Positions 1 to 64,000 of a stretch of 64,000 nt of DNA are shown here, one piece after another; position 1 is the first letter of the stretch; each line of letters starts with the position of its first letter. A model generated the notes under the pieces. It was not told the origin of the DNA and did no database searches. It was given only the letters and a program-made list of their open reading frames with translations. Source of the stretch: a virus (Duplodnaviria > Caudoviricetes); IMG/VR virus record IMGVR_UViG_3300029288_000084, positions 1 to 64,000 of that record; one strand, 5' to 3'. Both the position numbers and the translations under genes were made by a program.

Positions 1-469
1 CGGCCCAGGCGGCACTGGCGTCGGCCCTGGCGGCGGCACTGGTGGCGGCACTGGCGGCACTGGCGGTGGCACTGGCGGCATCAGACGGTTTCCGTAAATG
101 CTCTTTGGCGGCTTCAATAGCTTTGCGCGGCCTTTTATCGTCTGGATATTCCGTTTCGAAAATGGGCAAAACAAGTTCGGCGGCATATATCGCCAATTTT
201 ACGGACATTGTTTTCGTCCATTTTTTGCGCGATATAATCATCATGTCTGACCATGCCGATTTGTCTCTTTCGATTGCCGATTGTCCCCTGACTTTCACAC
301 GGCATATCCATCTAGGAGAAACAAAACTCATGGCGTCCAGAATCGTAGGCGAGGCGTGGAATCCATTTCGGCACGTGGATATTTCACCATCCATATGGAA
401 CCATTTTTTCATTTTCCATTTGTGGCCGCGTGATTCAAAATTTTCAGGAATTGTTTTCCAAAGTTTCAT
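1..469 (-). CDS. Phage protein with CxxGFHA N-domain, Imm5-like segment and Ala-rich tail (runs off window; not in the ORF track)
   Basis: GAGGAGG RBS then ATG at 469. Translates MKLWKTIPENF...CRNGFHAS...LAIYAAELVLPIFETEYPDDKRPRKAIEAAK...AASATASAASAATSAAARADASAAWA. This explains the GGCACT repeats at 1-80. Confidence 0.75.
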   Translation of the reverse strand, partial: MKLWKTIPENFESRGHKWKMKKWFHMDGEISTCRNGFHASPTILDAMSFVSPRWICRVKVRGQSAIERDKSAWSDMMIISRKKWTKTMSVKLAIYAAELVLPIFETEYPDDKRPRKAIEAAKEHLRKPSDAASATASAASAATSAAARADASAAWA

Positions 470-768
470 CTGTCCTCCTCTCGCAGGGCGGCAATACAGA
501 CCGCCAATGTTTCATTAAACACGCATTGATCTTTTGTGTAGTTATCTCCACCCTCAAGAAATATTACAAGTGATTTTATTTTCTCCACATCCGCCTCCCG
601 CTGGTCGCGGGCGATCCGCTTTAAAATTGGTATCAAATATTCCCAATTCATTTTCCTCATTGGGTCTATTCGGTCTGCCATTTTATCAAAATACATTCCA
701 TCCATTTTAATCATTTTAATCATTTCATCCCTCCTTCCCCACACCTTCGAGCGCGGTGAGTATGTCAT
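466..768 (-). CDS. hypothetical phage protein
   Basis: ORF in the co-directional gene string; true start probably near 723. Confidence 0.5.
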   Translation of the reverse strand: MTYSPRSKVWGRRDEMIKMIKMDGMYFDKMADRIDPMRKMNWEYLIPILKRIARDQREADVEKIKSLVIFLEGGDNYTKDQCVFNETLAVCIAALREEDR

Positions 769-1030
769 TTAATTTTATCAGCCAATCAATGCGGCCAGTA
801 TCGGACTGAATGCGCCTTTTGGGTAATTTCATAATTGCTTTATCGCACTCCCTCACCCCCTCGGCGCGACCGGCGGCGAATACCCCCTTGATTATTTCCG
901 TAGCTTCTGTTATATCAACTGCATTTGTTTTATCGTCAAAGGGTTTTACCAAATCAACAATAGACATTGCCGCTTTTTCATACTCTGCAACTCCCCATTT
1001 TATCGATTGCTGGCGTTCCATATCTACCAT
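725..1030 (-). CDS. hypothetical phage protein
   Basis: AGGAG RBS; abuts the ligase stop. Confidence 0.6.
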   Translation of the reverse strand: MVDMERQQSIKWGVAEYEKAAMSIVDLVKPFDDKTNAVDITEATEIIKGVFAAGRAEGVRECDKAIMKLPKRRIQSDTGRIDWLIKLNDILTALEGVGKEG

Positions 1031-1031
1031 T

Positions 1032-3053
1032 TTATTCTCCTTTCAACATCTCTTGCAATTGATCTTCATTGATAATTTCAATTCCAAGTTCTTTTGCTTT
1101 TTTATTCTTAGATGAACCAGATTCAGTGTCATTGGTTACCAGATATGATAATCCCCTACCAACTGATGTTTTGTAAATTCCACCATTTTCTTGAATCCTT
1201 TTGATATAATCATTTCTTACACCATTGACTAGACTGCCAGTAATACAAAAAGATTTGTTGTTCAATTTTCCGTTATTATTCGGTTTAGTTATTTGAATGA
1301 TGTCAAGAAGTTGCAAAATCAAACCTAAATTAGAATTGATAGAATTTGCAATTCTAATCCGGGTTTCATTTGTGAATAAATCCCACCATTGATTTCTTGC
1401 ATTAAAATTTTTAAAAAAATCCTTTACATTTGACAAGTGCATTGCATTATCATCAGCATTCTTTATTTTATAAACTGAATCTATCCACTTGTATATATAA
1501 TCAGCTAGAATGCCTGCGTTCTTTTTAGCCAAGCCATCGAGACCTAATGCCTCTAGTAATGTAGATAAGGGCATATGAGATCTCTTGTTTAACTCAATAA
1601 TAAAATTACTTGCTATTGATTCACCAACACCATTGAGAGTAAGCAGTTGTTCTTTTGTTAGACAATACAATTCTAGAATTGACATAACCAGTGTACTATT
1701 GTAAAGCTTTTCTAACAATCCAGCTCCAATATTTTCTAAACCTAAAGTTTCACAATAGTGAATTACTTTCTTAAGATTTTTTGTTTTGCAGCAGGGATTG
1801 TAACAAAACAAATAAGCACCATTCATTTTTAATTCTTGTTTACAGGAAGGACATTCTGTTGGGATTTGAATCAATTCACCATTCAAGTCAGACTTTACGA
1901 TTTTAGTAATAGCAGGGATAATATCACCAGCCTTTTTAACAGCTATTTCATCGCCTTTTCTTAAACAAATAACTTCTGATTGTGTATAATCAAAAGACAG
2001 ATGCTTAATATAATCGATATTGTGAAGTGTTGCATATTCAACAATAGAACCATCAATTTCGATAGGAGAAAGTTTTGCAACAGGATTCACTCTTCCTGTT
2101 CTTGAAACTTCCCATTCTACATCGACAAGTTTTGTAGATTTTTCCATTGCCGGGAATTTCAATGCCCAAGCATATTTTGGTCTATCATTTACTGAACCAA
2201 TTCTTTCTTGTTCACTTACTTTATCAACCATGATAACAAGCCCATCGATATTGTAATTAAGTTTTTCACGAAATTCTAAATAATCTTCATAAAAACGAGA
2301 TAAATCTTCTTTAATAAAAACTGTATAAACACCTGTAGGATCCATCAAACCTAGATATCTGAGTTTACAGATTTTATCTATTAGAAAAGGAAATCTTTCA
2401 TCACTACTCAAAATATCATAATATTTTAGAGTTAGCAATCCACACCACATTCCATCATATCCTCTAGAGATTCCCGAAGCTGCATTTCGAGGATTAGAAA
2501 ATTGTTTATCACTTTCTAAAGTGTCATTCAGAGCTTCAAAATCTTTTTTTAACATAATAATTTCAGCTCTCAATGATCCTGTAAATTGAATCGGAAGATA
2601 TTGTTTGACATTTCGCATTTTCAAAACATTTTCTAAAATATCTTCACCAATTCTACCATCACCGCGAGTAATGGCTTTTACCAATTCGCCATTGTAGTAA
2701 ACCAATTCAATAGAAAGACCATCGTATTTTTCTGTTACAATCAATTGTTCGTTAGGAAATTTTTCAAAAATTTCATTGATATCATCAATGAGGATTTTAT
2801 TCAAACTCCCCATAATCATTTCATGTTTGGTTTTTTTCCATTTTCTTTCATAAGAAACTGGAGCACCAACAGTTTTGAGAATGGAATTTTCGGGGTCTAA
2901 TCTTCGAAGAGTATCAACGTAAAAATCAAACTCTTCATCGGAAATAATGCTTTCACCGTTATAATAAGCATTTGAAGCTTCTTGAATTATTTGTACTAAT
3001 TCTTCAATGCTGGGTGTCTCAATATCAACAGTAATAATATTTTCAAGTTTCAT
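1032..3053 (-). CDS. ligA: NAD-dependent DNA ligase
   Basis: AYYNG..ISDEEFD domain Ia, TEKYDGLS (KxDG), TRGDGRIGEDI, NPRNAASG, ALKFP, VSRTGRVNPVA, ATLHN, C4 zinc finger, C-terminal BRCT (FCITGSL..SSKNKKAKELGI). Start moved to MKLEN at 3053. Confidence 0.96.
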   Translation of the reverse strand: MKLENIITVDIETPSIEELVQIIQEASNAYYNGESIISDEEFDFYVDTLRRLDPENSILKTVGAPVSYERKWKKTKHEMIMGSLNKILIDDINEIFEKFPNEQLIVTEKYDGLSIELVYYNGELVKAITRGDGRIGEDILENVLKMRNVKQYLPIQFTGSLRAEIIMLKKDFEALNDTLESDKQFSNPRNAASGISRGYDGMWCGLLTLKYYDILSSDERFPFLIDKICKLRYLGLMDPTGVYTVFIKEDLSRFYEDYLEFREKLNYNIDGLVIMVDKVSEQERIGSVNDRPKYAWALKFPAMEKSTKLVDVEWEVSRTGRVNPVAKLSPIEIDGSIVEYATLHNIDYIKHLSFDYTQSEVICLRKGDEIAVKKAGDIIPAITKIVKSDLNGELIQIPTECPSCKQELKMNGAYLFCYNPCCKTKNLKKVIHYCETLGLENIGAGLLEKLYNSTLVMSILELYCLTKEQLLTLNGVGESIASNFIIELNKRSHMPLSTLLEALGLDGLAKKNAGILADYIYKWIDSVYKIKNADDNAMHLSNVKDFFKNFNARNQWWDLFTNETRIRIANSINSNLGLILQLLDIIQITKPNNNGKLNNKSFCITGSLVNGVRNDYIKRIQENGGIYKTSVGRGLSYLVTNDTESGSSKNKKAKELGIEIINEDQLQEMLKGE

Positions 3054-3267
3054 GTGTAAACCTTTCAACAAGATATTGTTTGAATTTTCTAAATCCAGTT
3101 GCCCACGAATATTCTTTTTCATCGATACTAATACCTAAACCATAAAGCATATCTTGAAAAATAATTTCAGCATCATTTGCACCATGTTTTTTAGGGTCGT
3201 AAGTTTGAACATAATTCAAAAAATGTTGCCAATCAAATTTTTTAACAATATTTCTTTTTTTAGTCAT
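3043..3267 (-). CDS. hypothetical protein
   Basis: AGAGG RBS, co-directional. Confidence 0.55.
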   Translation of the reverse strand: MTKKRNIVKKFDWQHFLNYVQTYDPKKHGANDAEIIFQDMLYGLGISIDEKEYSWATGFRKFKQYLVERFTHET

Positions 3268-3303
3268 TATAAACCTCTCTTAAAAATAAATTATAGTATA
3301 TTT

Positions 3304-3522
3304 TCATTTTTTATTTAGTACAATTTTTTTATTCAAGTATTCAAGAACAGTTATTACCAATGGTTTGTAACCAGTTGAATATCTATGTTTTATAATCATA
3401 TCTTCATGACCTTTTGGTTTTTCTATACGATAAGTTTGAAGATCTCCTTTATCTGTTGAAATATTGTGAATATGAATTTCATCAATTAAACGATCATTGA
3501 CTTGAACTTTTATTATTAACAT
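3304..3522 (-). CDS. hypothetical protein
   Basis: tightly packed ORF. Confidence 0.5.
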   Translation of the reverse strand: MLIIKVQVNDRLIDEIHIHNISTDKGDLQTYRIEKPKGHEDMIIKHRYSTGYKPLVITVLEYLNKKIVLNKK

Positions 3523-3527
3523 ACTAT

Positions 3528-3812
3528 TTAATCTTGCTTGGTAGTATCATCCATATTTTCAAAAATCCCCATAGGACCATTGTATCTATCATTCACAATT
3601 ATTTCTTCTAAGTTAGGTTTTTCTTCTTCCTCAATCATAACCATGTTCCGTTCGCCAGTAGCAGAATTGACAATGATAATATATGGGCATTCTTCAGTTG
3701 GGTGATTCTTATACATCAACCACAAATCCTTTCCAATGAGATGACCCATGTTATACAAATCATGAAGAAATGGATTGCCAGGTCCAAGATTTTCGATTTT
3801 TTTCAATTTCAT
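3528..3812 (-). CDS. hypothetical protein
   Basis: GGAGG RBS, tightly packed. Confidence 0.55.
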   Translation of the reverse strand: MKLKKIENLGPGNPFLHDLYNMGHLIGKDLWLMYKNHPTEECPYIIIVNSATGERNMVMIEEEEKPNLEEIIVNDRYNGPMGIFENMDDTTKQD

Positions 3813-4106
3813 TTAATCCTCCAATTTTGCCTTAATAAACATTTGAACAGTTCCTTGTTGAATTGCCAATTTTAAATCACTGATATAGTAATGCTCAGTA
3901 GCAAATGATGGATAATGAACTGGCTTGAGTGTGATTTTGTAATGTTCTAAAACCTTGTATCTCTTTTCATCAATGACACAAGGCATCATGAATTTTCCAT
4001 CGTTCGTGGTATAACTAATCCCCATAAAACGATGAAGCGGGGAAACAGGAGCCATGAAGAGAATGTTTTCAATGCCATGTTTCAAAATAGTTTCGGTTAA
4101 ATTCAT
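3813..4106 (-). CDS. hypothetical early protein
   Basis: AGGAGG RBS directly after a repeated early promoter. Confidence 0.65.
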   Translation of the reverse strand: MNLTETILKHGIENILFMAPVSPLHRFMGISYTTNDGKFMMPCVIDEKRYKVLEHYKITLKPVHYPSFATEHYYISDLKLAIQQGTVQMFIKAKLED

Positions 4107-4128
4107 TCGTCAACCTCCTAAATTTCCT

Positions 4129-4175
4129 TACAATAATATTATAATATAGATTTGTGGAAAAAACAATAGAAAAAT
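4129..4175 (-). promoter_or_regulatory. early-type sigma70 promoter, repeat copy 1 (TTGTTT-N17-TATAAT-ATTATTGTA)
   Basis: -35 at 4161-4166, -10 at 4138-4143; near-identical ~45 bp copies at 11116, 14311 and 20366. Confidence 0.85.
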
Positions 4176-4621
4176 TAATTTTCTTTTTTTATTTCCTTTT
4201 GCTCCGCTTTTTCAATTTCCATTTTCTTGATTGTTACTTGAATAAAATCAGACAGATGTTGGCTTGTAAGTTTATTTCTCTTTTCATACAGATCCTTCTT
4301 CTTAAATGGAACTACAAACACTGATGGAAGAGAACCATACTCAGTTATTACATTTTTATCAAAAATCTTTACCAATTTCCATTTTTCAAGTAAAAGTGCA
4401 ATAGTATTCATTCGAGCAAAGTCGACCCCTTCCATTACTTTATTTAGGATTTCTTTGTAGTAAGCAATGTAAAATTCACCATAGATTTTTACCACATAAC
4501 AAGACTGATAAAATAGTTTTTTGTCAGGATCTTTAGCTGACTTTTTCAACACACCCATTCTTGAAATTGTCTCCATGCAAACACGAAAAGCATCGTTATC
4601 CATCTTCTCGATCTTAATCAT
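4175..4621 (-). CDS. regA: translational repressor RegA
   Basis: FRVCMETISRMGV..LFYQSCYVV..FYIAYYKE..RMNTIALLLEKWKLVKI matches T4 RegA; syntenic with 45-44-62-regA. Confidence 0.9.
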   Translation of the reverse strand: MIKIEKMDNDAFRVCMETISRMGVLKKSAKDPDKKLFYQSCYVVKIYGEFYIAYYKEILNKVMEGVDFARMNTIALLLEKWKLVKIFDKNVITEYGSLPSVFVVPFKKKDLYEKRNKLTSQHLSDFIQVTIKKMEIEKAEQKEIKKEN

Positions 4622-4635
4622 TTTATATTCTCCTT

Positions 4636-4824
4636 TTAAATTAGCAATTTAAATATCGCAACAATGCCACCAACCATACTTAATGAAAAAAATACAAATG
4701 GTATAACATTTGAATACGGAATATTAGTTCCATATGGATCTTTTGAAAATCTAATATTCATAAATCTTAACCCCATACCAAAAAAGAAAAATAAGATTGA
4801 AAGGCTCAATGCATCATAATTCAT
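4636..4824 (-). CDS. small two-TM membrane protein
   Basis: two hydrophobic segments. Confidence 0.5.
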   Translation of the reverse strand: MNYDALSLSILFFFFGMGLRFMNIRFSKDPYGTNIPYSNVIPFVFFSLSMVGGIVAIFKLLI

Positions 4825-5249
4825 TTTTTCTCTCCCTTTTCAATACCACCTTTATACGTTAAATCTTCTAGTTTAACATCAGCTAAAATGTGTTTTAATA
4901 TGACAATAACCTCCTCTAATTTTTCATTTGAATATTCTGGAAATATAATTTGAGCTTTTTTCATCAACAGTATTTTTTCATCATTCTTTTCCTTTTTCAT
5001 ATTCAAAAATGGTACAAAATCTTTTTTATTAACTGCATAATAGTAAAATTGATAAAGAGCCCATTTACTTAACCTAAAATTATTTACCTCATTAGCTAAC
5101 AAAACATTTGATTTATCATATGAAAATAGTCGATTCATTCCAAGAATATCATAAGAGTTCTCAACTTCTTCTTTAGAGAACATTGGCTCTTTTTTTATGA
5201 TATTTCTGTAATAATCAAAAATAGTTAATGTAGTAGTTTCTTCAGCCAT
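4821..5249 (-). CDS. 62: clamp loader small subunit (gp62-like)
   Basis: IFDYY..I, Y...MNRLFS...LLANEVN...LYQFYYYAV pattern; synteny between gp44 and regA. Confidence 0.75.
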   Translation of the reverse strand: MAEETTTLTIFDYYRNIIKKEPMFSKEEVENSYDILGMNRLFSYDKSNVLLANEVNNFRLSKWALYQFYYYAVNKKDFVPFLNMKKEKNDEKILLMKKAQIIFPEYSNEKLEEVIVILKHILADVKLEDLTYKGGIEKGEKK

Positions 5250-5677
5250 GTTAATATACCAATTTTTTTAAATTTCACTTTATCAGCGATTACATTTAAT
5301 ACACTGTAATAAGCATGATAACACGAAGTATAACCAATCAATTTGCCTTTCCATTTACTATGTAACAACGGACGAACAATATTATAGAATTCCCAATCTT
5401 GATTAAAATCAAACATTTCAAATTCATCTAAATAAATATTTTCATTTATCAATCTTATTCCCTTATGATAATTCAAAAATTTAGTAATCGAATAAATTTG
5501 TTTACATTTCGATTTTCGTTTAAGTAATTGTTGAGCATATCGATCTTCATGTACTACTATTATATCATTTTTCTTTGCTTTTTTTAGTATTGTATTTGTT
5601 TTACCCCATGTTCTAGGGCAATAATACAAAATTACTCTAGGGTGAAAAAATTTCTTTATTCTCTCAAATATTTTCAT
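5225..5677 (-). CDS. small P-loop protein (terminase-ATPase-like N-fragment)
   Basis: CPRTWGKT Walker A-like and IYLDEF Walker B-like motifs. Confidence 0.5.
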   Translation of the reverse strand: MKIFERIKKFFHPRVILYYCPRTWGKTNTILKKAKKNDIIVVHEDRYAQQLLKRKSKCKQIYSITKFLNYHKGIRLINENIYLDEFEMFDFNQDWEFYNIVRPLLHSKWKGKLIGYTSCYHAYYSVLNVIADKVKFKKIGILTWLKKLLH

Positions 5678-5852
5678 TTCTATTTCTTTTTACAAGACGA
5701 AGACCTGATAAATCGCCACATGTTTCTACTGCTGTAGTATGTTCATCACAAAGTAGGACTCTTTCTCCAGTTGCTTTGAGAATAGCAGGATTTGCATCGT
5801 CAATGTTGATTTCCCTTTTGCACAAGTAACAATTGACTTTTACTTCGTCCAT
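5664..5852 (-). CDS. small Cys-containing hypothetical protein
   Basis: CYLC...CDEH; GGAG RBS. Confidence 0.5.
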   Translation of the reverse strand: MDEVKVNCYLCKREINIDDANPAILKATGERVLLCDEHTTAVETCGDLSGLRLVKRNRNENI

Positions 5853-5860
5853 TTTTTCTC

Positions 5861-6820
5861 CTATCGAAATTTACATTGAGTCATGAGAAAAGTCAAGCAA
5901 CTCATTACTGTTAAATCTTTTAAGAAACCTTCTCTACATTGATGTTCATCTAGAATGGTAACAGCTTCTGGAATTGATTCATCAACAAAGATCTTATCAA
6001 GATCTTTGAATATTTGTTGATAAAAAGGGTCTGAATTTGAAGAAATATGATTTGTAACCCATTCTCTACATTTTGTGTAATTCTTTTCCTTCATTACTTT
6101 ATACAGATCTTCAAATTGTTTTTCATCCAGCATATAAAGAAGGCCTTCATTAATCATTCCATCGATATTAGAGAATAATTGAATTTCTCCAATAATTTTC
6201 CTCATATCAGGGAATAGTTTCTTAACAAATTCACTTAAAGCCTTTTTTCCTGCTTCACCATCGATCTTGATATGCTCTCTATCAAGTATGAATAAAAGTC
6301 TTCTGCCAAATTCCTTCATCAGTAATTTTTTCTCTTCGTTGCTCCAATTAAATACAATTGTTTGCATCCTACTGTGCATAGGATCTATTAGTCTGTTAGC
6401 ATTGTTACATGTGAGAAAAAATCTGGCATTTGAAGAAAATATTTCGATAAAACCTCTCAACGCCATTACAGCGTTCGTTGACATGTGATCAATTTCATCG
6501 AAAATGACAACTTTAGGAACATCTGAGTTCAATGAACATGTTGATACAAAATCCTCGACTCTATTCCTCAAAGTGTCAATACCTCTTTCAAAAGAGGCGT
6601 TGATAAACAAGGTGTTTGCTCCAATCTCTTCGGCAAATACTTTAGCAATAGTTGTTTTTCCGCATCCCGCCCCACCTGTTAGAAGAAGATTTGGGATTTC
6701 TTTTTTTGCTAAGAGATTGACAAATATACTTTTTATTCTTTCAGGTAGTATGATATCGTGAATATGTTGAGGTCGATATCGCTCTACCCAAATACTGTTG
6801 TGAACATCCTTTAATTCCAT
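5861..6820 (-). CDS. 44: clamp loader large subunit gp44 (RFC-like AAA+)
   Basis: WVERYRP, GGAGCGKTT, VIFDEID, LRGFIE, HSRM, FPDMRK. Confidence 0.95.
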   Translation of the reverse strand: MELKDVHNSIWVERYRPQHIHDIILPERIKSIFVNLLAKKEIPNLLLTGGAGCGKTTIAKVFAEEIGANTLFINASFERGIDTLRNRVEDFVSTCSLNSDVPKVVIFDEIDHMSTNAVMALRGFIEIFSSNARFFLTCNNANRLIDPMHSRMQTIVFNWSNEEKKLLMKEFGRRLLFILDREHIKIDGEAGKKALSEFVKKLFPDMRKIIGEIQLFSNIDGMINEGLLYMLDEKQFEDLYKVMKEKNYTKCREWVTNHISSNSDPFYQQIFKDLDKIFVDESIPEAVTILDEHQCREGFLKDLTVMSCLTFLMTQCKFR

Positions 6821-7101
6821 TATTTAGTCCTCATTCTCTCTTTAAATCGTTCTTGACTCTTGATATTATCTAATTCATTTGGTGTTAAAACAATGAAATC
6901 AAAACTCCAATCTTCAGCATTTTCCTTTTTAGTCTTTGTTACTGGAAATACATGTTGATTATTCAATCTCTTTAGATAGGATTCTAATTGCAAACAGATA
7001 GATGGAATAATTGTATATTCAATATACTGTTGTTGTGCTGCAGATGGATCTGATTTCAGATCACCCTCACCAAAGATTGTAACACAAGATAGGTGTTCCA
7101 T
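6820..7101 (-). CDS. hypothetical protein
   Basis: translationally coupled between gp45 and gp44. Confidence 0.55.
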   Translation of the reverse strand: MEHLSCVTIFGEGDLKSDPSAAQQQYIEYTIIPSICLQLESYLKRLNNQHVFPVTKTKKENAEDWSFDFIVLTPNELDNIKSQERFKERMRTK

Positions 7102-7832
7102 TATTCTACTGTAGTTGCAATGTAGTAAATAAGACCAATCGATTTACCTTCGGCATCAATTGCTTCAAACTTTGAAATTCGATAATTTTCTTTATATTCG
7201 ATCATCGATACCTTGTAATCAACCCCACTCATCATTTGCCATGCATTTATTTTCCACGTAAATGAGGATAGATTGGAGATATCTGCTGAAGTACAAATAC
7301 CAAGAATCAACTTAAAAAAGTTGGTAGTGTCATTGCCAATATTTTTGACAATTCCAATAGCAATCTTTTCCTTTTTTTCATTTTCCTTGATATCAATTTG
7401 AATGTTTTCCATTGACATCAGTAATGACATTTTCTTCAATTTGTTGACATCTGAATCTTTCAAAACAAATGAAAAAATAGTTTTGCCTTCAATATTTTTC
7501 TTGGATGGCCACTTCCCTAATAGATCGATTGGCGAATAGTGATAACGGATTTGAGATGTCTTCGTTTTAATTACTAGAAATTTTTCATCGTATTCTAGAT
7601 TAAAACCATCACTATCCTTTAATTCCTTCATTACTCCCAACAGAGAATTCAGATCGTAAATACCATGTTCCTTGATCTTTTTCTCTTCTTCTGATAATTC
7701 GAAGAATGAAATGACTGAACCGCTATCATTTGTTGAAGATAAAAACCCTTCATTGCCCTTATTAAAAATGATCTTAGAATTGATGTTTTTGTAATTGTCT
7801 AAGATTTGAAGTGTTATTGGTCGTAGATTCAC
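7101..7832 (-). CDS. 45: sliding clamp gp45
   Basis: TLQILDNYKNINSKI, GIYDLNSLL, IRYHYS, YYIA C-terminus; synteny. Confidence 0.88.
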   Translation of the reverse strand: MNLRPITLQILDNYKNINSKIIFNKGNEGFLSSTNDSGSVISFFELSEEEKKIKEHGIYDLNSLLGVMKELKDSDGFNLEYDEKFLVIKTKTSQIRYHYSPIDLLGKWPSKKNIEGKTIFSFVLKDSDVNKLKKMSLLMSMENIQIDIKENEKKEKIAIGIVKNIGNDTTNFFKLILGICTSADISNLSSFTWKINAWQMMSGVDYKVSMIEYKENYRISKFEAIDAEGKSIGLIYYIATTVE

Positions 7833-7861
7833 GATATACCTCCTAAAAATTTTTATAACTT

Positions 7862-7892
7862 ATTTTAATGTATTTTCTGTTTTAATTTAGTA
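7862..7892 (-). promoter_or_regulatory. TACTAAAT-N17-TAAAAT promoter (class II) upstream of gp45
   Basis: exact 17-bp spacer; one of 11 copies. Confidence 0.8.
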
Positions 7893-7898
7893 AAATAC

Positions 7899-8471
7899 TT
7901 AATCTTCTTCAATCTTTTTTATTTTTTCATCAGTATAACCAATTTTTTTTAAAAATGCTCTAGCTTCTACTTTATTCATGCCGCCTATTACTAGTGCACC
8001 TGCATCACTCATTTTTAATGTGCGAATAGCGATTTTCTTTTGATGTTGTTGAAAAATAGATAAATTTTCAATACTTTCGGGAATAGTTTCATCATTATCT
8101 TGTTTTGGATTGCTTAACCTCTCAATATCTTTCTTCGACATACCAATTAATTCAAGGAAAGATTTAGCTTGTTCTTTTGTCATTTTCTTAGCTAATCTGA
8201 CTGCAACATCGTCCATACTTAGAGTTTTAATAGCTTCAGCCTTTTTATCTTCATTAAGAGATTCTTTTAGCTTTCTATTTTTTAATTCTGCAATACGTTT
8301 CAAAATTTCTTGTTTCCTTTTTCTATCATTTTCTAAATCTATTTTGTCTCTGCCCTCATTACTTACTTTGTTTAAATTAATTGTTTTTAATTCATCTCTT
8401 AAATCTTTAATTTCTTCATCTTCCTCATTATCTTCTTCTAAAACCTTTTCAAATATTTCCTTAACACTCAT
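7899..8471 (-). CDS. putative internal head protein with tandem duplicated domain
   Basis: MSVKEIFE leader; repeated AI(K/R)TL.M.D...M.K..A..FL..IG unit; TATATATA late-like element upstream. Confidence 0.5.
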   Translation of the reverse strand: MSVKEIFEKVLEEDNEEDEEIKDLRDELKTINLNKVSNEGRDKIDLENDRKRKQEILKRIAELKNRKLKESLNEDKKAEAIKTLSMDDVAVRLAKKMTKEQAKSFLELIGMSKKDIERLSNPKQDNDETIPESIENLSIFQQHQKKIAIRTLKMSDAGALVIGGMNKVEARAFLKKIGYTDEKIKKIEED

Positions 8472-8497
8472 TTAATACTCCTGTGAATATATATAAT

Positions 8498-8881
8498 TTA
8501 GATTTTGTCTTTTTTAATATATTTTACAATCTCATCCCACATAGAAATAATTGTGCATATAATAACTAGCAAAGCTATAGAATAAGAAATGTAATGTAAT
8601 GACTTTAAGACTGTTTGAGAAATTATTATATTGAACATAAAAACAACTATTGCAAAAACAGCAGATAAAACACTTAGGAAAATAAAAAATTTAAATGCTT
8701 TGACAAAAAACAAAGTATTGACAAATAGAATATTTACAACAAAATTTTTAATGCTAATCTTGTCACTATGCCAAATGAACTTAAGAAATTTTACAATTTT
8801 TATCTTTGTTATTTTTACTTTACTCTTTAATGTGTCCTTTAATTTCACCTTGACTTTTTTCTCTTCTTTCATGTTGATCAA
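8498..8881 (-). CDS. membrane protein
   Basis: 2-3 hydrophobic helices. Confidence 0.55.
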   Translation of the reverse strand: MINMKEEKKVKVKLKDTLKSKVKITKIKIVKFLKFIWHSDKISIKNFVVNILFVNTLFFVKAFKFFIFLSVLSAVFAIVVFMFNIIISQTVLKSLHYISYSIALLVIICTIISMWDEIVKYIKKDKI

Positions 8882-9011
8882 CTAACTCCTTATCTTGTTG
8901 CTTTATGTACATATTTATAATCTTTAATTCAATATCTTGTTGCATTTCTATCAGCACATTCCTCTGCATTAAAAGTTGAAGTATATCATTATTAACTTTT
9001 AGCATCGACAT
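8820..9011 (-). CDS. hypothetical protein
   Basis: co-directional ORF. Confidence 0.4.
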   Translation of the reverse strand: MSMLKVNNDILQLLMQRNVLIEMQQDIELKIINMYIKQQDKELVDQHERREKSQGEIKGHIKE

Positions 9012-9615
9012 TTGTCTTCAGTAATTCTTTTATATCTTGTTCTTCTGTTTTTTCTGCTTGTTGAATAGTTGTCTTAAGATCGGGGAATATTTGACGAATA
9101 ACGGTTTCATACAATTTTCCAAAATCCTCTAAACCATCACCTCTGCCACGTAAATAATACGAAGGGTGATAATGAGCGGTAACAAAATATTTACCCTTTT
9201 CAATTAAGGTATTCCTAATATTTCCAATATATTGTTTTAGCAAAGATTGACAAGCAGTATCACCAAGGAGAATAAGAAGAATTGGTTTATATTTGTCAAG
9301 CATGTAAGCAACAAATGGTCTGAAATACTCAATTTCCAATAGCGTGGGTCTACGAATTGCACCTGCTGGATTCAGCGGGATTAAAGGCACTGTATTTGTT
9401 ATACCTGAGAGAAATGTTAAACCAAATTCTTTCATCCATAAATTAAGAAGCTGCCCACTTCGACCCATAAAAGGGTATCCTTGTTCATTTTCAGTTTTTC
9501 CAGGTGCCTCACCAATGAACATTATTTTTGGGTGTATTACACCTCTATATAAGACGATGGATTTAAATGGACTGTAAAGTGGGGATTTTTTGATATAGTC
9601 GTCAATGAGTTTCAT
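8992..9615 (-). CDS. udg: uracil-DNA glycosylase, family-4-like
   Basis: IMFIGEAPG..E...G.PFMGRSGQLL, ITN.V, RRPT..EI, LLGDTA, YHPSY.LR. Confidence 0.9.
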   Translation of the reverse strand: MKLIDDYIKKSPLYSPFKSIVLYRGVIHPKIMFIGEAPGKTENEQGYPFMGRSGQLLNLWMKEFGLTFLSGITNTVPLIPLNPAGAIRRPTLLEIEYFRPFVAYMLDKYKPILLILLGDTACQSLLKQYIGNIRNTLIEKGKYFVTAHYHPSYYLRGRGDGLEDFGKLYETVIRQIFPDLKTTIQQAEKTEEQDIKELLKTNVDAKS

Positions 9616-9829
9616 TCTTTCGCCTTTTTACCGAAACTTTTTTCTTGGGTTCCGTTAATTTGATTTCCATTTTCTTAATTATCTTATTCCAATCTTTCAT
9701 TTGCTTTCGACAAAATTTAGAACTATCGCGATCTATGGTACACCCTGAATACAAGGTTGATTTGTAATATTCAATTGCTTTTTGTAAACCATAAATAATT
9801 TTTCTAATCTGTGGCTTTGTGATTGTCAT
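9602..9829 (-). CDS. hypothetical protein
   Basis: GGAGG RBS. Confidence 0.5.
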   Translation of the reverse strand: MTITKPQIRKIIYGLQKAIEYYKSTLYSGCTIDRDSSKFCRKQMKDWNKIIKKMEIKLTEPKKKVSVKRRKNETH

Positions 9830-9840
9830 AGATATCCTCC

Positions 9841-10140
9841 TTATACAAACATAGCTAGTAAATCTTCATCGATAAAAACACCACATGCAGAAAGAAATTC
9901 AATATCTTCTTCAGTAATTACTTCTGCTAACATTTCTAAGTCAAAATTTAAATAAATTTTATCTTGTTCAGCGTCAGAAATAATTGCCCAATCACCATTT
10001 ACTATTTCACTCAATTTTACAAATGCACATAAATCCCTTCGCTTAAATTTTGTTTTAATTGGGTGTTCAATTTCTGCAAAATTATCACTTATATTTTCTC
10101 CTGTAGCATTAAATAATTCAACCATTTTTTCTACTGTCAT
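9841..10140 (-). CDS. hypothetical protein
   Basis: GAGGG RBS. Confidence 0.55.
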   Translation of the reverse strand: MTVEKMVELFNATGENISDNFAEIEHPIKTKFKRRDLCAFVKLSEIVNGDWAIISDAEQDKIYLNFDLEMLAEVITEEDIEFLSACGVFIDEDLLAMFV

Positions 10141-10149
10141 GTTACCCCT

Positions 10150-10377
10150 CTATTTTTTAACATAAACCAAATTATTTTTAAAATCAATTTTTATTATTTT
10201 CACAATACTGGAATTAATTTTTAATTTATCACCAATACGATATAAAGAAGTATCTATCACTGAAAAACAATATCTTTCAACTTTTTTATTTTCTTTAAAA
10301 AATAAAAAAATAGCTCTTGCTATAAAAATTATTGATGATAAAAGAAGTCCAATCATAATCCAATGTTCAGTTTTCAT
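10150..10377 (-). CDS. small membrane-anchored protein
   Basis: N-terminal TM helix. Confidence 0.5.
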   Translation of the reverse strand: MKTEHWIMIGLLLSSIIFIARAIFLFFKENKKVERYCFSVIDTSLYRIGDKLKINSSIVKIIKIDFKNNLVYVKK

Positions 10378-10889
10378 TTTACTTTCACTATATCCTTTAA
10401 AACTTCACTTGGTAATCCAATATAAACACAATTACTACTTGCAAAATAAATACATTCAGAAAATTTTATTTTACTTTGTAATATCAATTCAAACATTTTA
10501 AAACTATTGTTTGATTTTATAATTGCTGATTTTCCATATTTTAATTGACTATATCTTGGCAATCCCATCATTACACCAATTTCATTATCAACAATACCAC
10601 AAATTATTTTCAAATTGGAATTGATTAAATTTTCGATAGGTATTAGCAATTCATTACACAACCTTTTTAAATTAAAGATATTTCTAGCATCTTGGCCCCA
10701 CATTCTGTTTACTTTTAAAATTTTCTTTTTATCTTTTTCATCAAAGTGAATTAATTTCAAGCATGAATCTGTAAATTGTTGAATTTTAAAATTCCCTGCT
10801 ACAACAAAATTATTACAGAGATTTGATCGATAAACAGAATCTTCTAATTCAACATAATTGATTGACAAGTTATTTGGGGTAGTAGACAT
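10374..10889 (-). CDS. hypothetical protein (possibly peptidase M15-like)
   Basis: LCNNF..NF...F, NLKRLCNELLIPIE..LKIICG resemble the Peptidase_M15_3 N-part; catalytic motifs not seen. Confidence 0.35.
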   Translation of the reverse strand: MSTTPNNLSINYVELEDSVYRSNLCNNFVVAGNFKIQQFTDSCLKLIHFDEKDKKKILKVNRMWGQDARNIFNLKRLCNELLIPIENLINSNLKIICGIVDNEIGVMMGLPRYSQLKYGKSAIIKSNNSFKMFELILQSKIKFSECIYFASSNCVYIGLPSEVLKDIVKVK

Positions 10890-11106
10890 CTTTGGTTAAT
10901 TCAATTTGGAGATATGGATAAGATTCAACATAGTGATCTGAATCAAACCTTCTTTCTGTTTGACAATGTCTTATAGCACAAATTTTTAACATTGTTTTTT
11001 GACAATTCAAAATACATTCAACCATATCACCTATTTGTGGCCTACAACACATTTCAGTGACTGTTGGACGAAAATTATCAAGATTACTATGACAAATTAC
11101 TTTCAT
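10870..11106 (-). CDS. hypothetical early protein
   Basis: AGGAG RBS after early promoter copy 2. Confidence 0.6.
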   Translation of the reverse strand: MKVICHSNLDNFRPTVTEMCCRPQIGDMVECILNCQKTMLKICAIRHCQTERRFDSDHYVESYPYLQIELTKDVYYPK

Positions 11107-11115
11107 TTAATCTCC

Positions 11116-11160
11116 TACAATAATATTATAATATAGATTTGTGGAAAAACAATAGAAAAA
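11116..11160 (-). promoter_or_regulatory. early-type promoter, repeat copy 2
   Basis: TTGTTT-N16-TATAAT-ATTATTGTA; differs from copy 1 by one A in the spacer. Confidence 0.8.
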
Positions 11161-11167
11161 TAAATTT

Positions 11168-11497
11168 TTATACATTTTGAATTTCTTTCTCACTCCATTC
11201 AAACAATTTTACTTTACTTTCATCTTCTAGACATAAAAAAATGCAAGGACCAGAAAACCACTCAACCGCTTGAACAATTTCTTTTACTTTTTTACCACTA
11301 CAGAGAATATATTCGTGAAGTTCAGGCCCATCATCGAACATTCCAGTGTCAGCAGCTGAAGCATATACATTTTGTGCCATACGAGTTTGTGTTGGCTTTC
11401 CACAATGGGGGCATGGATTAGATGGTACTTGTTGAACATTTTCGTTTATATATTGTTGAGCTTTTTCTGTTAAACCTATAATTTGTGTGCAACGCAT
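11168..11497 (-). CDS. hypothetical protein (CPHCG)
   Basis: ORF with RBS. Confidence 0.55.
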   Translation of the reverse strand: MRCTQIIGLTEKAQQYINENVQQVPSNPCPHCGKPTQTRMAQNVYASAADTGMFDDGPELHEYILCSGKKVKEIVQAVEWFSGPCIFLCLEDESKVKLFEWSEKEIQNV

Positions 11498-11499
11498 TT

Positions 11500-11883
11500 T
11501 TACTTCTCCTTTAATTTATGGCATAAGCAATCTGAACCATAATCATCGTATTGTTTTTCATTATCCTTATAAAATTCTAATGTTCTTTGTTCTTCTTCAT
11601 TTTCATTTTCTTCATCGATATGAACCCAAACAGGAATATTATTATATTGGCATTTGATTTTTACTCTAATTGTATCTTTGGAACCTTCTTCTGTCCTTTT
11701 ACCATATTCACAATTTCCACACCATATTTTTTTTTCTTGATTTACAACACCTAAACAAAAATTATGAGATTGACATTGTTTACAAATTGTACTATTATCA
11801 TCAAACGGTAATTTACAGGTTAAATATTCTACTGACATTTCATTCACCAAGCCACTTTTTTCTCTTTTCAGAATCTGGACCAA
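11500..11883 (-). CDS. Cys-rich hypothetical protein
   Basis: multiple CxxC; start probably at 11841. Confidence 0.5.
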   Translation of the reverse strand: MVQILKREKSGLVNEMSVEYLTCKLPFDDNSTICKQCQSHNFCLGVVNQEKKIWCGNCEYGKRTEEGSKDTIRVKIKCQYNNIPVWVHIDEENENEEEQRTLEFYKDNEKQYDDYGSDCLCHKLKEK

Positions 11884-13660
11884 ATGCTATATCAAGACTA
11901 ATAACAGAAGCTTCATCTTTTGTAAAAGTATATTCTGTTGGTTCATTTACCATTTTTGAATATTCATCTTCACTCAATGAACCTAAGCCTTTGAAATATT
12001 CGATGTTCCAACCCGTTGCATCAAAATTGTTAAAATCAGTTAGCGAATAGAATCGTCTTGAATCATGACCCTTTTTTGTTGCAATAACAAGAGGCGATAG
12101 ATATTTGCATATGATTCCTTTGTCAAATAGCTCAGGCCAGTATTTGTAAAAGAAATTGATCAATAGTGCTGTAATTGAGGATCCATCTTCATCCATATCA
12201 GTTAGAATAACAATTTTACCATACCGAAGTTCTTCAGCATTTTTATGAAGGTGTAACCCAGTTACTGTTAAAATATCAGCATATTCTTTATTATCAATAA
12301 CTTTTTTATCTGTTGAATTTTGTACATTTATAACTTTCCCCCTTAATGGCATGCAAGCATGATAATGTTTATCACGAATTGTTATGAATGTACTAGAAGC
12401 TGAATCCCCTTCAGTTAAAAAGAGAGCACATTTTTCTCTTTGATCACTTGTTGCATCCACCAATTTTGCTACAGATGTTTTTCGAAGTTTTTTACTCTTG
12501 TATTGTACTTCTTGCATTTCTTTCAATTGTTCTTTAATAAGATATGTATCAACAATAGGTTTAATTATTTCATCAATAGCAAGAATTTTTTTATAAAAAT
12601 CATCAGGAATATTATTCAGTATTTCTGTTAATTCACCTTGTGCATTAACCAAACGTTCTTTAGTCTGGCTGTCATATTTTGCATTTGGAAAATTCTTGAT
12701 ACTGAGAATCAAAAGCAATTTACTTTTGATATCGCTTGGCTTAACTTCGATTTTGTATTTCTTCTTGATAAGTTCTCGGAGATTATTTGTAATATACCAC
12801 AAAATAAATTCAACATGGCTTCCACCACGAATTGTTTCAATACCATTGATGAATGAAATTTGAGAAAAATCCTCAATAGGTAGAATTGCCAGTTTGTATC
12901 CATTTTCATGAATAACAAATTTATCACCGACAAACTTCACATAATCTTTAAAAACTGAGGTTCGAACAGTTTCACCATTAAACTTGAATTTGATTTCAGG
13001 AAAATTCATAGCAAGATCAAAAACTCGCTTTTGAATCAATCCCTTGTGGATTTCATCATAACCTTCAATTCCGAAATATTTGAAATCAATTTTGTAAGAA
13101 ATATCTGTTCCAGGCGGATAAGCAGATTCTTGTTTAACCTTAACAACTACATCATCGATGTGATTTTGACAGGTCATTATCATTCTCTTACCAGAGGAAT
13201 TATTTGTCTCAACTTTGAATAAAGTTGAAAAAATATTTGTAAGAGAAACGCCAACTCCAAATTTACCAATTGTGCCTTCAGATGAATCTGAAAAATTTGA
13301 ACCTGCACGAAGTTTTATAAAGGCAAGAGCTGACAAATACTGCTGATATTCTTCATTCCATTCAATTGGAAGACCTCTCCCATTATCGCGAATTCGGATT
13401 TCGTTATCCGAAGAAATGTCAATCCAAATTTTGTTGCCATATTGGAAATTTGTTTTGATTGCTTCATCAACTGAGTTTGAAACTACTTCATCAAAAAGTT
13501 TTAGTAATGCTGGAATAATTTCTACTTCTTTCTCAACAATTTTGTTGTTTTCAAAAATCCATCTTTTCTGTTTTTCCTTCTGAACAGAACCAACGTACAT
13601 TTCGGGGCGAGCAAGAACGTGTGCAATATCATCAAGAATTTTAATATTTGCTGGTTTCAT
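11840..13660 (-). CDS. 39: DNA topoisomerase II large subunit (gp39+gp60 fused)
   Basis: HVLARPEMYVGS, FDEVVSNSVDE, IRDNGRGLP, AGSNF, GKFGVG, LTEGDSA, PLRGKVIN, TDMDEDG, YFKGLGS. Confidence 0.96.
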   Translation of the reverse strand: MKPANIKILDDIAHVLARPEMYVGSVQKEKQKRWIFENNKIVEKEVEIIPALLKLFDEVVSNSVDEAIKTNFQYGNKIWIDISSDNEIRIRDNGRGLPIEWNEEYQQYLSALAFIKLRAGSNFSDSSEGTIGKFGVGVSLTNIFSTLFKVETNNSSGKRMIMTCQNHIDDVVVKVKQESAYPPGTDISYKIDFKYFGIEGYDEIHKGLIQKRVFDLAMNFPEIKFKFNGETVRTSVFKDYVKFVGDKFVIHENGYKLAILPIEDFSQISFINGIETIRGGSHVEFILWYITNNLRELIKKKYKIEVKPSDIKSKLLLILSIKNFPNAKYDSQTKERLVNAQGELTEILNNIPDDFYKKILAIDEIIKPIVDTYLIKEQLKEMQEVQYKSKKLRKTSVAKLVDATSDQREKCALFLTEGDSASSTFITIRDKHYHACMPLRGKVINVQNSTDKKVIDNKEYADILTVTGLHLHKNAEELRYGKIVILTDMDEDGSSITALLINFFYKYWPELFDKGIICKYLSPLVIATKKGHDSRRFYSLTDFNNFDATGWNIEYFKGLGSLSEDEYSKMVNEPTEYTFTKDEASVISLDIAFGPDSEKRKKWLGE

Positions 13661-13668
13661 ATTTGTTT

Positions 13669-13730
13669 ATGAAAAATGAAAAAGCCTGGCATCTTTCATT
13701 TCTGATTGATGCCAGGCTCTTCATTGTCAT
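13669..13730 (-). terminator. long hairpin / intrinsic terminator after the Ala/Lys-rich gene
   Basis: perfect AGCCTGGCATC / GATGCCAGGCT stem, extended by imperfect flanks, followed by TTTTTCATTTTT on the minus strand. Confidence 0.8.
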
Positions 13731-13739
13731 GCAGGAAAA

Positions 13740-14270
13740 CTACTTCGCAGCCAGAGTGGCTTTCTTGGCTTCCTTTGCGGCCTTCTTCTCAGCCGCCAGG
13801 CGCTCCTCTTCAGCCCTCTTCTCGGCGCGCTTCTGCTTGCGTTCAGCAGCAGCAGCAGCCTCAGCTTCGATCTCAGCCTTGCGAGCAGCCTTCTTGTCGG
13901 CTTTCTCCTTGGCCAGGCGATCGGCTTCAGCCTTCGCGGCGATCTTCGTCAGCTTGCGCTGTTCGGCAGCCTGAGTTTCAGCCTCAGCAGTAGCTTTCGC
14001 TTCCGCCTTGGCCTTCTTGGTCAGCTCATCCAGGAAGAAGTAAAGTTCCTTCTTCGCCAGACGAACCTTCATTCCGCTCACAGCAGCCGCCAGAGCTTCC
14101 TGCACCGCGGGATTGGTGCTGGTGTTGGTCATGAGACCCTCCTTCTTTTCCTCGACGGTGTTGACAGGAGCCGGAATAACCTGCTCAACAGGCTTTGCAG
14201 CCTCAGCAGCTTCCGCTTCCTTCCGCTTCCTTTCAGCCTCGTAATCGGCCTTCTTCCTAAAAAGTGCCAT
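13740..14270 (-). CDS. Ala/Lys/Glu-rich early protein (histone-H1/TolA-like low-complexity tail)
   Basis: own early promoter, AGGAGG RBS and terminator; markedly higher GC than its neighbours. Confidence 0.75.
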   Translation of the reverse strand: MALFRKKADYEAERKRKEAEAAEAAKPVEQVIPAPVNTVEEKKEGLMTNTSTNPAVQEALAAAVSGMKVRLAKKELYFFLDELTKKAKAEAKATAEAETQAAEQRKLTKIAAKAEADRLAKEKADKKAARKAEIEAEAAAAAERKQKRAEKRAEEERLAAEKKAAKEAKKATLAAK

Positions 14271-14310
14271 ATGAAAAACCTCCTGTGTTAAAGGATTTTT
14301 CGAAATCCCT

Positions 14311-14350
14311 TACAATAATATTATAATATAGATCTGTGGAAAAAACAAGT
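14311..14350 (-). promoter_or_regulatory. early-type promoter, repeat copy 3
   Basis: TTGTTT(14343-48)-N17-TATAAT(14320-25); T-tract upstream; small hairpin at 14292-14310. Confidence 0.85.
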
Positions 14351-14375
14351 ATTTTTTGAAAAAAAATTTTTTTTT

Positions 14376-14972
14376 TCATCGATTGTCCAGTTGCAATCCT
14401 AAAATAGAAATTGTATCTTTAGTAAGTATCTTTTCAACAGAGCAACCTTTTCGGCCATAATATTCAATTTGTTTCTTATATTTGCCAAAAGCACTTTTCC
14501 ATAATTCTTCTTTCTTTACTGATTTTATTTCCCACACCCAATCACGTTTCAAAGTGGGTTTTATCAATTTTCCAAAGATTTCAAAATTTCTTTCTGTTAA
14601 GGGAATTTGTAAATGTTCTAAAATGATGCATGTAGCATCATAAATTGAAAATCCTGTTAATGTGATAATATCTCTCAAAAGAAGTGCTAATGAATTACTT
14701 GCTAGAAAAATAAAATTAGCGGGTTTAATTTCAGACCACACATCACCCCTTTTCACAATTGCAGCGATATAGTCACTACTTGTAATATCAAATTTTGTGC
14801 CTTTCAGTAAATGTCTGATATTGACATTTCCACAGTAATAATTTTCCAATATCTGAATTGCTGTTGATATATGATATCCATCTTTCATTATCTCTTCAAT
14901 CATATCAACAGCAATTTCTTGTCTCTGAGAAACCGTCAAACCCTCGCCAAGTTTTTTTCGCCTTATGCACAT
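14376..14972 (-). CDS. hypothetical early protein
   Basis: AGGAGG RBS and its own sigma70 promoter. Confidence 0.65.
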   Translation of the reverse strand: MCIRRKKLGEGLTVSQRQEIAVDMIEEIMKDGYHISTAIQILENYYCGNVNIRHLLKGTKFDITSSDYIAAIVKRGDVWSEIKPANFIFLASNSLALLLRDIITLTGFSIYDATCIILEHLQIPLTERNFEIFGKLIKPTLKRDWVWEIKSVKKEELWKSAFGKYKKQIEYYGRKGCSVEKILTKDTISILGLQLDNR

Positions 14973-14991
14973 TCAACGGCCTCCTATTAGA

Positions 14992-15020
14992 ATTATATTA
15001 TAAACTTAATCCAAAATCAA
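14992..15020 (-). promoter_or_regulatory. sigma70-type promoter TTGATT-N17-TATAAT
   Basis: consensus spacing, followed by AGGAGG. Confidence 0.65.
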
Positions 15021-15041
15021 GAGGTAAAATAAAATTTATTA

Positions 15042-15072
15042 TGCCGGGGAGGGGAATCGAACCCCTATGAGG
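15042..15072 (-). pseudogene. orphan tRNA 3' half (T-arm plus acceptor 3' strand, Leu-like)
   Basis: CATAGGGGTTCGATTCCCCTCCCCGGCA parallels the 3' end of the adjacent tRNA-Leu (CATGAGGGTTCGAATCCCTCTCTGGGCA); no 5' half seen. Confidence 0.7.
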
Positions 15073-15077
15073 TTTTA

Positions 15078-15161
15078 TGCCCAGAGAGGGATTCGAACCC
15101 TCATGATCGTAAGATCCACAGATTTTAAGTCTGTTGCCTAAACCAATTCGGCTACCTGGGC
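15078..15161 (-). tRNA. tRNA-Leu(UAA)
   Basis: GCCCAGG acceptor, ACAGA-CT-TAA-AA-TCTGT anticodon arm, long variable arm, GGTTCGAATCC, A73; CCA not encoded. Confidence 0.93.
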
Positions 15162-15164
15162 ATT

Positions 15165-15632
15165 TCATGAAAAAATCTCTCTTAAACTAGAATCTATATT
15201 AAATTCAACATTTTTATTTTTATTTAATAATGTTTCAGATATCTTTCTTTTTGTATTTTCAGATTTCCTTTTTCCTTTATTCCCACACCCTCCTTTATTA
15301 TTTAAATGACTGTTTTGTTTACAAGCATTATCATAACCATATTTTTCAATTCTTCTTTGAAATATAGATTTAAAATTTCCAGATTCCACTAAATCAATAT
15401 GATTATCTTTATCAGTCCCCCAATACAAATGTTTAGGATTCGAACATTTACCATTATTACAGGCATGACATAAAAGTATTCTGCCACCAGGAATATTAGA
15501 ATCTAAATACTGTGCCAATACCCCTTTGTGATTTGTAGAATTTCCACCTCTTTCAATACACTTATCACTTAAATCAAGGTGTTTTCTTCTTTCTCCCCTA
15601 CTACAATTAATATATTCTTCAATTTTAATCAT
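15165..15632 (-). mobile_element. free-standing HNH homing endonuclease with NUMOD3-like tail, between two tRNAs
   Basis: LCHACNNGKCSNPKHLYWGTDKDN; KGKRKSENTKRKISE. Confidence 0.85.
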
Positions 15633-15636
15633 GTTC

Positions 15637-15710
15637 TGCCACTGAAAGGATTTGAACCTTTGTTAGGCGATTATAGATCGCTCGTTCTAACCAAACTAAA
15701 CTACAGCGGC
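15637..15710 (-). tRNA. tRNA-Ile(UAU)-like with non-canonical C33
   Basis: GCCGCTG/CAGTGGC-A acceptor, GTTT..GAAC D-stem, anticodon loop TC-TAT-AA, AAAGG-TTCAAAT-CCTTT T-arm. Confidence 0.75.
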
Positions 15711-16450
15711 TTATTTTCATCTTTTAGTTGCTGGTTATCTTTTTTGAAATGTTGACCATCCACAAAACCTTGATGTGAAATAAATATATTTTCTTTTCTT
15801 ACAAAGTCATTATATTTAATATCTTGTTGCTGTATTCCCAATTCTTTTAGTTTATCTTCATGTTGTTGTGAAATTCTTATTTGTAAAGCAAATCGATTTG
15901 TATTTTCCGAAAATTTCTTATGAAGTCCAGAAACAAAACCTGCTGAATAGTTATCTTCGATTTCACTATCCGTAACATTGTAATTTTCATTTTCAACCCA
16001 ATTTCCATTTTTATAAACCAAATTATCACCAGTCATTTTTAACATCATTATGTGTAATTTAAGTGCATGAGAAAATTCACTCAAACATTTTTGATAGTAT
16101 TTCCAACAAAAATCGAAAACATTTTTGAATATTGCAATATCGAGTTTATTGCCAATGCAAACGCCACTTTTTCTTGGTATTGCATAACGTCGATCTACTG
16201 TATAAACAAGAGTAACACGAAAAAAAGTTGCTAATACACTTGCTATTAGAAGTTTGTTTTTATTTACTTCGCCAATATCTTCGCTAGAAATTTCTTCTTT
16301 TGCCAATTCAATATCATTCATTGACAAATCGTATTTCAAAAGAAGTTTTTGTGCCTTTGTCATGGCAGCTTCAGATTCTTCCTTTGAAGAATTATTACTA
16401 GCAAGATTGAGAATTTTTTGAACTTTTACAATAATGTCTTCTTTAGTCAT
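15701..16450 (-). CDS. DUF2786-domain protein
   Basis: KVQKILNLASNNSSKEESEAAMTKAQKLLLKYDLSMNDI; YSAGFVSGL. Confidence 0.75.
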   Translation of the reverse strand: MTKEDIIVKVQKILNLASNNSSKEESEAAMTKAQKLLLKYDLSMNDIELAKEEISSEDIGEVNKNKLLIASVLATFFRVTLVYTVDRRYAIPRKSGVCIGNKLDIAIFKNVFDFCWKYYQKCLSEFSHALKLHIMMLKMTGDNLVYKNGNWVENENYNVTDSEIEDNYSAGFVSGLHKKFSENTNRFALQIRISQQHEDKLKELGIQQQDIKYNDFVRKENIFISHQGFVDGQHFKKDNQQLKDENKPL

Positions 16451-16712
16451 TTGGCAACTTTTTGATATCCTTTATGAAATTAAAAATATCTTTTTTTACT
16501 AATTGAGTTATTGGCTCGCCATGATTTATTAAATAAAAAGTTTCTTCATATCCTTTTGCAATAGTAAATCTATACATCCCACAATTTCTTATGCCCGACC
16601 AACATTCTTTTTGGTAAAGATCACATAATGTTTCTCTTTCTTTACTTGTGAGTTTACTATTTTTAACTTTCAACTTTTTGGCAATATCAAGAATTTCTTT
16701 TTTAATTTTCAT
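16443..16712 (-). CDS. hypothetical protein
   Basis: coupled ORF. Confidence 0.5.
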   Translation of the reverse strand: MKIKKEILDIAKKLKVKNSKLTSKERETLCDLYQKECWSGIRNCGMYRFTIAKGYEETFYLINHGEPITQLVKKDIFNFIKDIKKLPND

Positions 16713-16938
16713 TTTTTATTCCTTCAAAATCATATCTTTTAGCAAATTCTTCTTCTGTACAAACTTCATGTTCAGGACAACATGTATGATATTTACCAAT
16801 ATTTGGACAATCCTTTTTTGCACAAATAACACATGCATAATTTTCATTCATCAATGGTAAATCTTCTTCTCTTAATCCTCTGTATTTTTTTTGTAAAATT
16901 TTTACAATATTTTTTCTTTCTTCTTCTGTTTTACTCAT
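16702..16938 (-). CDS. Cys-rich hypothetical protein
   Basis: coupled ORF. Confidence 0.5.
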   Translation of the reverse strand: MSKTEEERKNIVKILQKKYRGLREEDLPLMNENYACVICAKKDCPNIGKYHTCCPEHEVCTEEEFAKRYDFEGIKNEN

Positions 16939-17419
16939 TTATACACATCTCCAAATCATTTTGTTCTAAAATTGTTCTATAAATTAGATTATTTGGAACC
17001 CAACCTCGATTGTTATTAAAAACCCACATATCATCTTTATTAAAGATTTTTGATAAAGCAGCAGCAGTTGCGGAACTTCTAGAAATTCCAGCGTGACATT
17101 GACAAACAATTAAATCAACATTATTCTGATTTTTGTTAAAATAAACAAAATCCAAAATATATTCTGCCATATGTTTGTTAAAATAAACATATGGTTTTTT
17201 ATAAAAGTCAGGGTAATCTTCAATGACTTGTGCATTGAAAGGGGTCATAGGTCTTTCAATATCGTGACAATTTACAACAGCTACACCCATACACTGTTGT
17301 GAAATTGTAATATTTGGATATTCAATGCCAGGTGAAATATATCGTATGATGATATGTTTTTCTTGACACTTATTTTCGAATTCCTGTAACTTATTGAAAG
17401 ATAAAATTTCAAATTTCAC
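16931..17419 (-). CDS. dual-specificity / tyrosine phosphatase-like protein
   Basis: IVCQCHAGISRSSATA (Cx5R) and WVPNNLIY. Confidence 0.8.
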   Translation of the reverse strand: MKFEILSFNKLQEFENKCQEKHIIIRYISPGIEYPNITISQQCMGVAVVNCHDIERPMTPFNAQVIEDYPDFYKKPYVYFNKHMAEYILDFVYFNKNQNNVDLIVCQCHAGISRSSATAAALSKIFNKDDMWVFNNNRGWVPNNLIYRTILEQNDLEMCINE

Positions 17420-17622
17420 TTTTTTCTCCTATTTATCTTTCTAGATTTTCTTTGAATTTTATTCATTTTTTTATTATGTTTTTTAATTTTTGAATCTCTG
17501 TGAGAATAGTTTTTGTAATTATTCGAAATTTCTATTGTACTCAATTTTACACGATCTTTTCGTTTTGTTTTTTCAGACAAAGCCATTGCCATTAACATAG
17601 ACGGGAGCAAATTATTTTTCAT
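17416..17622 (-). CDS. small basic protein
   Basis: K/R-rich, ends RKSRKINRRKK. Confidence 0.5.
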   Translation of the reverse strand: MKNNLLPSMLMAMALSEKTKRKDRVKLSTIEISNNYKNYSHRDSKIKKHNKKMNKIQRKSRKINRRKK

Positions 17623-17623
17623 C

Positions 17624-17956
17624 TTAATCTCCTACTTGTAATTCCGCATTATATTTTTTTGCAAGATTTTCGGCAGCTTCAAAAATAATATCTTGTTGAA
17701 TTTTTGATGTATATTCTGAATGTGTATTTAAAAATTCGCAATAAAGCCAACCATTTTTTTCATCATATCCTTGTCTAAAAACTGAAAAATAATCGTAGTG
17801 AAGTATTCCCATTTTTAAATTAACTAATCTAGTTAATTCATATTTTGTTTCCATCCAAAGATTTCTAAGGATTTTCAAATCAGGATTCGGAAATAAAAAA
17901 CTAATCCCGTATGTGAAATGAATATTATCAGGAAGATTTATGATAACTTTATTCAT
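17624..17956 (-). CDS. hypothetical protein
   Basis: packed ORF. Confidence 0.5.
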   Translation of the reverse strand: MNKVIINLPDNIHFTYGISFLFPNPDLKILRNLWMETKYELTRLVNLKMGILHYDYFSVFRQGYDEKNGWLYCEFLNTHSEYTSKIQQDIIFEAAENLAKKYNAELQVGD

Positions 17957-18562
17957 CTAGTTATTTCCGTATTTGATATTCTCGCCTGAATTATATTCTT
18001 TATCAGTTAAACAACCAATATATTCATAATCAATGAAAGTTCCACATGGACATTTTTCACGATTAATTTCAGAAAACTGTTTCCATTTACCATTGATTTT
18101 TACAAACATTGGTTTATAAACATCGTCATCATCATCTATAAATCGTTGTTGTTCGGTAATTGATTCTTGTTTTTGTGAGAAAAAAAAGTAGTTTAAATTC
18201 TTACGTTTTTTATAATACTTGAACATTTGTTTAACAGTTATTCGTTTAAATTTTAAATCAATCCACAATACATATTTGTGAATGTATCCACTTCTTTCTT
18301 TAGCATTAAAAAAATACCAATCGGCGATTTTTTGACAAATAAATTGTCTAATTTTACTTGATTTCTTTTTCGACTTAAATTTCGGCTGATTATGCATCCA
18401 TTCAGTAAATCTTTCGCGATATTCTTTATCGAAAAAGTATCCGCGAAGATGACATGGTCCAATAAAAAACATTTTTAAAAAACACAACAACAAAGAAACA
18501 AACAACACATGGTACAAAACTTCGTTAATTTTGTCTATAACCATTTTTCTCCTCCATAACAA
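17957..18562 (-). CDS. hypothetical membrane-anchored protein
   Basis: N-terminal TM; start likely 18544. Confidence 0.5.
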   Translation of the reverse strand: MLWRRKMVIDKINEVLYHVLFVSLLLCFLKMFFIGPCHLRGYFFDKEYRERFTEWMHNQPKFKSKKKSSKIRQFICQKIADWYFFNAKERSGYIHKYVLWIDLKFKRITVKQMFKYYKKRKNLNYFFFSQKQESITEQQRFIDDDDDVYKPMFVKINGKWKQFSEINREKCPCGTFIDYEYIGCLTDKEYNSGENIKYGNN

Positions 18563-18753
18563 GTTACAATTCCACCTACTGGAACTGAAAAATTATCCCT
18601 TTTCCCCCAAACTATTTTTATAAAACTTTTACATTCTCTTTCACAATCACTACTACCAACTCTTACACCTTTTCCAAATGGACACTCGGGCATACATGTA
18701 TCATTTTCAGTTAAATAAAAATTTGTAGTATAGTCTTTCTTAATTTCGCTCAT
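18535..18753 (-). CDS. small Cys-rich protein, CxxxCP..VGSxxC family
   Basis: motif shared with 57410-57829 and 59052-59519. Confidence 0.55.
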   Translation of the reverse strand: MSEIKKDYTTNFYLTENDTCMPECPFGKGVRVGSSDCERECKSFIKIVWGKRDNFSVPVGGIVTCYGGEKWL

Positions 18754-20036
18754 TTTAATTCCTTAATCCATTCTGCTATTCCAGATGTAGCATGCAACGC
18801 TTCTAATTGCTTGTACAATTCTTTTTCTTGCTCAAGTAATTTTTCAATTTCATCTGAAGTAAATTGATAAATTTTCATATCTATCAATTTTTCAACAAAC
18901 ACAAAACTATTTGCTTTTAACAATTTGATCAATTCTTGTTTTGTTAATTTCGTCAAATCAATTTTGTTGCTTATAATCATTGAAACAAATTTCTTTTTTT
19001 CTTTGATCAAATCAATATCATTACTGACTATTTGGGTATTTCTTCGGATTCTTTCATTGTATTTTGCAAGACGATAATTGATAAAATAATCAACCAACTT
19101 GACAGGATCTTCAAATTGGCGAAGTTTGTTTTCATTATCGATAACGACTATATTTTCAGTGAAGGTTGTTCTTAAACGAAGCAAACTAATAATTTCTTCG
19201 CTGGTAAGGTCTTTTCCAACCTTAACAGTAAAACCAAAATTCTTCTTACAATCTTCATCATAATCTTTTATATCTTTTCTTTCGAGAAGCTTTTCTAAAT
19301 ACGCAACATATTTCTCACGATCAAAACCAATAGGCAGTTCAGTTATTTTAATCAATCCATTTTTGATTTGTTCAAAACAACCTTCCATAATCCAAGAATT
19401 GCTATTTGGATCTTTAGTTATTTTTCCCTTAAAATCTTTGAAATAGGGTTCAAAGTGATAATGTGAATTTTTTTCTTCAAGTCTACTTCTAATGTAATTT
19501 TTGATCTTTTCTGGATCTCTTGGTAAAATGTAAGTTGCAAAACCAACCGCAATGCCTTCAGCCCCATTTACTAATACCCAAGGGATTGTTGGCAAATAGC
19601 ATTTAGGTTCTGGATTTTCGGGGTCAACATTCTTGTCAGTAATTTCAAAATCAGTAAAATATTTCAAAAAATCATTATTAAGTCTTACTTTGGTATATCG
19701 TCCAGCTGCTGCAACTTGAATCATTCTACTACCAAAACTGCCTTCACCATTGAACATCGGAATATTGTTTGCGCCAACAAAATTTTGAGTCAGTGTGTTT
19801 ATTGCACCTTCAATCGAAGCGTCGCCGTGATGATAATTCCCCTCAGCTAAAACGAAACCAGTTAAAGAAGCCGTTTTCATAGAAGCATTTTTACAATGCT
19901 TCATTGCAACGTGAAATATCTTTCGATGAACTGGTTTGAATCCATCAATGATATTGGGGATTGCTCGTTGATAGACTACGTACTTTGAATAGTCTTTGTA
20001 TTCGTTGTTGATGAATTCAGTTATGGATTTGTTCAT
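18750..20036 (-). CDS. 52: DNA topoisomerase II medium subunit gp52
   Basis: RAIPNIIDGFKPVHRK, YHHGDAS, GSFGSR, AAAGRYT (catalytic Tyr), LVNGAEGIAVGFAT, ITELP. Confidence 0.96.
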   Translation of the reverse strand: MNKSITEFINNEYKDYSKYVVYQRAIPNIIDGFKPVHRKIFHVAMKHCKNASMKTASLTGFVLAEGNYHHGDASIEGAINTLTQNFVGANNIPMFNGEGSFGSRMIQVAAAGRYTKVRLNNDFLKYFTDFEITDKNVDPENPEPKCYLPTIPWVLVNGAEGIAVGFATYILPRDPEKIKNYIRSRLEEKNSHYHFEPYFKDFKGKITKDPNSNSWIMEGCFEQIKNGLIKITELPIGFDREKYVAYLEKLLERKDIKDYDEDCKKNFGFTVKVGKDLTSEEIISLLRLRTTFTENIVVIDNENKLRQFEDPVKLVDYFINYRLAKYNERIRRNTQIVSNDIDLIKEKKKFVSMIISNKIDLTKLTKQELIKLLKANSFVFVEKLIDMKIYQFTSDEIEKLLEQEKELYKQLEALHATSGIAEWIKELK

Positions 20037-20350
20037 TTATTCTTTGTGTAAGCAAAATTCAAAAGCTCATGAAACCTTACACATGACATATCTTGACCTG
20101 CCTTGCAAATATTTTTGTAAGCGGGACAAGTGTGGCAATCAGGAATATTTCGCAGAAATGCCAGCATTTCTTTGCCCTTCTTATGAAATGGGCAATCAGG
20201 AGAATCTTTTGTAAACTGATACATTGGGCATTGACTATCACATGATGCATGAACATTGTCGCAAATTTCGTACAGCTCATTTGCTAACTCTGCATCAGTA
20301 GGGGTGCCACCCTCAATGAGCTTCATCAATAAATCGTGGTCCATAATCAA
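20033..20350 (-). CDS. Cys-rich early protein
   Basis: AGGAGG RBS after early promoter copy 4. Confidence 0.6.
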   Translation of the reverse strand: MIMDHDLLMKLIEGGTPTDAELANELYEICDNVHASCDSQCPMYQFTKDSPDCPFHKKGKEMLAFLRNIPDCHTCPAYKNICKAGQDMSCVRFHELLNFAYTKNK

Positions 20351-20365
20351 CCTCCTAAATTTTCT

Positions 20366-20410
20366 TACAACAATATTATAATATAGCTTTTAGAAAAAAA
20401 CAAGTAAAAA
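20366..20410 (-). promoter_or_regulatory. early-type promoter, repeat copy 4
   Basis: TTGTTT(20398-403)-N17-TATAAT(20375-80)-ATTGTTGTAAG. Confidence 0.8.
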
Positions 20411-20418
20411 ATAAATTT

Positions 20419-20676
20419 TTATATTCCTAAAGCTGTTCGTATTTCACGAACACTTTGAAAACCGGCTATACTGTTGATAATTTTATCATTATGATCTTTT
20501 TTAACTAAAGTAGGGGTTGATCTAACTTTACATTTAATTACTTCGTGGTTATTTTGTTTACTATTAACGTCAATTTCTGTAAAATTAATATTTTCTTTTT
20601 TTAATAATTTTATTAAAGCATGACAAGGAACACAGTCTTTTGATGTGAATACTAGTAGCTTTTCTCCCATAGACAC
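20419..20676 (-). CDS. thioredoxin/glutaredoxin
   Basis: FTSKDCVPC, VRSTPTLV, GFQ. Confidence 0.85.
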   Translation of the reverse strand: MSMGEKLLVFTSKDCVPCHALIKLLKKENINFTEIDVNSKQNNHEVIKCKVRSTPTLVKKDHNDKIINSIAGFQSVREIRTALGI

Positions 20677-20681
20677 TCTCC

Positions 20682-21476
20682 TTAAATTAGTTTATTTTCC
20701 AGTTGGTTAACTGGATTTTTTTTAATTTCTCTCTTTTTTCTATTCTCTTCTGACCATCTCATATTTTTTCTGCTTTCTTCTGATTTTGGGTGTCTCATAT
20801 GTTGTTTATGTAATTCTGATAAGGTTTTTCCTTTCATGGGGTGTATATGAGTAGAATACCATCTTTTATTTGATTCACTATTTTTTTGTATAGATTCTTT
20901 TGTATGATGTTTACCAAACATTTGATTATTTTCACCAGAACAATCTACACTATACCTTCCATTTTTTTCTCCTGATACAAGATAACCTTTACCAAACATG
21001 CCATTTCTTTGTCCAATATGAAGATATCCTTTTCCATAATTCCCATTTTTTGACCCTTTATTTATTTCATCAGGGTGAAGTTCATAGTATTTTTTTCTAG
21101 ATATTACTCGTTTTATTATCCATTTACTAGATTGTTTTCCATGAAAACCATCCCCACCAGATGTCAAATTTATACCAATTTCAGGATTTTGTGAATCATA
21201 TAATTTGATAAAATGTTTTTCCCATTCACTTAATTGTTGATGTTTTTCTTTTTTAGTTTGTATATCATTATCAAACATCATATAAATAATTTCTGTTCTT
21301 ATATTCTCTTTACTATATTTTTTTACTAAACGTGTAATTACAATACTTGAACCAACATATTTTGATTCATAAAATTCATTAGTTGATTTACAAATTCTTT
21401 TGCCAATGTATATTTTATTATAAAAAGATGATTCTAATATTGAGATTTGTGTTTTGTAAATTACACCAAATAACAT
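20682..21476 (-). mobile_element. GIY-YIG (Seg-like) homing endonuclease with NUMOD3 repeats, paralog A
   Basis: GVIYK..KIYIGK, Y.GS, WEKHFIKLYDSQNP.IG.NLT.GG; GxxNGMFGK repeats. Confidence 0.88.
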
Positions 21477-21518
21477 TATTTTATAATTCCTTGATTAATA
21501 TATATATAAAATAACATT

Positions 21519-22556
21519 TTATATTTTCCAATTTGATAGTTGTATTTTCTTTTTTAATCTACCAAAAACTACATATCTGTTAACAAACTCTGTCACTTGG
21601 TCTTGATTCCAATTATTTTTTACAGCTAATTCATTGAGATCTTTTATACTACTAGTAAATTTTTTGGGCCAAATAAATAAACCAAAATCTTCAATTGAAG
21701 AAATTTGATCATAATTTTTTACAGTTTGTATATTACGTGGCTCATTATCGAATATAAAAATTACTTTAGATGAATTAAACCGTTGTTTAATAAAATCTAA
21801 ATTAAAATTTGATTTAAGCATAGCGACAGAATTATTAATAACTAAACAATCAAAAATACCTTCTACAAAATAAATATTATCAACTATGTTTATTCTGTTA
21901 AAGTTATAACACAAAACATGATTAGTATCCTTGATCTTCACAGTTAAATACCTAACTTCGTTATTTGGATCTAAACTTCGACCTTGCAATCCAATCAATT
22001 CACCTTGTTGAGTATACAAGGGGAATACAATCCTTTCATCTATGTATTCCGTATTTTGATATTTTTCAGGCAAATAATTTTCAACAATCCATTTTTTGTA
22101 GTTGTCCGTATAGTAAGTGTCATGCCAATATTTACTATCGATTCTCCTGCGTTCTACATAGGTTCTTGCTATGTGTCCTGCAGGTAGTGAGTCAATGGTT
22201 TGAATATTTTTTACCGTATCATTTTTAGGAATTATTTTAGTTACTTGTTCAACTGTTTGAATTTGCTTAAAACCATTTTTTTCTTCAAAATTTTCCTTGT
22301 TGTATTCTCTTAACAAAGATTTATTCAATCTCTGTATAAAGAAAAACATACCACCAACAGATTCATGGCAGTTGAAACAATTGAAAAATAAACCTTGATG
22401 ATCAGGTGTTGGTATTAACCATCCCCGTTTTTTTGTTTTTGATTTTTGAGAATCGCCGCAAAAAGGACATCTGAAATTAAAATGATTTTTTTGAGCTTCT
22501 TTAAACTGCTCAAGATTTAGTAATTTGGCATAACGAATATCAGTAGCAAGTGACAT
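21519..22556 (-). CDS. 61: DNA primase gp61
   Basis: NFRCPFCGDS..K.RGW, CFNC, RIVFP, QGRSL, FVEGIFD, FDNEPRN, KDLNE. Confidence 0.95.
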   Translation of the reverse strand: MSLATDIRYAKLLNLEQFKEAQKNHFNFRCPFCGDSQKSKTKKRGWLIPTPDHQGLFFNCFNCHESVGGMFFFIQRLNKSLLREYNKENFEEKNGFKQIQTVEQVTKIIPKNDTVKNIQTIDSLPAGHIARTYVERRRIDSKYWHDTYYTDNYKKWIVENYLPEKYQNTEYIDERIVFPLYTQQGELIGLQGRSLDPNNEVRYLTVKIKDTNHVLCYNFNRINIVDNIYFVEGIFDCLVINNSVAMLKSNFNLDFIKQRFNSSKVIFIFDNEPRNIQTVKNYDQISSIEDFGLFIWPKKFTSSIKDLNELAVKNNWNQDQVTEFVNRYVVFGRLKKKIQLSNWKI

Positions 22557-22562
22557 AAATTT

Positions 22563-22940
22563 CTATATTACAAAAAGACCATCAGAAACTTTACCTTCCA
22601 ACATCCCAAGATGCTTCATCCTGAAATAAGTGGATTTCGTATCCATTTTTTCCATTGGGAATAAACTATCTATAAAAACAATTTCTGATTTAAATGTGTC
22701 AACAATATTATCTTCATTTACAACAACACTTTTGTAAGGATGGGTGTGAGCTCTCCACATAGCAATTAATCTACCAAGTTTCTTTCGATAGTTAATATCA
22801 TCTGGGTTTTTTGTGGCAATACCAAGTTTTAAAAGAGTTGGTTCGTTAGCTACTCTATCAACGTATGCAGCTATCGTTATGCCTCGTTGATGGTGCTCTC
22901 CAGTCATTAAATGACAAAAAAACTCATTCTTCTGATTCAT
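22563..22940 (-). CDS. conserved hypothetical phage protein
   Basis: GIA.KNPDD.NY.KKLGRLIA; AGGAGG RBS. Confidence 0.55.
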   Translation of the reverse strand: MNQKNEFFCHLMTGEHHQRGITIAAYVDRVANEPTLLKLGIATKNPDDINYRKKLGRLIAMWRAHTHPYKSVVVNEDNIVDTFKSEIVFIDSLFPMEKMDTKSTYFRMKHLGMLEGKVSDGLFVI

Positions 22941-22952
22941 AGCAAACCTCCT

Positions 22953-23837
22953 TTATTCAAATATCTCTCTACTTCTCGCTAAAATAGCATTCAAATCTTT
23001 TGAATGCAGATATGCTTGCAATTGTGTTCCTTCTTTTGGAAGTTCATATGAAACATATCTTTTCAAAATAACTTCAGAAATTTGTTTTGGAATACAATCG
23101 AAATTGATCAAACGATTGTTGCGTTTGAAGTTTAATTCTAATTTATTTTCTGTGATGAATTTATCAATATCATTATCAATAACATGTTGCCAAGCTTTTT
23201 TTTCTCCGAATGGTTTTTGTCTTTTTTTCTTAACAACGAATGTATCACTATCTGACAAAATATTTGGTATACCATCTCCTGGATCACCACATAGTACTTT
23301 TGCTTTCAAAACATTTTCAGCATTATCAATTTTTACATTCTTGAAATTTATGTGGTCGTATTGATATAAAACATTTGGATATTTTTGTAACTGATAAAAG
23401 TCTTTATCAGTAGAAACAACAATTGAGGAATCGCCAGTCTCAGAAAAATGTTTTGCAAGAACTGCAACCCAATCATCTGCTTCAACATATTCATTTCTCA
23501 AAATATAGAAAGGAAAATATGCTTTTAATTCTGAATAAAAATTGTCAATTAAGTTAAATAATCTTTTAAAATCAAGATCTAATTTTTCCCTTGACTTAGC
23601 TCTATCTGCTTTGTAATAAGGAAAGATTTCTCTACGCCAATTTATTTTATGATCCAGTAAAAGAAATACATTTTGATGTTTAATCTCTAACTTCTTCTTT
23701 ATCGATAAAATTTTGTTAAGACAAAGATGTCTAACAAAATTTTCATTACCTGCCAAACCTTCTTCACGTAAATCCATAAAAAAAATACTGTAAATAATAT
23801 TTGAAAAATCAACCAACAATTTTATATTACTTAGCAT
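22953..23837 (-). CDS. rnh: RNase H / 5'-3' exonuclease (T4 rnh)
   Basis: LVDFSN, WRREIFPYYKADR, EADD, STDKDFYQLQ, GDPGDGIPNILS, RNNRLINF. Confidence 0.93.
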   Translation of the reverse strand: MLSNIKLLVDFSNIIYSIFFMDLREEGLAGNENFVRHLCLNKILSIKKKLEIKHQNVFLLLDHKINWRREIFPYYKADRAKSREKLDLDFKRLFNLIDNFYSELKAYFPFYILRNEYVEADDWVAVLAKHFSETGDSSIVVSTDKDFYQLQKYPNVLYQYDHINFKNVKIDNAENVLKAKVLCGDPGDGIPNILSDSDTFVVKKKRQKPFGEKKAWQHVIDNDIDKFITENKLELNFKRNNRLINFDCIPKQISEVILKRYVSYELPKEGTQLQAYLHSKDLNAILARSREIFE

Positions 23838-24118
23838 TAGTTATCTATAATCAATTCACCCTTTTCATCGTAATACCAATCATCAGTTTTATCTATAGCT
23901 ATTTCAGGAAAATCGAATTTATCATATGGTGCATCTGCACATTTCTCACATTTTTCAACAAACATAATATCATAAGATGAATAATGGCAATTGAAAGAAT
24001 TACATTCACCGCCTTCTACAACAGGACATTTATTATCGTTATTCTGGCATGATGTAATACGCAATTCAGCATCGGCGTTAAATTTTTTTAATTCTTCAAT
24101 TAATTCTTTCACTTTCAT
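23837..24118 (-). CDS. hypothetical protein
   Basis: MKVKELIEELKKFNADAE common phage N-terminus. Confidence 0.55.
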   Translation of the reverse strand: MKVKELIEELKKFNADAELRITSCQNNDNKCPVVEGGECNSFNCHYSSYDIMFVEKCEKCADAPYDKFDFPEIAIDKTDDWYYDEKGELIIDN

Positions 24119-24119
24119 T

Positions 24120-24521
24120 TTATTTCTCCTTTGATTCGATAAGTAATTCTACTCGTCTATTTCCTGTCAATTTTAAATCAATCAGTGTTAAATCATTATT
24201 TCTGTGAACAACTCTGATAAAGCGATTAAAGAAATCTAACAACTCTTTCTTCGATTCTTTGAAATATTTCCTTCGATCTATCCAATAAATAGAATATTTG
24301 AGATGCTCATTATCCTTCTTGTTTATTTTAATTTGTATTGGACTATCTACAAATACTCTTAATAACATCAAAATATAAGTGTAACAAATACGTTCTAATC
24401 TTTGAACATCTTTAGGATTAGAATTTGAATCATTTTTTGCAATTTTTAATGCTTCTGTTACTTGTTTTATTTTTTGTTCAAAAGGCTCAAAAACATCTAT
24501 GAGTTGTTTAATAGGATCCAT
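24120..24521 (-). CDS. hypothetical protein
   Basis: first gene after a class II promoter. Confidence 0.55.
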   Translation of the reverse strand: MDPIKQLIDVFEPFEQKIKQVTEALKIAKNDSNSNPKDVQRLERICYTYILMLLRVFVDSPIQIKINKKDNEHLKYSIYWIDRRKYFKESKKELLDFFNRFIRVVHRNNDLTLIDLKLTGNRRVELLIESKEK

Positions 24522-24540
24522 TTATACCTCTTTCAAATAG

Positions 24541-24571
24541 ATTATATGATAAATATTACTTTAATTTAGTA
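24541..24571 (-). promoter_or_regulatory. TACTAAAT-N17-TATAAT promoter (class II)
   Basis: exact motif and spacer. Confidence 0.8.
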
Positions 24572-24575
24572 AAAA

Positions 24576-24842
24576 TCAAGAATTTAATTTAGTTGCTATA
24601 TAAGTTCCAAGCCATAAACCACAAAAGTAACCAATTCCGATAGGAATATTCCTATTTATGAGAATTTCGCCCCAAACAAATACGCTCAAGATCGATATCA
24701 GCGTACCCGTATTTGCAGCCTGTAAAGCCATGCCCTGGCAGGTACATTTGGTGTACCTCGCAACCAAAAAATCTTGAATAAAACCGATGCAGAAATACAG
24801 TAATGCGCTTAACATTGGAAGGAGGTTCCTCCTCTTGTTCAA
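24576..24842 (-). CDS. small multi-TM membrane protein
   Basis: three hydrophobic helices, G.W.GT. Confidence 0.55.
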   Translation of the reverse strand: MNKRRNLLPMLSALLYFCIGFIQDFLVARYTKCTCQGMALQAANTGTLISILSVFVWGEILINRNIPIGIGYFCGLWLGTYIATKLNS

Positions 24843-24859
24843 TTACTAATCTTTCCATT

Positions 24860-25345
24860 CTATCTCACTTTAATAAAAAGACCTTCAGGCGTCTTTATGT
24901 AGAAAGATTTTAAAAAATTCTTATTTGCCCAATGATGAATGCCTTTATCTTGTAGCAAATGTTCCCAACGTTCACTTTTCTTTTTGCCATCTAATATTTT
25001 TGAAATTGTGTGTTTATCATCAATATTGAAAAATGGATGTCCTTCATGTGTAGATCCATCAGGTCGTCTTGTAACTACGCCAAGAGGTTGATCATATTTA
25101 ACAACATCACCTGTTGCTGTATCTTCTAGTAATTTAAAAAACTGTTCGAATTCTTCTTTCTTAAGCTTTCCCTTTAGCCAATGTTTCAATGTTCCTGTAA
25201 CAGCTTTCCAATATTTATCGCCTTCAGATTCTTTTATATTCAATTCATTAGTAACATATGCTTTTGCTTTTGACCATATTTCTTCAATTTCTTTTGTTGA
25301 CAATCCTGTTTTTTCAGAAAAAGATTTAATTACATTATTTGGCAT
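24860..25345 (-). CDS. putative late/head-associated protein
   Basis: MPNNVIKSFSEKTG..EIWSKAK; N-terminus duplicated at 26202-26297. Confidence 0.6.
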   Translation of the reverse strand: MPNNVIKSFSEKTGLSTKEIEEIWSKAKAYVTNELNIKESEGDKYWKAVTGTLKHWLKGKLKKEEFEQFFKLLEDTATGDVVKYDQPLGVVTRRPDGSTHEGHPFFNIDDKHTISKILDGKKKSERWEHLLQDKGIHHWANKNFLKSFYIKTPEGLFIKVR

Positions 25346-26019
25346 AATTTATCCTCATTCTTACATGATATACAATATTTACTACTATTAGATGTTTTAA
25401 TAAATTCTTTGCCACAAATTTTACAAATTGTTTTAAATTGAATTTTCTCTTTTGTATTTTTACATATATCGCAAAAATATCTTCTATTGCCATTACTTTT
25501 AAATTCTATTCCACATTTTTTACAAATTCTTTTATACATTATACTATGACGTATTACTTTCATTTTACTTTTTATTTTTTCTGAATTTTTTCTCCCTCTG
25601 TGACCATTTCCGTTTTTTATTTTTGCTTTTTTAGTTGCAGGAACACCTTTATTCCAGGCTGAATGTATTTTAAAATATTTTTTTCTTTCTATTCGTTTAT
25701 TTTCTTTTTGCTTTTCACCCCATTTATTTCCTTTAATCCCTGCTCCACCATCTGTCAAATTATATCCAACAGGAACCTTAGTATTTAATTTTTTAATCCA
25801 CAAAATTTCATATCTATTTAATTCTTTTTTATTAGAAATATCTTTTACCATAACCCATTTTTCAAAATTTTCTAAACCATATTTTTGAATTGATCTCTGA
25901 ATATAAATTCCAGAACCCCAGTAATTTGATTCTTGGAATTCTTTGTTGGAATTATAATGAGAAGATTGTCCAATATAACACTTTCCGTTAATTTTGTTTC
26001 TTATACAGTAAATAAGCAT
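25330..26019 (-). mobile_element. GIY-YIG homing endonuclease with C-terminal CxxC zinc fingers
   Basis: LIYCIRNKINGKCYIGQS, YWGSG, EILWIK, GYNLTDGG. Confidence 0.9.
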
Positions 26020-26020
26020 T

Positions 26021-26221
26021 CTAGTTATTCTCTCTATTCCATTGTCGATATAGATCCATTATCATTTCTCGTTCTTCTTGTGTTGCATTATTTGGAGTTT
26101 GATTTCTTGTTGTATTTGTTATATGATGAATTTTATTATTGATAAAAGAAACTACAAAATTTTCACCTGTAATTTTATTAGTAATACATTCTATTTGAGA
26201 GTTAAATTTTTGTTTTTTCAT
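26021..26221 (-). CDS. hypothetical protein
   Basis: ORF inside the duplicated-start insertion. Confidence 0.45.
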   Translation of the reverse strand: MKKQKFNSQIECITNKITGENFVVSFINNKIHHITNTTRNQTPNNATQEEREMIMDLYRQWNRENN

Positions 26222-26297
26222 TATCCCATTTAGATTCTATTTCTTGAACAGGAAGTCCTGTTTTCTCAGAAAAAGATTTTACAAGTGCGTTAGGCAT
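26202..26297 (-). pseudogene. truncated duplicate of the 24860-25345 N-terminus
   Basis: MPNALVKSFSEKTGLPVQEIESKW vs MPNNVIKSFSEKTGLSTKEIEEIW; stops after 31 codons. Confidence 0.75.
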
Positions 26298-26304
26298 CTT
26301 AATC

Positions 26305-26469
26305 CTATTTTAAATGATCATGTCTAAAAGTAATAGTATGGCCGCATTTGGGGCATTTAGAAACTTGGCCCTTTTTAGTATTTTTTACAATATATCTATG
26401 ACCGCATTTTTTACAATTCACTGCTACAATATTCCCCATTTGATCTTCAAATAATTGTTTTACTTTCAC
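26305..26469 (-). CDS. 54-aa zinc-ribbon protein with MKVKQLFE leader (not in the ORF track)
   Basis: GTG start overlapping the upstream stop; CKKCGH...CPKCGH. Confidence 0.6.
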   Translation of the reverse strand: MKVKQLFEDQMGNIVAVNCKKCGHRYIVKNTKKGQVSKCPKCGHTITFRHDHLK

Positions 26470-26990
26470 TGCAGTTCCTCTTTTGTAAATATTGTATCAC
26501 CACATTTATATATAAAAATTCCAACAAATTTATCAACAGGCATAAGATCTTCTTTGAATTGAATTTTTTTACCATTCAAAATATAGTCACCCTTTTGAAT
26601 TACTGAATTATCTTTTCCAGTCCAAACATTTTCAAAACTTTCTTGTAATCTGTTCGAAAATCTCAAATATTCTTGTAATTCAACATTTTCTTTTAAACAG
26701 TAATTTAAAACAACCTTTGCAACATCTTCGTTATGTTCTTTTATGAGATAAATAATAGAAAGAATTGCAGCTGCTTTCGAAGGACCAATTGTTTTTGTAA
26801 CTACCTGTTTTAAATTTCTAATAATTTTTTCAAATAATCCAAAAGCTTGTTTTTCATCTGTAAGAATTGGTTGTTTTACTGTATTGCCATTCTCATCTAT
26901 CAATCCAAGTTTAAAAGCATTCCATTCTTTGAAGGGTTTTGATAAAAGTTCAATAAGTTTGTACGACAAATATGCCGACCAAATATTCAT
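26466..26990 (-). CDS. conserved T4-like-phage hypothetical protein
   Basis: YKLIELLSKPFKEWNAFKLGLIDENG resembles a family seen in T4-like phages. Confidence 0.6.
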   Translation of the reverse strand: MNIWSAYLSYKLIELLSKPFKEWNAFKLGLIDENGNTVKQPILTDEKQAFGLFEKIIRNLKQVVTKTIGPSKAAAILSIIYLIKEHNEDVAKVVLNYCLKENVELQEYLRFSNRLQESFENVWTGKDNSVIQKGDYILNGKKIQFKEDLMPVDKFVGIFIYKCGDTIFTKEELQ

Positions 26991-27226
26991 TTAAAATACT
27001 TTGCTAAATTATGCATTTTTTGTGCTTTTAGTTTAGATAAATACTGGGCACGATCTATTGGCTCAATTTTTTTAAATTCCTTTCCAAAATCAATCATTTG
27101 TTGCTTAATCTTTTTCTTCTGTTCTGGATCTGTACAGGCATCATATTTCTTCTGTAATTCTTGTAATTGACTTTGGCGGGATTTGCCTTGTTGTACAATT
27201 TCCTCAAATATTTGTCTTACTTTCAT
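26987..27226 (-). CDS. putative internal head protein
   Basis: MKVRQIFE leader; TATAAATA late promoter upstream. Confidence 0.55.
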   Translation of the reverse strand: MKVRQIFEEIVQQGKSRQSQLQELQKKYDACTDPEQKKKIKQQMIDFGKEFKKIEPIDRAQYLSKLKAQKMHNLAKYFK

Positions 27227-27360
27227 TTTACCCCCTTTCTATTATTTATAAAATTTATTTTGGTTGTTATGCATTTATTACAACTCTTTTGATTACCACT
27301 ATTTGCAGTAAATGAATTATTACAAACTTTACAAATTAAAGAATATACTGTTTTCTTCAT
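27223..27360 (-). pseudogene. orphan homing-endonuclease C-terminal zinc finger (45 aa)
   Basis: LICKVCNNSFTANSGNQKSCNKC vs LICKKCKTEFIGTSGNQKLCLNC in 46124-46951. Confidence 0.55.
27243..27250 (-). promoter_or_regulatory. T4-type late promoter TATAAATA
   Basis: exact consensus ahead of an RBS; gp55 is encoded in the window. Confidence 0.65.
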
Positions 27361-27364
27361 ATGA

Positions 27365-27760
27365 TCATTTAAAAATTCTCTGATCGTTTTTCTCTAAAAG
27401 TTGGAGAAAATTTGAATTCATTCTGTTAGAAATCTGAATATCATCCTCATAATACACGATAGAACAAAAATACTCAAACAATTTTTCATCTTCCGAAAAA
27501 TAATTTACAGCAATATATGTAATTCCTGTAATATCAAAAACATTTCTCAAAAGGATATATTTGTTAAAAATCAGACAAAAATTAAAATTTTCCTTTCCAT
27601 TTATCACTTGTTTCAAAAGTTTTTTCAAATCATATATGACATCACAATCACAAACAAATTCATTTATGGAATTTCCATTGTGATTTTGATATAACTTGAG
27701 TAAATTATTATCAAGTGATGTTACACCAAATATTTTTTCAATTTTCTTTATTAAGCCCAT
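27365..27760 (-). CDS. conserved T4-like-phage hypothetical protein
   Basis: EF..D...IY.LKKLL....LIFNKYILLRNVF pattern. Confidence 0.55.
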   Translation of the reverse strand: MGLIKKIEKIFGVTSLDNNLLKLYQNHNGNSINEFVCDCDVIYDLKKLLKQVINGKENFNFCLIFNKYILLRNVFDITGITYIAVNYFSEDEKLFEYFCSIVYYEDDIQISNRMNSNFLQLLEKNDQRIFK

Positions 27761-28058
27761 TTTTTAACTCCAATCTGCTAATTATAAGTTCGACTAAGGA
27801 ATTTTTGACTTTTTCAAGATCACCAAAGTTTGCATAATATTGTTCATCAGAAACAAATTTACAATAGTAAGAAGCAGATCCTATTTTTTCATACCCTTTT
27901 TTAAGTTTTCTAAGATTATAAATAGCAATTGTTTTCCCAGTATAATCAACTAACATATGAATATCGAATTTTTTTTGAACTATTTCTACCGAAGAAAAAA
28001 TAATTTTATACTTGTCTTTTATCTCCAGAAACTCTGGCGTCTGCAATATTTCTTTCAT
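27738..28058 (-). CDS. hypothetical protein
   Basis: co-directional ORF. Confidence 0.5.
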   Translation of the reverse strand: MKEILQTPEFLEIKDKYKIIFSSVEIVQKKFDIHMLVDYTGKTIAIYNLRKLKKGYEKIGSASYYCKFVSDEQYYANFGDLEKVKNSLVELIISRLELKNGLNKEN

Positions 28059-28076
28059 ACATATATGTATAATACA

Positions 28077-29459
28077 TTATTTTAATTTATCAAATTTGAA
28101 ATCGGAAAATACATTCTTGTTTAACTTACCAATCACAGGCAATTCTTCACCATTCAAAGTATCACTTTGATTTACATCAAAATGCTTCATGTGGTCGTCA
28201 TCAAACCCAATAACAATTTTCCTATTTTTATCCAATTTGTATAATCTATTTTTCAAAATAATGAATAAGAATTTGTTTTCATTTAAAAGTTCTTCTGCAC
28301 CTGTAATTGATGCACAAAAATCTGCATTATGCATAATAGCAGCTGAATCAGCTATATTGCTCATCATAACATCAGATGAACCCCAACCTGATCTATTCAA
28401 CTGATTTGGTGCAAAACCAATTACATTGTTTTCATCAAATAGTTTTTTGAGGTTTTTTGAAACTTCAAATCCAGTTTCATACAATTTACCATGTGTTGGA
28501 TTAATTGGTTCAAGCAATGCAATATAGTCAATAGCAATCACATCTGGTATAAAATTCTTTTTCATCTTCAATTCTTCAAGTAGATTTCTTACATGATTAC
28601 AATTAATTGAACCTGCTGAATAATGCTCAATTATCAACTGCCCATGTGTTTTACTTTTCAGATATTTGATTTTTGAAATGAATTTTTCTCGTTCTATTTT
28701 AGGCAATTCGTTGATGTTTATATCCATTAGGTTTGCATCAAACCTTTGTCTAATATCCATTTTACTTAATTCAAGTGTAATAAAAAGACAATTCAATCCT
28801 TGTCTCATATAATGCGAACATATATCTACCAAAAATCTAGATTTTCCCCCTCCAGGTTGTCCTAAAATAACATTCAGCTTTCCTCTAGCAAAACCACCAC
28901 CAAGAGCTTTATTAAGATTTTCTAAATGTGTTGGGTATCTTATCTGTTGAGTTTGATAAAATTCTAATGCTTCTTCTGCATCTTCCATATAATCATGACC
29001 AATTGAAGTATTGAAACAAACTCTCAATGCAGTTTGAAGTAAGTCAGGAATTATATTCACATCATTTGGTTTACTTTGATATATGTCTTCTGATGCAACA
29101 ATAGCATTGTATAAAGCTCTTTTACGAAAATATTCTTCAGTAATTTCTAAAAGGTATTCTTCTGAAAACCCTGTTTCATTATATTCGCTAAAAACTTTTA
29201 GAGCATTTAAAACATCTCGTAACCCATCTTCAGAAATATTTTTATCCCTTTCTTTAAAATAAATAACAAGTGCAGCAATTGGCGGAAGTTTTTCATACTT
29301 CAAGAAAAAAATCTTTGTAACCTTAACAATTTTTTCATATTCAGTCAGTTGAAAATAAGTGGGGTCTAAATATGGTACTATTTTTTTTGTATAATCAAAA
29401 TTCTTTAACAAAAAATTTACAATAAGAAACTCTGTTGAAATTTCGTTAGAAACATCCAT
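28077..29459 (-). CDS. 41: replicative helicase gp41 (DnaB-like)
   Basis: SIGHDY, GQPGGGKS, ITLELS, R.DANL, IDY, QLNRSG, IADS, LKNR. Confidence 0.93.
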   Translation of the reverse strand: MDVSNEISTEFLIVNFLLKNFDYTKKIVPYLDPTYFQLTEYEKIVKVTKIFFLKYEKLPPIAALVIYFKERDKNISEDGLRDVLNALKVFSEYNETGFSEEYLLEITEEYFRKRALYNAIVASEDIYQSKPNDVNIIPDLLQTALRVCFNTSIGHDYMEDAEEALEFYQTQQIRYPTHLENLNKALGGGFARGKLNVILGQPGGGKSRFLVDICSHYMRQGLNCLFITLELSKMDIRQRFDANLMDININELPKIEREKFISKIKYLKSKTHGQLIIEHYSAGSINCNHVRNLLEELKMKKNFIPDVIAIDYIALLEPINPTHGKLYETGFEVSKNLKKLFDENNVIGFAPNQLNRSGWGSSDVMMSNIADSAAIMHNADFCASITGAEELLNENKFLFIILKNRLYKLDKNRKIVIGFDDDHMKHFDVNQSDTLNGEELPVIGKLNKNVFSDFKFDKLK

Positions 29460-29467
29460 ACAGTGTA

Positions 29468-29755
29468 TTAACTCTTATTTTTTACGATTTTTTTTATAAA
29501 ATTTAAAAACTCTCTTTCTAAGTCCTTTTTAACATTTTCTTCTAATCCAGCACCAAGTTCAAATTCGAACTCTATTTGCTGGGTTGTTTCATTGTAAGTT
29601 ATGTTTTTTATTACAATTATTCCCGATGGCAACTTAATAATCCCTTTATTGTCAATTGATCGTAGCTTATCTTTTACCTTACTAATCCGAATATCATCTT
29701 CGCGATCATCATCCTCATTTTCAAGTTCAATAGCATCCAATTCTTCTTTTGTCAA
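29468..29755 (-). CDS. hypothetical protein at the gp40 position
   Basis: lies between uvsX and 41 as gp40 does in T4; no sequence motif recognised. Confidence 0.45.
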   Translation of the reverse strand: MTKEELDAIELENEDDDREDDIRISKVKDKLRSIDNKGIIKLPSGIIVIKNITYNETTQQIEFEFELGAGLEENVKKDLEREFLNFIKKIVKNKS

Positions 29756-29765
29756 GATGAATCTC

Positions 29766-31040
29766 CTATTCTTCTGATTCAGACACTTCTCCGCTTTTCC
29801 CTAGCAATTCATGAACATTTGGAATATTTACAATTTCATCTTCTGGACTACCAACTTTGACTTTCATTTCTTGATTTATTTGTTCAACAATTTTGTTTTT
29901 ATCTTCCTCTTCAGTATTTATTTCTGTATTTTTACCATAGGTAAAAATTTTACCTAATTCAACATCAATAATATCTAAAGAAGCTTTGGTAAAAACTTGT
30001 TCAGGTGTTTCTAAAATATCTTTCATAAAATACTTATTACCATCAGGGAAAGTGTATTTTGTCTTATCTTTAACGATGATATTGTTTTCTAAACAAACGT
30101 CAAATAAACCAGAATATCTATCTAATCCATTTGCAAAATTCACTTTGATTGGAACAGATTTCCACTGCTTTGTTAATTCAGATTTCCTTAAAACGCATCT
30201 AATTTTCGTTCCAATAGTATGACGATTTCCTTTTCCATCAGTGACGCTATCCTTTGTTGGCAAGCATTCAATGATTATTGCTGCTGCATATTGTAAGCCA
30301 GTTCCGCCTGCAATAACATTTGGTTGATATTGATCCATTGGATTATAAACATGAGATGTAACAATCATTGGGTATTTCAAAATGTTAAGATCCATTGTTA
30401 TATTTCTGAAAATGGATTTGATTGTTCTCGCTCTAGCTCCCATATCAGCTTTTACATCACCTTTTATTGCATCTGTTTCTTCTTTATCAGAACCAGCTTG
30501 TGATAACGAATCTAAAACAAAGAAATAATTATCTCGTGGAGCTTCTTCCTGCTTCTTTTCAAGTTGCTTTTCATCTTCAAGCAATTTTGCAGGATCCATT
30601 TCCTCTACATCTTTCTTGTTTGTTTGATCACCGAAACCAACTTCAACCTTTACAATCGATAATCCTTGAATGATTTCTGTTTTGAATTGTTCTAAATTTC
30701 TAATAGGTGCATGAAGGTATCGATCAATAACAATACCAGCATCTTGTAACTTATCTTTTGTTAATCGACCTTCTGTATCATAGCAAATTACATAATTGTT
30801 ATCTGCCATTTTTTGATAATTTTTCAAAATAGAAATTGTCAAATATGTTTTACCAGCAGATGTTGGGCCTGCAAATCCAACAATTCTATTACCAGGAAAT
30901 CCTTTGTAAATTGAACCTGATAAAAGCATATTTAAAGCATATGAACCTGTGTCAATATAATAATCGATATCTGACAAAATGCCATTTGAGGCAATCGAAG
31001 CTAGAGGGTTGAGTTTAATTAATTTGTTAAACAGTTTCAT
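29766..31040 (-). CDS. uvsX: UvsX (RecA-like) recombinase
   Basis: IDTGSYALN, AGPTSAGKT, YDTE, LDSL, DMGARA, GGTGLQYAA, GLDRYSGL. Confidence 0.93.
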   Translation of the reverse strand: MKLFNKLIKLNPLASIASNGILSDIDYYIDTGSYALNMLLSGSIYKGFPGNRIVGFAGPTSAGKTYLTISILKNYQKMADNNYVICYDTEGRLTKDKLQDAGIVIDRYLHAPIRNLEQFKTEIIQGLSIVKVEVGFGDQTNKKDVEEMDPAKLLEDEKQLEKKQEEAPRDNYFFVLDSLSQAGSDKEETDAIKGDVKADMGARARTIKSIFRNITMDLNILKYPMIVTSHVYNPMDQYQPNVIAGGTGLQYAAAIIIECLPTKDSVTDGKGNRHTIGTKIRCVLRKSELTKQWKSVPIKVNFANGLDRYSGLFDVCLENNIIVKDKTKYTFPDGNKYFMKDILETPEQVFTKASLDIIDVELGKIFTYGKNTEINTEEEDKNKIVEQINQEMKVKVGSPEDEIVNIPNVHELLGKSGEVSESEE

Positions 31041-31048
31041 AAAATCTC

Positions 31049-31558
31049 CTATTTATTGTTTTCTAATTCTTGTGTTAATTTAGCAAGTGCTTTTAAATAA
31101 CTTGTAAGAGTTTTCTTTTCCTTTTTCATATGCTCTATTCTTTGAGATATATTTATACCCCATTTTACAGTTAGATTTTCTAATACCCTAATAGCATGGG
31201 CAATGGCATCTTTTTTTGATTTAAATACGTTATTTATATTATCTGCATTAAACAAAGTCTCATAATCAAAATATAAATTGCTGTTTATACTATAATTGAT
31301 TGTAGATTTAAACACAACATTTTCTTTATTTTGATATGCCATTAATAATCTTTTACTATTTACTTTTTCTATCTTGAAATCTCTATTTTTTGCTTTTAAA
31401 TCTCTATACAATATAAACACAAAAACTGGTTTAAAATTCACTATACGTGATGATATGTTTTCTTCATCTAAATCTACACTTTCATATACACAAATAGATC
31501 CAAAATAATCACAATTACAAATTTCCCCAAAAGTATTTTTTAAAAAATAATATTTCAT
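31049..31558 (-). CDS. hypothetical protein
   Basis: AGGAG RBS after a class II promoter. Confidence 0.55.
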   Translation of the reverse strand: MKYYFLKNTFGEICNCDYFGSICVYESVDLDEENISSRIVNFKPVFVFILYRDLKAKNRDFKIEKVNSKRLLMAYQNKENVVFKSTINYSINSNLYFDYETLFNADNINNVFKSKKDAIAHAIRVLENLTVKWGINISQRIEHMKKEKKTLTSYLKALAKLTQELENNK

Positions 31559-31578
31559 TTTTAACTCCTTTTTATCTA

Positions 31579-31609
31579 ATTATAATGTATTTATATGAAA
31601 AATTTAGTA
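31579..31609 (-). promoter_or_regulatory. TACTAAAT-N17-TATAAT promoter (class II) with an embedded TATAAATA
   Basis: exact motif; upstream of the uvsX-41 string. Confidence 0.8.
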
Positions 31610-32545
31610 AAACAATGAATCAATTTTCATAGTTTTATCATTTAAAGCTACAATTATATCATAATTGCAAGCTTTCGTTAAAATATTGACGGCTGACAAG
31701 AAACTCTTTTCATATTGCACATCGTAATCAATGTATTGATCAAAATTGAATTCTTTTGGTAATTTGTCTAAAAATGCTATAATATTTTCATTGTTATTTA
31801 AATTTGGCACTTTCAAATATAAGAATTTAATTCGATCACCCGAATAGATTTTTTTGTATTTATTTGTTAAATTTAACCTATCGAGATGGAAATTATATAA
31901 TAAAGCACCGCGAACATGAATTGGTGTTCCTTTTGTAAAAATTGTTTTACTATCAAAATATTTTTCGATATCTGAAATAGATCTCGGAAATGCCATGTCT
32001 TCTGGCTTAAAATTTACAAATTCTTTTTGATAATCTTTAACTACTTGCATTAATTTTTCATTATTATTATCCAAAACAATACCAACTACTTCACGCAATT
32101 TTTCTCGAACAATTTTTGGAGTTGATGTTCGAACTATTTCGATTCCTGTGATTTTGAGTTTTGGCTCATCGTAAACTTTATTTTCATCCATCCATTTTCG
32201 AACAACATATTTTTTCATTGAACACCAGAGACCAACATCTCCGATGATTTCTCGTTTCATTTCGTAAGTATTCTTGAAAACATTCAACTTGAGTGATAAA
32301 GCTTGAAGACTTTTTTCTATCTCTTTCTCTACAACAGTTTCACTAAATTTGTTAATAGCTTTAATTGCTTGCTGTGTTGTTAATTCTTTTGGACTTTGCT
32401 TAATTAATTTATCACAACAAATGTAAACTGAATTATGCAATAAAATATCATTACCAAAGAAATTATGATTATCTTCTACTTCAATATCATAAACATCTTG
32501 TTCTTGTATTCCTAAATCAATAACTTCAAGGGTGGATTGATTCAT
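31604..32545 (-). CDS. 43: DNA polymerase gp43 C-terminal half, preceded by the split-intein C fragment
   Basis: VYDIEVEDNHNFFGNDILLHN|SVYI; MKRE.I, KKY, K.TGIE.VRTSTP, KGTPIHVRGAL.YN, IDYD.QY.KSF. Confidence 0.93.
   Translation of the reverse strand: MNQSTLEVIDLGIQEQDVYDIEVEDNHNFFGNDILLHNSVYICCDKLIKQSPKELTTQQAIKAINKFSETVVEKEIEKSLQALSLKLNVFKNTYEMKREIIGDVGLWCSMKKYVVRKWMDENKVYDEPKLKITGIEIVRTSTPKIVREKLREVVGIVLDNNNEKLMQVVKDYQKEFVNFKPEDMAFPRSISDIEKYFDSKTIFTKGTPIHVRGALLYNFHLDRLNLTNKYKKIYSGDRIKFLYLKVPNLNNNENIIAFLDKLPKEFNFDQYIDYDVQYEKSFLSAVNILTKACNYDIIVALNDKTMKIDSLFY
32432..32545 (-). mobile_element. split intein C-fragment (38 aa)
   Basis: block F VYDIEV and block G HN followed by +1 Ser. Confidence 0.92.
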
Positions 32546-33647
32546 TTAATTTCTCCTTTTGAATTTTAATATAATCAACTAAAAAATTTAGTATTTCTAA
32601 TTTATTATTTTTCCAATCATATTCCCAAACATATAAATATTTAAATCCTCTGTTTACAAGACATAATTTTTTATTTTCATCATATTTCCAAATATCATCT
32701 ACATTATAACTTTTTTTAAAAAAACTAATGATGTCATTTTTACTATAAAATCTTGGGTTTGCATGATAATAATCACCATTAAATTCTATACAAATTTTTA
32801 AATCACTTATTACAAAATCATACTTATAATATTTTTTATTTATTAAATCACAAGATCCAAATTCTGTTGTTTTCGGTACAAAATATACTTTTTCAACATT
32901 AACAATGTCTTTTATTTTTTCAAAAAGAATAGAAGAAAATTCTTTTTGTATTTTTGATACACCGCTACTAGTTTTTTGTATTCTTTTAAAAAATTGTTTT
33001 ATGCCTTCCTCTTCTCCTAATCTATTTATATAATTATCTAATGTAACACCCTTTAATATATTTATCTCATTACATATTTTTAGTCCTTCTATTTTCCCAT
33101 GCTGATCTATAAAATACTGTTTAGATTTCGTATATGCTTGATTTTTTCTATACTGATCCCATTTAATTTTTCCTTCTTTTTCACCATATCTCTTAACAAA
33201 ATTTTCTAGCGTACTCGATCTTTTTTTATTGTAGTAAACAAAATCTTCTTTCGACATTCCATATTTTTTATTTTTATATTCGAATGTATTTGTTTCTGCC
33301 TGTTTCTTTCTATAACTTTCCCATTTTATTTTTCCTTCTTCATTACCATATTTTTTAACAAAATTTTCTAATGTAATTACTCTTGCTTGTTTTATTTCAT
33401 TATACAATATTTCAGGTAAATTAAGTAATTCAATATAATCTTTATTAATTATATTAGGTGATAATGGTAGCCTATTATATTTTTTTAAAAAACATTTTAC
33501 ACATTTAACTCTGTAGTAATATTTTTCTTTGTAAATAAAAGGTATATTATAAAACCAGCTTGTTTTATAATCTTTTTTATTTCTAAATATAGTAAAAAAA
33601 TCTTCAATATCTTGACCACATATTTGACATTTTCTTTTAGTTTCCAT
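32526..33647 (-). mobile_element. free-standing Vsr-like PD-(D/E)xK homing endonuclease inside the fractured gp43
   Basis: three TLENF..RYG..EG..KW repeats; YDFVISDLKICIEFNGDYYHANP...GFKYLYVWE. Confidence 0.85.
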
Positions 33648-33671
33648 AATTTTATATATAAAGATACCTAC

Positions 33672-35777
33672 TCAAATATATATTAATTTATCACTTAGTA
33701 AAATTTCCTTTGGTTTAACTGATATTATAATATCATTTCGATTTACGATAATTGAATGGTCTTCTGTTATTTCAACTTCTTTTCCGTTGTATTTTACTAA
33801 ATACATTCGTTTATTAACTTTATGTTTCATAATATATTTTATTTTTTTTTCTTCAACTTTTCTATTATCGATATTATAAGACAAACAAGTTGTATTTCCT
33901 ATAACATGTTTTATATAATTATCTATCCCTCTAATTTCAATTATTCCAAAAAGCTGATTATACAAATCACTAATTTTAAAATTACCTTGATTTGTTTTTA
34001 CAATAGTATTAAAACCGCAGCTGTCAGTATCGTTGTAAATAATATCAATGTATTTTCCTAGTTTTGTTTTTAACCAATCAGAAACATATCTAATAACCAA
34101 TTGTCCGGTGAGTGTAATAGCAGATGCAATTCGAATGTCATAATATCTAAAATATTCATTGGCAAATGCACCATATCCTGAATTTAACAAGATTTTTAGA
34201 GCTTGCTGTTTCAAATCAAGACTTTTTACTTCAGATTCTTTTCTACCAGCTTTTATAGCCTCTTTTAATTGCTTCTTGATTTCAATTCTTTCATTATATT
34301 TTTTCTCCATAATTTCGCCAACAGTACCTTGCTTATCTCTTTTCCAAAATCTTCCATTTGGCGTATAGCAGTAATTGTACTTTTTAAGAAATTCTTGTAA
34401 TTGTTTATATACTTCGCTTGTATCATCCAATAACAAATCTACAGAAGAAAAAAGAGGGTTCAAAGCTGTATATTCACGCAACACATCAGGTGCAATAAAA
34501 TCACCAAATCGAATTGCATCTGATGGCGATAACCCAGCTTTATTGACGATTGTTTCTTTAGATAAATTGCAACCAATAATATTGTTTGGATATAGAGAAT
34601 TTGCATCATAAGCTACAACCCATTTATACAATCCGGGTTTTACTAAATTTACAAAAGCACCTGGATATTCTTGTTTCTCAGTATGTTTTTTTGTTGGTGG
34701 TATTTCAATATTTTTAATCTTTAGTGCATTGTAAATAATAACATCCCAAAGTTTTACAGGAGAAAATATGTCTCTGTATATGACTCGAGATTCATATGCA
34801 ATAGTCATAGCCAACTCAAGTAATTGTAATTTGTTATTTAGAAGTGAAATTAATTCAACATCCCAAATGTTATATTCAATATACCTTTGAGGATCCTTTT
34901 CCCAAAGTTCTTTTAAATCATATTCATCGTATTTTATTTTTTGTTTGTTCAATTCAACAAAACAGATATTGTCTAACGAATATGATTCTTGTTTTTCATA
35001 TACAAATTTCTTATACAAGTTAATGTAATCGAGAATTGGAATATAAAAATCGTAGAAATTTATTTCTTGATTTATCATCCTTATACTGGTTTGATTGACC
35101 TTGCCAACTGGGGATAATTCAGTTAATGCCCGTTCACCCAGTAATTTATAAATCCGATTTGTTAGATACGGAATATCAAAAAGATCCACATTCCAGCCAG
35201 TAATGAGATCCGGTGATAGAGTTTTAAATAAGAAAATAAACGCTTGAAGCAATTCACCTTCAGAATTCATTTTTTTGAAATTAATCTTTTCTTTATCAAT
35301 ATTGAAAGTAGCCTTTTCTTTATCAAAATCCTTTAGTGAAAGTACATAGAAATTTCCTGTTTTCAAATCCTTTATTGTAATTGCACTGATTGGATAATTT
35401 GCCTTATTAACATTTGGAAAACCTTCTTCATTCAAAACCTCAATATCAATAATAACTGTTTTTACTTGTGAGATATCATAGTATTGATCTTCTTTACCCC
35501 ATTTCGTTTGAATAAACTGATAAATTGGTGAAATATCACCATACAAAGGCATTTCATCCCGATAAGTCTTTACAAAATCATAATATTCTCGAATGGTTTT
35601 AATATGCTTATTTAAATTGATACCATTCTGTGAAATATGACCTGTGTATTCATTTGACTCAGTAAAAATTTCAGCAGGGAAGGGAATTTTATCTTTGAAT
35701 TTTTTCCCGTTTCTATAACCAAGAATTACAAGATCATTTGATAGATTGATGATGTTAGTATAAAATTCTTTTGCCAT
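33672..35777 (-). CDS. 43: DNA polymerase gp43 N-terminal half, followed by the split-intein N fragment
   Basis: DIE, TGWN..FDIPY, YN..DV exonuclease motifs; YDANSLYP, K..LNSGYG, YNDTD|S. Confidence 0.95.
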   Translation of the reverse strand: MAKEFYTNIINLSNDLVILGYRNGKKFKDKIPFPAEIFTESNEYTGHISQNGINLNKHIKTIREYYDFVKTYRDEMPLYGDISPIYQFIQTKWGKEDQYYDISQVKTVIIDIEVLNEEGFPNVNKANYPISAITIKDLKTGNFYVLSLKDFDKEKATFNIDKEKINFKKMNSEGELLQAFIFLFKTLSPDLITGWNVDLFDIPYLTNRIYKLLGERALTELSPVGKVNQTSIRMINQEINFYDFYIPILDYINLYKKFVYEKQESYSLDNICFVELNKQKIKYDEYDLKELWEKDPQRYIEYNIWDVELISLLNNKLQLLELAMTIAYESRVIYRDIFSPVKLWDVIIYNALKIKNIEIPPTKKHTEKQEYPGAFVNLVKPGLYKWVVAYDANSLYPNNIIGCNLSKETIVNKAGLSPSDAIRFGDFIAPDVLREYTALNPLFSSVDLLLDDTSEVYKQLQEFLKKYNYCYTPNGRFWKRDKQGTVGEIMEKKYNERIEIKKQLKEAIKAGRKESEVKSLDLKQQALKILLNSGYGAFANEYFRYYDIRIASAITLTGQLVIRYVSDWLKTKLGKYIDIIYNDTDSCGFNTIVKTNQGNFKISDLYNQLFGIIEIRGIDNYIKHVIGNTTCLSYNIDNRKVEEKKIKYIMKHKVNKRMYLVKYNGKEVEITEDHSIIVNRNDIIISVKPKEILLSDKLIYI
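33675..34022 (-). mobile_element. split intein N-fragment (116 aa, Ser1)
   Basis: starts SCGFNTIV after YNDTD; block B ITEDHS. Confidence 0.9.
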
Positions 35778-35786
35778 TTTACCTCC

Positions 35787-35817
35787 ATTGTAAAATAGAA
35801 GTTAAAATTATTTAGTT
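35787..35817 (-). promoter_or_regulatory. class II promoter variant AACTAAAT-N17-TACAAT upstream of gp43
   Basis: same spacing, then GGAGG. Confidence 0.7.
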
Positions 35818-37018
35818 AATCAAACAAACTTCCTAAGGTTGGTTCTTCAGTCTTTACATTAAACTTTCTAAAATATTCTTTGTGATTATATAATACAGAT
35901 AAAGGTTCATTCGAATCAAATACCTTATCAATAACCTGGAATGCTAACATTGTATCACTTGGAAAATAACTATCCATTACTTCAGTACTACCTAAGTTGA
36001 TAATATTTTTTATCTCATATTCATTTCCAATGAGCTGATACATATTGTGAAGGCCCAAAATAGCATAAAAAAGAGAATTGAATGAATCTTTCTCTTTGTT
36101 CTTCAGATCGAAAATATCCCTCCATTTCAAAAGTTTGCATACAGGACAGATACAAGGTAAATTGGTATCCAAATTCCAATCTGGTTGAATAACAGTTGAT
36201 GATGAGAGGTGAACAAAATTCTTCTTAATAGTATATCTTCCATAAGATGCACTCATAAAAGGTGAGGATGAGTCATATGTTAATTTTACATCCAATTGAC
36301 GTTGATTTAATTTTCTCTGAATGTAAGCAAGAATTGGAATAATCTCCATAGATGAAACACCAAGAAAATGAAATAATTTTCTCCCATCTTTTTTTGAATA
36401 TCGTTCTACCTCGCCTTTTGAATACAGATAAAAGAAAGCAAAGATTGTTGTAAAAGCACTACGAGATGTAGCTGAACCAATTCCCCAGCCACCAGGAAAA
36501 TCAAAATTGTGAACTTTGCCATACCATTCTTCAAAATGATCAAAATTTCGTCCTTGAAGAACATTGAGAAATTGTGTTTTTCCTTTTTGATTTTTTTCAA
36601 AGAATGTCATATTATTAACAGTTTTTTGAAGATGATCGTTGAATTTTTCTTCTAAATTCATCTGACTATCAATGAAAGGCGGTAAATCTAGATTGACAGC
36701 ATAGTTAGAATTATTCTCTAGCCAATTGAAGATTTGTTCAACTATATCTGGTGTGTATTTAATAGCACCTGTGGCTATTTGATATCCACCAGAATCACCT
36801 AAAACTATTTTTTTCTCATCTACAAAATCATATCCATATTCTGTTTTCGAATCCTTCTTATAGTTGTGTCCAGCTGAAATAAGAAGGTATGGGTAATTGA
36901 AAACATTATCAGGATGAGTTTGATAAAATTTTAGACTTTTACCCTTGATGTTATACTTTTTACTTTCACCACCAAGAGGACCTAGAGAAATTGCAGGAAT
37001 ATAAGATATTTGGTTCAC
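35816..37018 (-). CDS. dpdA: DpdA-like / TGT-fold 7-deazaguanine transglycosylase
   Basis: [31 protein letters not shown], CxCxxC...LHN; located between queF and gp43. Confidence 0.82.
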
Positions 37019-38493
37019 ATGTGCCTCGTGTGCAAATTAGCTGGCATTGCTTTAAAATGCTCTGGAACGTCAAAATACAACCTTTTGTGTTCAGCTACAG
37101 TTACAATGCTAATTCCACCACGAGGTACAAAATCACCTACAACACGAATCCAAAAAGGATCCATAACCTGTGTCAAATCTTTACAAATGATATTTGTACA
37201 ATCTTCATGGAAATCTCCATGATTGCGAAAAGAAAATAAATATAGTTTCAAAGACTTAGATTCAACCATATCTATTCTGGGAATATATCGAATGTACATT
37301 GTTGCAAAATCTGGTTGGCCCGTGCGGGGACAATTATGAACTACAATACCATTTGCAAAATAACACTCTGTATCTTCTACTTCCATATTATATACATCTG
37401 CATAACCAGTTTTTTGTACTTCTATTACTTTGTGATTTAGAGATTGTAATTGAATATTTTTCCTTAATTGTTTAGATTCTAAAGATGTTCGAACTTTGCC
37501 ACCACTTTCTTTGATCCAACTTGAAATAGTAGTTGTATCTACATTGAAATATTTAGATAATTCATAACAAGTAAAACCCTGTTCGTATAATTCTTTACAT
37601 TCTTGTCTTTTTTGATAAAATTTATCTGTTCTTTTCATAATCATACTTTCGGATTGACTTCTCAATTGAATATTATTTCTTTCAAGTCTAGTTCTAATAG
37701 TAGAACCATCACAGTTATAAATTTCACATAACTGATCTACACTAAAACCAGATACATACTGATTAATCAATACTTCATCTTTGATTGATTTATCATAACC
37801 ATATCTCAATGATTGATGATGAGAATTATGTTTTGTCAATGACATTACCTCAATATTAGAAGTATTATTGTTGTAATGATTTCCATCTTTATGGTGTACA
37901 GTACCATTCATATTAGGAAATAATGCATTGGCAATTAATTTATGTCGAGCAGTATTGCGAATATTGTCATTAGAACGTTGATCACTAATAATTCTCATCC
38001 CTGGCATTAGTTCACAAGCTTTAACCCATTTAAAATCACAAAATCCAATTTTAACAAGCACTAAATGATTTGGTGTTAATTGTATAGAGGTTTCAGTAAA
38101 TTGATTTTTTCCTTTATTGACATGTCTTGATAACATTCTTACTGTAATAATTTGAGTTTGATTTTGAGTTTTTCGAACATTATAGTATTTTTTTACAACT
38201 GGTTTTCCAATTTTTATATCGAAAGAAAAAACATAACCATTAGTGCCAACAAGTTTTTGAATTGGTACCCCTTTTGGATATTCTTTTTCATTGCAGCAAA
38301 TGTCTATTAGAGTATCACCAGTTAGACACAAACTAGTAAATTCTGGACATTTGAATTCAACTAAATATATACTTCCTTCATGTTTGTTTTTAAATGTTTC
38401 AAGCATACTCGCAGAAGGGTGATCATACGAATATTTTACCTTTTGATCTCCTAACTTAGAAACACTTCCTAACTCTTCTTGTGATCTAGACAT
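37015..38493 (-). CDS. queF: NADPH-dependent preQ0 reductase QueF (160 aa after removing the intein)
   Basis: CPEFTSL|[10 protein letters not shown], QueF motif [28 protein letters not shown]. Confidence 0.93.
37333..38328 (-). mobile_element. contiguous intein (332 aa) with HNH endonuclease in queF
   Basis: CLTGDT start, LTPNH block B, VHHKDGN..NN..SN HNH, HTH repeats, [15 protein letters not shown]|C. Confidence 0.93.
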
Positions 38494-39169
38494 TTTTAAC
38501 TCCTTGATACATCATTATATACGATCTTTCATAAGTATTTAGTAAAGCAAATTGATGTTCTGTACTTCTTTGTAGAAAGTCTAATACATCAATAGCATGT
38601 TTAATAATAACAGTATCATATCCAAAATATTCAGCAATATCAGAAAATTCTCTTAGTAAATCCTTATCACGGTTCAAATCCTTATGTTCAGACCAAGAAC
38701 ATAAGATTCCTTTTGTTCCATCTATTTTTTTCAAATGATGTGGTCTAGAAAGTAACATTCGCGTTAGCAAAACTTTATCTTTGTAAATACGAACCTTAAT
38801 AGGTTCAAAATCACATAAGAAAGGGTGAACACCATGAATTTCACACCTGCCATCGTGATTGAGGAAAATACATTTCTTAAGATTTTTTGAAATTTTTTGT
38901 TGATTTAAAGAAATGATTTTTTTTGGGAATGGAGTATTATTTACATCTAGTACATCAAATAAACTTACCAATTCAGGAAATTGTTTTTGAAATTTACTCC
39001 ATCTTTCACCTGGATAATAATCAAGAGAAACAGGAACACAACAAGCACCACACTTATCAAGGCAATTTTGTTTTCTCAAAAACATTCGACTAAGTAAAAT
39101 ATCTTTATTAATACTTGGTTGTAGATTTATGATATAGTGAATCAATTTAAATGTTGATTGATAATCCAT
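38486..39169 (-). CDS. CxxxCxxCC Fe-S/Zn protein (YkgJ/FliB-methylase-like)
   Basis: CLDKCGACC...CIFL..DGRCEIH..HP..C...P. Confidence 0.75.
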
Positions 39170-39177
39170 ATCTCACC

Positions 39178-40068
39178 TCAGTAATTTATGTAGCGATACA
39201 AATATATTGTTTCGTGTGGCCAATGCTTTTTGTAATTTTTTAATTGCTTATTCAAAACAAAACCATAGTTGAAATACTTTATTCCTCTTTTTCTCAATTC
39301 ATCAAAAAACATCAATCGCGAACCTTCAGAATAATTACTTGGAAATTCCCAAAATAAGTTGAAACTACTCATAGCAAAAGCACAATCGCCCCAGATGTAA
39401 TCACATTCAACACTGAAGGGTTGTTCATTTACTATACCAAGTTTGATATGTGCAGGGAAAAAATTATTGTAAAACAAAATATATTCTTCAATCAAATTCC
39501 AATACTTAGCACCACCAAATGTCATTCTAAAAGTATTTTCATCTGCCAATTTAGTTTCAACCCAACGAGTATGAATATCTTTTGCAATTTGTGTATTATC
39601 TGATGTTAATTCCTCTGATCGAAAATAATTTTTTTTCATAAGATTAACTGGGTAATTTAATTTTCGTGCTCTATCTTTTGCATTTTCATAGTTACTTGGA
39701 TTAAAAATACCGTCAATGTTGTAAATAAACTCTTCTACTTTTGATTTTTTAAATCCAGGAATATTGCCTAAATCTTGAATAGAAAGTAATTCTGATTTAC
39801 TTTTGACTAGAGAAAAGTCAAATTGCTTATTTGGATCGTAGTAAATCAATCGATTTTTCTTTGAATCAAGTATACATATCAGACCATCTAGGATTACAAC
39901 CTTGTTTGTACAAAGTAGCTTTCTAAAATTGTAATATCCAAATAAAACGGGAAATGCCATTCCATGAACATGAAATACTGGATAAGTATTTTTTAATTGA
40001 TCAAAACTTATTTTATTTTGATGCTGATTTAGAAACTTTTGCATTATTAAATTTTCTCCAATATTCAA
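39178..40068 (-). CDS. DUF2156/LPG_synthase_C-like (tRNA-dependent aminoacyl-transferase, GNAT fold) protein
   Basis: EEFIY..., EELTSDN..AKDIHTRW.ETK, GIVNEQP, GIKYFNYG...LKNYKKHWP parallel the DUF2156 motifs DYVY, EPLT.EN..W, IRVDG, GYKYIN...GLRKAKLSY.P (by eye). Confidence 0.6.
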   Translation of the reverse strand: MNIGENLIMQKFLNQHQNKISFDQLKNTYPVFHVHGMAFPVLFGYYNFRKLLCTNKVVILDGLICILDSKKNRLIYYDPNKQFDFSLVKSKSELLSIQDLGNIPGFKKSKVEEFIYNIDGIFNPSNYENAKDRARKLNYPVNLMKKNYFRSEELTSDNTQIAKDIHTRWVETKLADENTFRMTFGGAKYWNLIEEYILFYNNFFPAHIKLGIVNEQPFSVECDYIWGDCAFAMSSFNLFWEFPSNYSEGSRLMFFDELRKRGIKYFNYGFVLNKQLKNYKKHWPHETIYLYRYINY

Positions 40069-40747
40069 CAGCTATATTCCACTCTGCATCGGTTAGTAAA
40101 GGATCCTTTACATTATTCAAATAAAATGCTTCGGTACGTTCAGTACAAGTTCCGCATTTTAAACATGGCCTTGTTTTTCCATTGTAACAAGAATATGTTG
40201 TTGCATAAGGAACATCAATTTTTAAACCATATTTGACAATATCTTCTTTTCTCATCTGTTCAAATGGTGCAATAAACTTGATTTTTTTATATGTACCTAA
40301 TTTGATAGCCTTACTCATTGCTACATTAAATTCTTTACGGCAATCAGGATAAATAGATACATCTCCCAAGTGGCTTCCTAAAATAATATCCCCAATTCCT
40401 CTTGATTCAGCATATCCAGCAGCTATTGCAAGTAAAATACCATTTCTAAAAGGCACAACTGTTGATTTCATAGATTCATCTGAATACATTCCTTCAGGAA
40501 TTTGTTCGCCACTATTGCTAAGCAAAGATGAATTAAAGTTTGCGAAAATTTTCCTAACATCAAAAATATTATGATTAGTACATGTTTGTTTGGTTACATA
40601 TTTAGCCCCTTTTATTTCAGCACTATTGTGTTTAGAACCATAGTTGAAACTAACAGCAGCAACATAGCTATATTTTTTAATACTCCAATATAAAGCTGTT
40701 GTTGAATCTAAACCACCAGATAGTAAAACTAAAGCTGTACTTTTCAT
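40013..40747 (-). CDS. queC: 7-cyano-7-deazaguanine synthase QueC
   Basis: LLSGGLDST, FNYGSKH, VPFRNGI, YPDCR, TYSCY..PC..C.TC..R. Confidence 0.96.
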   Translation of the reverse strand: MKSTALVLLSGGLDSTTALYWSIKKYSYVAAVSFNYGSKHNSAEIKGAKYVTKQTCTNHNIFDVRKIFANFNSSLLSNSGEQIPEGMYSDESMKSTVVPFRNGILLAIAAGYAESRGIGDIILGSHLGDVSIYPDCRKEFNVAMSKAIKLGTYKKIKFIAPFEQMRKEDIVKYGLKIDVPYATTYSCYNGKTRPCLKCGTCTERTEAFYLNNVKDPLLTDAEWNIAVEYWRKFNNAKVSKSASK

Positions 40748-40759
40748 ATTTACCTCACT

Positions 40760-41932
40760 TTATCTTTTTAAATTTGAAAATTCAACTAATTTAAAAAATT
40801 CCTGTTTTGCTGAATCATCTGTTTCAAAAACACCATAAACAGAACTAGTTGTAACTTTGGCATCTGGATCATTTACTCCTCGCATAGCCATACACATATG
40901 CCTCCCTTCTACTATAGCAATAGCACCCTTTGCTTTAATTTTTTGAAATATATTTACTAAATCTTGAGTAAAAGACTCTTGTAATATTGGTTGTTTAGCT
41001 AATAATTTTGCAACTCTTGTTAATTTTGAAATACCTAAATATTTTTCACCTGGAATATATCCCAATTTTATCCAATATTCAACAGGTAATAAATGATGTG
41101 GACACATAGAAAAACAATGAATATTAGATGTAATAATACCTTCATAATGTGATGGGAACCCTGTTGATAGTATACTATCAATTTCTTCTTTTGAATTTAT
41201 CCCTTCAAAAATTTCATAGTAAGCCCTAGCAACTCTTTTAGGTGTATCTTTGAAATTTTCATCATTTACATTTAACCCAAATTCATCTTTTAATCCTTCT
41301 AAAATCAATATAGCTGCTTTTTCTATTTTAGAAATACCAGACCATTTACCTCTTTTATTTTCGTTGTGTATTTTGCTATGACAACTCTTACAAAGTACCA
41401 TAAGATTTTCTATTTTGTGATTTCCTCCCAACCTGGTATCATAATTTTTAAAATCAATATGATGTACCGTTAAGTTTTTAATTGAACCACAACGTTGACA
41501 CTCTTTTCCATAATACTCAAGTGCTCTTTCTTTGTAAGTTTTCATTTCAATATCACTACTGTGTTGTTTAAATTTTGCATTTTTATTGTTTTCTCTTTCT
41601 TGATCAGTAACAACATGGTTTTTTCTACTTTGTCTACGAATATCTCTTTGATTACTATCTTTCATTTGATTTACTGTACTATTTTTTCTAGATTCTTTTA
41701 ATTCTTTAGCTTTTTCTTCACCAAATCGTTGTTCGTAAGTAACCCCCTTTGAAAATTTAACTCTTTTTTCAATTGACAATTTACTTGTAAGTTCAGCATT
41801 AGGAAATTGATTTAAATATTCATCAATGCTTATTTGATGTTCATTCCACAAATGTGTATTAGTAATAATGTGAAATTTTTTGTGACATATATTACATTCA
41901 ACATAAGAACTGTCTACTATTTCTTCTGGCAT
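40760..41932 (-). CDS. folE: GTP cyclohydrolase I FolE with in-frame N-terminal C2H2 + HNH endonuclease fusion
   Basis: aa ~201-390: DTPKRVARAY, SMCPHHLLP, GISKL.R, LQE, HMCMAMRGV; aa 145-190: CQRCG..VHHID..NH..ENL..LC..CH. Confidence 0.9.
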   Translation of the reverse strand: MPEEIVDSSYVECNICHKKFHIITNTHLWNEHQISIDEYLNQFPNAELTSKLSIEKRVKFSKGVTYEQRFGEEKAKELKESRKNSTVNQMKDSNQRDIRRQSRKNHVVTDQERENNKNAKFKQHSSDIEMKTYKERALEYYGKECQRCGSIKNLTVHHIDFKNYDTRLGGNHKIENLMVLCKSCHSKIHNENKRGKWSGISKIEKAAILILEGLKDEFGLNVNDENFKDTPKRVARAYYEIFEGINSKEEIDSILSTGFPSHYEGIITSNIHCFSMCPHHLLPVEYWIKLGYIPGEKYLGISKLTRVAKLLAKQPILQESFTQDLVNIFQKIKAKGAIAIVEGRHMCMAMRGVNDPDAKVTTSSVYGVFETDDSAKQEFFKLVEFSNLKR

Positions 41933-41952
41933 TTGAACTCCTTGTTTTCTTA

Positions 41953-41983
41953 ATTATAATATAAATTTAACAATTATTTAGTA
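41953..41983 (-). promoter_or_regulatory. TACTAAAT-N17-TATAAT promoter (class II) upstream of folE-queC-queF-dpdA
   Basis: exact motif. Confidence 0.8.
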
Positions 41984-42141
41984 TTTTTCTTTGCTATTTT
42001 TTCAGCTAATACATGTCCAATTGGGTAGTGGTGATGTTCCCAATTTGTTCCATTCCATTTCTAACGTTCGCTTGAAATATCACAAATTTCCTTACAAACA
42101 GAACATCTGTAATTTTTTGCATCGTGTATAAATTTTATCAA
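41974..42141 (-). pseudogene. short ORF with an in-frame TAG
   Basis: ...YRCSVCKEICDISSER*KWNGTNWEHHHYPIGHVLAEK; TAG at 42061-42063. Confidence 0.4.
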
Positions 42142-42142
42142 A

Positions 42143-42496
42143 TTAGTCTTTTTTGTTTTTTGCATATAAAATTGCTTCTAACAAGATCAAATAATTAATT
42201 GTATCACCAATCTTTTCATCAATCAATTCTCTAGGATATATTTTATCTGGATTTTTCACCATCTTACGAACTGAAACATATTGTTTAAGCATATATCCCC
42301 ACAAAACATTTTCTGGTGTTGAATCATCCAGTTTTGCACCAGTTCGAAAATTCAAAAGAAAATCATCATCGACAGCATACTCTTTATGCTTACCTGCTAA
42401 AACTTTTCTGATTAATTCAATTCTTCGGTCTAGAACTTCTACTTTAAATTCATCAGTTGTCAATTTTTTCATTTCTATTTTTTCGACTGGGTTCAT
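42143..42496 (-). CDS. all-alpha MazG-like / nucleotide-modification-associated protein (DUF1599-like)
   Basis: K.KEYA..D.L.NF, WGY..K, IDEKIGD.INYLILL. Confidence 0.6.
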   Translation of the reverse strand: MNPVEKIEMKKLTTDEFKVEVLDRRIELIRKVLAGKHKEYAVDDDFLLNFRTGAKLDDSTPENVLWGYMLKQYVSVRKMVKNPDKIYPRELIDEKIGDTINYLILLEAILYAKNKKD

Positions 42497-42498
42497 GT

Positions 42499-42741
42499 TT
42501 AATCCATTTTTGCAATTGCAATACCATTCGGACTGCCTACAACTAAAAATTTATTATTTGTCTTCACATCTTTAACAATAGTATAGTTTCTAAGTGAATC
42601 ACTCATTCTGTAAATTATTGTGAGTTGTTCTGGATTAGCAGCAATAGCATCTTTTGTTGTAATGGTTGTTATGACAAGAAGTACTATAAACATTAAAATC
42701 GCAAAACATACAAAAGTACCTGCAACAGTTATTTTTTTCAT
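42499..42741 (-). CDS. small exported / membrane-anchored protein
   Basis: signal-like N-terminus. Confidence 0.5.
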   Translation of the reverse strand: MKKITVAGTFVCFAILMFIVLLVITTITTKDAIAANPEQLTIIYRMSDSLRNYTIVKDVKTNNKFLVVGSPNGIAIAKMD

Positions 42742-43142
42742 TTTACTTCTCCATTTACTTTATTTTTTGTCCAATCTCTTTGTTTTACTTTTAACCAAGT
42801 TTTATCAATTGCATCTTGTAAATTATAACCATTTCTCCAACAATAATCTGCTAAGTAAATTACAATATCAGCAATTGCATCTTCTGCTTTTTCTCTATGG
42901 TTTTGATCTGTTCTAATTCCTTGTTCAAGTTTTAAATGTGAATGACAGAGTTCTCCAATTTCTTCTGTTGCACCTAACAGTGGCTGATAAGGTTTTGCAT
43001 TAGGAAAATTTCTTGTACTCCATTTTTGAACTTCTTCTTGCAATTGTTGTAGATCAATATTACTGAATCTAGAGGAAGGTGGGTTACCTTTTGGCATTTT
43101 TCTAGTATTACAAATCTTACCAGAAGAATCGTTTGTTGACAT
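42738..43142 (-). CDS. MazG-like nucleotide pyrophosphohydrolase
   Basis: EEIGEL...EDAIADIVIYL EXXE/EXXD motifs. Confidence 0.8.
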   Translation of the reverse strand: MSTNDSSGKICNTRKMPKGNPPSSRFSNIDLQQLQEEVQKWSTRNFPNAKPYQPLLGATEEIGELCHSHLKLEQGIRTDQNHREKAEDAIADIVIYLADYCWRNGYNLQDAIDKTWLKVKQRDWTKNKVNGEVK

Positions 43143-43895
43143 TTAAACCCCCATTTTACTTCCATAAACTAAAACATGAAGACGCGGACTAATAGTAAAA
43201 GGAAATTGGATTGCCCTAGAATTCATTGATAAAATATGAATTCCATTTTTAATAGTTTGTTCATCTGTTCCCATTGGCATGAGATAAATTGGATATAATG
43301 AATTAAACCATCTATCATAATTTTTTTCTCTAAATATTTTAACCTTATTCACAAAATCTTCAATTTCATGAATATCATGACCAAGATTAAAATATGTGCA
43401 ATCAACAACAAATTTCAAACATATATCCAAACCCTTCATTAAACTAGTCGCAACATTAGCAACTAAATTATTGATGTATTCTTCTGTTTGAATATTTCCT
43501 GAATTCAGTAACTTGGGAGATACATTAAATAAAGTGTTTTTAAAATCGGGCAAAACTATAGTTCCATTTGTTTCAATTTCAATTTTCATCTTATACAAAT
43601 AATTATGTTCAAATTCTTCAAGAAAATCTTTTTGTAAAAGAGGTTCTCCACCTGTAAAAACAACATGATCAACACCAAATTCTAAAATCTCTTTGGTGAG
43701 CTCATCATAAGTCATTTTTTTAATATCTACATTTCTGTATGCGGCTTCTTCCATTTTTGTTGAATATTTGGAATCGCAGAAAGTACAATTATTATTGCAA
43801 CCGTAAAATCTTACAAAAACTGCTGGTTTACCAATATTAAGCCCCTCACCTTGAAAACTCTTAAAAACCTCTGTAACTGCTAATACTTCATTCAT
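43143..43895 (-). CDS. queE: 7-carboxy-7-deazaguanine synthase QueE (radical SAM)
   Basis: EVFKSFQGEG, FVRFYGCNNNCTFCDS, VFTGGEPLLQ, IETNGT, VSPK, PRLH. Confidence 0.95.
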   Translation of the reverse strand: MNEVLAVTEVFKSFQGEGLNIGKPAVFVRFYGCNNNCTFCDSKYSTKMEEAAYRNVDIKKMTYDELTKEILEFGVDHVVFTGGEPLLQKDFLEEFEHNYLYKMKIEIETNGTIVLPDFKNTLFNVSPKLLNSGNIQTEEYINNLVANVATSLMKGLDICLKFVVDCTYFNLGHDIHEIEDFVNKVKIFREKNYDRWFNSLYPIYLMPMGTDEQTIKNGIHILSMNSRAIQFPFTISPRLHVLVYGSKMGV

Positions 43896-43896
43896 T

Positions 43897-44394
43897 TTAT
43901 TCCTCCACGATTACTGTATTGTTATTAGTTTCAGAAAATTCTAATCTAACGATTTTGAGATTTTGATTTATAAGCGGAAGAATTGTATTTTTTATGAAAT
44001 TAAACATAAACATTGCAATCACTTCAGAAGAAATATTTTTTTGTTTTAACACAACCAATCTAGGATTTCCATATATCATGTAATCATTATCTTTCATCTG
44101 AATTTCTACCAATTCGGGATCTACAAACTTATCAATTTCAGTATCTTCTAAACTAATGATCATAGCGTGATCAAAACAATCAATAAAATCTTTGATTGGT
44201 TTTAGTTCAGTAAAATCAATAACCATATTCAAATCATCAACTAAAGTATATTTTCTACGAATATAAACTTTTACAATACCAGAATGCCCATGAAAGCTTC
44301 TACACCGAGCTTCGGGATTGTATTTGGTAATTTTTTGATTTTCAATATGATGCGCATATTCCATCTGATATGACTTGCAAATAGTTACTTGCAT
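43897..44394 (-). CDS. queD: 6-carboxytetrahydropterin synthase QueD
   Basis: EYAH, C.SFHGHS, MVIDF, FDH, SSE.IA, ET.N. Confidence 0.9.
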   Translation of the reverse strand: MQVTICKSYQMEYAHHIENQKITKYNPEARCRSFHGHSGIVKVYIRRKYTLVDDLNMVIDFTELKPIKDFIDCFDHAMIISLEDTEIDKFVDPELVEIQMKDNDYMIYGNPRLVVLKQKNISSEVIAMFMFNFIKNTILPLINQNLKIVRLEFSETNNNTVIVEE

Positions 44395-44410
44395 GATTAA
44401 CCTCCTTTAA

Positions 44411-44441
44411 ATTATATAATAAAACAAACAAAAATTTAGTA
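44411..44441 (-). promoter_or_regulatory. TACTAAAT-N17-TATAAT promoter (class II) upstream of queD
   Basis: exact motif, then AGGAGG. Confidence 0.8.
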
Positions 44442-44442
44442 A

Positions 44443-45120
44443 TTAAAGCGGTTTTATTTGTGCATTTTGATTTGACATCTTAACAAGTTTCAACTGAGTT
44501 GACTCTCCGCCAAGAGTGTCTAATGCATAAGTACCTGCTAAATGTTTTCTTGCACCTGCATTGTATTTTCTCAAGGCTTCTATCATATTTCCATTTTCTT
44601 CCTGTTCATATATATGCAACACCTCAACACCAAGATAAGTTCCATAATCAATTTCCTGCATTCTTGAAATATCAATTTTCAATTCTTCATGCCATACTGG
44701 GTACATCACTTGCATTATACCTACAGCCCCAGCAGGCGAAATAGCAAATGGATTGTGACGAGTTTCAACATACTGAACATTCATAATAAGAGCAGGAGTG
44801 ATCTTTGGATATTTTTGACCATACTTCCATGCTGCATCAAGACATTCAGAAAGAGTTGGATTTTTCTTTGCATAATATTCTTCTTTAAATAGAAGGCGTT
44901 TTACTTCAGCATTTGCTTTTTCCAACTCTACATTTCTTGTTTGCAACATGACATTGCGACTTGTAAGTTGCATTTCATGCCGAACAGCTTTTTCATTCTT
45001 TTCAATTAAAGATATGAAAGCTGAACTCATGCAAATCAAAATACCTACAAGTAGAAAAGTTAAAAGCTTTTGACCACTTGCCCATTTCGGGTAAAATTTT
45101 TCAAATGAACTGTTTTCCAT
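44443..45120 (-). CDS. membrane-anchored lytic transglycosylase (SLT domain)
   Basis: VET.HNP.AISPAGAVGIMQVM, AL.KYNAG; N-terminal TM plus coiled coil. Confidence 0.85.
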   Translation of the reverse strand: MENSSFEKFYPKWASGQKLLTFLLVGILICMSSAFISLIEKNEKAVRHEMQLTSRNVMLQTRNVELEKANAEVKRLLFKEEYYAKKNPTLSECLDAAWKYGQKYPKITPALIMNVQYVETRHNPFAISPAGAVGIMQVMYPVWHEELKIDISRMQEIDYGTYLGVEVLHIYEQEENGNMIEALRKYNAGARKHLAGTYALDTLGGESTQLKLVKMSNQNAQIKPL

Positions 45121-45121
45121 T

Positions 45122-45328
45122 TTATTCCTCCTTTTTAATATGACAAACTTTTTTTAATTGAATCTTTTTACTCATTACAACAATTTTTTGATCGGGAAAA
45201 TATTTACATAATTGTTTATTAATAGAATTTGATGTTATAGGTGAACTTGTATCTACATTAAAAAACATTATATCACCCGGTTCTAGTTTAACCTTTTTTA
45301 CATTTACAATCTTGATATTCAACTTCAT
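45122..45328 (-). CDS. hypothetical protein
   Basis: GGAGG RBS. Confidence 0.55.
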   Translation of the reverse strand: MKLNIKIVNVKKVKLEPGDIMFFNVDTSSPITSNSINKQLCKYFPDQKIVVMSKKIQLKKVCHIKKEE

Positions 45329-45346
45329 TGTAATTCCTCCATTTTA

Positions 45347-45377
45347 ATTATATAGTAAAAACGAAAAAAATTTAGTA
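45347..45377 (-). promoter_or_regulatory. TACTAAAT-N17-TATAAT promoter (class II)
   Basis: exact motif. Confidence 0.8.
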
Positions 45378-45384
45378 TAAGGTT

Positions 45385-46131
45385 TTAGAAAACGAACGGT
45401 TTAGTGTGTAATCCTACACCATCTACACCATTTCTCACAAATTCAATTTCTTGATCTGTGAGATAATTTATATCATTGACCCTAATTTTCGTTTCCAACC
45501 AAAAAATATAAAGTATCCAAAGTGCATCTACAATGTCTGCTAACGGCGATACATATTTTTTCATGTGAAAATAATCACATAAGTCTATATTGAATTTCCA
45601 ACAAAAAATTTCATGCATAGCATTTTTTTTAAGTGTGTCTATCCTAACTGTACCATCTTTTTTCAATTTTCCTTCAGAACATTTTACAGCCAATTCTTCA
45701 TTTTGTTCTTTTGCAAAACGTTTAATTAAGGTAGGAGAATATAATTTTAATGGAATTTTATTTTTAAACAATCTCTCTTTCATCAAAGCACAATTTTCAC
45801 CAATTGTAAATGTTCTACCATGACTACTAAATGAATAATCTTCCATTGCACAATAAATTTTATTATAATTAAAAGATTTAATAAAATTTATTGATTCATC
45901 TGCAATAAATATAAATTTATCCATATCACATTTAAATTCTTTAAAACTTATATATGTTAAATTTTTACCTAAATTATTATTTTTTTTATTAGGTTGTGTA
46001 ATTATTAATGTTTTTATATCATCTATTAAAAAATTTTTCAAACTATTATATTCTAAACATATTATTGAAGGACAAGAATATGAATAATCTATTCCAACTA
46101 ACAATGTATTATCATAAATTAAATTACTCAT
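45385..46131 (-). CDS. RuvC-like Holliday junction resolvase
   Basis: GIDYS..P, MEDYSFSS.GR.F.IGEN, P..IK.FA, D.VDA. Confidence 0.75.
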   Translation of the reverse strand: MSNLIYDNTLLVGIDYSYSCPSIICLEYNSLKNFLIDDIKTLIITQPNKKNNNLGKNLTYISFKEFKCDMDKFIFIADESINFIKSFNYNKIYCAMEDYSFSSHGRTFTIGENCALMKERLFKNKIPLKLYSPTLIKRFAKEQNEELAVKCSEGKLKKDGTVRIDTLKKNAMHEIFCWKFNIDLCDYFHMKKYVSPLADIVDALWILYIFWLETKIRVNDINYLTDQEIEFVRNGVDGVGLHTKPFVF

Positions 46132-46951
46132 TTTTCAATTTTATATTTTTACAATTTAAACATAATTTTTGATTACCAGATGTTCCAATAAATTCTGTTT
46201 TACATTTTTTACAAATTAATTTAAAATTTCTTATTACTCCTATATAATTTCTTCTTTTTTGTGCATCACTTTTTCTTTTCTTTGTAATATAGGAATCTTT
46301 TCTTCCAGTAAGTGTATTTTTTATTTTATTTCGATGTTTTATACCATCTAATGTTTTATAATATTTTTTATTTCGTTCACTTTTTCTTTTTCGTTCTTCT
46401 GGATTTGACCAACGAACATTAGCAGATTTTTTTTGTTTTTGTTTTGTTATTTCGGAAGTTATTTTTCCTTTTCTAGTTCCACCATGTATTTTATAATAAT
46501 TTTTTAATGTATTGCTTATTTTATAACCTACATTTTTAATTCTTTTACTTTGTTCTTTTTTCCAATCCTCTGTACGTTTTTGCCCGTAGGTTGTTCCATT
46601 ATTACTATTTCCACCAATAGTTAAATTTATTCCAATTTTAGGATTTTGAGAATCATATAATTTTATAAAATGCTTTTCCCATTCACCTAATTGTTTATGT
46701 TTTTCCGGCCCGGTTTGAATATCATTATCAAACATTACATAAATAACTTCTGTTTCTATATTCTCTTTACTATATTTATTTGTTATATATGTAATTAATC
46801 TTCCACTTCCAGTATATCTTGATTCATAAAATTTTTCTACTGATTTACATATTGATTTACCAATATAAATTTTACTATGAAATGAAGATTCGGGCGCCAA
46901 TACTGTTGATTTATAAATTACACCAAATATTTTATTTTCTTCTTTAATCAT
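46124..46951 (-). mobile_element. GIY-YIG homing endonuclease, paralog B
   Basis: N-domain near-identical to 20682-21476 and 55957-56838; NUMOD3 repeats plus C-terminal zinc finger. Confidence 0.88.
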
Positions 46952-46960
46952 ACTACTATT

Positions 46961-46968
46961 TATTTATA
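46961..46968 (-). promoter_or_regulatory. T4-type late promoter TATAAATA
   Basis: exact consensus just upstream of the endonuclease start. Confidence 0.55.
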
Positions 46969-47683
46969 ATTTCGTCTTTTCGTAATAGATTTGTCCTGTT
47001 GGATCTATTGCAGATTTAAAATCAACAAATAGAGGATATAAAGGAATTTCAAGATAAGATAATAAATTACACATAACCCTTCTAATTTCCCAATGTGCTA
47101 CTCTAGATGTCCGCATTTCAAAAATATGTCTCCATTCTCTAAAATTAGCTGAAATAACAATTTGAGATTTTAAACCAATAGGCAAAATTTGTCGAGCATC
47201 TTCTGGTTTCCATCCAGCTTTCCTCAAACCCCTATAAAATCGTTCTATTTCTTCAAACATCATATGCAAACTTATAGAAGTGCCATCATCTAGTGGTATT
47301 GGTTCCCATTCGTTTCTATGTGGTGGCACAACACATTTCAGTTGAAATTTATCTAAATCTACAAAATCATCACCTTCTTTTGCATAATCAACATAGCGAG
47401 TTGATTCTTGAGAAATAGCAGTTAATCTATGACGAACTTGTTCATGAGTAAACCCTCGAGAACAATTGTTGAATCTAACAGTCATATATCCATGCTCAAG
47501 AACACTTTCATGTCCTCTTTTAATAATCATCAAAATAAATTTTCTAGCTGTTTCTAAATCAATCTTGTCTGTTTCTGATTGATAACATGTTCTGCCAGCC
47601 TTTTCTATTTTGATCATTTGTAGATATAAATCTTCTGGAGAATCTAAAATCTCAAATGATCCTTCGTTTTTTAAGATTTGCAT
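46964..47683 (-). CDS. thyX: flavin-dependent thymidylate synthase ThyX
   Basis: GRTCY, GHESVLEH, RHR..SQESTRY, EDAR..LP, N.REWRH..R....AHWEIR. Confidence 0.95.
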   Translation of the reverse strand: MQILKNEGSFEILDSPEDLYLQMIKIEKAGRTCYQSETDKIDLETARKFILMIIKRGHESVLEHGYMTVRFNNCSRGFTHEQVRHRLTAISQESTRYVDYAKEGDDFVDLDKFQLKCVVPPHRNEWEPIPLDDGTSISLHMMFEEIERFYRGLRKAGWKPEDARQILPIGLKSQIVISANFREWRHIFEMRTSRVAHWEIRRVMCNLLSYLEIPLYPLFVDFKSAIDPTGQIYYEKTKL

Positions 47684-47700
47684 TTTAATATACTCTCTTT

Positions 47701-48324
47701 TTACTCGATTCCATATGTATCCTCTTCAATGTCTTTTTCTATGACAATAAATCTCTCATCCAATAGATTGAACAAAATTGGTTGCACTTCTTTCCAATTC
47801 AAATTACCACTACCACAACCAACTCTAGGCACTACTACTTTTTCAATTCCGAGTCTCTTCTCTAGTTGATTCAAGGCCTTTACAAGCTGGAATGTTGATA
47901 ATTCAATTCTCTTAAAATCTGCTACATTATCCCAGTAATTGTATTTTGTTGGAAATGTAAAAACAAAATTATATTCTTTCTTTTTTTCTACTTCATTTAC
48001 CTTATCTGTTGGAAAACTAAAAACAAAAACCCCATTATGACCCTTCATTTTTTTTATAGATCGACCAATCAACATTGGAAGATTTGGAAAAAGTTCTTTT
48101 GCATCTAATGCCAAACCTGAATCCATAACATTGTAGCCAAACTTATCTCGACTACCATTTGTTGGGATAACAACAGCTGCTTCATTACTGTAAAAGTATT
48201 CCCAAATATTGCCTTTTGTTTCTAGGAAATGGGTTTTAGGTGTAATTGTTTCTTTTGTATTTTCTTCCATTTTGCCCTCTTTTATTTTCCACAATATTGA
48301 ATCAAATACTGACTTAAAGTACAT
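47701..48324 (-). CDS. macro-domain (ADP-ribose-binding/hydrolase-like) protein
   Basis: GNIW, VIPTN, VM.SGLA, FPTK..., VPRVGCG.GNLNW.EV; start likely 48270. Confidence 0.75.
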   Translation of the reverse strand: MYFKSVFDSILWKIKEGKMEENTKETITPKTHFLETKGNIWEYFYSNEAAVVIPTNGSRDKFGYNVMDSGLALDAKELFPNLPMLIGRSIKKMKGHNGVFVFSFPTDKVNEVEKKKEYNFVFTFPTKYNYWDNVADFKRIELSTFQLVKALNQLEKRLGIEKVVVPRVGCGSGNLNWKEVQPILFNLLDERFIVIEKDIEEDTYGIE

Positions 48325-48542
48325 TCATTTAAATAATCACCTTCTAGCCGGATTAGTAATTTTTGTTTTGATATACATACAAATCTTAAAACATCCTTAT
48401 TAACATCATATATTATTTCAACATCGTAAGAAATATTAGGAGCATATAGATATACCCGATCATCTAAAATTTTCTTTATTCCACATAAATGACCTTCTAA
48501 CATTTCATTAAATTTTTTCCATTTTATGATATTTTCTTCCAT
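48282..48542 (-). CDS. hypothetical protein
   Basis: AGGAG RBS. Confidence 0.5.
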   Translation of the reverse strand: MEENIIKWKKFNEMLEGHLCGIKKILDDRVYLYAPNISYDVEIIYDVNKDVLRFVCISKQKLLIRLEGDYLNECTLSQYLIQYCGK

Positions 48543-48551
48543 TTTATTCTC

Positions 48552-48875
48552 CTAAAATGATATATCAATAGACATATTACTTTCTACAAGTTTTATAGAA
48601 AATTGTTTATTCTGTTGTATTACATCATTTAACAATACTCTTGCATAATGTTCATTAAATTCATTGTTTGGAAAAAGTTCATTATAACCTATGCCTATAG
48701 TAACACGATTTACCTTTACAACTTTTGTAATGCCATCTATATCTAAATCTGGATATAGTGTTACTAATCTTTCGCCTAAAACAGTAAATAATCTGTTGTA
48801 AACGAAATCTAAATTTTGTTTGTATCTAGATTTAAAAAATTTTTCTAACCATTCTTGAATATTGTCTGGTAACAT
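48552..48875 (-). CDS. hypothetical protein
   Basis: AGGAG RBS. Confidence 0.55.
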   Translation of the reverse strand: MLPDNIQEWLEKFFKSRYKQNLDFVYNRLFTVLGERLVTLYPDLDIDGITKVVKVNRVTIGIGYNELFPNNEFNEHYARVLLNDVIQQNKQFSIKLVESNMSIDISF

Positions 48876-48887
48876 TTTATTCTCCTT

Positions 48888-49316
48888 TTAAACTCTTATC
48901 ATTTCATATCTATCTTTTTTCATTGCTACTAATCTGATAAATATCAAATAATCTAAAGAACCATCAATATCAGTATGTTCGTGTAAGGTTATTTCTTTTA
49001 TATAAAATAAATTAGCATTATACCATTTATTTAAAATAAAATTCAATATTACTGGAAAATACTTTTTAACTTCTCTATATTTTAGTTTATTTAAAAAACA
49101 ACAATCTCCTAAGGGACCTAACACTACATAAGTTTCAGCATAATGTTTATCTAAAATCATCTTTGATTGATCATTTATTTCAAAATGATGTCCAAATACT
49201 AACGGATAATCTATTTGTTCAAATACTACATTGCTTGTATTTTGTTTAGTAGCATATTTTACAAATTTTTTAACCAATTTATGTGAATACTTTGAATTAA
49301 ATTTTTCTGCTTTCAT
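48888..49316 (-). CDS. hypothetical protein
   Basis: packed ORF. Confidence 0.5.
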   Translation of the reverse strand: MKAEKFNSKYSHKLVKKFVKYATKQNTSNVVFEQIDYPLVFGHHFEINDQSKMILDKHYAETYVVLGPLGDCCFLNKLKYREVKKYFPVILNFILNKWYNANLFYIKEITLHEHTDIDGSLDYLIFIRLVAMKKDRYEMIRV

Positions 49317-49527
49317 TTTTCTTTTTCCAATATTTTTTTACCAAATCTTTTAATTCTTCTTTTTTGTTTTCACATGTCCTACAAACATTAATACACATTT
49401 CATCTCCCCACAATACATTCCGATACATAAATATCTTTAATGCTTTTTCATCTTTTCTTTCTTGACAAAGAGCACAAATATCTGTTCGGCCATGAGATTC
49501 ATAGGGCGATTTATTTATCTTTCTCAT
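49297..49527 (-). CDS. small zinc-finger protein
   Basis: CALC...CRTC. Confidence 0.5.
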   Translation of the reverse strand: MRKINKSPYESHGRTDICALCQERKDEKALKIFMYRNVLWGDEMCINVCRTCENKKEELKDLVKKYWKKKNESRKI

Positions 49528-49529
49528 GT

Positions 49530-51659
49530 TTAAATTTGTATTATTTTTGAAAATTGATTTTTTCTAACTTCTAACACGTTTGAAAAATCTTCTGACTTAT
49601 TTTCTTCCCTGTGAGATACAATAAAAATAGAAAATCCATTCGCAGTAAATAATTTCAAAATTTGTACAAGAACTGAGATGCCACTCTTATCAAGACTGCT
49701 GTCTAAAATTTCATCAAAGAACAATAATGAGCAGTTTGCTCCTGTTTTCATCTTTAAGAAAGACACAAACGAAAACATCAAAGCCAAATCAATTCTAATC
49801 TTTTCTCCACCTGAAAATCTATCATAAGCAATGTATTCACCATATCGTTTCTTTATATTGACATCAAAGGTTTCTGTCAATTCAATTGAACATTCTGACT
49901 GAAATAGTGCCAAATATTCATTTACTTTTTGCTGCAATATCGGTAGATAGTGTTTAATGATCTGAGTTTTGATTCCAGAATCTGAAACTAGATTCTCCAT
50001 TATCTTAAAATAATCTTGACTCATTGTGCTTTGCTTTTCACTTTTCACAATGTCAACAAGTTTTTTTCTTACTTCCTCTAGCATATTTTCTATTTCCTGA
50101 ATATTAACAAAAGGAATATTCAGTTCAATTTCATTATACTGTTTCTGATATGCGCTGATAAAAGTTTCATTTTCGCTTTTTGTTTTCTCTAATTTTACAA
50201 TTTCATTTTTATATCTTAGCTCTTCTGCAAGCATGGCCTCAGTTTCTTTTTTAATCTGATTTTCTTTTTCAATTTGATCTTCTATTTCTTTTATTGCAAT
50301 CTCAGATTCTTTTTTAATGCTACAATTTATATCTAATTGCTTCGAATTCATTTCAGTTATTTGATTATTAATAGTTTCGGCATTTTTTTGAAAAATATTC
50401 AACTGTGTCTGAGTTTTGTTTGATTCAATATCCAAATCAGATATTTTCTTAACTTTCAGTAATTCAATTTCCTTTTCATACAAAATAATTTCAGTTTCTT
50501 TTGCTTTAATCTGTAATTGTAAATCTTCCTTTAACTTTTCAACTTTTTCGCCATGTAATTCTGACTTACATTTAGGACAAATGGTATTGGTTGTATAAAA
50601 CTTTAATTCTTCATTTAATTCATCAATTTTTATAGCTGCTGTTTTAATGTGATATTTATTGGCAAGTATATTTTCATCTGCATTGCTTGCAATAGCAAAC
50701 AATACTTTATCCCTTTCTCTTTCAAAATTACTCTTTTCATTTGCAAGTTTTAAAAGTTCTGAATTTGATGAATGTTTTACTCTTTGAATATCTTCAATCT
50801 GTTTACTGTATTTATTTGATATATCAGTTTCAACAGAAGCTTTTTTGATTCTTAAATCACTCAATCTTCTGTTAATATTTTCCAGTGTATCACTTGGTCC
50901 AGCCTTTGACATAATTCGATTGAAATCATAAATACGAAGATCTATCTCAGCGATTGTTGTTTGTTTATCTAAGATTTTTTCTTGTAACTCTTTCTTCTTT
51001 TGTTCAATATTTTCTTTTATCTGAACATTTGTTTGTTCAGCTCTCTTTACTTCATCTTTAACGTGTTGAATAGAATTTTCAACTAACTTCTTATTATTGG
51101 AAATCTCATACAATTTTGTTTGAATTTTGGAAAGCTTGTCTTTGACAATAATTTTCATCTTGGAAAAAATATCCAATTCAAATAATTGCTCAATAATTTC
51201 TCTTTTTTGTGCTAAAGGAAGCTTTAAAAATGGAACATAGTAGCCTGAACCTAAAGTGACAATTTGACGAAAGATCTTTTCATCAAAACCTAAGATATTT
51301 TTTTCAATAAAATCTTGCATATCCTTAATATCTTGTTTTGGTAATTTTTCTTCGCCTTTGAAAATTTCTAATCTCTGTGGTACTAACCCTCTAATGATTT
51401 TCCAAGGTTGGCCATTTCTCTTTATATCAATTTCAGTATAAAGATTCTTTTGATTTATTTCATTTACAAGATCACCAATATTGATTTTTCTATATGGACG
51501 ACCGAAAAAAACAAAATTAAGAGCATCAACAATTGTAGATTTGCCTGCACCATTTGTACCTGTTATCAAAACCAAATCTTGGGAATTAAAATCAATTTCA
51601 GATTCTTCATTTCCAAAACTTTGAAAATTCTTGAACTTAAGTTTTCCGATAATTAGCAT
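49530..51659 (-). CDS. 46: recombination ATPase gp46 (SbcC/Rad50)
   Basis: FKNFQSFGN, GTNGAGKST, CPKC zinc hook, FSGGEK.RIDLA, FFDE, VSH. Confidence 0.95.
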   Translation of the reverse strand: MLIIGKLKFKNFQSFGNEESEIDFNSQDLVLITGTNGAGKSTIVDALNFVFFGRPYRKINIGDLVNEINQKNLYTEIDIKRNGQPWKIIRGLVPQRLEIFKGEEKLPKQDIKDMQDFIEKNILGFDEKIFRQIVTLGSGYYVPFLKLPLAQKREIIEQLFELDIFSKMKIIVKDKLSKIQTKLYEISNNKKLVENSIQHVKDEVKRAEQTNVQIKENIEQKKKELQEKILDKQTTIAEIDLRIYDFNRIMSKAGPSDTLENINRRLSDLRIKKASVETDISNKYSKQIEDIQRVKHSSNSELLKLANEKSNFERERDKVLFAIASNADENILANKYHIKTAAIKIDELNEELKFYTTNTICPKCKSELHGEKVEKLKEDLQLQIKAKETEIILYEKEIELLKVKKISDLDIESNKTQTQLNIFQKNAETINNQITEMNSKQLDINCSIKKESEIAIKEIEDQIEKENQIKKETEAMLAEELRYKNEIVKLEKTKSENETFISAYQKQYNEIELNIPFVNIQEIENMLEEVRKKLVDIVKSEKQSTMSQDYFKIMENLVSDSGIKTQIIKHYLPILQQKVNEYLALFQSECSIELTETFDVNIKKRYGEYIAYDRFSGGEKIRIDLALMFSFVSFLKMKTGANCSLLFFDEILDSSLDKSGISVLVQILKLFTANGFSIFIVSHREENKSEDFSNVLEVRKNQFSKIIQI

Positions 51660-51926
51660 TTAAAATACTCCCATTGTTCCTTAACCATTTTTACGAATAA
51701 ATTTACTTCGTACATATCACTAAAAAATTTTTTTTTGGTTCTACCATCAACATATATAATTTCTAATGTTATTTTACTACTATTATCTAATCCAAAAATT
51801 GTTATTGCATTCACTAAATAACTTGGGCGATGTGGAATCAAATTATTTTACCTATTTGCTTTTTTAAAACAACACATGTAACAATTACCACAACAGTTGG
51901 AACAATGAAGAACTTGAAAAATTTTT

Positions 51927-52136
51927 TCATTTGTTATTTTCCTCCTTTGAACTTTTTATTAGAGAATATCCTCTAGCAAATGCACAAGAAAATGTATGAT
52001 TCCGAATATTTTTATTTTTTTCTGATGGGCAATTTTCATTCATACCTTTACAATTGTCAAAAAATGGGCATTCTTTGTTTGCAGGTATCTTTCCATTTTC
52101 CAAACCATTTTCATTGAGATATGTTGTTTGATTCAT
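51927..52136 (-). CDS. small Cys-rich protein
   Basis: CPF..C...CP...FSCAFAR. Confidence 0.5.
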   Translation of the reverse strand: MNQTTYLNENGLENGKIPANKECPFFDNCKGMNENCPSEKNKNIRNHTFSCAFARGYSLIKSSKEENNK

Positions 52137-52354
52137 TTAATTTCTTTAATTATAATTTTTCCTACCCTAACATAGGTAAAACTATCTTCGTATTGTTTTG
52201 GTAAATAACCATTGTTCATGAGAAAAGCGCATTCACGACGTATTGTTGTTAAGTCGCTTGTAATAAATATTTCACCATAGAGATTATGATACATTTCATA
52301 TAAAATTTTATTACCATCTTCCCAATAAATTTCTAATGAATAATTTTTTTCCAT
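52133..52354 (-). CDS. hypothetical protein
   Basis: coupled ORF; weak resemblance to 52354-52584 (LM.NG). Confidence 0.5.
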   Translation of the reverse strand: MEKNYSLEIYWEDGNKILYEMYHNLYGEIFITSDLTTIRRECAFLMNNGYLPKQYEDSFTYVRVGKIIIKEIK

Positions 52355-52584
52355 TATACTTTCTCCTTACTACAATGTGGAACTACTTCAATAGAAATTG
52401 GCTTAACTATTGTTGTTCTACCATCGGGTAAATATTCAATTACACAACCATTTCGCATTAATTTTTGTACTTCTGTCCTAACAAATTTATAACTACCACT
52501 ATAGTTTACTTTTACACTATATATTACAGGATGAGATAAATTAGATTCAAAATAATAAACCTTAAAAACCCAATCCATAATCAA
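52354..52584 (-). CDS. hypothetical protein
   Basis: AGGAGG RBS after a class II promoter. Confidence 0.55.
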   Translation of the reverse strand: MIMDWVFKVYYFESNLSHPVIYSVKVNYSGSYKFVRTEVQKLMRNGCVIEYLPDGRTTIVKPISIEVVPHCSKEKV

Positions 52585-52598
52585 CCTCCTAAAAACTT

Positions 52599-52629
52599 AT
52601 TATATAATATCTATTACTTTAATTTAGTA
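52599..52629 (-). promoter_or_regulatory. TACTAAAT-N17-TATAAT promoter (class II) upstream of the gp46 string
   Basis: exact motif. Confidence 0.8.
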
Positions 52630-53508
52630 AAAAAACACAAATTCACTGTTGATTGTTTTTACTTCCCCATTCTCAGCTAAAATATCTAATATCCAACCGC
52701 CGTTGATCGTAGGTAAACAATATTGTTTTGATAAGATAGTAGGACCCTGAAAAGAGCCTGCATGATAAGCTGTAATATTTCTTGCTGTAAATTCCATTGA
52801 TTGATGCCAATGACCTACCAAGAGAATTCTGGGTTTATTTCCAGGAACATATGATTCAATTCTTTTTTGTATTTTGTAACTTACAGCATATGCCCCCTTT
52901 CCAGCACCGTGAAATAGATCAAATAGAATCCCATTTATTTTAACACTACCTTCAATTGCACCAAGAAAAGTAAAATCTTTTCTTGAATGGGCAATATCTG
53001 CACCAACATTTTTACCAGCTATCTTGTAAATAGCATATTCATGATTTCCTGTTATAAAAAAACACCTTTTCAAATCAGGGACTATATTGCATAATAAATC
53101 TACTTGATCATCAACACCCACTACTTCTAATTCATATTCTTGACCACGATAAACATTGTTTGCATCAATTAAATCCCCAGGTGCAAGAAATGCTTCAACA
53201 CCCTGATCTTGAGCATATTTGATAAAAGTTTTAAGTTCTGTCTTTTTACATGCTTTAGATCCAATATGCCAATCTGACATAGCTGCAACTTTAAAGTGAT
53301 TGCCCTCAATTTTATATTCAGGTACTATTTTCGGTTGAAGTATTGGATCTGTTAAAAATGGAAGATTGTGAGATGAAAAATATTTTGATATTGATAACCA
53401 TTCCTGAGCTGTTCTATCACTAACATTAAATTCATCACATAGTTTTTTCCTGCCATATCCTTTATCAATGATGAGTTTGAATATTTCCTCTGATAGAGGT
53501 TTTGTCAT
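52624..53508 (-). CDS. calcineurin-like metallophosphoesterase with N-terminal HTH
   Basis: SDWHIGS, GDLID, GNHE, FHG, GHWH. Confidence 0.85.
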   Translation of the reverse strand: MTKPLSEEIFKLIIDKGYGRKKLCDEFNVSDRTAQEWLSISKYFSSHNLPFLTDPILQPKIVPEYKIEGNHFKVAAMSDWHIGSKACKKTELKTFIKYAQDQGVEAFLAPGDLIDANNVYRGQEYELEVVGVDDQVDLLCNIVPDLKRCFFITGNHEYAIYKIAGKNVGADIAHSRKDFTFLGAIEGSVKINGILFDLFHGAGKGAYAVSYKIQKRIESYVPGNKPRILLVGHWHQSMEFTARNITAYHAGSFQGPTILSKQYCLPTINGGWILDILAENGEVKTINSEFVFFY

Positions 53509-53543
53509 GCATTTCTCCTTTTTGGTTGATTTTCTTGGTAAAT

Positions 53544-53753
53544 TCAGGCATTCTTTTCACCTTTAGAATAGCCATCCCTTGACCAGCAAGAACCTTTAAA
53601 AATTACAGGAGAAGCATTTAAAGTTCGTTCCATTTTATTGTGACATCTTGTACAATAAATTTCTGTTATATCTAATTCATTCAACGGAATTTTTATATCT
53701 GTCACAATATTACCGCACTCTTTATTCGTGCATTCATAATCATATACTGGCAT
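53544..53753 (-). CDS. FmdB-family zinc-ribbon protein
   Basis: MPVYDYEC...CG...C..C...FKGS.W. Confidence 0.8.
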   Translation of the reverse strand: MPVYDYECTNKECGNIVTDIKIPLNELDITEIYCTRCHNKMERTLNASPVIFKGSCWSRDGYSKGEKNA

Positions 53754-53766
53754 TTCTCCTACCTAT

Positions 53767-53774
53767 TATTTATA
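53767..53774 (-). promoter_or_regulatory. T4-type late promoter TATAAATA
   Basis: exact consensus ahead of AGGAG RBS. Confidence 0.65.
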
Positions 53775-54015
53775 AATTTGCTTTAAATTCTGTAATGTTA
53801 TCTTGTATCTTCATGAGTTTGTACATTTAAACAATGCATATCTTGCATTAGCAAGAAGATGGAGCTTGCTTACTTCATCAATTTTTTTCTCTGTAAGGAA
53901 ATCAATTGTTTCTTGACAAACTTTCAGCAAATCTGATAATGCTGAAATAGCATATGCGTGTTTCTTTGAAGTTGGCTTAGCGTATTTTCTACTTGTTCAT
54001 TGAATGTTAATTCTC

Positions 54016-54606
54016 TCATTTTTTATCTTCTTTGTCTCTGATATAGTTCGTTACATGACTATTTAAATTAGCAAAAGATGCTTCTATAGTTCTGCAACCA
54101 AGATACATAGTCTGAATATGACCGGAGTAATTTCGCATCTGATCTTGAGTAAATGCATCAACAGATGCACCAATATACAACACTTCCCAGCCATCTTTCT
54201 TGACCTTTTCGATCTGATTTTTTATTTGTTCCAGTGTATATTCTGCACTAGAATTTTCTTGACCATCTGTTAAAATGACAAGCATTGTATTAGGTTTTGT
54301 TTTCAGAGTTGAATGTCTTTTTTCAACTGTATCAATAACAAAACCAATTGCATCATTTAATGCTGTCATGCCACCAGGAATATAAGTAGATTCATCTAGT
54401 GGTTTTACATCATCGATTTTTACACCATCGTAAAACATCTTATGTTGTACAGGTGCATCAAAAAATAAAAGTGAAAATAAAGTTGATTTTGATAACTTTT
54501 TTTGTTCAGTGATAAAAGTATTAAAACCACCAATAACATCCTTAAGAGTAGTCTGCATAGAACCGCTCTTATCAATAATACAAATAATTTCATTTTTTCT
54601 TTTCAT
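54016..54606 (-). CDS. von Willebrand factor A domain protein
   Basis: DKSGSM MIDAS, P.G.TAL.DA, LTDGQENSS. Confidence 0.88.
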   Translation of the reverse strand: MKRKNEIICIIDKSGSMQTTLKDVIGGFNTFITEQKKLSKSTLFSLLFFDAPVQHKMFYDGVKIDDVKPLDESTYIPGGMTALNDAIGFVIDTVEKRHSTLKTKPNTMLVILTDGQENSSAEYTLEQIKNQIEKVKKDGWEVLYIGASVDAFTQDQMRNYSGHIQTMYLGCRTIEASFANLNSHVTNYIRDKEDKK

Positions 54607-54623
54607 TTTTTATCTCCTTTATT

Positions 54624-54938
54624 TTACCAATCATGCTCTGTAACTTGCGGCTTTGATCCAAAAGATTCTATAAAAGGCATAATTTTTTCCTTAAAACATT
54701 CTGGACAAACATCAAATTCTGTTTCTGTTGATTCACCGCCACTACCTAAACAATCATTGCCATCTTCTAATTTAATGGTGACTTTTTGCATATTATTTTC
54801 ATATTCATTTGTTGCCCAATTATTATTATCTAAACCTGCATTTACTACTATTATATTTTTCTTACATATATCACAAATCAATTCAACAACTTTTTCATTT
54901 TTCTTTTTGGGAATAATAATTTGTTTTTTAATTTTCAT
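54624..54938 (-). CDS. zinc-binding hypothetical protein
   Basis: CDIC...FDVCPECF. Confidence 0.6.
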   Translation of the reverse strand: MKIKKQIIIPKKKNEKVVELICDICKKNIIVVNAGLDNNNWATNEYENNMQKVTIKLEDGNDCLGSGGESTETEFDVCPECFKEKIMPFIESFGSKPQVTEHDW

Positions 54939-54952
54939 TTTATATCTCCATT

Positions 54953-55966
54953 CTATCCATTCGCAACGGCTTCTTGATGAGTTCTTTCAAATAACTCATA
55001 CAGTGTTTTATTTTCAATTGGTTTTTGTAATTCCATTTTTTCTATATATCTCTTCGATAAAGCAAGAATATTCTCAACCCCATCTACTTGATCCAATTCC
55101 ATTATTTTTTGTAATTCACCCTCAAGTGAAAGAATTTTTACAGCAATAGGTAATTGTTTATATATTGCATCTAAAAATTGCTTATAAGCATTTTCATCTT
55201 CTTTCTTTGTTACAACAATCGAAACAGCTTTATTAAAAAAATTATAATCTTTTACTTTTTCACAATCATCTGGATAATTGATTTTTTTAAATAATTCAAA
55301 CTTTGATTTTATAAATTCGATTTTACTAGTTTCATCATCAAATAAATAAAATCCATGTTCTGTATCTGTTTCACCAAAATCTAAAGCAATCAACGAACCT
55401 AGATACATAATATTCTTTTTAATGCTCTTGCGATGAAAATGTCCAACATAAGCAAAATCAAAAAAATCAAATTCATCTATTCTATTCCCTTTATTACTTA
55501 CAACACCCTTTTGATATTCAAATCCATTTATTTCGAAATGACCAAAAGCATATTGGGCAGGGTATTGTTTAGGATTAAACCCCCAAGGAATATAAACAGA
55601 ATTTCCTTGCTTTAAGACCTCGGTATCTACAATTTTAAAACCAGTTCTTTCAAACAAAGAGTGCAAAGAATTAACTTCGTTTCGATCACGAAAATAAGCA
55701 TCGTGATTTCCACAAATCAATATAACTTCTAACCCCAAATCAATAGCAGGTTTTGTGAAACATTCATTAATAATATGGGAAGTCTGCTTATTTATTTGCT
55801 TCTTATCGTTTGTAAAATCACCGACTTGAACAACCCTTTTAACTTTTCTTTCTCTTGCAATAGGCCAGATTTGTTCTATAAATAATCTTTTTAAGATCTT
55901 ATCAGTTGCAAAATCAAAGGTTGGGTTCTGAAAATGGGCGTCACCAAATAGGAGTGTTACTGACAT
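54953..55966 (-). CDS. 47: recombination nuclease gp47 (SbcD/Mre11)
   Basis: GDAHF, GDF, GNHD, IPW, GHFE..GF, GHFH, YLGS. Confidence 0.93.
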   Translation of the reverse strand: MSVTLLFGDAHFQNPTFDFATDKILKRLFIEQIWPIARERKVKRVVQVGDFTNDKKQINKQTSHIINECFTKPAIDLGLEVILICGNHDAYFRDRNEVNSLHSLFERTGFKIVDTEVLKQGNSVYIPWGFNPKQYPAQYAFGHFEINGFEYQKGVVSNKGNRIDEFDFFDFAYVGHFHRKSIKKNIMYLGSLIALDFGETDTEHGFYLFDDETSKIEFIKSKFELFKKINYPDDCEKVKDYNFFNKAVSIVVTKKEDENAYKQFLDAIYKQLPIAVKILSLEGELQKIMELDQVDGVENILALSKRYIEKMELQKPIENKTLYELFERTHQEAVANG

Positions 55967-56838
55967 TTTTGCACCTTTTTTATTTTACAATTATCACAAA
56001 AATATCCCCGATTACTTCTACATAAAAATTCTATACCACATTTTTTACAAATATTTTTAAAAATTCTTTTCTTTAAAGAAGCACTTAAATGTTGTTTATG
56101 TAATCTAGATTGAGGTCCGCGTTTTTTACCAAGCATAGCTTTACTTTGTTTTTTCCTTGTTATTTCAGGTGTTACTTTTCCCTTTCGAGGTGCCCAATGA
56201 CCCCCAAATTTTTCTTTCATCGTTTTCATTCTTTTTTCTACAGTAGTTGGCAACTGTTTTCTTCCTGTTAATTTTTTGCTACAATTCAAATTTTGTTCTT
56301 CCGAATGTTTCCTCCCTTTATTACATAATCCTACATTTTCTTTCCATTTCTTAGCTTTAGCATTATCTTTCTTAGAAATGTGATTACTTACTAATTTTTT
56401 TTTCCATTCTTCCGAGAATATTCTATTTTTTAATTTATCGCTTATTTTTTTACTTCTTATTTTTTTGTTTTCTTCAGAAACAAAAGAATATGTATCACCA
56501 CCATTTCCACCTTCTGTTATGTTCATTCCTATTTTTGGGTTTTGTGAATCATATAACTTGATAAAATGTTTTTCCCATTCACTTAATTGTTTATGTTTTT
56601 CTTGTTTGTTTTGTACATCATTATCAAACATCATATAAACAATTTCCGTTTTTATTTTATCAATTCCATACTTATTTACAACTCTCAAAATATATTTACT
56701 AGAACCAACATATTTGAATTTATAAAATTCATTTGCGGATTGACAAAGTTTTTTTCCAATTACAAACTTATTATAAAAAGAAGATTCCGGTATTAAAACA
56801 GTTGATTTATAAATTACCCCTAACAATAGATTTAACAT
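55957..56838 (-). mobile_element. GIY-YIG homing endonuclease, paralog C
   Basis: GVIYKSTVL..ESSFYNK..IGK...WEKHFIKLYDSQNPKIG; NUMOD3 repeats plus zinc finger. Confidence 0.85.
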
Positions 56839-56853
56839 GCTTACCTCACTTTA

Positions 56854-56884
56854 ATTATAATATATTCACTGTTCTTTTTTAGTA
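56854..56884 (-). promoter_or_regulatory. class II promoter variant TACTAAAA-N17-TATAAT
   Basis: one mismatch, same spacing; upstream of the endonuclease and gp47. Confidence 0.65.
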
Positions 56885-57444
56885 TTTTCATAGAACAATT
56901 CATCTAATAAATCTGTATTCATATTTTGTACTACCAATTCATCTTCCCAAAGAATAATTGTTTTTTCCTCTGGTTGTTCGTTTCTTTCAATTACTTCTTG
57001 TTCAATTTGTGAATCAATAGGATTATTAAAATTTCTATATGACTTTTTATTATTTCGAATTGTTACAAAACATTCTTCTTCTGCCATTCTTCCAGCTACA
57101 TTCTTTATGATATCCTTTTTCTTTTTTTCGTAATTGTATTTTTGTTGAAAAGCTGATTTTATAATTTCTGTAAAATAAGAAAATGGGTTGTCTGACTTTT
57201 CTCTCGAATAATTGTACATGTAACGAAGACAATATTCAACCCCATACATTTGCATATCTTCGGAATGTTCAAAAGTAATTTTGGAAGGCCAATTAGCAAT
57301 ATATTTTCTAGCAATCAACAAAAACATTGCGCCAATTTCATTTGGACATCCTATCTCAGGATGTAATTTTTTATCTTCAAAATGTTTTTCTAAAAGTTCA
57401 ATAAATTTTTCATTGTCTAAATAGTGTATTTTTGGTTGGTTCAT
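56866..57444 (-). CDS. 55: late sigma factor gp55
   Basis: HYLDN..F, IG.MF.LIA, EDM...GVE.C, KS.NPFSYFT.I...AF. Confidence 0.9.
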   Translation of the reverse strand: MNQPKIHYLDNEKFIELLEKHFEDKKLHPEIGCPNEIGAMFLLIARKYIANWPSKITFEHSEDMQMYGVEYCLRYMYNYSREKSDNPFSYFTEIIKSAFQQKYNYEKKKKDIIKNVAGRMAEEECFVTIRNNKKSYRNFNNPIDSQIEQEVIERNEQPEEKTIILWEDELVVQNMNTDLLDELFYENTKKEQ

Positions 57445-57829
57445 TTTGTTTGTTTATTTTTCCTAATGCTATGTCTAAACTCTTCCAAGAAATCACAAAG
57501 GAAATAAGAAAACAAACAAAAAAAATTATAAATTTATTTTTACCCAAATTAACAATACCTAAATATAAAAATATAAAATATATCAACCAGCAAATTATGA
57601 ATTTTATAATATTGCTAATTTTACTTATTCCCTTTAATTTTTTATATTTGCAAAAAATAAAATTTCTATCCGCATTTGAAGCATCATCCAATTCATTTAT
57701 GTGAAATTCACACCACCCACAACCAATAGAGCCAATATATTTTTCTGGGACATATGGACATAATGTTTTACATATATGTGTTTTATTCTGATACTTATCT
57801 CTAACAATTTCAAAATACATTTTTTCCAT
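57410..57829 (-). CDS. CxxxCP..IGSxxC domain plus two TM helices
   Basis: motif shared with two other ORFs. Confidence 0.55.
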   Translation of the reverse strand: MEKMYFEIVRDKYQNKTHICKTLCPYVPEKYIGSIGCGWCEFHINELDDASNADRNFIFCKYKKLKGISKISNIIKFIICWLIYFIFLYLGIVNLGKNKFIIFFVCFLISFVISWKSLDIALGKINKQNEPTKNTLFRQ

Positions 57830-57831
57830 AA

Positions 57832-59055
57832 TTATCCTTTTATCACAGCTAAGGGTTTTAATTCAACTAAAATTTTAACTAAATCTTTTTGATTTTCCAT
57901 TACCTCATCAATATTTTTGTATGCTCCTGCTGCTTCATCTAAATCATTTTTATTTCTTATTCCGTGAATGATTCCCTGATCATCCAATAATTTGATTTCA
58001 TCTTCTAAAGACAATTCATTTTGTGCTCTAGTTCTACTCATTTTCCTACCAGCACCATGACTGCATGAATTGAAACTATCAGTATTTCCTAAACCTTGAA
58101 CAATGTAACTTTTTGAACCTTGACTACCTGGAATAATTCCAACTGTATCTTGTCTTGCTAAAGTTGCACCTTTACGATGAACTAAAACATTTTGTCCAAA
58201 GTGTTTTTCCAATGTAGCGTAATTATGGGCAATATTAATAATTGCATTATTTGTATCAAAATAACCTAAACCTAATATACTTTCAAAAATTCCTAAAATT
58301 CTTTCCATCATTAATTTACGATTTGCATAAGCAAATTCAACGCAATAATTCATTTCACGCAAATAAGATTGTCCATCTTCATCATCTAATGGTAAAAATG
58401 CTAATTGCCATTCTTCTGGGACAATAGAATGCCATTTACTGTTTAATTCAATTGCCAACTTATTATAATGATCTGCTACTTGTTTTCCAAGATTGCGAGA
58501 TCCAGAATGAATCATAATCCAAATATATCCATCAGATCCTTTTTGAATTTCAATAAAGTGATTTCCACTGCCGAGAGTTCCAATTTGTGTTAAAGCATTA
58601 TCATATTGTTCTTGTATAATTGGATAAGCATCAAAATCTCCATCCCAACCATCTTTTTCTAATTGGGAAAGTGGCATTAGTGTAACATCTTGTTCTTTTT
58701 CTTGATGCTTAAAACCAACTGGAACAAATTCCCTAATCTTACTCATAATCTTTTTTAAGTCTTCAGTTGAAATTTCTTGTAGAGCTGTTTTAACAGCACA
58801 CATACCACAACCAATATCAACACCAACTGCATTAGGAATTACAACATCTTTTGTTGCTAAAACACCGCCTATCGGCATTCCATAACCCATATGAACATCT
58901 GGCATAATTGCAATATGATGAAATGCAAAAGGATATCTAGCAAGATTTTCTATTTGTCCCATTGCAGATTCTTCAACATTATCAGTCCATAATTTTACAG
59001 GTAAAGTAAAATTGTTTATAGTCAATCTTGGCGGAATATCACTAATTACTTTCAT
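57832..59055 (-). CDS. rtcB: RNA-splicing/repair ligase RtcB
   Basis: MPDVH.G.G.PIG, VGVDIGCG, GTLGSGNHFIE, HSGSR, HNY, HRKGAT, SHGAGR, DEA..AYK, IKG. Confidence 0.96.
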   Translation of the reverse strand: MKVISDIPPRLTINNFTLPVKLWTDNVEESAMGQIENLARYPFAFHHIAIMPDVHMGYGMPIGGVLATKDVVIPNAVGVDIGCGMCAVKTALQEISTEDLKKIMSKIREFVPVGFKHQEKEQDVTLMPLSQLEKDGWDGDFDAYPIIQEQYDNALTQIGTLGSGNHFIEIQKGSDGYIWIMIHSGSRNLGKQVADHYNKLAIELNSKWHSIVPEEWQLAFLPLDDEDGQSYLREMNYCVEFAYANRKLMMERILGIFESILGLGYFDTNNAIINIAHNYATLEKHFGQNVLVHRKGATLARQDTVGIIPGSQGSKSYIVQGLGNTDSFNSCSHGAGRKMSRTRAQNELSLEDEIKLLDDQGIIHGIRNKNDLDEAAGAYKNIDEVMENQKDLVKILVELKPLAVIKG

Positions 59056-59519
59056 ATTTCTTTGTACCTCTTTTTAAATTCTTCATTTGTAAAAATATTA
59101 TAATCATCATTTTCTTTAACTATCCAATCACCCCACTTTGCATATTTTGAATGTTCAATTATTCTATCAACTTTATATTCAACTTGTTTAATTTCTAAAC
59201 TATTATATTGCAGACCAAAAGCAGTATTTATTAAAAAATTAATTATCAAATTTTTAGGGCAATCTTTTGTAAATTGAATAGCTTCAACTACTTCAGACTG
59301 AGGAATTTTTTCATATTTTTTAACTTCAGTTATTTCTTCTTCTTCTTCTTTTCTTTGTGAAAGTTCTCTAAATCTACAAAACACAATATTATTGTTATCA
59401 TCATGATGTGAATGAAATATGCAGTGGGTACAACAAGCAGAACCTACCTTTATGTTATATAAATATGGACATTTAGTTAAACAAAGAGGACCATCTGATT
59501 CACATTTTATTTCTCTCAT
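59052..59519 (-). CDS. CxxxCP..VGSxxC domain fused to a common phage VEAIQF..GDWIVK domain
   Basis: two recognisable modules. Confidence 0.55.
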   Translation of the reverse strand: MREIKCESDGPLCLTKCPYLYNIKVGSACCTHCIFHSHHDDNNNIVFCRFRELSQRKEEEEEITEVKKYEKIPQSEVVEAIQFTKDCPKNLIINFLINTAFGLQYNSLEIKQVEYKVDRIIEHSKYAKWGDWIVKENDDYNIFTNEEFKKRYKEI

Positions 59520-59800
59520 TTCTTCTTCCTCTTCCTCAACCTGTAAACATCTTCAAACATGCCTAAGTAAACAAAGTTACTGGGTTGACCACCAGTAACT
59601 TTTACCCAATTTTTTCCTGTAATTTCCTTTCTGCTAAATTCTTTTGTATATAATCTTGTTGGATTTACCCAACGATTTCCATCATTACTTAAACTAATTA
59701 ATGTAACCTGTTTACAATTAACACGGGTAACTATATAATTCTCTTTATCTTTAACATACTGCCAAACCTGACCTTCCCTATACCCATCATTCTTCTTCAT
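59516..59800 (-). CDS. hypothetical protein
   Basis: AGGAG RBS after a class II promoter. Confidence 0.55.
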   Translation of the reverse strand: MKKNDGYREGQVWQYVKDKENYIVTRVNCKQVTLISLSNDGNRWVNPTRLYTKEFSRKEITGKNWVKVTGGQPSNFVYLGMFEDVYRLRKRKKK

Positions 59801-59817
59801 TTCATACTCCTACATCT

Positions 59818-59848
59818 ATTATAAAATAAAACTTAGAATAATTTAGTA
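59818..59848 (-). promoter_or_regulatory. TACTAAAT-N17-TATAAT promoter (class II) upstream of the rtcB-gp55 string
   Basis: exact motif. Confidence 0.8.
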
Positions 59849-59854
59849 ATTCAT

Positions 59855-62764
59855 TCAATTTTTCAACATAGAGACTGCATATTCTCTGAAGATTGCATTC
59901 TTCTTTTCGAAGATCCCCATCAAACCAAATTTTTCAACACAGTATTTGGTATATTGAGGCGATGATATTTTATTATCTAATAAATATTTATACATTGCTT
60001 TAAAACGACATCGTAGTTGATTGATCTGACATTTCTTAGAAAAGATATGTTGACGTGCTTTTGTGATAAGATCATTTGATAATTTTTCAACTTTTCTTAA
60101 GATATACTTAATCCATGAACGTGACATAACTTTATTTTTTTCTGCAATCTTTGTTTGATCATCTAATTCTAATCTTTTTCCATGTGCATGCAATAATTGA
60201 GTTTTTTGTAAGTATTCCCAAATTTCAGGAAATTCTCTTTGTTTCTTAACTGATTGATACATTCCTGTGTACGTAAAAATATTTTCGGTTGTATATTTTG
60301 TATCAATGTATGAGAATAAAGAAAAATTCATAATGACAATTACCTCTGAAATTTTATCTGTATTTCTGTACCCTAATACCCTTCCTAAAGCTTGATTCAA
60401 ATCATCATTTATTATTCTTGAAATCATCTCCTGTTCACAAGCTTTTGAATTTAAATATTCATAAAATGGCTCATTTGATTTTTTTGCAAGTTCTTTCAAA
60501 TCTTCTAAATAAAATCCTTTTTTCTCATTTATTTGTTCTGGATGAGGAAAAGTTAGAATGATTGCCATTTTTTTGGAACCCTCAATTTCTTGTAAAGAAT
60601 TTTTAAATCTATTTGTTCCTTTTGAATTCACAAAATTCCACTTTTGATTGATTGCATTAGCAATGATCATGTTTCCGTCTATCTTAAATCGATCCATTGT
60701 CAATTGTTTTATAAAAAGCAATCGATCTTTTCCTTGAAGAATAAATTCAGGTTTTGAAGATGAATTCATTCCCTCTACACCAATGAATGTTAATTTTGGA
60801 GAATGTATTTTATGCGACAAATCATAAATGTCAGCATCTCTTAAAATAACACAAGGAAGATCTTCTGTTGTTAGAATGGTGATATGGAAATTATCTTTCT
60901 TATACCAATCAATTTCTCTCTTTTCTAATAAAGTGGTAAAATTTCCGTAACTTTTTGCAATGAAATATTCTGTGTTTTGGTTTTGTAAATACTCAATCGT
61001 TTCTTTGTCTTGTTCATCACAATTGAAAAACAAATCACCTTGTTCCATTGTATTCCTTGTTGTATAAGCCAAAGCAGCCTTTATATTGTAATTCTTATCC
61101 ATTTTATCAATTATTTTTACAGATTTGTAAATATCTAATAAACACTCATCTTGAAAACATCTTACATGTTCTGAAAATGTTGAAATTAAATTTGACATGA
61201 AGAAAAATTTCTGAGTTGTCATTAGGTAAATTTTATTTTGTGCTTTGATTGCATCGATTTGTGCATGATACATTTCAAGCACTTGATCTTTTTCACTTTC
61301 AAACATTGGATTAGAGTAATGCGACATTAGGAAAGCTCTTATTGAAATATCTTCTAAAACAGATCTGTCGTCATCGTCTTGTACTTTACTTAATTCCTCT
61401 TTAACGAAAGAAATGATTTGTTTTTTGGTATATTCACTATTTGAGCCATTTACTGTAGCATTTGTTACAAAGTCTTCTTGAAATTTTTGTCTTTCATCTT
61501 TTTCTGTTTTGGAAAAAATTTCTTTGAAAAATAAATCATATCTTCTTGTTAATTCTTCAGCAATATTTTTTGCATTTTCTGTTTCGCCCCGATTGTATAA
61601 AACTGTGTTGTAAATCAGATTAGCATTGGAATAAATAACAATGTAGTCTTTTTGCAAATCATGTAATGTCTTTTCAATTTCTTGTAATCGTTCAATTGTA
61701 TTTGCTGTAAAGTACATTCCCTTTTCAATTAATTGACAAACTGCATATGACTTTCCTGTTCCTTCATTTGTTTTTATAATATCAATCTTGTAAGTATCAC
61801 CCTTGTATTTGTTGATTTCTAATATCAATTCTTTTATTCTTGCTTCCATCTTTTTTTGATTCACTTCTTGCGATTGGTTAAAATCGTTCATAGTAAATAC
61901 AGTTGGGTAAAATTCACCTCTTGTTGGATCAGAAATCATTTTTGAATCTGAATATACAAAAACACCAGGGCCTTTGTCTTGTGAATTTCTATGAAAATTC
62001 ATAGAACTATTTGATTCATTATAGTGAGAAAAGATCATTTGAGGGTACATATTGTTAACCTGTTTTACATATAATTCTTGAGCTTCTGTTTGAATAAAAG
62101 GATTTTTTTCTTTGAAAAATGAACCTTGAATTGGGATTTGTCCTTCATCGTATAATTCATTTTTCATATCAACATTAATTTCGAACATTTCACAAAATTG
62201 TTTATTGAAGGAAATCTTGTTTACTTTTTGTAAATTTGGAGTAGGATTGAAATATCTCGCTAAATCTTTTACAGCCTTGTCACATTTTAGTAAATCAATA
62301 AAATAGAGCGCATATGCTCTGTATTTATTTGCATCTGTGATTGGAACATTAGGGATAATTAAAATATGAAATCTATCACATGTTTTGCCATTTTTTTCTT
62401 TTTGATGATTTTTTGATTCAATTACAATATATGAGCATTGAATTCTGTTTAAAATTTCAATAGAATTTTGTAAAGTTTCCCCATCATCTATATCTAGTAA
62501 AATAGCAGATGCAATTTTCCAATTAAGATTTGTTCGATGGCCTTCTTTAAAGATAGAGGTTGAATATTTCTGCGTAGATAGTAATTCAATTAATTCTTTG
62601 TTATTTTCTTTTAATTCATTTTTGTGAAAAAATACTACACTATCAAAAGTTTTCAGTGCAGGTGATTCTGAGTCAGAGATAGAAAACCATATGTGATTTG
62701 AGTTTAAAAAATTTTTGGTAAGAGTTTTAAACTCTGAATAATTAGAATAAGATATTATTTCCAT
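59855..62764 (-). CDS. AEP-primase-like N-domain fused to a degenerate SF2-like helicase
   Basis: LLDIDDG, ESKNH, RFHILI, D..R.F (primase-like); NEGTGKS, FQDE, LNQALGR (helicase motifs I, II, VI). Confidence 0.6.
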   Translation of the reverse strand: MEIISYSNYSEFKTLTKNFLNSNHIWFSISDSESPALKTFDSVVFFHKNELKENNKELIELLSTQKYSTSIFKEGHRTNLNWKIASAILLDIDDGETLQNSIEILNRIQCSYIVIESKNHQKEKNGKTCDRFHILIIPNVPITDANKYRAYALYFIDLLKCDKAVKDLARYFNPTPNLQKVNKISFNKQFCEMFEINVDMKNELYDEGQIPIQGSFFKEKNPFIQTEAQELYVKQVNNMYPQMIFSHYNESNSSMNFHRNSQDKGPGVFVYSDSKMISDPTRGEFYPTVFTMNDFNQSQEVNQKKMEARIKELILEINKYKGDTYKIDIIKTNEGTGKSYAVCQLIEKGMYFTANTIERLQEIEKTLHDLQKDYIVIYSNANLIYNTVLYNRGETENAKNIAEELTRRYDLFFKEIFSKTEKDERQKFQEDFVTNATVNGSNSEYTKKQIISFVKEELSKVQDDDDRSVLEDISIRAFLMSHYSNPMFESEKDQVLEMYHAQIDAIKAQNKIYLMTTQKFFFMSNLISTFSEHVRCFQDECLLDIYKSVKIIDKMDKNYNIKAALAYTTRNTMEQGDLFFNCDEQDKETIEYLQNQNTEYFIAKSYGNFTTLLEKREIDWYKKDNFHITILTTEDLPCVILRDADIYDLSHKIHSPKLTFIGVEGMNSSSKPEFILQGKDRLLFIKQLTMDRFKIDGNMIIANAINQKWNFVNSKGTNRFKNSLQEIEGSKKMAIILTFPHPEQINEKKGFYLEDLKELAKKSNEPFYEYLNSKACEQEMISRIINDDLNQALGRVLGYRNTDKISEVIVIMNFSLFSYIDTKYTTENIFTYTGMYQSVKKQREFPEIWEYLQKTQLLHAHGKRLELDDQTKIAEKNKVMSRSWIKYILRKVEKLSNDLITKARQHIFSKKCQINQLRCRFKAMYKYLLDNKISSPQYTKYCVEKFGLMGIFEKKNAIFREYAVSMLKN

Positions 62765-62796
62765 TTGCGTAGCCTCCTAAAAATTTTATAACAAAA

Positions 62797-63018
62797 TTAT
62801 ATTTTTAAAATTCCTTCTAAAATAGACTCCCTAATCTTTGTAGCTTCTTCTGGGGTATCAAAAAACCATTCTAGTGAATTACCATCGAAAAAAAGTGATA
62901 TGTGAGAAACAATTTTCTTCTCTTTATCAATTTCTTTTTCTACAGTTTTTACATCAGAGATACCTGTAATTGAATCAGCTCTAATTAAATACCCTGGCAA
63001 TTTGATATACATATTCAC
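62797..63018 (-). CDS. hypothetical protein
   Basis: AGGAG RBS after a class II promoter. Confidence 0.55.
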   Translation of the reverse strand: MNMYIKLPGYLIRADSITGISDVKTVEKEIDKEKKIVSHISLFFDGNSLEWFFDTPEEATKIRESILEGILKI

Positions 63019-63022
63019 TCCT

Positions 63023-63053
63023 ATTTTAATCGATATTGTATGTTAATTTAGTA
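63023..63053 (-). promoter_or_regulatory. TACTAAAT-N17-TAAAAT promoter (class II)
   Basis: exact spacing. Confidence 0.75.
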
Positions 63054-63434
63054 TCAAAACTGAGGTACACCAGCTAAATCTCTATCAATTTTTTTCTTGT
63101 ACTCAACCCATAGTGATCTGATTGCTACATAGATGTTAAAAATGTTTGGCTTTGATTCTTCACTGATTAGAATTTCATCAAGATTGAAATAAATTCTTGC
63201 ACGATGTTCACCAAAGAAAATTTCAATTTCGGAATAGTTTAATACAGATTCCCCTTCAATTCCAAAATTACTTATGGTATTTTGCATTTGTTCATTGATA
63301 TTTATACCTACAATTTCATCCATATAAATCATCATTTGGTGCTTAGAAACATCTTCATATCTAATTACCAACATGTTATCATTAACAGTAGAAATTTTTA
63401 CATTTTGTAGATTTTTTTTGATTTCTAGAAACAT
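63054..63434 (-). CDS. hypothetical protein
   Basis: GGAGG RBS. Confidence 0.55.
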   Translation of the reverse strand: MFLEIKKNLQNVKISTVNDNMLVIRYEDVSKHQMMIYMDEIVGININEQMQNTISNFGIEGESVLNYSEIEIFFGEHRARIYFNLDEILISEESKPNIFNIYVAIRSLWVEYKKKIDRDLAGVPQF

Positions 63435-63435
63435 T

Positions 63436-63726
63436 TTATTCCTCCTTTTTTTCTTTCCAAATCCAACTTAATTTGATACAGTCACATATTGGTTCAAGTA
63501 CCCAATTTTTTCCACAAGAACATTTGATATTTGCCTCTTTGAAATAACTACTTTTGATTTTTAACAATGTTTTACCACAAGAACACTTCAAAATTATAGT
63601 TTTTTGTCTTCTGAATAACACTTTTCCATAATTCCTCGGTATTTGTATTGGCTGAACTGAATAAAGAGCTTCTGCTATTTGTTTTGGAATAGATTTTCTA
63701 ATTAACTGTAGTAGATCGTCGTTCAT
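63436..63726 (-). CDS. small protein with a gp23 (major capsid) Gol-like segment and CSCG zinc ribbon
   Basis: LLQLIRKSIPKQIAEALYSVQPIQIP resembles gp23 MGMVRRAIPNLIAFDICGVQPMNSP. Confidence 0.55.
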   Translation of the reverse strand: MNDDLLQLIRKSIPKQIAEALYSVQPIQIPRNYGKVLFRRQKTIILKCSCGKTLLKIKSSYFKEANIKCSCGKNWVLEPICDCIKLSWIWKEKKEE

Positions 63727-64000
63727 GTTCCTCTTACAAATTCAATTAAATTAGACAAAGCTTCTTTCCAATCTCTAGCATCGCCTGTAGCTGGCTCATC
63801 CATATAAATAAATTCCTCAAGAGGATTTAAGGTTTCTCCACTCTCCTTTTTTTTACTAACCTCATCCCAATCCGGTAATTTAATTTTCTTCATTGTTTTT
63901 ACCTAATCATCGTATTCATCATCTTCTAGCCCATCATCGGTAATAAACTCTTCATCCTCAATTTCTTCTTCGTTTTCTTCAATTTCTTTGTCTTCAGGAC

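Follow-up and report, generated by a model that had tools for sequence, protein, structure and literature searches.

The phage 7-deazaguanine systems that have been described comprise DpdA1-4 together with the preQ0 enzymes FolE, QueD, QueE and QueC, the reductase QueF and tailoring by DpdM or DpdN, and the tailorings of the preQ1 amine described within them are a methyl group, added by DpdM, and a formyl group, added by the PurN-like DpdN (PMC6884629, PMC10516641). The locus considered here comes from an uncultured T4-like phage known from a metagenomic assembly of 152,932 bp, of which a stretch of 64,000 nucleotides was analysed (hereafter the window). Like the described phage systems it encodes all of the preQ0 pathway, QueF, a candidate DpdA of the TGT superfamily and a DpdM ortholog; unlike the phages in which dPreQ1, mdPreQ1 or fdPreQ1 has been measured it adds a DUF2156/Fem-type transferase, here called X, that is absent from them.

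Amino-acid-like charged groups on phage DNA bases block host nucleases, as is the case for N-alpha-glycinyl-T and for the carbamoylmethyl-adenine made by Mu Mom. Thymidine hypermodification proceeds through 5-hmdU kinases with aGPT-Pplase, PLP and radical-SAM enzymes, and Mom is a single-GNAT enzyme; to our knowledge none of these pathways uses an aminoacyl-tRNA or a 7-deazaguanine scaffold. Furthermore, we know of no DUF2156/Fem enzyme for which a nucleic acid is the acceptor.

Gene content and order of the cluster

The deazaguanine cluster sits among the replication genes of a tailed phage, with all of its genes on the minus strand in the order queD, queE, mazG-like, two small ORFs, HNH-folE, queC, X, a CxxxCxxCC gene (dpdM), queF, dpdA and DNA polymerase B (Table 1). 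The order and strand from queD to dpdA had been given in a preliminary description of this DNA and are borne out by Pfam and PHROGs matches and by the gene coordinates, as is the observation that the genes from queC through dpdA overlap or nearly abut, the measured spacing being an overlap of 32 nt between queC and X, a gap of 8 nt between X and dpdM, and overlaps of 8 nt between dpdM and queF and 4 nt between queF and dpdA. The N-terminal part of the polymerase that follows aligns with residues 1-576 of the PolB of another X-carrying contig (L003).

Table 1. Features of the cluster and the adjoining polymerase gene, in window coordinates
Feature	Coordinates	Strand	Basis
queD, CPH4 synthase, PTPS family, 165 aa	43897..44394	-	PF01242, E 4.4e-17
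queE, radical-SAM CDG synthase, 250 aa	43143..43895	-	PF04055, E 3e-16, and Fer4_12
MazG-like pyrophosphatase, 134 aa	42738..43142	-	phrog_715, E 9e-10 (PHROGs)
Two small ORFs, 80 aa and 117 aa	42143..42741	-	117-aa: phrog_6802, E 5e-27; 80-aa: weak matches only
folE, GTP cyclohydrolase I, 390 aa	40760..41932	-	PF01227, E 2e-47, residues 217-383
queC, preQ0 synthase, 244 aa	40013..40747	-	PF06508, E 1.3e-61
X, stand-alone DUF2156/Fem-type double-GNAT transferase, candidate preQ1 N-aminoacyltransferase, 288 aa	39178..40044	-	predicted fold, family profile
dpdM ortholog, CxxxCxxCC / YkgJ-like (DUF3109) dPreQ1 methyltransferase, 227 aa	38486..39169	-	PF03692 (CxxCxxCC), E 1e-5
queF, preQ0 reductase, unimodular, intein-interrupted, 492 aa	37015..38493	-	PF14489, E 4e-33; Intein_splicing, E 2e-9
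dpdA candidate, TGT-superfamily 7-deazaguanine DNA transglycosylase, 400 aa	35816..37018	-	homologs with PF01702; profile versus PDB TGTs
DNA polymerase B, N-terminal part ending in intein N-fragment	33672..35777	-	PF00136, PF03104, Intein_splicing

Pfam matches identify the complete preQ0 pathway of FolE, QueD, QueE and QueC in the window, and homologs of the queE are found in corresponding clusters elsewhere. A MazG gene is also found in one of the other contexts of X (L015), where it lies immediately upstream of X. Two of the genes are less simple than they had at first been taken to be. The folE ORF was correctly recognised as encoding a GTP cyclohydrolase, but it is not a plain gene, since an HNH endonuclease domain (residues 145-191; PF01844, E 5e-9) lies in frame in its N-terminal part. 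Similarly the ESKSLKLY motif reported for QueF is indeed found in the window protein, but the gene is not uninterrupted: an intein of 332 aa (residues 56-387, at 37333-38328) with HNH/HTH endonuclease parts is inserted immediately ahead of the catalytic Cys in the FTSL/CPxTGQPDF motif (the slash marks the insertion point). The exteins join as ...EFTSL/CPRTGQPDF and have 57% identity to the intein-free 140-aa QueF of another contig (L001), the alignment running through the junction.

Judged on its gene content, the locus is best explained as a phage 7-deazaguanine DNA-modification operon with what would be the full gene set for the exchange of guanine for preQ1 in DNA. In keeping with the established functions of these families FolE, QueD, QueE and QueC would make preQ0, and QueF, which would be active only after its intein has been spliced out, would reduce this to preQ1 with its primary aminomethyl group.

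The DpdA candidate and the DpdM ortholog

By homology the ORF at 35816-37018 is a TGT-superfamily protein and a candidate DpdA. The window protein itself has no Pfam match; many of its homologs carry PF01702, and the family profile matches PDB structures of archaeosine and queuine TGTs with E-values from 4e-4 to 6e-3 (ArcTGT 1iq8, E 4e-4). All family members keep GDSGGxQ, DSS and H324, CxCxxC is present in the window protein, and the latter is 51% identical to a protein of L003 that itself has a weak TGT Pfam match. Identity to proteins of cultured phages is at most 26-28% and, when compared with DpdA1-4, the window protein fits no described subfamily clearly. A TGT-like DpdA of this kind would put the deazaguanine base in place of guanine in the DNA of the phage.

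The CxxxCxxCC gene had been guessed to be a possible methylase, a guess that has held up, as on sequence comparison the gene is an ortholog of DpdM. Its product shares 38% identity (E 2e-28 to 3e-36) with CEPG_00054 of Cellulophaga phage phiSM, which was named DpdM, the validated dPreQ1 methyltransferase (PMC10516641), and it has a CLDKCGACC motif with further Cys residues downstream. The preQ1 amine could be N-methylated by this ortholog.

Start, fold and motifs of X

X had originally been placed at 39178-40068, with a TTG start; all of its homologs begin at the Met of MQKF/MQNF, so the start is most likely the ATG at 40044 and the extent is corrected here. The X family consists of 114 clusters, and the residue counts given below are from an alignment of 82 sequences with 25% mean identity.

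The suggestion that X follows the DUF2156 pattern stands at the level of profile and fold but not for the window sequence itself, which has no match in Pfam (E<=0.01, LPG_synthase_C PF09924 and FemAB PF02388 included), PHROG or NCBIfam models. Six of the 82 family members match PF09924 (best E 5e-6), the one match with a score shown falling below the curated cut-off. The best PDB sequence match of the family profile is to L-PGS 4v36 (E 0.005), in an alignment that covers the GKKR..LR, DEW..K and dL..P...fNxG motifs, and the ESM Atlas neighbours of X are LPG_synthase_C and FemAB clusters. The AF2 model (pLDDT 96.9) has two tandem GNAT domains (dupli-GNAT); in Foldseek and VIA comparisons it comes closest to the DUF2156 protein 2hqy, to the C-domains of MprF, to FemX/FemA and to the aminoacyl-tRNA-dependent amide synthases Sba18/Sbb17, in keeping with the DUF2156/LPG_synthase_C/FemAB fold that had been expected.

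X resembles the MprF C-domain, A-PGS/L-PGS (4v34-36), ErdS and 2hqy in having a double-GNAT fold with a basic helix between the halves, and it has the motifs GKKR..R, W..K and NxG...FK in common with DUF2156/LPG_synthase_C transferases. Unlike MprF-type enzymes it is soluble and stand-alone, has no flippase or aaRS domain and falls below Pfam thresholds. With Fem-type and natural-product synthases (FemX/FemA; Orf11, VlmA, PacB, DhpH; Sba18/Sbb17 9wqw-9wqy) it has only 6-11% identity, and the acceptors of these enzymes, none of which is linked to nucleic-acid base synthesis, differ from the one proposed for X. A precedent is Orf11 from the streptothricin-type BD-12 pathway, which has a GNAT fold and acylates the amino sugar streptothrisamine using Gly-tRNA (PMC12945691). 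Sba18/Sbb17, aminoacyl-tRNA-dependent peptide synthases with crystal structures that include streptothrisamine, rank with the best structural matches of X. The nearest structure to X, 2hqy, is a protein of no known function.

A shared fold is no proof of the donor, as some double GNATs use acyl-CoA. X might accordingly be an acyl-CoA-dependent N-acyltransferase that acylates the preQ1 amine without tRNA, giving for example N-acetyl-preQ1 in DNA, which we consider unlikely on three grounds. The best structural matches of X, with clearly better Z and rmsd, are aminoacyl-tRNA transferases in 23 cases out of 23; the [QR]xxGx[GA] CoA pyrophosphate loop is not found in the window X and is present anywhere in only eight of the 82 members; and the basic inter-domain helix and (F/Y)-K motif of tRNA-dependent enzymes are conserved. 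The helix corresponds to residues 122-138 of the AF2 model, with K/R at positions 123, 124, 125 and 128 in 72, 62, 63 and 62 of the 82 sequences and acidic residues almost absent. In tRNA-dependent GNATs the acceptor arm of the tRNA is bound by a positively charged helix, alpha(+), located between GNAT I and II (PMC7334510), of which the helix in X is the putative counterpart. K272, in a (F/Y)-K-x-H-x-P motif near the C-terminus, is invariant (82/82) and is the putative counterpart, matched by motif position alone, of FemX Lys305, which like DhpH-C Lys329 is a conserved C-terminal Lys of the catalytic site (PMC12945691).

Genomic linkage of X and its proposed role

Among the 14 genomic contexts of X that were examined, clear 7-deazaguanine genes lie beside or near X in ten and a QueE-like gene lies 4.3 kb off in an eleventh (L016), the three contexts that have no deazaguanine gene being contigs of 5 kb or less. 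QueF is present in seven of the 14; three others are on contigs that end too early to show it, and in L016 it was not found within 10 kb of X. Homologs of X at 75% down to 25% identity adjoin queC, queF, dpdM or dpdA in many different arrangements and in phages of many types, the phages concerned carrying PolB, PolA or PolIII-alpha and the contexts including three different DpdA types. Furthermore, in a 586-aa protein found in two samples (P0052) X is fused end to end with a domain that is 48% identical to the ORF after X in L011, and the family of this domain and ORF folds as a TGT (pLDDT 94.8; the top 50 PDB matches are all TGT). Co-occurrence of X homologs with queF and dpdA had been put forward as a check on the role of X, and the linkage in ten contexts together with the fusion to a TGT-fold DpdA is the outcome that had been predicted. 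No relative of X was found by tblastn in 50,697 GenBank phages, nor by profile search in phiSM, in the DNA of which only dPreQ1 and mdPreQ1 have been reported (PMC10516641).

It could be argued that X uses aminoacyl-tRNA on a target other than preQ1, such as a lipid or cell-wall precursor of the host, the N-terminus of a protein or the tRNA pools of the host, and is merely co-transcribed, given that the acceptors of characterised DUF2156/Fem enzymes are lipids, peptidoglycan precursors or secondary metabolites and other small molecules (PMC7334510, PMC12945691) and that two sub-lineages of X, ParB_N-X-Dam-like and DUF932-adjacent, are not seen adjoining queF, being on short contigs only or having no queF within 10 kb. 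We find this very unlikely, as X has no membrane domain, its close linkage to queC, queF, dpdM and dpdA survives many rearrangements and holds across three types of polymerase and three of DpdA, and its fusion to DpdA would be hard to explain were the target unrelated; where LPG_synthase_C enzymes have a lipid acceptor, the context of X points to a nucleobase or DNA. The fusion could equally mean a structural partnership, with X inert or regulatory/structural, for example as an accessory subunit of DpdA, and the DNA carrying only dPreQ1 or mdPreQ1. This we regard as extremely improbable, for the putative active-site and tRNA-helix residues W161, K165, K272, N259, G261, E105 and H27 are strongly conserved in the 82 sequences despite their low mean identity.

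From the fold, motifs and linkage observed we infer a donor, acceptor and product for X, and the resulting proposal, that X performs aminoacyl-tRNA-dependent N-aminoacylation of preQ1, has in our estimation about an even chance of being correct. With an aminoacyl-tRNA of the host or the phage as donor, X would join the aminoacyl group as an amide to the 7-aminomethyl nitrogen of preQ1, and the virion DNA would then contain N-aminoacyl-preQ1 as a base. The acceptor may be the free base, later inserted by DpdA, or dPreQ1 already in DNA, and we rate the two about equally. A literature search found no published description of such a DNA base. Against the proposal, DpdM competes with X for the same preQ1 nitrogen.

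Alternatively the two enzymes may make one product, a methylated aminoacyl-preQ1, with DpdM methylating the added amino acid or X acylating N-methyl-preQ1. In seven contexts (the window, L004, L003, L011, L014, L015 and L018) a DpdM homolog lies next to X or nearby, and DpdM alone gave only trace mdPreQ1, both in phages and in E. coli (PMC10516641). However, X is found without DpdM within 10 kb in L001 and, again without DpdM, next to DpdA in L019, and DpdM is found without X in phiSM and in Vibrio phages; as each occurs alone neither enzyme strictly needs the other, and we give a joint product only a small probability.

If X does N-aminoacylate preQ1, then the major groove would hold a bulkier, charged group that would be likely to block restriction and other DNA-targeting defences. 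Since X accompanies the preQ1 genes of many unrelated phages, the DNA of these phages may carry an amino-acid-decorated base that is as yet undescribed.

The preQ1 gene cluster and its phage

The phage genome is a single contig of 152,932 bp (30.5% GC) whose PolB shares no more than 37% identity with the PolBs of T4-like cyanophages, and on its sequence the source is therefore placed as a distant, uncultured T4-like phage. All cluster genes from QueD to PolB are on the minus strand, and from queC to the 400-aa ORF neighbouring genes either overlap by 4-32 nt or are spaced by 8 nt. Given this tight spacing and the identities assigned with Pfam and PHROGs, the gene list of the preliminary description, a complete preQ1 pathway with embedded additional genes, was correct.

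Coordinates of the gene cluster, surrounding features and features of related contigs
Feature	Position	Strand	Assignment
ThyX (Thy1) thymidylate synthase, upstream of cluster	46964-47683	minus	
SLT lytic transglycosylase-domain protein, upstream of cluster	44443-45120	minus	
QueD	43897-44394	minus	Pfam/PHROGs
QueE	43143-43895	minus	Pfam/PHROGs
MazG-like protein	42738-43142	minus	Pfam/PHROGs
Two small ORFs	42143-42741	minus	
FolE	40760-41932	minus	Pfam/PHROGs
QueC	40013-40747	minus	Pfam/PHROGs
X, 288/296-aa ORF	39178-40044/40068	minus	none in Pfam/PHROGs
CxxCxxCC protein	38486-39169	minus	Pfam/PHROGs
QueF	37015-38493	minus	Pfam/PHROGs
QueF intein	37333-38328	minus	
400-aa ORF (DpdA candidate)	35816-37018	minus	none in Pfam/PHROGs
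Split PolB, whole	31604-35777	minus	
PolB, first gene	33672-35777	minus	Pfam/PHROGs
373-aa Cys-rich ORF	32526-33647		phrog_22677
PolB, second gene	31604-32545	minus	
tRNA genes, window	15077-15162, 15637-15710		
tRNA genes, genome C1	120344-138839		
263-aa ORF after X	L011:10708-11499		
AAA_28 (dNK-like kinase) genes	L011:11486-12028, L015:12474-13031		
ParB_N-flanked X	L006:226-2166, L007:2995-4875		
Pyruvate-kinase-like and PurA/PurZ-like genes	L019:1767-4071		

Around the cluster, the SLT-domain gene is also kept upstream of queD in a related contig (L004). PolB occupies two genes. The first terminates in an intein N-fragment, and the second begins with an intein C-fragment (...LLHN/S) followed by the PolB C-terminus; with the separate Cys-rich ORF between the halves, the arrangement resembles a split intein whose intervening gene stands free.

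Fused in frame to the N-terminus of FolE is a domain of ~200 aa that combines a zinc-finger-like motif with an HNH endonuclease, and the HNH/FolE junction shows no evident internal start codon. The FolE ORFs of two other contigs (L001 and L005) are also extended at the N-terminus, by 120-140 aa of a different kind.

QueF is 492 aa long because a 332-aa intein, containing remnants of an HNH_3/HTH endonuclease, interrupts it directly ahead of the catalytic Cys (FTSL/C). The last residues of the N-extein are EFTSL, CLTGDT and VVHN mark the two ends of the intein, and the C-extein opens with CPRTGQPDF and contains the ESKSLKLY-type motif; once joined, the exteins can be aligned over their whole length with the 140-aa QueF of L001, a PolA phage, which has no intein. 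A relative (L003) has a QueF intein at the identical site. With an intein at this position QueF, and therefore preQ1 synthesis, would depend on protein splicing.

The second embedded enzyme, with the motif CxxxCxxCC, is 38% identical (E 2e-28) to CEPG_00054 of Cellulophaga phage phiSM, which was named DpdM by Cui et al. 2023 (PMC10516641), and the homologue in Vibrio phage VH7D has been validated in vivo as a dPreQ1 methyltransferase (PMC10516641). By similarity this enzyme is therefore predicted to be one already known, DpdM.

The 400-aa ORF encodes a TGT-superfamily protein with 278 homologues, many of them with PF01702, and the family profile matches archaeosine TGT (E 4e-4) and bacterial TGTs. 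GDSGGxQ, DSS and H324 are invariant in the family and CxCxxC is present in the window protein, making this a credible DpdA with no described subfamily assigned. BLAST found no pairwise similarity between it and either the DpdA of L001 or the TGT-fold Y family, and a profile-profile comparison (alignment A4 against A3) gave 68% probability over 95 columns only.

Gene X and its linkage to preQ1 synthesis

Fourteen non-redundant contexts of X family members, whose identity to X ranges from 75% to about 25%, were examined, and clear 7-deazaguanine genes lie beside or near X in ten of them.

Gene order in X contexts with clear 7-deazaguanine genes
Context	Gene order
Window	QueD-QueE-...-FolE-QueC-X-DpdM-QueF-DpdA
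L004	as in the window, up to the contig end
L003	QueD-QueE-FolE-X-DpdM-DpdA-QueC-QueF
L001 (PolA phage)	FolE-..-QueC-X-QueF-DpdA1-like
L005	QueC-QueF-QueD-?-QueE-FolE-X
L011	QueE-FolE-..-X-DpdA(TGT-fold)-AAA_28-QueF-DpdM-QueC
L015 (PolIII-alpha phage)	QueD-QueE-..-FolE-..-MazG-[X fused to DpdA]-DpdM-AAA_28-QueF
L014	X-DpdM
L018	X-DpdM-QueC
L019	QueC-QueF-X-DpdA

An eleventh context (L016) has a QueE-like gene 4.3 kb from X and no QueF within 10 kb of it; the other three contigs are no longer than 5 kb and have the orders ParB_N-X-Dam-like (L006), ParB_N-X (L007) and DUF932-246 aa-X. QueF is found in 7 of the 14 contexts and three more contigs end before it could appear. X is partnered by three different transglycosylase types, yet consistently by the enzyme that creates the amine, which is the pattern expected if the preQ1 amine is its target. 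The frequent adjacency of X and DpdM might suggest that the two cooperate obligately on one product; either gene is however also found without the other, and we think this rather unlikely.

In the fusion protein P0052 (586 aa), recovered from two independent samples, the X domain comes first, and no more than about ten residues separate it from a second domain (residues ~318-586) that is 48% identical to the separate 263-aa ORF after X in L011. The 263-aa family, for which Pfam has no model, comprises over 3,400 proteins, many of marine metagenomic origin, and is located in preQ1 clusters; its structural model (pLDDT 94.8) is a TGT TIM barrel for which the best 50 PDB matches are all tRNA-guanine transglycosylases. 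Judged by this modelled fold, it is apparently a DpdA type widespread in environmental phages and overlooked by present domain libraries. A natural fusion of X to DpdA is strong evidence that the two act in one pathway, and it would seem improbable that X serves an unrelated MprF/Fem-like target, which is hard to square with the fusion and the persistent linkage.

Several other features of these contigs were observed. The ParB_N-flanked genes of L006 and L007 form a distant X sub-lineage (28-34% identity); in L006 a phage Dam-like methylase domain also flanks X, and both contigs are too short to reveal whether que genes lie close by. In phiSM a ParB-like gene adjoins the DpdA gene (L009). The small AAA_28 gene is conserved in two clusters of different arrangement, flanked by QueF on one side and by the DpdA or DpdM gene on the other. 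The pyruvate-kinase-like and adenylosuccinate-synthetase genes of L019 lie just upstream of its QueC-QueF-X-DpdA block; in this phage deazaguanine modification may be paired with an altered purine pathway, for example one yielding 2-aminoadenine.

Fold and distribution of X

X has no matches of its own in Pfam, PHROG or NCBIfam, and a search of NCBIfam with the family gave only noise. Only three close relatives are found among 5.8 billion proteins, and an exhaustive HMMER search resolves the family into 114 clusters at 50% identity from several phage lineages: it is small but recurrent. Homologues of constant length at 75, 62, 48, 43 and 34% identity, together with a very confident fold, rule out a mis-called frame or decayed gene.

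The AlphaFold2 model (82-sequence alignment; pLDDT 96.9, pTM 0.92) consists of two GNAT halves with a long helix connecting them. Structural ranking against it is headed by the stand-alone DUF2156 protein 2hqy (19.1), followed by FemX (16.2), the C-domains of MprF, A-PGS and L-PGS (14.4-16.0), the aa-tRNA-dependent peptide synthases Sba18/Sbb17 solved with streptothrisamine (15.0-15.6), FemA (15.3) and FemX of Weissella (14.6-15.2); acyl-CoA tandem GNATs come after a gap (12.9 or less) with clearly worse rmsd. A fold search of BFVD gave only weak matches (TM 0.53 or less). PF09924 matches 6 of the 82 family members, the family profile matches L-PGS 4v36 (E 0.005) with the characteristic motifs aligned, and neighbours in the ESM Atlas are LPG_synthase_C and FemAB clusters. 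Furthermore, two features tied to tRNA use (PMC7334510, PMC12945691) are conserved, a basic inter-domain helix (K/R at four columns in 62-72 of the 82 sequences) and an invariant C-terminal (F/Y)-K, and the CoA pyrophosphate-loop motif is missing from X. X is thus predicted to belong, as a divergent member, to the DUF2156/Fem structural class, and the DUF2156-like call made earlier from sequence alone is borne out by fold, profile matches and motifs. An acyl-CoA-dependent N-acyltransferase would be compatible with the gene linkage, but it conflicts with the ranking and the motifs and we regard it as improbable. That X is non-catalytic is very improbable indeed, its putative active-site residues being conserved.

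Against 50,697 GenBank phages neither megablast with the locus nor tblastn with X and the X of L011 gave a match, and there is therefore no cultured phage to serve as a model; a heterologous approach is feasible in E. coli, since it makes preQ1 itself. Related-locus searches returned nothing from IMG/VR with X as a single protein; with alignment A2 they returned two loci from IMG/VR and a single identical fragment from JGI metagenomes, and GTDB genomes yielded none. X was not found in phiSM by profile search, and in phiSM DNA only dPreQ1 and mdPreQ1 are reported (PMC10516641).

A proposed aminoacyl-preQ1 pathway

The analysis is based on sequence, predicted structure and gene neighbourhood. 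These show the fold and motifs of X, its linkage and its fusion, while the donor, the amino acid, the form of the acceptor and the existence of the base are inferred. FolE, QueD, QueE, QueC and QueF would produce preQ1, X would transfer an aminoacyl group from aa-tRNA to its 7-aminomethyl nitrogen to form an amide, and DpdA would insert the base into DNA before or after this step; DpdM may methylate the same nitrogen or the product of X. A direct precedent for such amide-forming chemistry is Orf11, a GNAT-fold enzyme that acylates the amino sugar streptothrisamine with Gly-tRNA as donor (PMC12945691); the structurally similar Sba18/Sbb17 were crystallised with this acceptor. The seven tRNA genes of the phage genome (Leu-TAA, Ile-TAT, Met-CAT, His-GTG, Thr-TGT, Asn-GTT and Lys-TTT) probably reflect AT-rich codon use; none of them is near X, and they give no pointer to the amino acid used. 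Tentatively, and with a little less than even confidence, we propose that many uncultured phages divert aminoacyl-tRNA to an N-aminoacyl-preQ1, possibly N-methylated by DpdM, that DpdA places in genomic DNA, with X and DpdA a single polypeptide in some lineages.

We regard the locus as a 7-deazaguanine DNA modification system whose putative tailoring enzyme belongs to a new class. A literature search found no description of an aminoacyl preQ1, or of any acyl form beyond formyl, in DNA, nor of a DUF2156/GNAT gene in 7-deazaguanine DNA-modification clusters, and a July 2026 paper from the groups behind the 2019 and 2023 lists of derivatives still cites those two lists only. If true, the proposal would add a member to the 7-deazaguanine series and would represent the first tRNA-dependent modification of a DNA base. 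Confirmation would establish an amino-acid amide of preQ1 as a new natural DNA base and a use of aminoacyl-tRNA outside translation that directly ties the translation apparatus to DNA chemistry. The known tailoring groups of dPreQ1, methyl and formyl, would also be joined by one that is modular and carries charge, and this group would probably influence restriction, CRISPR and other defences that sense DNA, as well as the sequencing and enzymatic handling of the DNA.

Follow-up and report, generated by a model that had tools for sequence, protein, structure and literature searches.

What does a small cysteine-rich protein do in the middle of a phage gene cluster for preQ1 synthesis? The question is raised by a gene in a 64,000-nucleotide stretch of viral DNA (Caudoviricetes; positions 1 to 64,000 of IMG/VR record IMGVR_UViG_3300029288_000084), here called the window. 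The source phage is uncultivated and is known only from landfill and groundwater metagenomes.

A first-pass annotation, made by reading the letters, had placed the gene between an acyltransferase-like gene and queF. The upstream neighbour is an unknown ORF of 288 or 296 residues (orf288), and the downstream one is an intein-containing queF. The annotation had noted the motif CLDKCGACC, further cysteines and an overlap with queF. All of these are found in the ORF at 38486-39169, and the overlap amounts to 8 nt. It had also proposed that the protein belongs to a YkgJ/FliB-like family and may be equivalent to DpdM.

DpdM is an eight-cysteine enzyme that methylates preQ1, a substitute for guanine, in phage DNA (Cui et al., NAR 2023, PMC10516641). 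The protein that was given this name, the founding member, is CEPG_00054 (YP_007675730.1) of phage phiSM. The member shown to give the methylated base, mdPreQ1, in E. coli is VH7D DpdM (PMC10516641). As argued below, the window gene is probably orthologous to the gene for DpdM, which serves phages as a dPreQ1 N-methyltransferase, and in the proposed pathway its product would act on preQ1 in DNA.

A protein with eight conserved cysteines

The features of the locus are collected in Table 1. The gene, dpdM, is tightly packed between its neighbours. Its Shine-Dalgarno sequence overlaps the TGA stop of orf288, and its own stop, TAG (38486-38488), falls within the opening codons of queF (start at 38493). 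A protein search finds a single copy in the phage genome. When PF03692 was run against the six-frame translation of this genome, the gene was missed; hmmscan of the protein detects this family.

Table 1. Features at and around dpdM, with positions in the 64,000-nt window.
Feature	Position	Strand	Basis
Putative dpdM orthologue, YkgJ/FliB-type eight-cysteine protein	38486..39169	-	227 aa, ATG start; PF03692, phrog_16018, phiSM similarity, AF2 pLDDT 90.7
CxxxCxxCC motif CLDKCGACC (C36, C40, C43, C44)	39038..39064	-	Residues 36-44; sequence reading; invariant in 80 relatives
Second cysteine group C100...C109...C119	38813..38872	-	Residues 100-119; C109 and C119 invariant, C100 at least 90% conserved (80 relatives)
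Codon of C157, eighth conserved cysteine	38699..38701	-	At least 90% conserved in 80 relatives
Shine-Dalgarno GAGGTGA	39173..39179	-	3 nt 5' of dpdM ATG; overlaps orf288 stop; sequence reading
dpdM stop/queF start overlap ATGTCTAG, 8 nt	38486..38493	-	Sequence reading
queF (preQ0 reductase), intein-interrupted	37015..38493	-	PF14489, E 3.8e-33; Intein_splicing
queF intein, 332 aa, HNH/HTH	37333-38328	-	Directly before catalytic Cys
Divergent DpdA-like guanine transglycosylase, 400 aa	35816..37018	-	TIGR00432, E 1.9e-8 (below cut-off); DSGGYQ at residue 75; CxCxxC at residue 289
orf288, FemAB/MprF-C (DUF2156)-like tandem-GNAT lead	39178..40044	-	ESM Atlas features; TM to PF09924/PF13480/PF02388 clusters
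queC	40013..40747	-	PF06508, E 1.3e-61
HNH-domain-FolE fusion (GTP cyclohydrolase I)	40760..41932	-	PF01227, E 2.3e-47, residues 217-383; PF01844, residues 145-191
queE	43143..43895	-	Radical_SAM, E 3.1e-16; matches QueE in all homologue loci
queD	43897..44394	-	PF01242, E 4.4e-17

The protein is basic (pI 8.9) and contains exactly eight cysteines, at positions 36, 40, 43, 44, 100, 109, 119 and 157, all of which are conserved positions. In the first motif, residue 37 is Leu where the family has Pro (CPxxC), and one population variant has the Pro back.

The profile comparison that the first-pass annotation suggested supports its family call. In a Pfam scan, residues 36-124 match PF03692 (CxxCxxCC, the YkgJ family) with 26.3 bits, above the curated cut-off of 23 (E 1.2e-5). 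The protein also matches phrog_16018 (E 4.8e-33). Among 50,697 phage records (a 2.3-Gb database), the best tblastn match is CEPG_00054 of Cellulophaga phage phiSM, with 38% identity over residues 21-206, or 82% of the query (E 2e-28). A scan of NCBIfam gave no relevant match at E <= 0.1. The DpdM family was assigned to PF11307 (DUF3109) via HHpred (PMC10516641); hmmscan, which is less sensitive than HHpred, detects PF11307 at E <= 0.01 in neither the window protein nor any of 80 relatives, which is compatible with a relationship visible only to the more sensitive method.

These relatives come from a large protein space. A word-based search returned only the protein itself, and an exhaustive phmmer run was used instead; it found 246 relatives among 1.84 billion protein-cluster representatives. 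In an alignment of 80 relatives, six of the cysteines are invariant and the other two (C100 and C157) reach at least 90% conservation; a PF03692 scan recovers 79 of the 80. In order from C36, the eight cysteines correspond to C34, 38, 41, 42, 92, 102, 112 and 150 of phiSM DpdM and to C45, 49, 52, 53, 120, 129, 146 and 222 of VH7D DpdM. Pairwise similarity to VH7D DpdM is weak (27% over 90 residues, 36-125, E 0.02), and the profile of the 80 relatives matches the same protein over 211 columns (hhalign 100%, E 2e-43). The corresponding match to E. coli YkgJ is weak and spans only 71 columns (hhalign 83%, E 8.5e-6). A FastTree tree, rooted at its midpoint with no outgroup and with low support at many forks, places the window protein in the half that contains phiSM DpdM, and VH7D DpdM in the other half.

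Structure prediction points the same way. An AF2 model of the protein (pLDDT 90.7, pTM 0.88) has its best three matches in BFVD at E 7e-21, 5e-16 and 2e-10, with TM values of 0.79, 0.79 and 0.64. These models are 217, 214 and 304 aa long, which are the lengths of phiSM DpdM, Knocker gp4 and VH7D-type DpdM. The 217-aa model superposes on the window model with an rmsd of 1.7 Å (TM about 0.8). A Foldseek search of the PDB gave no match. The predicted fold matches that of viral models of DpdM length, with no solved relative in the PDB. A wide VIA-align search with the window protein found nothing, and PDB sequence matches to VEGF and R354 (E > 0.09) are due to chance.

A preQ1 pathway around dpdM

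[quoted passage not shown] A DpdA-like gene accompanies them, and its assignment is weaker than those of these five genes. A tblastn search with the putative DpdA matches phage proteins annotated as “TGT domain”. A PDB sequence search with it gave no match. In the 153-kb record, estimated to be 85% complete, neither a canonical TGT (PF01702) nor a DpdN-type formyltransferase (PF00551) was found.

The linkage recurs in other genomes. QueC, FolE and QueF are present in all 13 retrieved loci with DpdM homologues, so that the unlinked homologues which would have spoken against the first-pass reading do not appear among them. DpdA lies within 4 kb of DpdM in 11 of the 13, and DpdM adjoins QueF in about nine of them as well as in the window. 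Homologues of the divergent DpdA adjoin DpdM in two loci (L006 and L012). An allele of queF without the intein, 160 aa long, is carried by a 2.1-kb metagenome fragment nearly identical to the window, and in sequencing run X2 a contig joint skips 996 nt in queF.

The suggested equivalence to DpdM is thus supported by the observed family membership with phiSM CEPG_00054 as top match, the conserved ligand set, the profile match to VH7D DpdM, the fold match and the linkage to que and dpd genes. The activity, cofactors and methyl donor, and the action on DNA rather than on the free base, are predicted. In the proposed pathway, the phage FolE, QueD, QueE and QueC would make preQ0, and QueF, after splicing of its intein, would reduce preQ0 to preQ1. 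The divergent DpdA would then swap guanine in the phage DNA for preQ1. Finally, DpdM would methylate the exocyclic aminomethyl nitrogen to give 7-(methylamino)methyl-7-deazaguanine, or mdPreQ1, which may help the phage DNA to evade host restriction. The mass of mdPreQ1 exceeds that of dPreQ1 by 14 Da.

The chemistry of the last step can be modelled on FliB, since the target of DpdM is a primary aliphatic amine, like the epsilon-amine of the lysine that FliB methylates. To our knowledge, FliB is the sole member of the superfamily that has been studied biochemically. It is SAM-dependent and has an oxygen-sensitive [4Fe-4S] cluster and eight conserved cysteines (Wang et al. 2021, PMC8598068). By analogy, an oxygen-sensitive [4Fe-4S] cluster is most likely bound by the cysteines of CxxxCxxC, a second metal site may be formed by C44, C100, C109 and C119, and the methyl group would come from SAM. 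A [4Fe-4S]/SAM mechanism was doubted in the DpdM study owing to the fourth cysteine (PMC10516641).

Other models for the role of the gene

The published measurements on the DpdM family are themselves thin and leave room for other models. In phiSM DNA, mdPreQ1 amounts to 212 per 10^6 nt, compared with 3790 for dPreQ1. In E. coli, co-expression of DpdM removes 97-100% of the dPreQ1 (2765 to 0 and 3666 to 97), and mdPreQ1 reaches only 9-40 per 10^6 nt (PMC10516641). Because mdPreQ1 is minor and the loss of dPreQ1 yields so little of it, there may be more to the reaction than the methylation of preQ1 already in DNA.

The strongest of the other models keeps the family and changes the substrate. DpdM would methylate free preQ1 to N-methyl-preQ1, which DpdA would then insert. 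The near-loss of dPreQ1 in E. coli with little mdPreQ1 is expected if the pool of free base is consumed and the methylated base is a poor substrate for VH7D DpdA2. Likewise, dpdM is translationally coupled to queF, whose product is free preQ1, and the two adjoin each other in most loci. The window DpdA, being divergent and recurring beside DpdM, could be adapted to another base. On the other side, the authors of the DpdM study favour DNA as the target from a positively charged groove in the model of phiSM DpdM (PMC10516641), and the window protein shares its basic character with phiSM DpdM; neither point is decisive against the free base. This model is considered unlikely, and methylation of preQ1 in DNA is preferred.

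Another model, somewhat less likely again, makes DpdM one step of a longer, as yet undescribed hypermodification that also involves orf288; the first-pass annotation had suggested that dpdM and the neighbouring transferase could together give doubly modified bases. For instance, orf288 might attach an aminoacyl or acyl moiety to the amine of preQ1, either ahead of the methylation or following it; mdPreQ1 would in that case be no more than an intermediate or a by-product. The gap in the mass balance of the published data (PMC10516641) fits this model, and orf288 adjoins dpdM so closely that its stop overlaps the dpdM Shine-Dalgarno sequence.

The nature of orf288 itself is suggested by models. 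Alignment with homologues indicates that its true start is likely M9 of a 296-aa ORF. In the ESM Atlas its features score 0.96, with 193 shared with LPG_synthase_C, Acetyltransf_6 and FemAB clusters. Its ESMFold look-alikes, with TM values of 0.69-0.76 over about 250-276 residues, belong to PF09924, PF13480 and PF02388 clusters, and a 75%-identical homologue falls in the same FemAB/MprF-like clusters of the ESM Atlas. From protein-language-model and ESMFold look-alikes only, then, orf288 looks FemAB/MprF-like, and these acyltransferase-type clusters favour hypermodification. Against it, sequence-profile methods link orf288 to no acyltransferase: it has no match in Pfam, PHROG, NCBIfam or the phage records. 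An AF2 model built from four sequences (pLDDT 39.6) is unusable. Matches of orf288 to HscB, in Pfam at E <= 10 and in a PDB sequence search, are spurious.

The distribution of orf288 also cuts both ways. Scans for it found nothing in viral contigs and, in metagenome contigs, only the near-identical 2.1-kb fragment mentioned above (L014). Logan contigs of equal size carry homologues of orf288 and of DpdM (21,933 bp for P0004 and P0006; 7,091 bp for P0170 and P0169), and this hints that the pairing is conserved. Hence orf288 would accompany DpdM in at least two relatives, a placement on the same contig being read only from the equal sizes. In these presumed relatives dpdM diverges faster, with 46-52% identity compared with 62-75% for orf288. 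Among the variants listed for the near-identical population, which are too few for dN/dS, 3 of 4 in dpdM and 2 of 15 in orf288 are non-synonymous; the mostly synonymous changes in orf288 favour its involvement. The faster divergence of dpdM and the non-synonymous share of its listed substitutions count against the DpdM reading. In contrast, homologues of orf288 are absent from the DpdM strand within 4 kb of the gene in all 13 other DpdM loci, and DpdM can therefore do without a partner of this kind. On that strand and over the same range, no other neighbour outside the que and dpd genes recurs in these loci.

It is very improbable that the gene encodes a generic YkgJ-type metal-binding protein, unrelated to deazaguanine and in the cluster by chance: the Pfam match taken alone is modest, and members of the YkgJ family are common and for the most part uncharacterised, but similarity to DpdMs is full-length while that to YkgJ covers only the cysteine core, and both the constant linkage to QueC, FolE and QueF and the dpdM/queF overlap speak against chance placement.

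The orthologue of DpdM thus remains the preferred reading. The DpdM family is already known, and what is new here is one more divergent member, with unusual neighbours. The family is small, as the 246 representatives indicate. The presence of the eight conserved cysteines and no others, and the origin from anoxic habitats, are in keeping with an oxygen-sensitive Fe-S enzyme; on both counts the protein is a clean candidate for biochemistry. The compact DpdM and the intein-free queF allele could help to identify the methyl donor and the metals, to tell whether DNA or the free base is the substrate, and to close the mass-balance gap. The lineage also couples DpdM with the FemAB/MprF-like orf288 and an as yet unclassified type of DpdA, a combination that might, very tentatively, mark a new DNA base. 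A doubtful but specific form of this proposal is that DpdM and orf288 modify, one after the other, the aminomethyl nitrogen of the preQ1 that the divergent DpdA would insert into DNA. If true, the product, an N-methylated and aminoacylated or acylated 7-deazaguanine, would be an undescribed DNA base, and aminoacyl-tRNA might be the donor.

Comparison with known systems

The closest known system is that of phiSM. Its DpdM is 217 residues long compared with 227, shares all eight cysteines, is similar in pI, and likewise adjoins QueF in a FolE-QueD-QueE-QueC-QueF-DpdA cluster. However, in phiSM it is paired with a transglycosylase of the DpdA1 type and with a ParB-like gene, whereas the window has the divergent DpdA, for which tblastn finds no counterpart in the phiSM locus. 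Of the two, only the window has an intein in QueF and a FemAB/MprF-like ORF before dpdM.

VH7D DpdM (CF80_gp081, YP_009006155.1) is more distant. Its eight cysteines align with those of the window protein, and the profile and the 304-aa BFVD model match. It differs in its length of 304 residues, with insertions, in its acidic pI of 6.0, and in that it is not beside que genes in the VH7D genome.

E. coli YkgJ (b0288) shares the CGACC...C...C...C core. With only 109 residues, it lacks the N-terminal helix, the context of the SLDY segment and the C-terminal half including C157, and it has no linkage to que genes.

FliB, the flagellin lysine N-methyltransferase of Salmonella, belongs by its Pfam name to the same superfamily. 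It has a cysteine-rich motif and eight conserved cysteines, and it too N-methylates a primary aliphatic amine. Its substrate is a protein lysine rather than a DNA base, and it is a membrane-associated oligomer. Compared by description, its motif is CX4CX3CC (PMC8598068), and that of the window protein is CX3CX2CC. Even so, FliB is the best mechanistic model to hand.

A divergent DpdM homologue

The target protein adds one more divergent sequence to the already known DpdM family; what is unusual is the company its gene keeps. The gene lies in the initial 64 kb of a 152,932-bp IMG/VR virus record (29% G+C). Its product has eight cysteines: four in residues 36-44 (CLDKCGACC), three in a second stretch at residues 100-119 (C100, C109 and C119), and C157. 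The dpdM TAG stop falls inside the initial codons of queF, and the two genes share 8 nt (ATGTCTAG). A GAGGTGA ribosome-binding site 5' of the dpdM ATG shares nucleotides with the stop codon of orf288, the gene upstream. The ORF, the cysteine motifs and the queF overlap were all found where the first-pass annotation had placed them.

That annotation had also assigned the CxxxCxxCC pattern to the YkgJ/FliB-like family and suggested equivalence to DpdM, and both proposals are borne out. The target exceeds the curated Pfam threshold for PF03692 (26.3 vs 23 bits) and matches phrog_16018 (E 4.8e-33). Its top tblastn match in 50,697 phage records is Cellulophaga phage phiSM 41490-42038 (38% identity, 82% coverage, E 2e-28). 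This is CEPG_00054, which was named DpdM, a dPreQ1 methyltransferase, once mdPreQ1 had been detected in phiSM DNA (Cui et al., NAR 2023, PMC10516641). Next come gp4 of Mycobacterium phage Knocker and gp55 of Pseudanabaena phage Pan1, each with DpdA/TGT on one side and que genes on the other.

The member tested heterologously in E. coli is VH7D DpdM (PMC10516641). Its pairwise match to the target is weak (27% over 90 residues, E 0.02). An exhaustive phmmer search of 1.84 billion representatives gave 246 matches at E <= 1e-3, and a profile of 80 of these relatives, of which 79 match PF03692, aligns with VH7D DpdM over 211 columns (hhalign 100%, E 2e-43). The match of the same profile to E. coli YkgJ (83%) is confined to a 71-column cysteine core.

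In phiSM DpdM, C34/C38/C41 and C150 have been assigned to one metal pocket and C42/C92/C102/C112 to another (PMC10516641). Window residues C36/C40/C43 and C157 align with the first set, and C44/C100/C109/C119 with the second; VH7D DpdM also has all eight. Six of these cysteines never vary among the 80 relatives, the other two show at least 90% conservation, and nearer relatives (46-52% identity) retain them all.

The predicted fold agrees with this assignment. An AlphaFold2 model from the 80-sequence alignment (pLDDT 90.7, pTM 0.88) has three strong Foldseek matches in BFVD (E 7e-21, 5e-16 and 2e-10; TM 0.79, 0.79 and 0.64). These are 217, 214 and 304 residues long, the sizes of phiSM DpdM, Knocker gp4 and VH7D-type DpdM respectively, which is consistent with the published statement that the DpdM fold differs from those of known methylases. 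In a midpoint-rooted FastTree phylogeny, many of whose forks are weakly supported, the window protein groups with one homologue, P0006 (support 96). It shares one half of the tree with phiSM DpdM, and VH7D, Knocker and Pan1 occupy the other.

The deazaguanine gene cluster

All deazaguanine cluster genes of the window lie on one strand. [quoted passage not shown]

Features of the dpdM region, cluster genes in order
Feature	Position	Strand	Remarks
Family-B DNA polymerase	31604-35777	-	two ORFs
Endonuclease-like ORF	32526-33647	-	373 aa; separates the polymerase ORFs
DpdA, divergent TGT-like	35816-37018	-	TIGR00432 E 1.9e-8 (under cut-off); DSGGYQ at 75; CxCxxC at 289
queF with intein	37015-38493	-	
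QueF intein	37333-38328	-	HNH/HTH; 332 aa
dpdM orthologue	38486-39169	-	ATG start; 227 aa
orf288	39178-40044 (or to 40068)	-	no assigned family
queC		-	
HNH-FolE fusion	40760-41932	-	in frame: N-terminal HNH endonuclease (145-191), GTP cyclohydrolase I (217-383)
MazG-like pyrophosphatase (phrog_715) and phrog_6802 protein of unknown function	42143-43142	-	between folE and queE
queE		-	
queD		-	

Thirteen loci were compared, three from annotated phages and ten fetched from IMG/VR with the DpdM alignment. Homologues unlinked to que/dpd genes had been named as evidence against a DpdM-like role; clearly this is not what is seen, because QueC, FolE and QueF lie near the DpdM homologue at all 13 loci and DpdA lies at most 4 kb away at 11. 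QueF directly adjoins DpdM in the majority. DpdA is of the phiSM type at nine of the 11 loci and of the divergent window type at two, where it adjoins DpdM (L006:9600-10952 and L012:6538-7878).

The window DpdA (400 aa) has no Pfam TGT match, and tblastn did not match it to the DpdA1/2-type genes at other DpdM loci. By tblastn it matches phage "TGT domain" proteins; it is 22-28% identical to those of Vibrio and Stenotrophomonas phages, as well as to proteins annotated as hypothetical in the jumbo phages PA5oct, Voja-6 and Phosso. It is a candidate DNA transglycosylase accompanying the preQ1 pathway.

The QueF intein sits directly ahead of the catalytic Cys (EFTSL|C...VVHN|CPRTGQPD). A near-identical metagenome contig carries an intein-free queF of 160 aa (L014:1115-1597), and groundwater run X2 has one contig joined across exactly 996 nt at the intein; both forms of queF therefore circulate. 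At a further DpdM locus, a 473-aa ORF (L011:6181-7602) matches FolE as well as the intein-bearing QueF of the window (22% across residues 22-452), which suggests another pathway gene interrupted by an intein or endonuclease. As for the split DNA polymerase, its N-terminal half ends in ...YNDTDSCGFNT... and the second ORF contains ...LLHNSVYICCDK...; the arrangement resembles a split intein located at the DTD motif.

The upstream gene and population variation

No match to orf288 was found in Pfam, PHROG, NCBIfam, PDB or phage records, and just four homologues (48-75% identity) in 5.8 billion clusters. It resembles MprF-C (PF09924; DUF2156), Acetyltransf_6 and FemAB clusters in ESM Atlas features (0.96) and in its ESMFold model (TM 0.69-0.76), as does the homologue at 75% identity. 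Homologues of orf288 and DpdM occur on Logan contigs that match in size, at 21,933 bp and again at 7,091 bp, which suggests a conserved pair. No orf288-like neighbour was found at any of the 13 other DpdM loci. The doubly modified base proposed earlier, which DpdM would make with this neighbour, is therefore still a lead.

Contigs of independent samples span dpdM, and the differences listed there are L26L, L37P, L156S and V195A. All four spare the cysteines, and L37P brings back the family CPxxC. Non-synonymous changes make up 3/4 of the differences listed in dpdM, 3/15 in queF and 2/15 in orf288, whose variants are for the most part synonymous. Inferred relatives are 46-52% identical in DpdM vs 62-75% in orf288. 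Taken together, these figures tentatively suggest, for the differences listed, that dpdM is less constrained than the genes beside it.

Predicted activity

In all phages measured, mdPreQ1 is a minor base (PMC10516641). When DpdM was co-expressed in E. coli, 97-100% of DNA dPreQ1 was lost and just 9-40 mdPreQ1 per 10^6 nt appeared (PMC10516641 Table 2). A loss so far in excess of the gain leaves room for DpdM acting on the free preQ1 base rather than on DNA, or making another product, and the fate of the missing preQ1 bears on the true role of DpdM.

Fe-S/SAM-dependent N-methylation of the preQ1 amine is the favoured prediction for the target, in which a methyl group would be transferred to the aminomethyl group. 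Those who described DpdM were sceptical of a [4Fe-4S]/SAM site on account of the fourth cysteine (PMC10516641). Several studies have sequenced landfill or groundwater metagenomes that contain the phage, and we infer that such habitats would be compatible with an oxygen-labile enzyme.

The favoured mechanism draws on FliB, a SAM-dependent lysine N-methyltransferase and the only superfamily member studied biochemically, whose activity requires an oxygen-sensitive [4Fe-4S] cluster held by its cysteine motif (PMC8598068). Like DpdM, FliB has eight conserved cysteines (PMC8598068), and for both enzymes the methyl acceptor is a primary aliphatic amine.
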